25,862 nt of DNA, from positions 1 to 25,862 of the forward strand of contig JAHIPW010000086.1 of the NCBI GenBank assembly GCA_018903055.1, in the 5' to 3' direction. Position 1 is the first letter of the stretch. Every line of letters begins with the position of its first letter. The stretch is from a bacterium (GTDB lineage: Bacteria; UBP18; UBA7526). The notes beneath the pieces were generated by a model. The model was not told the DNA's origin and made no database searches. It worked only from the letters and a program-made list of their open reading frames with translations. Positions 1-25,862 of this stretch are shown one piece after another. The position numbers and the translations under genes were made by a program.

Positions 1-1208
1 ACCTTGTCATTTAACTTCACTACTGGGATTGACCTCGCTCCCACATGCTGGGAAAGAGGAATTTTGACGAGATTCGTCCGATATTCTCTCTTCTCCAGAG
101 GAGCATCTACATTATACTCTTCTATCCCGATTCTTGAGATAATCCGCTCTGTGGGAACCCGGCGATACTCTATCATGGGATGGGCTTCCTCTGGCACCCC
201 TTTATGGGGATTCTTAACCTTGGCCTCTGTTAATTCCTTCTTAATCTCCTGATTTACCCTCAAAGGTGATAGACCAAAGGGGCAGGCATATAGATTACAT
301 AGGCCGCATTCTGAGCAGAGAAAAGCAGCAGTAATGTCATTCAGCTCCTTCCTCATCTCATACCCCACATGCCTCATTATCTTATGGGGTTTCAGAGAAT
401 GGCCGATTAAGTACCTGGGACAGAGCTCAGTGCAGTCAGTACACTGCATACAGAGCATAGTTCTGCGTAGGATTTTTCTCATCTCCAAGGTCTTGTTCAT
501 AATGACCTGATGGTCTTTGGGTAGAACAATCAATCCCGTGGTGGTCTTCATAACTGGGGAATCCAGATCCTCGATAAGTTTCCCCATCATGGGCCCACCA
601 TCCAAGATAGAAAAATCATTTATCAGGGGTTCAGCTAATCTTATTACCTCTCCCACACTCATCCCCACCGGAACCTTCACTGACTTCGGTTCCTTCACTG
701 CCCCGGATATTGTAAGATACCTATGAGTGACCGGTCTTCCTTCCATGGCATCTGTAATATTGATGAGGGTTCCTACATTATCTACTACTACTCCCACATC
801 AAGAGGAATCCCTCCTTCAGGGACGATCCTTTTTAATACCTCATAGACCAGGATCTGTTCATCCCCTGCAGGATAGAAATCGGCGAGGATAAATAACTGG
901 ATCCTGGATCCTGGATCCTTGATCCTGGCCTGTAGGGCTTCAAGGGCGGGTTTGTATTTTTCTTTGAGGGCAATGAATCCCTTCTTAGCACCGGTAGCCC
1001 CCATCACCAGTTCCAAACCCTTGATCACTTTATTCGCTTGAGAAGCCATTAATTGCTGATCGATGCGTAGGAGGGGCTCACACTCCGCACCATTGGCAAT
1101 GACATACTCTACCTTGGCCTCTAACTTCACGTGGGTGGGAAAGCCCGCTCCCCCTGCTCCCACCACTCCCGCATTCTTTACTTTATCAATAATTTCTTTT
1201 TTATTCAT
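1..1208 (-). CDS. pduS: PduS/RnfC-family BMC-associated flavin/Fe-S oxidoreductase; C-terminus beyond the left window edge
   Basis: Absent from the ORF track because its stop is outside the window. Hand translation from ATG at 1208 gives MNKKEIIDKVKNAGVVGAGGAGFPTHVKL...NGAECEPLL...FYPAGDEQ, plus two ferredoxin-type motifs (CMQCTDCTELCP, CSECGLCNLYACP). It lies next to BMC genes. Confidence 0.9.
   Translation of the reverse strand, partial: MNKKEIIDKVKNAGVVGAGGAGFPTHVKLEAKVEYVIANGAECEPLLRIDQQLMASQANKVIKGLELVMGATGAKKGFIALKEKYKPALEALQARIKDPGSRIQLFILADFYPAGDEQILVYEVLKRIVPEGGIPLDVGVVVDNVGTLINITDAMEGRPVTHRYLTISGAVKEPKSVKVPVGMSVGEVIRLAEPLINDFSILDGGPMMGKLIEDLDSPVMKTTTGLIVLPKDHQVIMNKTLEMRKILRRTMLCMQCTDCTELCPRYLIGHSLKPHKIMRHVGYEMRKELNDITAAFLCSECGLCNLYACPFGLSPLRVNQEIKKELTEAKVKNPHKGVPEEAHPMIEYRRVPTERIISRIGIEEYNVDAPLEKREYRTNLVKIPLSQHVGARSIPVVKLNDK
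897..928. repeat. Heptamer tandem CTGGATC inside pduS
   Basis: CTGGATC three times exactly, then CTTGATC and a partial CTGG. Confidence 0.9.
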
Positions 1209-1249
1209 CCTTACTTTCTCAAGGGTTAGTAGGGGGAATAGGAATGATA

Positions 1250-1410
1250 ACGGTTACTACGTTCCGCAAATGCGGAATTGTTACTACCGGTTACTACGCT
1301 ACGCTGTTACTAACAGTTACTTTTATACTAATTTGGTAACCATTAGTAACCGTTTAGTAACCATTAGTAACTGCTAGTAACTTTTCCTGTTACCCTTGCC
1401 ACCCGTGTCA
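1250..1410. repeat. Mirror heptamer array GTTACTA/TAGTAAC with an embedded hairpin
   Basis: GTTACTA-like run at ~1252-1321, reverse-complement TAGTAAC run at ~1335-1381, hairpin TTCCGCA-aa-TGCGGAA at 1262-1277. Confidence 0.9.
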
Positions 1411-1412
1411 TT

Positions 1413-2843
1413 TTAGGCTATGCGGAAGTAGTCTACTAAGACGCATCTTAATGGTCGAGTAAAGGTACTGGCCTTAGTCAAACCTTCCCCAGTAGGGGTG
1501 GCGATGCTCATGGTGGCATATCCCTCTCCCTCATAGCCCAACCCGGCATAGGAGGGAGCGTTCTTGACGAAGATGGAGACCTGGGCGGTTTTGGCCATCT
1601 TGGTCAGATTGGCCACATTCAAAGAATGCATGATGGCGGTATGCTTATTTCCCTGTTCCACTTCTACAGCAAAACTTATTGCCTCATTAACATCCTTTAC
1701 TCTGACAAAGGGAATGACGGGCATGAGCTGCTCTGTCCAGATATAGGAATGGTTCCTATCTACTTCACAGAATAAGAGCCTCACACTCTCTGGTACCTTT
1801 ATTCCAATCTTGGAAGCGATTAAAGTGGCATCCTTACCAATATACTCCCTACTCACTTTGGGCTCTTTTCCTGGCCCGCCTGGCTCCAGTATGACCGCCT
1901 TGGTTAATTTTTCAAACTCTTCCTTCTTTAATTCATAAGTGCGAGGATCTTTGCGCAATAGTTCTAATAGTCTATCGGCAATGGCCTCAACGGCAATGAT
2001 CTCCTTTTCTGCAGTACATAAGACACCATTATCAAAACTGGCTCCCTTTATGATGGAGTCGCAGGCATGTTCTAAATCTGAAGTTTCATCCACCACTACT
2101 GGTGGGTTTCCCGGTCCAGCAGCAATTACCTTCTTCCCGCAAGCCATGGCTGCTTTTACTACCGCCGGTCCTCCAGTAACCAAAATGAGCTTTATCTTGG
2201 GATGCCTGAATAATGTCTGGGCCTCTTCAATGGAGGGCTTGGCAGCAGTAGTCATTAGATTTGCTGGGCCACCGGCTTTTATGATTGCCTCATTCAATAT
2301 TTGAATGGATTTTAAAGATACCTTCTTCGCCGCTGGATGGGGAGCAAAGACCACGCTATTCCCGGCAGCGATGATGGAGATGCTATTATTTATTATGGTA
2401 GAGGAAGGGTTGGTGGAGGGAACCACAGCACCGATTACCCCAAAGGGGGCCATCTCCACTAAGGTTAAACCGTGGTCCCCGGTATAGGCTATGGGGTGTA
2501 GATCCTCTACCCCGGGTGTCTTCTGGGCAGCTAAGAGATTCTTCTGGACCTTATCCTCCCATCTTCCCATTCCCGTCTCTTCCCAGGCCAACTTAGCTAA
2601 ACTCTCCGCCTCCCTGATTGAGGCCTCCCTCATGGCCTCGATATACTTACTCCTCTTTTCCAGACTCTCCCGAAAGAGTTCCCTCTGGGCAATCCGTGCT
2701 GCTTCAATGGCTTCTTCCACATTGGGAAAGACTCCCAGGTCTCCCGCGCCTGCTTTTACTTCAGGAAGTTCGGCCTCCTTCTTCGTCATTCTCTCCACTA
2801 TTTCCTTGACAACTTCCTTTATTTTCTCTGGACTAATCTCCAT
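1413..2843 (-). CDS. CoA-acylating aldehyde dehydrogenase, PduP/EutE family, with N-terminal encapsulation peptide
   Basis: Motifs PFGVIGAVVPSTNP, VTGGPAVV, AGPGNPPVVVDET, SFDNGVLCTAEKE (catalytic Cys), EQLMPVIP and PTGEG. Start moved from 2870 to ATG 2843, which has GAGG 6 nt upstream and is followed by the amphipathic helix PEKIKEVVKEIVERM. Confidence 0.93.
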   Translation of the reverse strand: MEISPEKIKEVVKEIVERMTKKEAELPEVKAGAGDLGVFPNVEEAIEAARIAQRELFRESLEKRSKYIEAMREASIREAESLAKLAWEETGMGRWEDKVQKNLLAAQKTPGVEDLHPIAYTGDHGLTLVEMAPFGVIGAVVPSTNPSSTIINNSISIIAAGNSVVFAPHPAAKKVSLKSIQILNEAIIKAGGPANLMTTAAKPSIEEAQTLFRHPKIKLILVTGGPAVVKAAMACGKKVIAAGPGNPPVVVDETSDLEHACDSIIKGASFDNGVLCTAEKEIIAVEAIADRLLELLRKDPRTYELKKEEFEKLTKAVILEPGGPGKEPKVSREYIGKDATLIASKIGIKVPESVRLLFCEVDRNHSYIWTEQLMPVIPFVRVKDVNEAISFAVEVEQGNKHTAIMHSLNVANLTKMAKTAQVSIFVKNAPSYAGLGYEGEGYATMSIATPTGEGLTKASTFTRPLRCVLVDYFRIA

Positions 2844-2867
2844 CGTCATCCTCGCTTCGCTCCGATG

Positions 2868-2948
2868 CACGGATTAGCACTGATAATAATACAGATTAGC
2901 ACGGATTTAATCTGTGCTCATCCGTATGAAATCCGTGATTATCCGTGT
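2868..2948. repeat. Mirror heptamer array CACGGAT/ATCCGTG
   Basis: CACGGAT/ACAGATT units followed by ATCCGTG units. The same family occurs at 11840-12130 and 16274-16375. Confidence 0.85.
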
Positions 2949-3239
2949 CTAAGACTTTCTGAATAAAACCTTTCCTTCGGCCTCGATGGTATCCACAATG
3001 GCCATAATTACGGCATCCGTGGGAGTATCCTTGGTCCTTATTGTCTGTCGAGCCGAGGAGCCTTTGGCGATCAAGACTACCTCTCCAATTCCCGCTCCCA
3101 TAGCATCGATAGCCACCAGAGGAGATCCCTCTTCTTTTCCTTCCATGCTTATGGGCTGGACCGCCAATAATTTGCAACCTTCTATCTTCTCATCCTTTAT
3201 AGTAGCCACAACGGTACCAATCACCTTAGCAAATATCAT
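2949..3239 (-). CDS. eutN: BMC pentameric vertex protein (EutN/CcmL family)
   Basis: MIFAKVIGTVVATIK...KLLAVQP...VAIDAMGAGIGEVVLIAKGSSAR...DAVIMAIVD; 96 aa; strong RBS AAGGAGG. Confidence 0.95.
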   Translation of the reverse strand: MIFAKVIGTVVATIKDEKIEGCKLLAVQPISMEGKEEGSPLVAIDAMGAGIGEVVLIAKGSSARQTIRTKDTPTDAVIMAIVDTIEAEGKVLFRKS

Positions 3240-3320
3240 CTGTCTCCTCCTTATAGATTAGAGGTTTACAGTAACCATTTTACAGTTGACAGTAGAACAC
3301 TGTTCGCTGGTTACTGGTTA

Positions 3321-4526
3321 CTACTTTGTTTTCCTGATTACATCATAGGTATCTCGGGCAATGACCAGTTCCTCGTTGGTTGGAATGCAATAGACCTTGA
3401 CCTTTGAATTGAGAGCGCTTATCTCTCCCTCCTTCCTTATGGTCTTCTCATTTTTTTCCCTATTAATGATCACCCCTAAAAATTCCAATCCGGCACAACT
3501 CAAGGCACGAATTCTGGGGACATTCTCCCCAATCCCGGCAGTGAAGACGATGGCATTTACTCCTCCCATGGCTCCGGCATAGGAAGCGATATACTTCCTT
3601 ATGTGATAGGTGAATATTTCTATGGCCAATCTCGCTCGATCATTCCCCTTCTTCTCCTCCTCCAGGATGTCGTACATATCATTACTCACTCCGGATAGTC
3701 CCTGGAGGCCGGAATGAAAATTGAGCATGGTATTTATCTCATTTGCCGATAATCCCTCATTGGCCATGATATATAAGACGATGGCGGGATCGATGTCTCC
3801 GCACCTGGTTCCCATAACCAAGCCCTCCAGGGGGGTAAAGCCCATGGAGGTATCGATGGATACCCCACCTTTTACCGCAGCAATACTTGCTCCATTCCCT
3901 AAGTGACAGGTGATGACCTTTAAGTCTGTCAAGGGCTTATCCATAAGATGGGCTACCCTCTGGGAGACATAGAGGTGAGAAGTACCATGAAAGCCATATC
4001 TTCTAATTCCATATTTGCGATACTGCATATAGGGCAATCCATAGATGTAGGCATGTCTGGGCATGGTCTGATGAAAGGCGGTGTCGAAGACCGCTACCTG
4101 GGGAATCTTTGAAAGGAGTTCTTCACAGGCTATGATCCCCCTCAGGTTGTGAGGATTATGTAGGGGAGCAAGTTCTATACAGTCCTTAATATCCTCCTTC
4201 ACCTCTTCTGTAATTCGCATAGAGGCGGCGAACTTCTCCCCCCCATGAACCACCCGATGGCCGACGGCAGCAATCTCTTTCTTGTCTTTAATGACCCCGC
4301 TTTTGGGATGGAGAAGAGCATCCAGGGCCAACTTTATCGCCCCCCTGTGATCCAAAATCTCTGCTGCTATCTTTACCGGCTTCTTCTTCCCCATCTGATG
4401 GGTAAGGATGGCTCCGCTCATCCCGATACGTTCCACAATCCCCTTGGCCAGGACAGACTCCTTTTCAATCTCAATCAGTTCATACTTCACAGAGGAACTT
4501 CCACAGTTCAAAACCAGAATATTCAT
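3321..4526 (-). CDS. ackA: Acetate/propionate kinase
   Basis: Motifs NCGSSSVKY, GHRVVHGG, APLHNP, FDTAFH, YGFHGTSH, CHLGNGAS, DTSMGFTPLEG, FTAGIGEN and PTNEEL. Confidence 0.97.
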   Translation of the reverse strand: MNILVLNCGSSSVKYELIEIEKESVLAKGIVERIGMSGAILTHQMGKKKPVKIAAEILDHRGAIKLALDALLHPKSGVIKDKKEIAAVGHRVVHGGEKFAASMRITEEVKEDIKDCIELAPLHNPHNLRGIIACEELLSKIPQVAVFDTAFHQTMPRHAYIYGLPYMQYRKYGIRRYGFHGTSHLYVSQRVAHLMDKPLTDLKVITCHLGNGASIAAVKGGVSIDTSMGFTPLEGLVMGTRCGDIDPAIVLYIMANEGLSANEINTMLNFHSGLQGLSGVSNDMYDILEEEKKGNDRARLAIEIFTYHIRKYIASYAGAMGGVNAIVFTAGIGENVPRIRALSCAGLEFLGVIINREKNEKTIRKEGEISALNSKVKVYCIPTNEELVIARDTYDVIRKTK

Positions 4527-4569
4527 CCCACCCTTCCTTTCATGAGATTTCTGAAAAAGTCAGCAATCT

Positions 4570-4655
4570 TTGATTACGGTGATTAAACTAAAGATTACAA
4601 CGATGAAATTGTCATCGAGTAATCACTGTCATCATTCTTTTGAATCACTGTAATC
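4570..4655. repeat. Mirror array GATTAC/GTAATC
   Basis: GATTAC/GATTAA units, a CGATGA-aattg-TCATCG hairpin, then GTAATC/GAATCAC units. Confidence 0.7.
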
Positions 4656-5967
4656 AGAGGTCTCTGGGCATTTTTCCAGAGACCTCTTTCATATTTTTAA
4701 TGAGAGCGTCACCATACTCAGAACACTTTAATTCTGTTGCCCCCTTCAGCTGTCTGGCCAGGTCATAGGTGACAAGTTTCTTTGATATGGTCCTATTTAT
4801 CGATTCCTTAATAAGCTGAGCAACCTCATCCCACCCCAGATACTCTAACATCATTACGCCGGATAGGATTAAAGCAGTGGGGTTTACTTTATCCAGACCG
4901 GCATATTTTGGTGCCGCACCGTGAGTTGCCTCAAAGAGAGCAATTTCATCACCTATATTTGCCCCGGGAGCCATCCCCAGACCACCCACCTGAGCAGCGC
5001 AGGCATCGGAAAAGTAATCGCCATTTAGATTGGGAAGAGCAAGGACATGGTACTCACTGGGTCTTAAGAGTATCTGCTGGAACATCTGGTCGGCTATTCT
5101 ATCCTTAATTATAATCCTTCCCCCGGGATCTCCGGATGGTCTCCCACCCCGCAGTTCCGCATAATGCCCTTCCTTCTGCACCGGGGTTACCCCATCTTCT
5201 GCCTTCACCTGATCCCAGAGCTCATCTTCGGTAATAACTCTATCCCGGAACTCATCTAGGGCAACTTCATACCCCCAGTTTTTAAAGGCCCCTTCAGTAA
5301 ATTTCATTATGTTTCCCTTGTGGACTAAAGTTAAGGATTTTCTGTTGTTAGCTACCACGTATTCCAGGGCTTTTCTCACCAGCCTTTTGGTGGCAAACTC
5401 GCTTATGGGTTTGACTCCAATCCCGGAATCACTCCTAATACTCACTTTCATCTCTTCTTTAAGGAAGTCAATAACTTTTTTTGCCTCAGCCGTTCCCATC
5501 TCCCACTCAATCCCGGCATAGACATCTTCGGTATTCTCCCTGAAGATAATTACATCCAATTCTTCAGGATTTTTGACTGGTGTGGGAACACCTTTATAGT
5601 GACGGGAGGGTCTCACGCAGGCATATAAATCGAGTCTCTGTCTCATACTAACATTTAAACTCCGGTATCCTCCTCCCACCGGTGTAATGAGCGGGCCTTT
5701 AATGGCAACTCTATATTCCCTTATGGCATCATAGGTCTCTTCGGGAAGGGGGTTATGGTATAATTCAATGGCCTTTTCGCCGGCAAATATCTCCAGCCAC
5801 TTGATTTCTCTCTTCCCGTTATAGGAAATCTCTACTGCTGAATCCCAGACCTTCTTTGAAGTTCTCATGATATCTGGTCCTGTCCCGTCTCCCTCAATAT
5901 AGGGAATTACTGGAGAATCCGGGACCTTTATTCTTCCATTCTCAAATTTTATCTTCTCCCCTTCCAT
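4654..5967 (-). CDS. icd: Isocitrate dehydrogenase, homodimeric E. coli-type, probably NADP-dependent
   Basis: Motifs [58 protein letters not shown] and FEATHG-APKY (Lys-Tyr pair typical of NADP forms). The start overlaps the citrate synthase stop (TAATG). Confidence 0.95.
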
Positions 5968-7166
5968 TACCTCTTCTCCATGGGAATGTATTCTTGTTTT
6001 AAGGGACCATAGTACTCTGCTCTGGGGCGAAATATTCTGTTTTCCGGCATATACTCTAAGACCCTCGCTGTCCAGCCCGCTACTCTTGATACGGCAAAGA
6101 GCGGGGTAAAGAGCGAGGTCTCCAGCCCCAGTGCTTTGTAAACAATGCCGGAATAAAAATCAACATTGGGAAATATTCCTTTTTTCTCACCCAACTCTCT
6201 TATCTCCACTTCCTCTAATCTTTCAGCAATTGCCAAAAGATTTTTAATCTCTTCAGTGGTAGCTACTCTGTGACAATACTCTTTAAATATTCTTGCCCGG
6301 GGGTCATGGGCATGGTAAATGCGATGTCCAAAGCCCGGAATTTTATGGTGTAGTTTCCTCTCTCTTCCATACCATTCCTCCACATTGGAAGGTGTGCCAA
6401 TCTCCTGTAACATCTTTATCACCCTCTCATTTGCCCCACCATGCAAGGGACCTTTAAGGGAACCAATCCCTCCAGCAATGGTGGCATAAAAATCGGAAAG
6501 TGAGGCGTGAATGACCATGCAGGTAAAGGTTGAACCACTCATTCCGTGGTCGGCATGGAGGATTAGCGCCATATCAATGGCTTTAGAAATTTCTTCATCC
6601 ACGCCCCTCAACGAGGGGCGGGATTCATCTACTTCGCCAGTAATCATATAGACAAGATTTTCAGCATGGGAAAGGTCTTCCCGGGGTTCGATAACCTCTT
6701 TCCCTTTCTTTATCCTGCTTATGGCCGCAGTTACCGTGGCAATTTTTGATATAATTCTTATGGCTACTTCCTTTTCACTCTCTAAAGTAACCTTCTGGGA
6801 CTCCTTATCATATCCCGCCAGGGCCGCGACAGCACTCATTAACAGATTCATAGAATGGGTATCCTTGGGAAGAATTTTTATCATCTCAACTATGCCTTGG
6901 GGTATGGATCTGCTTACTTTTAATTTTTCTTTAAATCCATTAAGTTCGTCCCTTTTGGGGAGTTTCCCAAATAAAAGAAGGTAAGCGGTCTCTTCAAATG
7001 ATGAGTATTTCGCCAGGTCCTCAATGCTAATACCTCGGTAACAGAGCCTACCCTCTTTTCCGTTAACATAGCCAATCTGAGTGTTATTGACTATGGCCCC
7101 TTCCAGGCCTCTTCCAATTTCACATTTAATGGGAAATTCTTTTTTGCCAACAAAATCTCTTTCCAT
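5967..7166 (-). CDS. gltA: Citrate synthase / 2-methylcitrate synthase family
   Basis: Motifs [52 protein letters not shown] and [10 protein letters not shown]. Start placed at ATG 7166, which overlaps the mdh stop (TAATG), rather than 7271. Confidence 0.92.
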
Positions 7167-8167
7167 TATTTTTTCCTGCCTCCTCGGCAGGTCGCCGATG
7201 AGGCGACCTTTCCTTTTCCTCCCATAAGATGAGCACTGGCTTCCAGTGCTATTTGTATTTTTTCCTTGCATATTTTGGCGCTCTCTTTAAGTGATGCCAA
7301 CTCAGGGGCTTTAAGTTTCAGTTCGATTATCTCCTCCACACCGCTACTCCCTAACTTTGCCGGAACCCCCATAAAAATGTCTTTCAGTCCATACTCTCCG
7401 GATAGATAACAAGAAGAGGGAAGTATTCTCTTCTTATCTTTTATGATTGACTCTGCCATATTATATACTGCTTGTGCCGGAGCGTAGTAGGCGCTTCCCT
7501 TATTTAAGAGGTTTACTATTTCGTCTCCCCCTTTTCTGGTTCTTTCGATTAATGAATCTATGGTCTCTTTATCCAGTAGTTCGGTTATGGGAATACCACT
7601 TACCGTGGTATATCTGGGCAGAGGAACCATGGAATCTCCATGTCCCCCGAGGACCAGGGCAGCTATATCTTCAGTGGAAACATCCAATTCTTCGGCAATA
7701 AAGTAACTGAACCGAGCGGAATCTAAGACTCCGGCCTGTCCCACAACTTTTTTCTCGCTGAAACTGGTAACTTTCCAGAGTAAATAACTCATGACATCCA
7801 GAGGGTTGGTAACCATAATGACTATTGAATCAGGCGAATATTTTTTTATATTCTTTGCTACTTCGGTAATAATAGAGGCATTTTTTTTGAGTAGGTCCTC
7901 TCTGGTCATTCCCGGTTTTCTAGGAAGGCCGGCAGTTACCACAACTATATCTGAATGACTTATCTCTTCATATGAAGATGTTCCTGCTATATGAGAGTCA
8001 AATTTTGCGGCGGCGGAACTTTCCGCTATGTCAAGGCCCTTACCTTTAGGTATACCGGGAAGAATATCCAGTAATACCACATCCGCCAATTCTTCTCTTG
8101 CTATAAGAATAGCGATGGTCTCTCCTACATGACCGGCGCCTATTATAGAAACTTTTGCCCTTCTCAT
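7166..8167 (-). CDS. mdh: NAD-dependent malate dehydrogenase (LDH-like)
   Basis: GAGHVG Rossmann motif, TAGLPRKPGMTREDL (substrate Arg diagnostic of MDH over LDH), VTNPLD, GVLDSAR and LGGHGD. Start at ATG 8167 overlaps the fumarase beta stop (ATGA). Confidence 0.95.
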   Translation of the reverse strand: MRRAKVSIIGAGHVGETIAILIAREELADVVLLDILPGIPKGKGLDIAESSAAAKFDSHIAGTSSYEEISHSDIVVVTAGLPRKPGMTREDLLKKNASIITEVAKNIKKYSPDSIVIMVTNPLDVMSYLLWKVTSFSEKKVVGQAGVLDSARFSYFIAEELDVSTEDIAALVLGGHGDSMVPLPRYTTVSGIPITELLDKETIDSLIERTRKGGDEIVNLLNKGSAYYAPAQAVYNMAESIIKDKKRILPSSCYLSGEYGLKDIFMGVPAKLGSSGVEEIIELKLKAPELASLKESAKICKEKIQIALEASAHLMGGKGKVASSATCRGGRKK

Positions 8168-8721
8168 TTTTCTTTCCTTTTGAATTTCTTCCAACCTATC
8201 CGGTAGAGGTCTTTACCTCTGGTATCGTTTATTACTACTAAAGGCATCTCTTCAACTTCCAGTCTTCTTATTGCTTCGGGCCCCAGATCCTTATAGGCAA
8301 TTATCTGGGAAGCTTTTATATATTGGGATATAAGGGCTCCAGCACCGCCCAAGGCAGCAAAATATAGGGACTTATTCTTTACTATGGAATCTATTACTCT
8401 CCTGGAACGTGGTCCTTTCCCTATCATTCCTTTCAGTCCTCTTTCCAAAAGTAGAGGAGTGAAAGGGTCCATGCGACAAGAGGTGGTCGGTCCGGCCGAT
8501 CCGATAACCATACCTGGTTTTGCCGGGGAGGGACCGCAATAATAGATTACACTTCCTTCAATGTCAAAGGGGAGTCTTTTCCCTTTCCGGATACTGTCAA
8601 CCAACCTTTTGTGAGCGGAGTCCCTGGCGATATAAATTATTCCAGACAACAGAATCTTATCTCCGATCTTTAATTTGACTATATCAGAATTTTTTAGGGG
8701 TGTGGTTAGTCTATATAACAT
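8164..8721 (-). CDS. Class I Fe-S fumarate hydratase / tartrate dehydratase, beta subunit
   Basis: Motifs LSGIIYIARDSAHKRL, YYCGP, AGPTTSCRMD, MIGKG, ALGGAGAL and DLGPEA. The mdh context favours fumarase. Confidence 0.92.
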   Translation of the reverse strand: MLYRLTTPLKNSDIVKLKIGDKILLSGIIYIARDSAHKRLVDSIRKGKRLPFDIEGSVIYYCGPSPAKPGMVIGSAGPTTSCRMDPFTPLLLERGLKGMIGKGPRSRRVIDSIVKNKSLYFAALGGAGALISQYIKASQIIAYKDLGPEAIRRLEVEEMPLVVINDTRGKDLYRIGWKKFKRKEK

Positions 8722-9559
8722 AACTCTTATGCCTGTGGGCGTGACACTCCATATTTACTGCAACCGGGAGGGTGGCCATATGGCGGGGGTATTCTTCAAT
8801 AGATAAATCCAGTGCAGTAACTCTGCCCCCAAGCCCGGCAGGACCTATCCCCAGATTATTAATTTCCTTCAACCACTTTCTTTCAAGTTCGGCAATCTTT
8901 TTATCCGGATTTCGCTGTCCGATATCTCTCAAAAGGGCCTTTTTTGCCAGATAGGCAACCTTTTCAAAGGATCCCCCGACTCCCACTCCTACAATTACTG
9001 GAGGGCAGGGGTTGGCCGAAGCAAGTTCTACTGTTTCTACTACAAATTTTTTAACCCCTTCAACTCCGTCGGCAGGTTTTAACATTTTAAGCCGAGACAT
9101 GTTTTCGCCTCCCCCGCCCTTTGGTACTACGGTTATCTTTAACCTATCCCCCTCAACTATCTGCTCATGAATTATCGCCGGGGTATTATCCTCACTATTT
9201 TTGGGGTTAGTCAGAGGATTTTTAATCATAGACTTTCTTAGGAAACCCGCAGTATAACCTTCACTTACTCCTTTAACTATGGCTTCTTCCAGTGACCCCC
9301 CCACAAACTTTACCTCCTGACCTATTTCTAGGAATACTAAAGCCAGGCCGGTATCCTGACAGAGGGGCATGGAATTTCTTGAAGCAATATGGGCATTTTG
9401 GATAAGCTGCTTTAATACCTCTTTTCCCTGCTGGGATTCTTCTATATCTATTGCTTTCTTAAAGGCTCTTATTACATCTCTGGGAAGCTCGGTGTTGGCC
9501 CTAATACATAAATCCCTTACAACTTCGGTTACCTTTTTAACGTTGATTTCTCGGCTCAC
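8711..9559 (-). CDS. Class I Fe-S fumarate hydratase / tartrate dehydratase, alpha subunit
   Basis: Motifs PLCQDTG, GFLRKS, DNTPA, PKGGG-EN, NPCPP, GIGPAGLGG and CHAHRH. Start placed at GTG 9559 (SREINVKKV); the 32-codon extension to 9655 is repeat DNA. Confidence 0.9.
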   Translation of the reverse strand: MSREINVKKVTEVVRDLCIRANTELPRDVIRAFKKAIDIEESQQGKEVLKQLIQNAHIASRNSMPLCQDTGLALVFLEIGQEVKFVGGSLEEAIVKGVSEGYTAGFLRKSMIKNPLTNPKNSEDNTPAIIHEQIVEGDRLKITVVPKGGGGENMSRLKMLKPADGVEGVKKFVVETVELASANPCPPVIVGVGVGGSFEKVAYLAKKALLRDIGQRNPDKKIAELERKWLKEINNLGIGPAGLGGRVTALDLSIEEYPRHMATLPVAVNMECHAHRHKSYVI

Positions 9560-9564
9560 CCTTT

Positions 9565-9660
9565 GCCCCCGTTGGCTTGTCGCTCGTCGCCCGCTTCGCT
9601 TTATCGCTAATCGTTTCTTAATAATATGCGATCTGCGACCTGCGACATGCGACATGCCAG
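9565..9660. repeat. Mirror array TCGC/GCGA
   Basis: TCGCT-like units, then GCGATCT GCGACCT GCGACAT GCGACAT (7-bp period). Confidence 0.8.
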
Positions 9661-9665
9661 ATATC

Positions 9666-10325
9666 TTAGCTTTTTATAATTTCTATCAAATCTCCTTGAG
9701 ATAGTTCAGCGGCATTGGCCTCATCGATGTCTATATGGAAATCTAATCTATGGGTTGGTCCGGATCTTATCATGACGTTATCGAATATTAATGCTCTCTT
9801 GCCTGGTACCTGCACCCTTACAATATCACCATCCTTTACTCCGAAACTTCTCGCTTCATCTGGAGACATGTGGATATGGCGTTGGGCAATAATTACCCCT
9901 TCTTTTAAGTCAATCTCTCCCTTGGGACCGATAATCTTTACTCCGCTCGAGCCCTTAACATTCCCCGAAATTCTCACGGGAGGTTTGATTCCCAAGGTAT
10001 AACTATCTGTTCTGGAGATCTCCACCTGGGTCTCTTTTCTTACCGGGCCCAGGATGCGCACCTTATCCATTCTTCCTTTTGGTCCCACTAAGATAATTAC
10101 CTCATTGGCGGCAAACTGTCCTGGCTGAGAAAGGTCTCTTAACTTCGTTAATCTCGCCCCCTTACTAAATAAGGTCTTTATGTCTTGTATGGTAAGGTGG
10201 AGGTGTCTATTGGAAAGACCAACTGGAATCTTGTCCGAGACTTTTAATCCACCACTTAATTTGCCTAAGACTTCCTTTACAATGGAACGGACTAATTTTT
10301 TATCATACACGTCTTTTTCTCTCAC
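9666..10325 (-). CDS. pduL: PduL-type phosphotransacylase with N-terminal encapsulation peptide
   Basis: Motifs IPVGLSNRHLHL, LSQPGQFAANE, RILGPVRKETQVEISRTD, GVIIAQRHIHMSP and HIDIDEANAA. N-terminal helix KKLVRSIVKEVLGKL. The start codon (GTG) is uncertain. Confidence 0.95.
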   Translation of the reverse strand: MREKDVYDKKLVRSIVKEVLGKLSGGLKVSDKIPVGLSNRHLHLTIQDIKTLFSKGARLTKLRDLSQPGQFAANEVIILVGPKGRMDKVRILGPVRKETQVEISRTDSYTLGIKPPVRISGNVKGSSGVKIIGPKGEIDLKEGVIIAQRHIHMSPDEARSFGVKDGDIVRVQVPGKRALIFDNVMIRSGPTHRLDFHIDIDEANAAELSQGDLIEIIKS

Positions 10326-10394
10326 TAAATCGTTAACTGTTGAGCGGTGCGCTTTACTTGCCCCGCTGATGAATAATTATTATTCAATTTGCCC

Positions 10395-10520
10395 GTCCCG
10401 ACATCCGTCGGGACTGTTTACCGTTTACCGTCTTTTACCGCCTCTCGTTTTCACTCGAGACTGGGCGATCCTGAATGAAATGAAGGACCGTAAACCGTAC
10501 ACCGTGAACCGTAAACCCCT
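10395..10520. repeat. ACCGT-based heptamer array with a hairpin
   Basis: TTTACCG and ACCGTAA/ACCGTGA units, plus GTCCCGAC-atcc-GTCGGGAC. The same family occurs at 19100-19265. Confidence 0.8.
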
Positions 10521-10522
10521 TT

Positions 10523-11287
10523 CTATCTTTTTTGTCTTTCATATTTAATGATCTGGGCAAAGGATCTGGCATCCAAGCTCGCCCCTCCTACTAAGGCACC
10601 ATCGATGTCCTTCTCCCTCATTAAATCAGAGATGTTCTCTGGCTTGACGCTTCCTCCGTACTGAATCCTAATCTTAGAAGCAGTAACCTCATCATAGAGC
10701 TCGCTTAAGAGTCTTCTAACGAAAGAATGTACCTCTTGCGCTTGATCCGGCGTGGCGGTCTTTCCCGTTCCAATGGCCCACACCGGTTCATAGGCAATGA
10801 CCATCTTCAATACCTCTTCCTTAGATAGACTCTCCAGTCCCCGAGTAATATGCTCCCTCACCACCCCTTCGGTCACTCTCCGCTCCCTCTCCTCCAACCT
10901 CTCCCCCACACACATTATAGGAGTGAGACCGAATTTTAGAGCGGCTTTTACTTTTCTATTCACTGATTGGTTTGCTTCACCGAAGAGATGCCTCCTCTCT
11001 GAATGGCCAATGATGACATACTGACAGCCCACATCAGTGAGCATTCCAGGTGAAACCTCTCCCGTATAGGCCCCCTTCTCCTCCCAGTAGATATCCTGGG
11101 CACCGAGAAAGATATTCGCTCCCCGAATGGCTTTACCCACCGCAAAGAGAGAAGTAAAGGGTGGGCAGGCCACGATGTCCACATCGTTGACTTCAGCGAC
11201 CTCGGACTTCAATTTAGTCACTAAATCCAGGGACTGGTCGATGGTCTCATTCATCTTCCAGTTCCCGGCAATTATTGGACGACGCAT
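10523..11287 (-). CDS. tpiA: Triosephosphate isomerase
   Basis: Motifs AGNWKMN, GAYTGEVS, IGHSERR, AYEPVWAIGTG, YGGSV and LVGGASL. Confidence 0.98.
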   Translation of the reverse strand: MRRPIIAGNWKMNETIDQSLDLVTKLKSEVAEVNDVDIVACPPFTSLFAVGKAIRGANIFLGAQDIYWEEKGAYTGEVSPGMLTDVGCQYVIIGHSERRHLFGEANQSVNRKVKAALKFGLTPIMCVGERLEERERRVTEGVVREHITRGLESLSKEEVLKMVIAYEPVWAIGTGKTATPDQAQEVHSFVRRLLSELYDEVTASKIRIQYGGSVKPENISDLMREKDIDGALVGGASLDARSFAQIIKYERQKR

Positions 11288-11361
11288 GTACTCTCTCTTT
11301 TACGTTATACGTTGAAGGGTTGCGCTGCTCGTGTCATCTTGAGCAAATTGTAGCGAAATTT

Positions 11362-11525
11362 GAAAACAGTTGACAGAAATTTGAAAACTATAGGGAAATC
11401 TGAAATCAGCCCGCCCCGCTTCGCGGAGCGAGGCCGGGGAAAACTGTTTTCCGTTTTCCGTTCTCCCTACTGATTTCTGTTTTCTAATAACTGATTTCCT
11501 ACTCTCCTACTCTCCTACTCTTCTT
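11362..11525. repeat. GAAAACWG/CWGTTTTC mirror element, with an inverted second copy at 25510-25630
   Basis: 11362-11402 matches the reverse complement of 25589-25629 at 36/41 nt. CTCCTAC-type heptamers follow it. Confidence 0.85.
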
Positions 11526-11530
11526 CTTTC

Positions 11531-11821
11531 CTACTTACCAGGTGTGATAGGCATTACCCCTTCCAAATCCGGATGGGGTCTGGGAATGACGTGAACGCTT
11601 ACCAGTTCCCCTACCTTCTGAGCTGCCGCAGCACCAGCATCGCAGGCTGCCTTGCAGGCAGCAACGTCACCCCTCACTAAGGTAGTGACATAGCCTGCTC
11701 CGATCTTCTCCCAGCCTACCAGTCTTACCTTGGCAGACTTGATCATGGCATCCGTAGCCTCGATAAGGGTTACCAGTCCCTTGGTCTCAATCATCCCCAA
11801 GGCTTCTTTTGTTTCTTCCAT
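11531..11821 (-). CDS. BMC hexameric shell protein (PduA/EutM-like BMC-H)
   Basis: [27 protein letters not shown]...[24 protein letters not shown]...SVHVIPRPH. Start placed at ATG 11821, behind the RBS GGAGGTG. Confidence 0.95.
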
Positions 11822-11909
11822 TTTCTTCACCTCCTCTAATACACGGATAATCACAGATTCTTTACGGATGGTCACAGATGACTAAATGTAAAATAAAAAA
11901 ATTAAAGTG

Positions 11910-11973
11910 CCCTTAGAGATTGCAAGGCAATCTCAAGGACTTTAGTCCCGGAAATTCTGCAAATTTCTCGGGG
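11910..11973 (+). repeat. ~64-bp double-hairpin element, copy 1 of 3
   Basis: GAGATTGC-aag-GCAATCTC, then GAAATT-ctgca-AATTTC with CCCG/CGGG outer arms. Confidence 0.85.
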
Positions 11974-12130
11974 CAAAATGACAAATTAAAAATTAAAAAG
12001 GAATCTCCTATAGAAGAGACTTTCCTGCCCCGATATTATTTTACAATGAAAATAATTTTACATTTTGATATGTAATTTTGATTTTTGATATTTGATTTTT
12101 AAATTTAAACTAATCCGTGCTAATCCGTGT

Positions 12131-13897
12131 CTATTTACTTTCAAAGAGGCAGACCCTATTTCTTCCCTCTCTCTTGGCACGATATAAAGTCTGGTCTGCC
12201 TGACCAATCAGTACCTCCTTGCGCATCCCCTTCCTATAACCTGCCACCCCAATACTCACCGTAATCTTAACCTTCTTCTTCTTTCCTTTCAGAAAGTCAA
12301 AATCCTCTACTTTCTTTCGCAGACGCTCTGCTAAGAGATAGGCTCCCTTGGCATCCGTCTCGGGCAGAATAAGGGCAAACTCCTCTCCCCCATAGCGAGC
12401 GGCGATGTCCGCTCCCCTTATCGCCTGCTGTAAGAGATGGGCAATATTCACTAGAACCGTATCTCCTGCCGGATGGCCATAGGTATCATTAAATCTCTTG
12501 AAGTGATCGATGTCTAACATGAGCAGAGATAACGAGGTCTCATAGCGCCTGGCCTTCCTTATCTCCTGTTCCAAATAATTCTGGAAGAAAGTATGGGCAT
12601 AGAGACCGGTCAAGCCATCGTGGATCGCCTGCTCATATAACATAGCGTTCTGGATGGCTATCGCTGCATGGCTTGCCAGGGTAGACAAGAGCTCCTCATC
12701 CCTTCTAATGAACGGCTGGCGGGAAACCTTATTGGAGAGGGTAATCACTCCTACCCCCTCTCCCTTGGCCACCAGGGGAAGAGCAAGTAAAGTCTCTGTT
12801 CTATGTAATTTCTTCTCTGTCTCCAGAGGCTTATAGCGCCGGTCTCTTAAGGTATCATTAATTACCATGGACTTTTTCTTTTCAAATACTTGACCGGCAA
12901 TCCCTTCTCCTCTCTTTAGTCTCAGACGCTTCCTGGCCTCCTCACTTATCCCTATACCATAAGCGATATAGAGCCTCTTTTTCTTCTCGTGCCAGAGCAT
13001 GAGGGACCCCTTCTCCACCTGGGCCACCTCCATGAATAATTCTACGATGAGTCTCAAAAGTTCTTCCTTCTCCATGTTGGAACTTATCTTTGTAGAGAGC
13101 CTTTGGAGCATCTGAAGATCCAGAACCCTTTGGTCAAGCTCCTCCTTTGCTCTGGTTAAGAGAGTGCTCTTCTCCTCAAGCGACCTCCAGCTTCCGGAGA
13201 GCCTCTTCCCCATCTGGTTAAACACCTCTCCCAACTCTCCCACCTCATCCCGAGAGGTAATCCTCACCCTGGCTTCCAGATCTCCCCTACCGATTTTCTG
13301 AGCAGCCTGAACCAACCTATTTATCGGTCGGGTAATGCTGGCTGCCAGGAGCAAGGAGATAACAATCCCCAGAATGAGCAGGCCAATGGTTAGAAGAAAG
13401 ATATGATCTCGAATCTCAGCAATTCTTGCTTTTAAGGGGATCGAAGAGAATCCCACCCTCACCAGGCCAATCCTTCTTTTTCCCAGAAGAATGGGAACCG
13501 CAATATCGTAGCCTCCCTCTTCTGTGATCTGTAAGAGGGTAATCCTTGCTCTCTGGGCTTTGAGGCTCAAGTCGTCCCTCAGGGTCTTGCTCACCAGGCT
13601 CTTATTCGTGTGGGCCATGACCTCTCCAATATCGTTTAAAATAATGACATAATCGATATCATCACCCTTCCTGCCTATTCCCTCCACTATCTGGGTCAGG
13701 GTGATGTAATCATTGGATAGGATGGCAGTGGTGGAGGTGGTGGCCAGAGCATTGGTAATGTCCTTGGCCCTCTTGATCATCTGGTCAGTGGCCGTTCTCT
13801 CCTCCCCCTTGAGAGTGACACCAACCACTAAGGACATGATGATTACGATGATTACAATCACAAATCCGGCAATCTTTCCTGCCAGAGAAATCTTCAC
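12131..13897 (-). CDS. Membrane diguanylate cyclase (TM, extracytoplasmic sensor, TM, HAMP, GAF, GGDEF)
   Basis: Two hydrophobic segments; HAMP (ITRPINRL...RDEVGELGEVFNQM); GAF (GEGIAGQV...GVITLSNK...AAIAIQNA); GGDEF domain (HDGLTGL, DIDHFKRFNDTYGHPAGD, RYGGEEF) with intact RxxD I-site (RGAD). Confidence 0.93.
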   Translation of the reverse strand: MKISLAGKIAGFVIVIIVIIMSLVVGVTLKGEERTATDQMIKRAKDITNALATTSTTAILSNDYITLTQIVEGIGRKGDDIDYVIILNDIGEVMAHTNKSLVSKTLRDDLSLKAQRARITLLQITEEGGYDIAVPILLGKRRIGLVRVGFSSIPLKARIAEIRDHIFLLTIGLLILGIVISLLLAASITRPINRLVQAAQKIGRGDLEARVRITSRDEVGELGEVFNQMGKRLSGSWRSLEEKSTLLTRAKEELDQRVLDLQMLQRLSTKISSNMEKEELLRLIVELFMEVAQVEKGSLMLWHEKKKRLYIAYGIGISEEARKRLRLKRGEGIAGQVFEKKKSMVINDTLRDRRYKPLETEKKLHRTETLLALPLVAKGEGVGVITLSNKVSRQPFIRRDEELLSTLASHAAIAIQNAMLYEQAIHDGLTGLYAHTFFQNYLEQEIRKARRYETSLSLLMLDIDHFKRFNDTYGHPAGDTVLVNIAHLLQQAIRGADIAARYGGEEFALILPETDAKGAYLLAERLRKKVEDFDFLKGKKKKVKITVSIGVAGYRKGMRKEVLIGQADQTLYRAKREGRNRVCLFESK

Positions 13898-13997
13898 CCC
13901 GCCCTTCCTTTTAAACCGTCGATAAAAGTTTATCGTTGTCGATGCTCGTAATGATGCTCGTATTGTTTAAGGGTTACGTTGAAAAAATCAAATATTA

Positions 13998-14060
13998 CCC
14001 CGAGAAATTCAGAGAATTTCCGGGACTAAGTCCTCGGAATCTTTCCAAGATTCCAGAGGG
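13998..14060 (-). repeat. ~64-bp double-hairpin element, copy 2 (inverted)
   Basis: On the + strand GAAATTC-aga-GAATTTC, then GGAATCTT-tcc-AAGATTCC; the reverse complement aligns with 11910-11973. Confidence 0.85.
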
Positions 14061-14247
14061 AAAATTAAATATCAAAATGACATATTAAAAATCAAAATAA
14101 TTTAGAACAGTACAGATACACATTAATCGGGTAAGCATAAGTTTAATTTTACATTTTGATTTGTCATTTTACATTTTCATTTTTGATTTTTGATATTGCG
14201 TTATATTATTCGATATGAGTTTCGATACGAGTTTCCACACCCTTAAA

Positions 14248-14354
14248 CCCCGTTAGACTCTCAAATATCGTTCTGTAATTTTTCTAATAGTTTTGATACC
14301 GACTCCAGATGGATTATTCATTCTCACATGTTGGTAGATTAGAGTCTAACGGGG
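14248..14354. mobile_element. Putative MITE with 14-bp perfect terminal inverted repeats CCCCGTTAGACTCT
   Basis: CCCCGTTAGACTCT at 14248-14261 and AGAGTCTAACGGGG at 14341-14354, with TAAA on both sides (possible target duplication). No transposase is in the window. Confidence 0.6.
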
Positions 14355-14384
14355 TAAACCAGTTTCTATACCTTTAGTTTTCTG

Positions 14385-14444
14385 CCCTCGCCCCTATTGT
14401 AGGGGCGGGGTTCACCCTCGCTCCTCTGTGAGGGGCGGGGTTCA
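14385..14444. repeat. Two tandem 30-bp REP-like hairpin units
   Basis: CCCTCGCCCCTATTGTAGGGGCGGGGTTCA and CCCTCGCTCCTCTGTGAGGGGCGGGGTTCA (25/30 identical). Confidence 0.8.
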
Positions 14445-14445
14445 T

Positions 14446-15687
14446 CTAGAAGTATCCCGGGCTGACAAAGCCTGCTTCCCTTCCCTCTGGAGTAATTCTT
14501 AAAGAGCCAAACTGGATAATCTTTATTCTTCCTCCATCCTTAACCGGGGTAGATAAGAGAACCCCTTTCTTCTTGTAGTCGATCTCCTCTATTCTTCCCA
14601 TACCTAAAGTATCGCCCTTCTCGTCTAAAAGACCCACCAGTATTCCCTTCTCATCTCCGGCAACGATGTTCCTGATATTTCCCAATTTCTTACTCAATAC
14701 ATTCAATTTTTCCTGAGGAAGAGGTTTTTTGGTGACAACCAATGTTCCTTCAAAGCCAGATAGTCTCTCCGCATAGAGAGTCCCGGAAATTTTCATCTCT
14801 CTTCCTGTCCCGAAATAGCACCTGTCAGTTGCTATTCTCTCCAGGGAAAGTCTAATCTTCCTGGCCCCTTTAAAATACCTTGTGCTAGGCATCTCCCTCA
14901 GCTTCTTCCTATCCTCCGCACTGGTAAAGGAGGCCTTCTTCGAGACATTAATTCGAACAATCTTTTTGGGAGCATAGCCTTTAATCAAATGTTCCAACTC
15001 GTCCGTCCTCTGTAAAAGGACAATAATTTCTGGATAGAGGATTTCGATCTTTGCCCTCTTGAGCGCTCTCCCTCCATCGCTCTGTACCCAGCCCGTGGTA
15101 TTAATAATAACCGTATTCGCTTTTTTCAAACCAGCTTCAACCAATCGCTTGATTCCCACAATAGTGGGTAAAAAATGCAGTCCCGGGGAATGGGAGCCCA
15201 CGAAGTAGATGGCAGAAATGCTGGCTTCTGTCAAAAAGACCACCTGTTTTTTTAAGACCGCTAAACCTAAAGTCCCCGGGATACCGATATCGCTCTGGCC
15301 CGGGTCACCATCCAAAACCGCCGGCTTTACTCCCTTCTCAAGGAGCTTATTCGCTAAGTAGGTGGCGAAGAAACTTTTTCCCGTATCCACCTCCCCCAGG
15401 ACGAGAATTGTCCTGGCTTTTTCTCTTACTATGCGCTTGACCAGGTTGTCCCAGGAGGAAGGAATGGTCCTCTCTCTGATTCTTCTTATCTCACCCGGCT
15501 TCTCTATTTCTATGGAAAGGGTCGATTCTTCCTTGACTTCTAAGGGAATAGACTTACCCAGAGGAACGAGAACTTCTTCACCACTTTTGACGCTCTTTCC
15601 TATCGCCTCTATTCTTCCCCTCTTTATCCCTACCTTCCCTGGTCCTTTCAAAATATAAATATCACCCTTCTTTACTTTATATTCCAT
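14446..15687 (-). CDS. Clp1/Grc3/Nol9-family polynucleotide 5'-hydroxyl kinase
   Basis: Walker A GEVDTGKS, DGDPGQSDIG-PG, YFVGSHSP, IINTTGWV and lid RKKLRE. It has an N-terminal beta-rich domain and a C-terminal LVGLLD...LGMGRI segment. Confidence 0.85.
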   Translation of the reverse strand: MEYKVKKGDIYILKGPGKVGIKRGRIEAIGKSVKSGEEVLVPLGKSIPLEVKEESTLSIEIEKPGEIRRIRERTIPSSWDNLVKRIVREKARTILVLGEVDTGKSFFATYLANKLLEKGVKPAVLDGDPGQSDIGIPGTLGLAVLKKQVVFLTEASISAIYFVGSHSPGLHFLPTIVGIKRLVEAGLKKANTVIINTTGWVQSDGGRALKRAKIEILYPEIIVLLQRTDELEHLIKGYAPKKIVRINVSKKASFTSAEDRKKLREMPSTRYFKGARKIRLSLERIATDRCYFGTGREMKISGTLYAERLSGFEGTLVVTKKPLPQEKLNVLSKKLGNIRNIVAGDEKGILVGLLDEKGDTLGMGRIEEIDYKKKGVLLSTPVKDGGRIKIIQFGSLRITPEGREAGFVSPGYF

Positions 15688-15734
15688 CTTTCCCTACTCT
15701 CTCCCCATTTTACATTGAGCATTGAACATTTCTA

Positions 15735-15785
15735 CTCACAGTTAACATCGGTTAATAGCAGTTAATAACAGTTAATATCGGTTAC
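15735..15785. repeat. CAGTTAATA-like tandem array
   Basis: CAGTTAACA, CGGTTAATA, CAGTTAATA, CAGTTAATA and CGGTTAC in tandem. Confidence 0.75.
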
Positions 15786-15811
15786 TCTTAAATCGCCCTT
15801 CATCCTTCGTC

Positions 15812-16258
15812 TCACTTTCCCACTTTCACACCTGCTCTTTGGCGGTTATCTGCGTCCTTGAAGACTAAGGTAGGCCAGATCTTTTCTAAAACACCTTTCT
15901 CTACGGCTAGGATATTCTTTACCTCTTTGCTCTTCACTTCCACACTCCTGGGCCTTTTTACTACCTCTAAACTTTCTAACATGATGCTATTCTTCTTTTT
16001 GGACTTAATAGTGCCCAATATCTCTAAAGTCTTGGTCTTAATGAATACCCGCTCTCCCTTCTTTAGTTCCCCTATCTTTTTCTCCTTCACCATGCCGGGC
16101 AGGCACATGGATATTATCCCAGGATAGATAGGGACCTGCTTATGGGTCTCCCAGATCTCCTTTAATACCTCAACCACCAGAGCTGGGTTCTTATACTTAT
16201 AGATGAAATTTATCATTTCCTTCTTCAGATTGGGGTAATCCGATTCCTGAAAAGTCAT
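15812..16258 (-). CDS. Hypothetical basic protein
   Basis: 148-aa ORF with strong RBS (GAGGAGGG), co-oriented with its neighbours. No family recognised. Confidence 0.75.
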   Translation of the reverse strand: MTFQESDYPNLKKEMINFIYKYKNPALVVEVLKEIWETHKQVPIYPGIISMCLPGMVKEKKIGELKKGERVFIKTKTLEILGTIKSKKKNSIMLESLEVVKRPRSVEVKSKEVKNILAVEKGVLEKIWPTLVFKDADNRQRAGVKVGK

Positions 16259-16273
16259 TTCTCCCTCCTCTTA

Positions 16274-16375
16274 ACACGGATTTTTTTGTATTGCTTACTG
16301 CTCGGGTATAAACACCGCGGATTGTCACGGATTTATCCGTGTCTATCCGTGTTGTTATCCGTGTCTATCCGTGTT
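16274..16375. repeat. Mirror heptamer array CACGGAT/ATCCGTG
   Basis: ACACGGAT, CGCGGAT and CACGGAT, then four TATCCGTG copies. Confidence 0.85.
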
Positions 16376-16381
16376 TACGTT

Positions 16382-17014
16382 TTAAAAGTTTCTTATTGCT
16401 TTCGTGATTTTTTCTATTATTCCCTTATAGTGGGCCATCCCTTCATAATCAGTATCAACCACCACTATCGGTATCTTTGATTCTTCTCCAAATCTTACTA
16501 ACTCATCTTTATCATCGTGCAGATAGGTCTCTTCCATCTCCTCACGTGGTACCAGATGGTTATCTACTCCCGCGGCCAGGGCCGCTTTATGCCTCCTGAC
16601 ATTCCTCTTCCAGCAGGTTTTAAAAGAACAGTCAATGTAGATAATCAAGGATTTGGCCAGGATTTCCTTAGCAAAATTTTTCAGGGAATGAACGTAGTTT
16701 GGGCGGGAAAACTCAACGAAGATGATCCTTCCCTTCTTATTCAGTTTCTTAACGTCTCTATTCACCTCTTTCAAGATATCATTCCAGACCTTGGGGTCGG
16801 TGACCTTATATCCTCCGTCCTCTGTTGGTTTACATCTCTTAAAATTCTTATCGTTGACAAAGATATTCCAGAGTTTTGGGAAGTCATCTACTCTTACAAA
16901 TTCCTGGGCAAGGCCCTCCTCTTTCAATCTTGGGGAAAGTCTTCTATACAGTTCGCTCTTCCCACATCCCGGCCGGCCCAGCATAAATATATTTCGACAT
17001 TCTCTCTTTTTCAT
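16382..17014 (-). CDS. P-loop kinase, nucleoside-monophosphate-kinase fold (AAA_33/KTI12/PNK-like)
   Basis: N-terminal Walker A GRPGCGKS and lid-like IYIDCSFKTCWKRNVRR. Substrate unknown. Confidence 0.75.
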   Translation of the reverse strand: MKKRECRNIFMLGRPGCGKSELYRRLSPRLKEEGLAQEFVRVDDFPKLWNIFVNDKNFKRCKPTEDGGYKVTDPKVWNDILKEVNRDVKKLNKKGRIIFVEFSRPNYVHSLKNFAKEILAKSLIIYIDCSFKTCWKRNVRRHKAALAAGVDNHLVPREEMEETYLHDDKDELVRFGEESKIPIVVVDTDYEGMAHYKGIIEKITKAIRNF

Positions 17015-17024
17015 TCTCGCTCAC

Positions 17025-17097
17025 TTCGTTCGCTCAGGCTTCATGCTTCATGCTTCAGGCTACAAGCTTGTGGCTTGAGGCTTGCAGCCTGTAGCCC
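17025..17097. repeat. AGC-centred heptamer array (GCTTCAT/GCTTGAG)
   Basis: 7-bp period; 17064-17084 is the exact reverse complement of 18173-18193. Confidence 0.85.
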
Positions 17098-17098
17098 T

Positions 17099-18076
17099 TC
17101 ATTTAAAAATACTATTTAGATAGTCCGTCTCATCTCGGAGAAGTTTATGAGCATTCAATAGTTCTTCAGGGTCTCTCACCGCAGTCTCAACAACGATTAA
17201 CTCCACTCCCTTCTCTTTTACAATCTGAGCAAACCTCTCTAAGTTCTTTCTCTTCAGGGGACCTTTCTGATAATGTAGGGGAGGGTGGAACTTCTTGATC
17301 TTCGGGATATAGTCATTGAGATGAATCTCTTTTAGGAGTTCCGCCGGAATCTTCTCCATAATACTCTCTGGAGGATCTGGTATCTCCTTTGGTGGGGTTC
17401 CATCTGCCCTGGTGAACCAGTGCCCAATATCGAAGCAGTAGTGAATCTCCAACCCCTTTTTCCTCACTTCTTCAATCACGGGATAGATCTCCTCTGGCTC
17501 CACGAAGACGATGTCAAAGGCAGTGTTATTCTCAATATGAAAAGAGATCCCCAACTTTTGGGAGGCCTTTGCCAATTCTACCAGACTCTTAATGAGGCTC
17601 TTCTTCAAATCCTCCTGATACTGGGGACCGGCCTGATAGAAGGGAACAGTACCCGGATGCATGATGGCATTGATTGCTCCCACTCCTTTAGCAAATTTCA
17701 GGTATCTCTTCTGCAAGGATACGGCAAGTTCTCTATCCGATTCCTGGAAAGCACAGGTGCTTGCCCCCACATAGGTATAGGGGAGATGTAAGGAGATGGT
17801 GATTCCGCACTCCTTTGCCGCTTGTCTTGCTCTTTCTATCTCTTCTTCACTCATCTCCAAGAAGGGATTGGGTACCCCACCATCGAGTTCAATGTGATCC
17901 AAGCCGATCTCTTTTGCCACCTCTATCTGTTTAGGGATATCCCTTTTAGACTTTATCTGAGATAAGGCATCCAAGTCCGGAACATCTATCTCACCTCTCT
18001 TAAATCTCTCTCTGTTCCCTTGGCTTACATAATTCAATTCCAATAGATTAGTAAAGTTCCTTCCAATCTTAACCAT
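17099..18076 (-). CDS. Xylose-isomerase-like / AP-endonuclease-2 TIM-barrel metalloprotein
   Basis: Pattern HIELD, SLHLPY, IMHPG, HIENN, CFDIGHW, EIHLND, HPPL and VVETA, matching the metal-ligand spacing of this fold. Confidence 0.8.
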   Translation of the reverse strand: MVKIGRNFTNLLELNYVSQGNRERFKRGEIDVPDLDALSQIKSKRDIPKQIEVAKEIGLDHIELDGGVPNPFLEMSEEEIERARQAAKECGITISLHLPYTYVGASTCAFQESDRELAVSLQKRYLKFAKGVGAINAIMHPGTVPFYQAGPQYQEDLKKSLIKSLVELAKASQKLGISFHIENNTAFDIVFVEPEEIYPVIEEVRKKGLEIHYCFDIGHWFTRADGTPPKEIPDPPESIMEKIPAELLKEIHLNDYIPKIKKFHPPLHYQKGPLKRKNLERFAQIVKEKGVELIVVETAVRDPEELLNAHKLLRDETDYLNSIFK

Positions 18077-18099
18077 TTTAGCTCCTTTCAGTCGCGTTT

Positions 18100-18164
18100 C
18101 CCCTAGGAATTGCGAAGCAATTCCAGGGACTCAAGTACCCGAAATTTCTACAAAATTTCAGGGT
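18100..18164 (+). repeat. ~64-bp double-hairpin element, copy 3
   Basis: GGAATTGC-gaa-GCAATTCC, then GAAATTT-ctaca-AAATTTC. Confidence 0.85.
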
Positions 18165-18225
18165 GCAAGTCCCAAGCCTCAAGCCACAAGCTTTTTGAAG
18201 CCTGAAGCCTGCAGCCTGCAGCTAT
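18165..18225. repeat. AGC-centred heptamer array (CAAGCCT/GAAGCCT/GCAGCCT)
   Basis: 7-bp period; same family as 17025-17097 and 20690-20800. Confidence 0.85.
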
Positions 18226-19082
18226 TTCAGGTATTTCCCAATAAGAAGTTCCAGTTCCTTCTTCCTCTTCTCTGGTATGGCCTCTTTCTGGGTGATGACA
18301 GCATTGGCTAAGGCAGTGGCACAGGGACACTTTCTCTTATCCGGTATTTTGGAAATAACCGCCTTCACCAGTTCCTTTGCTTTCAGGGTATTTGCCTCTA
18401 AGTTCTTTAACACGGTCTCAACGCTCACCTCTTCTGTTGTATGCCAGACATCGTAGTCCGTAACCAGGGCCACGGTGGCATAGCAGATCTCTGCCTCCCG
18501 GGCCAACTTCACCTCGGGGAGATTGGTCATCCCAATGACTTCCACTCCCCAACTGCGATATATCCTGGACTCTGCCCTGGTAGAGAAAGCGGGCCCCTCG
18601 ATACAGAGATAGGTTCCGCCATTATGTATCCTATATCCTAAGTCCTTGCCCGTTTCATATAGTATCTTGCTTAAGGTCGGACAGTAAGGATCGGCGAAAG
18701 AGATGTGGGCCACTAGCCCGTCGCCGAAGAAGGTAGAAACCCTGGTCTTCGTCCTATCGAATAGTTGATCGGGGATGAGGAAGTCTTGGGGCTTAATCTC
18801 CTCCTTCATGCTCCCTACCGCACTAAAAGCAATGATCCATTCTACCCCAAGAGATTTCAAGGCATAAATGTTGGCCTTATTATTCAATTCTGTGGGCATG
18901 ATCCTATGCCCCTTAGCATGGCGAGGGAGAAAGGCCACCCTCTTCCCTTCCAAAGTACCAGTGATTATATTATCCGAGGGCTCACCAAAGGGCGTGGAGG
19001 GTTTTACTTCCTTCATTTCCTCTAAGCCCTTGATATCATATAATCCCGTCCCCCCAATCACCCCAATCTTAATCTTTTCCAT
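18222..19082 (-). CDS. mtnP: S-methyl-5'-thioadenosine / purine nucleoside phosphorylase
   Basis: Motifs IGVIGGTG, TPFGEPSD, FLPRHAKGH, SAVGSM, IEGPAFSTRAES, GMTNLPEVKLARE and VTDYDVW. Start at ATG 19082 behind GGAGG. Confidence 0.93.
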   Translation of the reverse strand: MEKIKIGVIGGTGLYDIKGLEEMKEVKPSTPFGEPSDNIITGTLEGKRVAFLPRHAKGHRIMPTELNNKANIYALKSLGVEWIIAFSAVGSMKEEIKPQDFLIPDQLFDRTKTRVSTFFGDGLVAHISFADPYCPTLSKILYETGKDLGYRIHNGGTYLCIEGPAFSTRAESRIYRSWGVEVIGMTNLPEVKLAREAEICYATVALVTDYDVWHTTEEVSVETVLKNLEANTLKAKELVKAVISKIPDKRKCPCATALANAVITQKEAIPEKRKKELELLIGKYLK

Positions 19083-19099
19083 ATATTCCTCCAAATCCA

Positions 19100-19265
19100 A
19101 GTTTACCGTTCACCCGCTCCTCTCACCTTGTTCGTCGCTGTTTACCCCGCCCCTGCACGCAGGAGCGGGGTTTACCGTTAACCGTAAATCGTAAACCCTC
19201 TTCTTAATCGTATCACCGTTCACTTCTTTATAACCGTAAACGGTAAACCGTCAACCGTAAACCTT
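19100..19265. repeat. ACCGT-based heptamer array with a REP-like hairpin
   Basis: ACCGTTC/ACCGTAA units around ACCCCGCCCCTGC-ac-GCAGGAGCGGGGT (19144-19171). Confidence 0.8.
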
Positions 19266-20669
19266 CTATTTAAGATAATCCAAGCCCAACTCTATGGCAA
19301 TCTCCTTCTCCCTCTTCTTTAGTCCATTCTTATCTGCTCTTAAGGAGAGGTTTCTTAGCTGCTCATATAATCTGAAGAAGGCCAGTACCGCAGTGGAGGT
19401 AGGAACGGGTGCTGTCCGGGTCTTGCATTCCGCAGCCCGGCTATGACCACCTCCAGTAATGAGATCCGGAAAACCGTAGTTCCTAACCAGCCTATTGGCC
19501 AGGGTATGGCAGATCTTACCACAGTTTATCCTATCCGAGGTAGCGCGAAGGGAGAAGTGGGTTCCTCCACCAGACTCCTTATTGATCATAACTAAGAGGA
19601 GCTGCTTTTCACCAGAATTTTTGGTGAGGTCATAGAGCTTCGCCGAGCCCACCATGGGAAGTAAAGGGATCTCCTCACCGATGAAGAGATGGATGGCTAC
19701 CCACCCCATCTTCCCCAAAGAAGTGGTGGAATCTAAAAGGTGAGTAGCGTTCTCCCAATCTTTTAGATAGTATTTGTAGAGCTGCTGAATGACCCAGCGA
19801 TAAGGGATCTCATTAAGAAAGTGATCCAGCCTCTTTAGATTTGATATATTTGGATTCTTTCTTCCATATTTGAATAAAGAGGTAAAGACCAGATCTACCT
19901 GGTCCACCCCCTTCAAAGACTTCGCTCTATCGTTATAGAAGTACTGGAAGCCCCCGCCACAGGTCCCGTGGATGAGTTCTGTGATGCGAGAAAGAAGAGA
20001 GGTCTTCTCCCTCTGGGTAATATCGAACATGGTGGGCCGGGACTTCAGGGGGGTAAGTAAATTCTTGAGGTTTTTCTCATATGTCTCATAGAAGGATTGG
20101 GTGAACTCACTTACCTCTCCGGTTGCCGGATCGATAGCAAAGTCTCCTTTTAAGCCGATGAAGCATAGGAAGTCATCGTAATCTTCTCTTAATCCCAGGT
20201 TAGTGGCAATCATATGGATGAGAAGCGAGGTGGAGCATCTGATATACTCTCCTGCCTGAGGATTGCTATTCGGATTATAGAGAAGACACTTCTTGGGAGG
20301 CCCTTCGGGTAAATCAGGGAAATGGTGATCAATGACTATGATATCTTTAATAATCATAGTGTGTTCATCATAATAGCTTGTCGTTCCCTTATCCAGAATG
20401 AAGAGAAGGTCATATCCCTTTTTCTTTATTATAGAGGCTAACTGTTCCTTAGTTAATATATAGGAAAGAGGAAAGGAATAATCGACCTCGGCCCCTAATT
20501 TATTCAGGAGACGTTTCAAGATTAAGCAAGCGGTTATTCCATCCGGGTCGTCATGGCTTATCACTAGGCACTTCTGGTCCTTTACGGTCTTTATACGTTC
20601 GACAATCTTCTGTAATCCCTCAGAGGATTTTATTTCCTTCTCTATCCACTCAATATAGTCCTGGGCCAT
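19266..20669 (-). CDS. DHH/DHHA1-family phosphoesterase
   Basis: Motif I HDDPDG, motif II ILDKG, IDHH, GLKGD, and DHHA1 elements FSLR and GGGHSRAA. A long insert lies between the domains. Confidence 0.85.
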   Translation of the reverse strand: MAQDYIEWIEKEIKSSEGLQKIVERIKTVKDQKCLVISHDDPDGITACLILKRLLNKLGAEVDYSFPLSYILTKEQLASIIKKKGYDLLFILDKGTTSYYDEHTMIIKDIIVIDHHFPDLPEGPPKKCLLYNPNSNPQAGEYIRCSTSLLIHMIATNLGLREDYDDFLCFIGLKGDFAIDPATGEVSEFTQSFYETYEKNLKNLLTPLKSRPTMFDITQREKTSLLSRITELIHGTCGGGFQYFYNDRAKSLKGVDQVDLVFTSLFKYGRKNPNISNLKRLDHFLNEIPYRWVIQQLYKYYLKDWENATHLLDSTTSLGKMGWVAIHLFIGEEIPLLPMVGSAKLYDLTKNSGEKQLLLVMINKESGGGTHFSLRATSDRINCGKICHTLANRLVRNYGFPDLITGGGHSRAAECKTRTAPVPTSTAVLAFFRLYEQLRNLSLRADKNGLKKREKEIAIELGLDYLK

Positions 20670-20689
20670 TTTTAGCTCCTTTCAGTCGC

Positions 20690-20800
20690 GCCTCAAGCTA
20701 CATGCTGCAAGCTGCATGCTTCAAGCCGCAGGCCCCATGCTTCAGATTTTTGTGGCCTGTGACCTGTAGCCTGAGACCTGTAGCCTGTGACCTGCAGCTT
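20690..20800. repeat. AGC-centred heptamer array in the 5' UTR of the DHH gene
   Basis: CAAGCTA/CATGCTG units, then GACCTGT/AGCCTGT/AGCCTGA units. Confidence 0.85.
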
Positions 20801-20808
20801 GCTTTAGT

Positions 20809-20838
20809 ATCTTAACACACAAAAAATCTTAAAGTCAA
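20809..20838 (-). promoter_or_regulatory. Sigma70-type promoter for the DHH-mtnP cluster
   Basis: Minus strand TTGACT, 18 nt, TAAGAT, with an extended -10 (TGtTAAGAT) and an AT-rich upstream tract. The -10 lies about 140 nt upstream of the DHH start. Confidence 0.65.
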
Positions 20839-20884
20839 ATATTTTTTCAATTTTGAGGCCAATCAGGCCTCGCTACGCTCGGAC

Positions 20885-21020
20885 AGTTTGTTAGTTTGTT
20901 AGCACGCTCTCCGTCCTTTGTAAAAAGGTTGGATCGCTTTAGTTGTTAGTTAGAAAATTTTATTAACTACTTATAGGCAACAAAGTTGCCGTCCTAACTA
21001 CTAACCAACTACCCCACTAA
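20885..21020. repeat. Mirror array GTTAGTT/AACTAAC
   Basis: TTGTTAG runs on the left, an AT-rich core, then AACTAC/ACTAAC runs on the right. Confidence 0.7.
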
Positions 21021-21935
21021 TCACTTCTCATAGGGCTTGCCATCTGCTGCCGGAGGAACCGCCCGACCGATGGCGCTGGTTAAGACAATGATGGTCAAGA
21101 GATAGGGGATCATCTGGATGAACTGGGTAGGGATCTTTACTCCCGCGCTCTGTAATTGGATCTGTAAGGCCTCGGCAAAGCCGAATAATAAAGCAGCTCC
21201 CGTTGCTCCTAAAGGGGTCCATTTGCCGAAGATCATGGCCGCCAAGGCGATGAATCCCCTCCCTCCGCTCATGCCATCCGTGAACTGATGCTGATCCAGA
21301 GAGAGCCAGGCCCCTCCCAATCCTGCCAGGCCACCACTTATCAGGACCCCGGCATAACGCATGAGATTAACCTTTACTCCTAAGGTATCTGCTGCCTGGG
21401 GATGCTCACCACAGGAACGCAAGCGTAGTCCAAAGGAGGTTTTGAAGATTATAATATGAGAGGCGACTATGATAATCAGGGTTAAGAGGATCAAAGGAGT
21501 AGAGAAGATGGTATCGATTACTGGGACCTTATTGATTACGGGAATCTTCCAGAAAGGTAATCCCACCACCCTCTCTGAATTGGAAGAGGAATGGAAGACC
21601 ATTTTCAGAATAAACTTGGTAATCCCAATAGCAAATAGATTGATGGCCACTCCGCTTATTATCTGGTCCGCCTTATATCTTATACTTACTACCGCATGGA
21701 TGAGAGCGGTCAAGACTCCACCGATGACCGCAGCTACTACTCCCGCCCAGGCATTTCCAGTGTACCAGGTAGCCAAAACAGCGCAGAAGGCACCATTCAG
21801 GATCATTCCCTCCAGACCGATATTGATTACTCCTCCCCTCTCAGAGAAGGTGCCCCCAATAGCTGCCAGAATATAGGGGATGGAGATTTTTATCGTTAGG
21901 GTAACCATGACCAGGCTAAAGACGCTTTGCCACAT
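21021..21935 (-). CDS. Nucleoside/sugar ABC transporter permease
   Basis: SERGGVINIGLEG, LRLRSCGEHPQAADTLG and GRGFIALAAMIFGKW, with multiple TM segments. Start moved to ATG 21935 behind GGAG. Confidence 0.92.
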   Translation of the reverse strand: MWQSVFSLVMVTLTIKISIPYILAAIGGTFSERGGVINIGLEGMILNGAFCAVLATWYTGNAWAGVVAAVIGGVLTALIHAVVSIRYKADQIISGVAINLFAIGITKFILKMVFHSSSNSERVVGLPFWKIPVINKVPVIDTIFSTPLILLTLIIIVASHIIIFKTSFGLRLRSCGEHPQAADTLGVKVNLMRYAGVLISGGLAGLGGAWLSLDQHQFTDGMSGGRGFIALAAMIFGKWTPLGATGAALLFGFAEALQIQLQSAGVKIPTQFIQMIPYLLTIIVLTSAIGRAVPPAADGKPYEK

Positions 21936-21947
21936 ACTAAACTCCAA

Positions 21948-22120
21948 AAGTTACTAATGGTTACTAACTCTGCCTATCGGGGCAGGTAGGGGTTACTAAC
22001 AGTTACGAATAGTTACCAATGATTACTATAAAAGTAACCGCTAGTAACTTCTAGTAACAGTCCCGATTTTATCGGGACGTAGTAACCGATAGTAACCGTT
22101 ATGTCCCTTGTCACCCTTGT
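21948..22120. repeat. Mirror heptamer array GTTACTA/TAGTAAC, same family as 1250-1410
   Basis: GTTACTA run at ~21950-22029, TAGTAAC run at ~22033-22097, hairpin GTCCCGAT-ttt-ATCGGGAC. GTTACTAACAGTTAC is identical at 1306-1320 and 21992-22006. Confidence 0.9.
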
Positions 22121-23190
22121 CACCCTTGTTCCCCTCGTGCTAAAGTTCTCTTCTTCAATCTCATGAGATACTCTCGGAAGGGTCTGCTGGAAGCGATGAC
22201 GAAGATGATGACAATGGCCTGAAGGATATCAACCAGTTCCTTAGGAACATAGGCATTGATTACCAATCCTCCGAAACTTAATAGACCGAATAGTAGGGCA
22301 GCTAAGATTACTCCTATGGGATTATTCCTTCCTAAGAGGGCAACGGCGATGCCCATGAAACCCACCCCTCCAGAGAAGCCCTGCTCAAAATAATATTTAT
22401 AGCCCATAACGTAATTCACTCCCACCAGGCCCGCTAAAGCACCGGAGATAGCCATGGCCAGGATGGTGCTCCTTGCAATGTTTATCCCTCCATACTCTGC
22501 GGCAAAGGGATTGAGACCCACCGCCCTTAACTCATAACCCAGAGAGGTCTTCCACAGGATATAGTAGATAATAAAGCAGGCAAGAAGGGCTAAGAAGATA
22601 CTATAGTTTAAGGGAGAGCCGGAGAGCCCTGGAAAGATGGTGGAGAGACGGGGAATACGTGCGGAGAAGGCTATGGCCTGGGTATGAACTGTCTCTGGGG
22701 CATGAAAGTGCCGGGCGACGAGGTAGTTTGTTAGGGCCAGGGCAATGAAGTTCATCATGATGGTGGTGATTACCTCATGGGCCCCTCTCTTTGCTTTCAA
22801 TATTCCGGGAATTGCCGCCCATAGAGCGCCACCTATCATTCCTCCTAAGATACACAGGGGAATTAAAATAAAGCCGGGAAGATTGACCAGGGTGAAGCCA
22901 AGATAGGCGGTCAAAAAGGCGCCCATATATAACTGGCCCTGGGCTCCAATATTGAATAGTCCTGCCCGAAAAGCAAAGGCCACCGCCAGGCCAGTAAAGA
23001 TGAGCGGGGTGGCTTTGAATAATACCTGGGCAATACCGTAGGGATTACCTAATGTACCGGAGAACAGTTTTCCATAGATAAAGAGCGGGTTCTGGCCGAT
23101 AATCAGGATGAATATCCCCCCTACTAAGAAAGCAGCCACTACTGCCAGAACCGGACTCAATATCTCAAGCAACTTTTCTCTTTTATCCAT
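22120..23190 (-). CDS. Nucleoside/sugar ABC transporter permease
   Basis: GLFNIGAQGQ, HEVITTIMMN, GYELRAVGLNP-AAEYGGI and GFMGIAVALLGRNNP. Confidence 0.93.
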   Translation of the reverse strand: MDKREKLLEILSPVLAVVAAFLVGGIFILIIGQNPLFIYGKLFSGTLGNPYGIAQVLFKATPLIFTGLAVAFAFRAGLFNIGAQGQLYMGAFLTAYLGFTLVNLPGFILIPLCILGGMIGGALWAAIPGILKAKRGAHEVITTIMMNFIALALTNYLVARHFHAPETVHTQAIAFSARIPRLSTIFPGLSGSPLNYSIFLALLACFIIYYILWKTSLGYELRAVGLNPFAAEYGGINIARSTILAMAISGALAGLVGVNYVMGYKYYFEQGFSGGVGFMGIAVALLGRNNPIGVILAALLFGLLSFGGLVINAYVPKELVDILQAIVIIFVIASSRPFREYLMRLKKRTLARGEQG

Positions 23191-23218
23191 CCCTTACCCC
23201 TTCCCACTTTCTCATTTA

Positions 23219-23280
23219 CCCCGTTAGAAGTAATCCGCCTTGGGCGGATGCCTCGTCTACGGCGAGGACTTCTAATGGGG
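23219..23280. mobile_element. Short element with related CCCCGTTAGA termini and two internal hairpins
   Basis: CCCCGTTAGAAGT...ACTTCTAATGGGG (one mismatch); inside are ATCCGCC-ttg-GGCGGAT and CCTCGTC-tac-GGCGAGG. Confidence 0.55.
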
Positions 23281-23395
23281 ACTGCTCACTTTCCCACTTT
23301 TCGGAGCGGAGCGGAGACCCCGATTCCTTTCTCCTCGGAACGGAGTGGAGATCCCGACCCCCCTCTCCTCGCTTGTCGGGACCGCTCGTCGGGGC

Positions 23396-23833
23396 TCACC
23401 TGCGCTGCTGTGTTTTCTTTAAGTTCTCCACCATCTCATTCAGGGCCTCGGCCAAGGGCATGAGATCATCCCCTTTTCTCAAGATAATCTTCTCTTCAAA
23501 ATTACCCTCCCCCACTCTTTTAATGTAACTTTGAATCCTTCCCAATGGCCCAAATATCTTATTGGAGGTTATCAGGCTGGCAATGGTCACCAGTACTAGC
23601 CAGAGAGCCAGGATACATCCGGCAACGACATTCGCGTCTCGATAGGTAGCCCACATATCAGGACTTTCCCCAATAATGACCTTGTTAGCTATCGACCAGT
23701 AGAGAGCATACATCCCTCCCGTCAATAAAGCAGCCAATAGACTGCAGACAACAGCCACTAAGATGTACTTTGACTGGAGTCTTTTCTGGACAAAGAAGTA
23801 CCTCCTCTGTTCCCTTCTCAATCGAAATTTCAT
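23396..23833 (-). CDS. Small membrane protein with two TM segments and a HAMP domain, no output domain
   Basis: Basic N-terminus, two hydrophobic helices, then IFGPLGRIQSYIKRVGEGNF...RKGDDLMPLAEALNEM. Confidence 0.8.
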   Translation of the reverse strand: MKFRLRREQRRYFFVQKRLQSKYILVAVVCSLLAALLTGGMYALYWSIANKVIIGESPDMWATYRDANVVAGCILALWLVLVTIASLITSNKIFGPLGRIQSYIKRVGEGNFEEKIILRKGDDLMPLAEALNEMVENLKKTQQRR

Positions 23834-23854
23834 CTCACACCCCCTATTTTAGGT

Positions 23855-23921
23855 TATCTGGATATCAGGATATCGGGGTATCAGGAAATTCCCGATCACC
23901 TGATTGCCTGATCACCTGATC
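23855..23921. repeat. Mirror array TATCAGG/CCTGAT spanning the ABC ATPase stop codon
   Basis: TATCTGG, TATCAGG, TATCGGG, TATCAGG, then CCCGAT and three CCTGAT copies. Confidence 0.85.
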
Positions 23922-25439
23922 GCTCGATTTCGCTCCAGCCATCATGAGGCCGAGATCAGATTCGCTTGTCTTCTTGGGCTCTACCTCCCCCACAATCTTT
24001 CCCTCATACATCACCAGTATGCGATCAGATAAAGACATAACCTCAGATAGTTCGGCAGAGACCAGGAGAACCGCTTCTCCCTTATCCCTCTCCTCCAAGA
24101 TCTTTCTATGGATGAACTCTATGGCCCCGATATCTACTCCCCTGGTTGGTTGGGAAGCAATTAAGAGCTGGGGATGACGGGACAGTTCCCGGGCAACGAT
24201 GGTCTTCTGCTGGTTGCCACCAGATAGAGAGTTGACCTGAATTTCCTTATCCGCTGGCCGAATATCAAACCTCTTTATCAATTCCAAAGCATTCTCTGAT
24301 ATCTTCTTAAAGTTGAGTCTTGGTCCCTTGGTCATGGGGGGCCGATAATGGCTTCCCAGAATGAGATTATTCTCTACAGAGTAGTCTAGGATCAAACCTC
24401 TCTTATGCCTATCCTCCGGGATATGAGCTATTCTTGATTCCAAGATCTTGCGGGCTGAAGCATTTGTTATATCTTTACCCCATAAAGTTACTTTACCTCT
24501 TATTAGTCTTCTCAGGCCAGTCAGTGCCTCAATCAGTTCCGTCTGACCATTCCCTTCTACCCCGGCAATCCCCAGGATCTCACCCGCCCTTATCTTAAAA
24601 GAAACCCCTCTTAGAGCAGAAAGTCCTCGATCATTCACTGCCTCCAGATCTTTAACCTCCAGGACCACTCCCCTTATCTGGGGGGGATTCTTCTCCACCC
24701 TGAGAAGCACCTCCCTTCCCACCATCATCTTGGCCAGTTCTTCTTTTGTCGTTTTTTTCGTCTCCACTATTCCGGCTACCTTACCATCCCTCATCACTGT
24801 GACCCAGTCACTAATCTCCATAACCTCTTTCAATTTATGGGTAATAAAGATTATCGTCTTCCCTTCTTCTTTCAAGGATCTCATGATATTGAATAACTCT
24901 TCTACTTCCTGAGGGGTCAAGACCGCAGTCGGCTCATCCAGAATCAAGATCTCTGCTCCCCGATATAGGACCTTTATGATCTCCACCCTCTGCTCCAGGC
25001 CCACGGAGAGGTCCTGAACCTTGGCCTGGGCATCGACCTTCAGACCATATTTCTTAGAGAGTCTTTCTACATCTTGAATGGCTTTCTTTGTATCATTAAA
25101 TATCTTCCCTTTCCTGGGCTCTTGTCCCAAAACCACATTCTCAGCAACGGTTAAGGGGGGGATGAGCATGAAGTGTTGATGGACCATCCCGATTCCCTGG
25201 CTAATGGCTACGCTCGGTGAGGAGATATCCATCTCCCTTCCCCTGATAAAGATCTGGCCACTATCCTTCTGGTAGAGGCCATAGAGTATCTTCATCAGGG
25301 TGGACTTCCCGGCTCCATTCTCTCCCACCAAGGCATGGATCTCACCCTTATAGACCCCAAAGTCCACATTATCGTTTGCTACTACCCGGGGGAAGCGCTT
25401 GGTAATTCCCCTCATCTCAATAGCGATTTCTCTCACCAT
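23865..25439 (-). CDS. Nucleoside/sugar ABC transporter ATP-binding protein (tandem NBDs)
   Basis: GENGAGKST, GMVHQHF, ILDEPT, FITHKL, a degenerate second Walker A (GVEGNGQ), LSGGNQQK and QPTRGVD. Confidence 0.96.
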   Translation of the reverse strand: MVREIAIEMRGITKRFPRVVANDNVDFGVYKGEIHALVGENGAGKSTLMKILYGLYQKDSGQIFIRGREMDISSPSVAISQGIGMVHQHFMLIPPLTVAENVVLGQEPRKGKIFNDTKKAIQDVERLSKKYGLKVDAQAKVQDLSVGLEQRVEIIKVLYRGAEILILDEPTAVLTPQEVEELFNIMRSLKEEGKTIIFITHKLKEVMEISDWVTVMRDGKVAGIVETKKTTKEELAKMMVGREVLLRVEKNPPQIRGVVLEVKDLEAVNDRGLSALRGVSFKIRAGEILGIAGVEGNGQTELIEALTGLRRLIRGKVTLWGKDITNASARKILESRIAHIPEDRHKRGLILDYSVENNLILGSHYRPPMTKGPRLNFKKISENALELIKRFDIRPADKEIQVNSLSGGNQQKTIVARELSRHPQLLIASQPTRGVDIGAIEFIHRKILEERDKGEAVLLVSAELSEVMSLSDRILVMYEGKIVGEVEPKKTSESDLGLMMAGAKSSDQVIRQSGDREFPDTPIS

Positions 25440-25509
25440 TTACTCCTCAAATTACATCAATAAGAAGGTCGCGGCATTCGGTTAAGGTTACGACGCCCGT
25501 TTCATCTTT

Positions 25510-25630
25510 CAGAAAACGGTTGTCAGAAAACAGAGATCAGTAGAGAAAACTGATAACAGAAAACAGGAAAAATACTGATTTCAGATTTCTGATTTCCCTA
25601 CAGTTTTCCGATTTCCGTCAACTGTTTTCC
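25510..25630. repeat. GAAAACWG/CWGTTTTC mirror element
   Basis: CAGAAAAC run followed by CTGATTT/GTTTTCCG run; homologous to 11362-11498 in inverted orientation. Confidence 0.85.
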
Positions 25631-25678
25631 GATTCCAACGATACGGGCTTTCTAACCGTAACCGCTAAACATAACCGC

Positions 25679-25862
25679 TTATTCGCGCGGGACCTCTATC
25701 TCTCCACTAATGATCTGGGCTTTGAGTTCCTCCACTTTCTTTCTTACTTCATCCGGAATGAGGTCCTTATTATTCTCATCATAGACATAGCCCACTCCAT
25801 CCTCTGCTAAGCCAAAGGTGTGGACCCCACCCTTGAACTGGCCAGCGATGGTATCCTTTATG
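25679..25862 (-). CDS. BMP-family ABC substrate-binding lipoprotein, C-terminal part only (right window edge)
   Basis: Hand translation gives IKDTIAGQFKGGVHTFGLAEDGVGYVYDENNKDLIPDEVRKKVEELKAQIISGEIEVPRE*, a typical BMP/PnrA C-terminus, directly upstream of the ATPase. Confidence 0.85.
   Translation of the reverse strand, partial: IKDTIAGQFKGGVHTFGLAEDGVGYVYDENNKDLIPDEVRKKVEELKAQIISGEIEVPRE

Follow-up and report, generated by a model that had tools for sequence, protein, structure and literature searches.

Layout of the locus

What are five TCA genes doing inside a bacterial microcompartment (BMC) operon, how did they get there and do their products work inside the shell? The question is raised by the window, the stretch of 25,862 nucleotides analysed here, which is the complete contig C72 of a 1.09-Mb groundwater MAG of the phylum UBP18 (genome G000). 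All 12 gene calls lie on the minus strand in the order BMC-H, tpiA, pduL, fumA, fumB, mdh, gltA, icd, ackA, BMC-P, aldDH and pduS, and each was confirmed with Pfam and NCBIfam profiles. The co-oriented BMC locus with a TCA block between pduL and ackA that had been read from the sequence alone is thus borne out; the SPU assignment, the proposed displacement of resident genes and the lineage-dependent content of the junction, described below, are additions to that reading. Since the window is the entire contig, the locus is truncated at pduS. Its features are the following.

3–1208, minus: PduS-like flavoprotein/Fe-S electron-transfer protein (Complex1_51K and Fer4_17; RnfC subfamily)
1413–2870, minus: CoA-acylating aldehyde dehydrogenase (aldDH), BMC core enzyme (PRK15398, 665 bits)
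2949–3239, minus: BMC-P pentamer, EutN/CcmL (PF03319, 1e-31)
3321–4526, minus: acetate kinase, ackA (TIGR00016, 519 bits)
4527–4653, minus: icd–ackA spacer, dispersed repeat and strong hairpins, strain-variable (fold z = -5.6)
4654–5967, minus: icd, NADP-type isocitrate dehydrogenase, cassette gene 5 (TIGR00183, 656 bits, above cut-off)
5967–7166, minus: gltA, Si-type citrate synthase, cassette gene 4 (TIGR01800, 444 bits)
7166–8167, minus: mdh, malate dehydrogenase, cassette gene 3 (TIGR01763, 441 bits)
8164–8721, minus: fumB, class I fumarase beta subunit, cassette gene 2 (PRK06842, 272 bits)
8711–9559, minus: fumA, class I fumarase alpha subunit, cassette gene 1 (PRK06246, 404 bits)
9560–9665, minus: pduL–fumA spacer, mirror array of ∼7-nt units, long hairpin, strain-variable (fold z = -3.8)
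9666–10325, minus: PduL phosphotransacylase (PF06130, 260 bits)
10523–11287, minus: triosephosphate isomerase, tpiA (PF00121, 332 bits)
11531–11821, minus: BMC-H shell hexamer (PF00936, 97 bits)

The PduS-like protein, which has 440 residues in relatives, loses its C-terminal end at the contig edge. BMC-H (96 residues in relatives) is the sole BMC-domain match in the assembled G000 genome, and neither ackA nor tpiA has a second copy in the assembly. The same holds for the cassette, each TCA gene of which is present once, which answers the earlier call for a count of further copies. The overlaps reported at every cassette junction were reproduced: 11 bp between fumA and fumB, ATGA between fumB and mdh, and TAATG at both mdh/gltA and gltA/icd. 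Alignment to the related loci L060 and L063 places the fumA start at the GTG at 9559, and a start at the ATG at 9655 was dropped. With a GC content of 0.43–0.45 the cassette is slightly lower than its flanks (0.46–0.49), without a clear deviation in this comparison, and profile searches found no integrase or transposase beside it in the window; neither result speaks for the horizontal acquisition proposed below.

The microcompartment is of the SPU type

The locus is an SPU-type (deoxyribose-5-phosphate/sugar-phosphate utilisation) microcompartment operon and is ordinary of its type. SPU loci are reportedly covered by Axen 2014. The distal end of the locus is found on contig C109 of the same genome, with a third BMC-P, DERA and SHMT, the stretch between C72 and C109 not being assembled. 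The syntenic loci of relatives run on into BMC-T, RpiB, two further BMC-P and DERA. The shell set is that of BMC-H, BMC-T and a BMC-P triplet: the window encodes BMC-H and one BMC-P, C109 supplies the third BMC-P, and BMC-T and the second BMC-P were observed in the relatives. The DeoC-type aldolase (pfam01791) has 295 residues with an N-terminal extension in one relative (L007), and its 92.5% orthologue adjoins BMC-P on C109. An RpiB-type isomerase (pfam02502) is encoded in the relatives' loci; G000 has a 54% RpiB-like gene on C41, the expected position being unassembled.

AldDH, PTAC (PduL), PduS and TPI are all in the window, as in the SPU1/SPU4 feature list (PMC11585597); the locus agrees with the SPU definition given in the 2021 catalogue (PMC8217296) and in this 2024 paper. 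With the PTAC- and TPI-containing, SPU1/SPU4-like loci the UBP18 operon shares one BMC-H, one BMC-T(s), three BMC-P, AldDH, PduL, a PduS homologue, TPI, DERA and, as seen in the relatives' loci, RpiB (the last two with N-terminal extensions) and a nucleoside-related neighbourhood (PNP, ABC importer). It differs from them in having the five-gene TCA cassette and ackA inside. Term searches covering the main texts of both papers, together with supplements to the 2021 catalogue, turned up neither citrate synthase nor isocitrate dehydrogenase, and no fumarase or malate dehydrogenase either. Of the suggested new BMC subtype or accessory module, the subtype is not supported, the BMC itself being of an ordinary SPU type; the TCA block is new to the catalogue texts searched.

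Distribution of the cassette

The same cassette occupies the same position in L060, L061 and L062, and in L063 likewise but without mdh, so that its embedding in the BMC operon is seen in the same order in several diverged lineages. Among the insert-bearing lineages the cassette identities (84–93%) are comparable to those of the flanks (81–97%). As they track the flanks, the insertion is not recent, which speaks against the recent chance insertion that had been considered a possible refutation.

Repeats between the genes could in principle have led to a foreign TCA operon being joined to the BMC contig during assembly or binning; the outer spacers do contain dispersed repeats, and some Logan contigs end there. 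Against this, each of the junctions is crossed within single contigs of unrelated studies: record 11 of the X3 metagenome reaches from fumA to pduL, and record 16 of the X4 metagenome runs from ackA through icd to fumA. The order is also identical in several other assemblies, repeat-free strains included, and the resident copies of the TCA genes are absent from their own sites within the same genome (see below). The arrangement is therefore not an artefact, an explanation to which we give practically no weight.

In three sister species, pduL is followed directly by ackA (L005, L006 and L007, belonging to G009, G008 and G006, respectively). Their resident genes are scattered: fumAB is flanked by a racemase gene and rph, mdh by a deoxyhypusine-synthase-like gene and larE, and an idh-like gene by hacB and purA. 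These three sites are conserved and common to two genera. The cassette genes are not orthologous to the resident copies (43–55% identity): icd is 43% identical to the idh-like gene, mdh 55% to the mdh of G006 and fumA 53% to the resident fumA. Relatives without the block thus exist, which is one half of a refutation that the sequence-only reading had named, but what they carry elsewhere is a set of scattered non-orthologues and not the block. All three sites are empty in G000 (contigs C186, C103 and C101), as are the two readable sites in each of G005 and G007, the genomes compared being incomplete MAGs (53–93%). Judged from these comparisons, the cassette, absent at the same site in the sisters and non-orthologous to their resident copies, was probably acquired horizontally.

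Order of gain and loss

In the sequence of events that we propose, the ancestor of one family branch would have received fumA-fumB-mdh-gltA-icd at the junction of pduL and ackA, as xenologues of the family's scattered fumAB, mdh and idh-like genes. The resident copies would then have been deleted from their conserved sites, amounting to xenologous displacement with operon consolidation in a presumed order of gain before loss. The Si-type citrate synthase would be the cassette's addition; gltA of G000 is the sole PF00285 match among the six UBP18 genomes examined.

The reverse polarity, in which the cassette is ancestral for the family and the sisters lost it and gained scattered fumAB, mdh and idh-like genes, is consistent with a locus tree that is unrooted. 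This tree splits no-insert from insert-bearing loci with a support of 95/96; G009 and the G006/G008 pair share one side of a single branch, and four events are needed in either scenario. However, an ancestral cassette demands three independent, precise single-gene insertions at sites common to two genera, where the alternative needs a single insertion and, after it, three deletions of genes made redundant. Its parts are moreover heterogeneous. In another lineage (L195), pduL is followed by sucCD-korDABG-fumA-mdh-gltA-icd and then a [NiFe] hydrogenase/Hdr-like module, and here gltA and icd are 86–90% identical to the cassette genes while fumA and mdh are only 62% identical. This points to acquisition at the junction, and we regard an ancestral cassette as improbable. 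One observation goes against our own proposal: in GTDB, G007 shares its genus with two no-insert genomes, which calls for either an exchange of the locus or change on more than one occasion. The G007 locus (L008) carries a partial copy of the L195 module.

The TCA enzymes are probably cytosolic

On inspection of the sequences, PduL has an N-terminal encapsulation-peptide-like helix within a 32-residue extension ahead of its catalytic domain, and AldDH has an amphipathic, encapsulation-peptide-like N-terminal segment. In the same inspection no such extension was seen on the TCA enzymes: FumA, FumB, CS and ICD match their family profiles end to end. Only Mdh carries a short basic C-terminal tail, reaching 12–23 residues past the resident enzyme.

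These observations bear on the idea of a new BMC subtype in which the TCA enzymes are encapsulated cargo and the shell houses part of the TCA cycle. The position of the genes in the middle of a shell and core operon and the basic tail of Mdh would fit it. Yet FumA, FumB, CS and ICD have no amphipathic helix plus linker, the Mdh tails of the window and of L060 agree in neither length nor sequence, and L063 does without mdh. The neighbouring AckA is likewise without an encapsulation peptide, and in the sisters the same BMC is found with no cassette. Encapsulation, and with it the role of these enzymes as organelle components, is accordingly very improbable. The cassette is probably a co-expressed cytosolic module and not microcompartment cargo.

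Proposed metabolic role

Taking the evidence together, we consider it reasonably likely that this is an SPU operon whose TCA branch, horizontally acquired, translationally coupled and cytosolic, has taken the place of the resident genes. The TCA enzymes would act in the cytosol while being transcribed with the BMC genes. Acetaldehyde derived from nucleosides would yield acetyl-CoA, part of which would be drawn into a branched, incomplete TCA pathway: oxaloacetate and acetyl-CoA would be converted to 2-oxoglutarate and, via glutamate dehydrogenase (GDH), to glutamate, with fumarate and malate presumably formed from or feeding oxaloacetate. The remaining acetyl-CoA would give acetate and ATP.

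The oxidative branch to 2-oxoglutarate has CS and NADP-ICD in the window and a HacA/HacB-type dehydratase as candidate aconitase. Its HacA-like (C84, 88%) and HacB-like (C101) subunits are kept in G000 outside the window, in agreement with the earlier remark that the window has no aconitase. We propose that the cassette is without an aconitase because this resident dehydratase was kept. As GDH is present in G000 as well, the suggested route from acetyl-CoA to 2-oxoglutarate and glutamate is plausible. A fused LeuCD-like gene on C122 most resembles proteins labelled as Patescibacteria; it could be contamination or encode an enzyme of the leucine pathway.

The content of the pduL/ackA junction varies by lineage: nothing, four genes, five genes or sucCD-kor-...-hydrogenase, and on the more distant contig L064 such a module ends with frdBA-like genes immediately before ackA. 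As a rival explanation, the cassette may be a neutral or convenient hitch-hiker at a permissive junction of the cell's strongest-expressed operon, a housekeeping TCA supply with no specific link to the BMC. The differing inserts at one junction agree with this, as do the lack of encapsulation peptides and the fact that the genes replaced have no linkage to the BMC in the sister genomes. Nevertheless, all inserts observed there are related to acetyl-CoA or the TCA cycle and are not random genes, the cassette sits exactly between both acetyl-CoA-disposing enzymes, and the arrangement is stable over lineages diverged to 81–93% protein identity. We therefore find a hitch-hiker rather unlikely. A more speculative and less than likely reading is that the junction is a growth point at which central carbon metabolism is written stepwise into the BMC operon, with the five-gene cassette as its minimal form. 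If so, and if the modules of the L195 and L064 type are one transcription unit, a near-complete TCA cycle, running oxidatively or in reverse and possibly tied to hydrogen, would be genetically subordinate to the metabolosome. Very small genomes would then have a new means of connecting the acetyl-CoA/acetyl-phosphate output of an organelle with core metabolism.

Comparison with known systems

Adjacent, co-oriented genes for CS, ICD and MDH are shared with Bacillus-type citZ-icd-mdh and related partial TCA operons, and gltA-icd-mdh or icd-mdh-fumAB clusters occur on many metagenomic contigs (L192 has a gltA-icd pair at 72%/80% identity). Unlike these free-standing operons, the cassette is fumA-fumB-mdh-gltA-icd with overlapping junctions inside a BMC operon, and no exact five-gene match was found outside UBP18. 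In Salmonella, where the Pdu metabolosome feeds the methylcitrate cycle, the acyl-CoA made by the BMC aldehyde dehydrogenase goes partly to PduL and a kinase, yielding ATP, and partly into a (methyl)citrate synthase route in the cytosol. There, the prp genes form a separate regulon, whereas the citrate synthase route of UBP18 lies within the BMC operon itself. As in other cases of xenologous displacement after horizontal transfer, a foreign isofunctional gene set is present and the resident copies are cleanly missing from syntenic sites. It is less usual that several unlinked genes were replaced together by one cassette, and that the landing site is a variable junction with other TCA modules in related lineages.

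BMC loci serve to predict the function of a metabolosome and what leaves it, and an SPU operon that encodes the step after acetyl-CoA would be a natural, testable case of an output split between ATP and biosynthesis. It would also illustrate with unusual clarity how several genes of a reduced genome can be displaced by xenologues and consolidated in one operon, and would offer a first metabolic handle on an almost undescribed phylum; the variable junction flags where to seek further modules.

Spacers and hairpins

The BMC intergenic spacers contain arrays of ∼7-bp units, in line with their earlier description as repeat-filled, and both outer spacers of the block hold such arrays as well. The repeat in the icd–ackA spacer has copies in the genomes of relatives; 80 nt of this spacer are missing in the X4 metagenome contig, and L060 lacks it, with an ATGA overlap of icd and ackA. 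The pduL–fumA spacer, with a TRF array at 9626–9657, is swapped for 28–30 nt in the X3 and X4 metagenome contigs and measures 16 nt in L060 (pduL end 7624, fumA start 7641). L060 is tightly coupled at ackA/BMC-P too, again by an ATGA overlap. A search of RNA runs did not find the locus sequence in any of them. Counting against co-transcription, both outer-spacer hairpins of the G000 strain could, from their predicted folds, attenuate or segment the transcript.

Organization of the locus

Contig C72 of a 1.09 Mb MAG (G000; 191 contigs, completeness estimate of 85%) makes up the entire window, and all genes of the window are encoded on the minus strand. The gene calls of the sequence-only reading are borne out by Pfam and NCBIfam. 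The four internal junctions of the TCA cassette, which lies between pduL and ackA, overlap by 11, 4, 1 and 1 bp.

Microcompartment operon in the window (assignments from Pfam and NCBIfam)
11531–11821, minus strand, BMC-H
10523–11287, minus strand, triosephosphate isomerase (tpiA)
9666–10325, minus strand, PduL
8711–9559, minus strand, class I fumarase alpha (fumA), GTG start
8164–8721, minus strand, class I fumarase beta (fumB)
7166–8167, minus strand, malate dehydrogenase (mdh)
5967–7166, minus strand, Si-type citrate synthase (gltA)
4654–5967, minus strand, NADP isocitrate dehydrogenase (icd)
3321–4526, minus strand, acetate kinase (ackA)
2949–3239, minus strand, BMC-P
1413–2870, minus strand, acylating aldehyde dehydrogenase (AldDH)
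3–1208, minus strand, PduS homologue, running off the contig

Upstream of the operon, the window encodes an sCache-HAMP-GAF-GGDEF protein, a Clp1-type P-loop protein, a kinase, a xylose-isomerase-like TIM barrel, a purine/MTA-type phosphorylase, a DHH protein and a BMP-type ABC importer. The first of these, a sensor diguanylate cyclase upstream of BMC-H (12131–13897), is a 588-amino-acid sCache-HAMP-GAF-GGDEF protein in most loci and a 350-amino-acid GAF-GGDEF protein of merely 59–63% identity in two others (L008:3633–4682 and L063:1604–2659).

The insertion in other assemblies

Homologues of gltA with 92–93% identity are found at the same position in other assemblies. Three related loci (L060, L061 and L062) share the order tpiA-pduL-fumA-fumB-mdh-gltA-icd-ackA-BMC-P, and a fourth (L063) has this order minus mdh. 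Identity to the window proteins is 84–93% for the cassette and 81–97% for the flanks, and the cassette and its host have therefore diverged together. In L060 the gap between pduL and fumA is 16 nt long and holds a G-rich ribosome-binding site, while ATGA overlaps are present at icd/ackA and ackA/BMC-P. Judging from such gene overlaps in relatives, the cassette would be co-transcribed with the BMC genes.

The metagenome runs carrying window sequence are from groundwater and mine drainage and are DNA or unlabelled contig sets, none of them recorded as RNA. Among Logan contigs from unrelated studies, one of 5.8 kb (X3) bridges fumA and pduL and one of 6.5 kb (X4) bridges ackA, icd and fumA, with repeat arrays that are 80 nt shorter or are replaced by 28–30 nt. 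An assembly artefact is excluded as the source of the insertion. A scan of JGI metagenomes with icd returned no additional cassette-bearing contig, the best match being 70%.

Short-sided joints in Logan sequences (X2 and X3; 3252>10328 and 10517>3324, at window positions 3252/10328 and 3299–3324/10517) connect BMC-P or ackA-distal spacers with the spacer upstream of pduL. We do not count these as rearrangements, the best explanation being spacer repeats shared between the sites, which is probably what they reflect; rearrangement or deletion of the pduL–ackA segment in some strain may also lie behind them.

Insertion is accompanied by absence of the resident genes

The UBP18 phylum is represented in the genome collection by six species genomes of 0.8–1.4 Mb each, and a PF00285 match is obtained in one of the six, G000. 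In three sister genomes (G009, G008 and G006; loci L005, L006 and L007) the neighbourhood is fully syntenic and ackA follows directly after pduL. In a tree of twelve concatenated flanking proteins, these no-insert loci are separated by a branch with 95/96 support from the window, L060/L062, L063 and the G007 locus (L008). The sister genomes carry scattered resident copies of the TCA genes.

Resident genes (conserved interval; genomes; identity to the cassette)
fumA-fumB; Asp/Glu racemase/RNase PH; G006, G008, G009; 53–55%
mdh; deoxyhypusine-synthase-like gene/larE; G006, G009; 55%
359-amino-acid idh-like gene; HacB-like small subunit/purA; G006, G008, G009; 43%

The sequence-only reading had associated a recent chance insertion with relatives that have the same BMC locus without the block and the block elsewhere. 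The first part is what the three sister loci display; the second is not found, the resident copies being only 43–55% identical.

The genes on either side of each resident site are present in G000 with 82–95% identity, but all three sites are empty. The racemase gene (C186, 4306–5094) is followed by rph from 5096, the deoxyhypusine-synthase-like gene (C103, 539–1582) is followed by larE from 1600, and on C101 hacB ends at 85 and purA lies at 311 with nothing but a repeat array in the interval. G005, the second species in the genus of the window, has an empty racemase/rph site and no idh-like gene ahead of purA; in G007 the sites between the deoxyhypusine-synthase-like gene and larE and between hacB and purA are empty. 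The pduL–ackA insert thus accompanies the absence of the residents, and this reciprocal pattern is the most informative result of the analysis. The simplest account has a single acquisition, after which the redundant residents were lost. In a rival explanation the cassette is ancestral, and this reverse history would require three precise insertions of single genes.

L-Aspartate oxidase NadB is found only in the genomes with empty resident sites, G000 (C132:1137–2699), G005 (C43) and G007 (C100), and not in G006, G008 or G009. A NifV-type homocitrate-synthase-like gene, possibly a Re-citrate synthase, lies directly upstream of hacA in G006 (C35; L185:3584–4741) and G008 (C8:18642–19415) only; nothing occupies this site in G009, G005 and G007. 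It was considered as a resident displaced by gltA and rejected: because it is absent from the G009 site, it is not a family-wide resident.

The pduL–ackA junction is variable

In G007 (L008:6784–8976), the genes after pduL are sucC, sucD and a small ferredoxin gene; the contig then ends, and the remainder of the locus is absent from the G007 assembly. A 26.5 kb scaffold with a 90% identical SucD and four 100-N gaps (L195, read over 1–13661) has the order tpiA (91.5%)-pduL (88%)-sucC-sucD-korD-korA-korB-korG-fumA (63%)-mdh (62.5%)-gltA (86%)-icd (90.5%), and then the small and large subunits of a [NiFe] hydrogenase, a Fer4 protein and a CCG protein. Its fumA and mdh resemble neither the window nor the resident copies. 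The insert in these two loci is different from the cassette and much larger, with Hdr-like genes beside the hydrogenase. A more distant, Elusimicrobiota-labelled locus (L064:82–11251) reads gltA (73%)-hydrogenase-Hdr-like-FlpD-HycI-FrdB-like-FrdA-like-ackA (52%), the hydrogenase being Mvh-type, and may represent the distal portion of this larger kind of insert. The pduL–ackA site thus gathers acetyl-CoA and TCA genes of mixed origin.

Type of microcompartment

The nearest PduL loci, with 81–83% identity, belong to 'bacterium UBP18_UBA7526' and to MAGs named CSMAG_*. Past pduS, the operon of the relatives continues with BMC-T, a small ORF, RpiB, BMC-P, an SH3 protein, BMC-P and a DeoC aldolase that is extended at its N-terminus; in G000, contig C109 carries the last BMC-P and DeoC (92.5%), then SHMT. 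DeoC and RpiB together with AldDH, PTAC, PduS and TPI define the sugar-phosphate utilisation (SPU) locus (PMC8217296, PMC11585597). The TCA block is not known from described BMC classes, and a search by terms detects no TCA gene in the main text of these two papers or the searched supplements of PMC8217296; a full-text literature search beyond them gave no match. The proposal of a candidate new BMC subtype is not supported: the locus is no new kind of organelle but an undescribed variant of the SPU locus that bears an instructive evolutionary footprint.

A second RpiB-like gene (54%) adjoins a PduS/RnfC-like gene (37%) on a 2.7 kb contig of G000 (C41, 57–1685). The pair could be a paralogous cluster, the missing part of the locus in diverged form or a mis-binned contig.

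Enzyme location and metabolic context

BMC cargo is expected to start with an amphipathic helix and a linker. The N-termini of PduL and AldDH have amphipathic helices followed by a linker, and FumA, FumB, citrate synthase and isocitrate dehydrogenase match their family profiles end to end. Mdh has a short basic tail only, which is not the same in the window as in L060, and L063 lacks mdh. With no cargo-type extension on the other four enzymes, a variable Mdh tail and one mdh-less locus, the cassette enzymes are read as cytosolic from their sequences.

A HacA-like large subunit (C84, 88% to G006) and a HacB-like small subunit are retained in G000 and are the best aconitase candidate, because hacB adjoins the idh-like gene in G006. 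A fused aconitase-like gene on C122 was rejected for this role: the closest relatives of its product (92% to 65%) are LeuCD-like, on Patescibacteria-labelled contigs where an Iso_dh gene comes next, and since C122 is only 2.2 kb long the provenance and function of this gene are uncertain. Five of the six UBP18 genomes, G000 among them, encode glutamate dehydrogenase, which was not found in G005 (53% complete). Fumarate reductase was rejected as an NADH sink in G000, where the only full-length FAD_binding_2 protein, on C132, is NadB (746 bits). The search of G000 was negative for fumarate reductase, succinyl-CoA synthetase and kor genes of the large-insert type, and the TCA set is therefore branched and incomplete.

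The structural and evolutionary statements on the locus are secure. BMC-derived acetyl-CoA may be split between ATP formation and a 2-oxoglutarate/oxaloacetate branch; a rival explanation is that the cassette occupies a neutral 'good expression site'.

Spacers and signals

Arrays of ∼7 nt units occupy the spacers that separate the BMC genes, and the spacers on either side of the cassette contain similar elements with strong hairpins (fold z = −5.6 and −3.8). Promoter-like matches in the window are no more common than in shuffles (24 versus 22.5), terminator-like matches lie about 2 s.d. above them (25 versus 16.6, s.d. 4.2) and an Rfam search of the window gave no match. As to independent signals bounding the block, which the earlier reading had raised, no minus-strand terminator-like site is found at either cassette border, and for promoters the scan stays at shuffle level.

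The bulky cassette spacers are a strain-specific overlay. Arrays of this kind (897–928, 1332–1371, 3307–3322, 9626–9657, 10416–10517 and 11446–11535) are present in most window spacers and fold as long hairpins, and one is in frame within pduS. Similar elements, shorter or missing in other strains, are found on dozens of other G000 contigs and in relatives.
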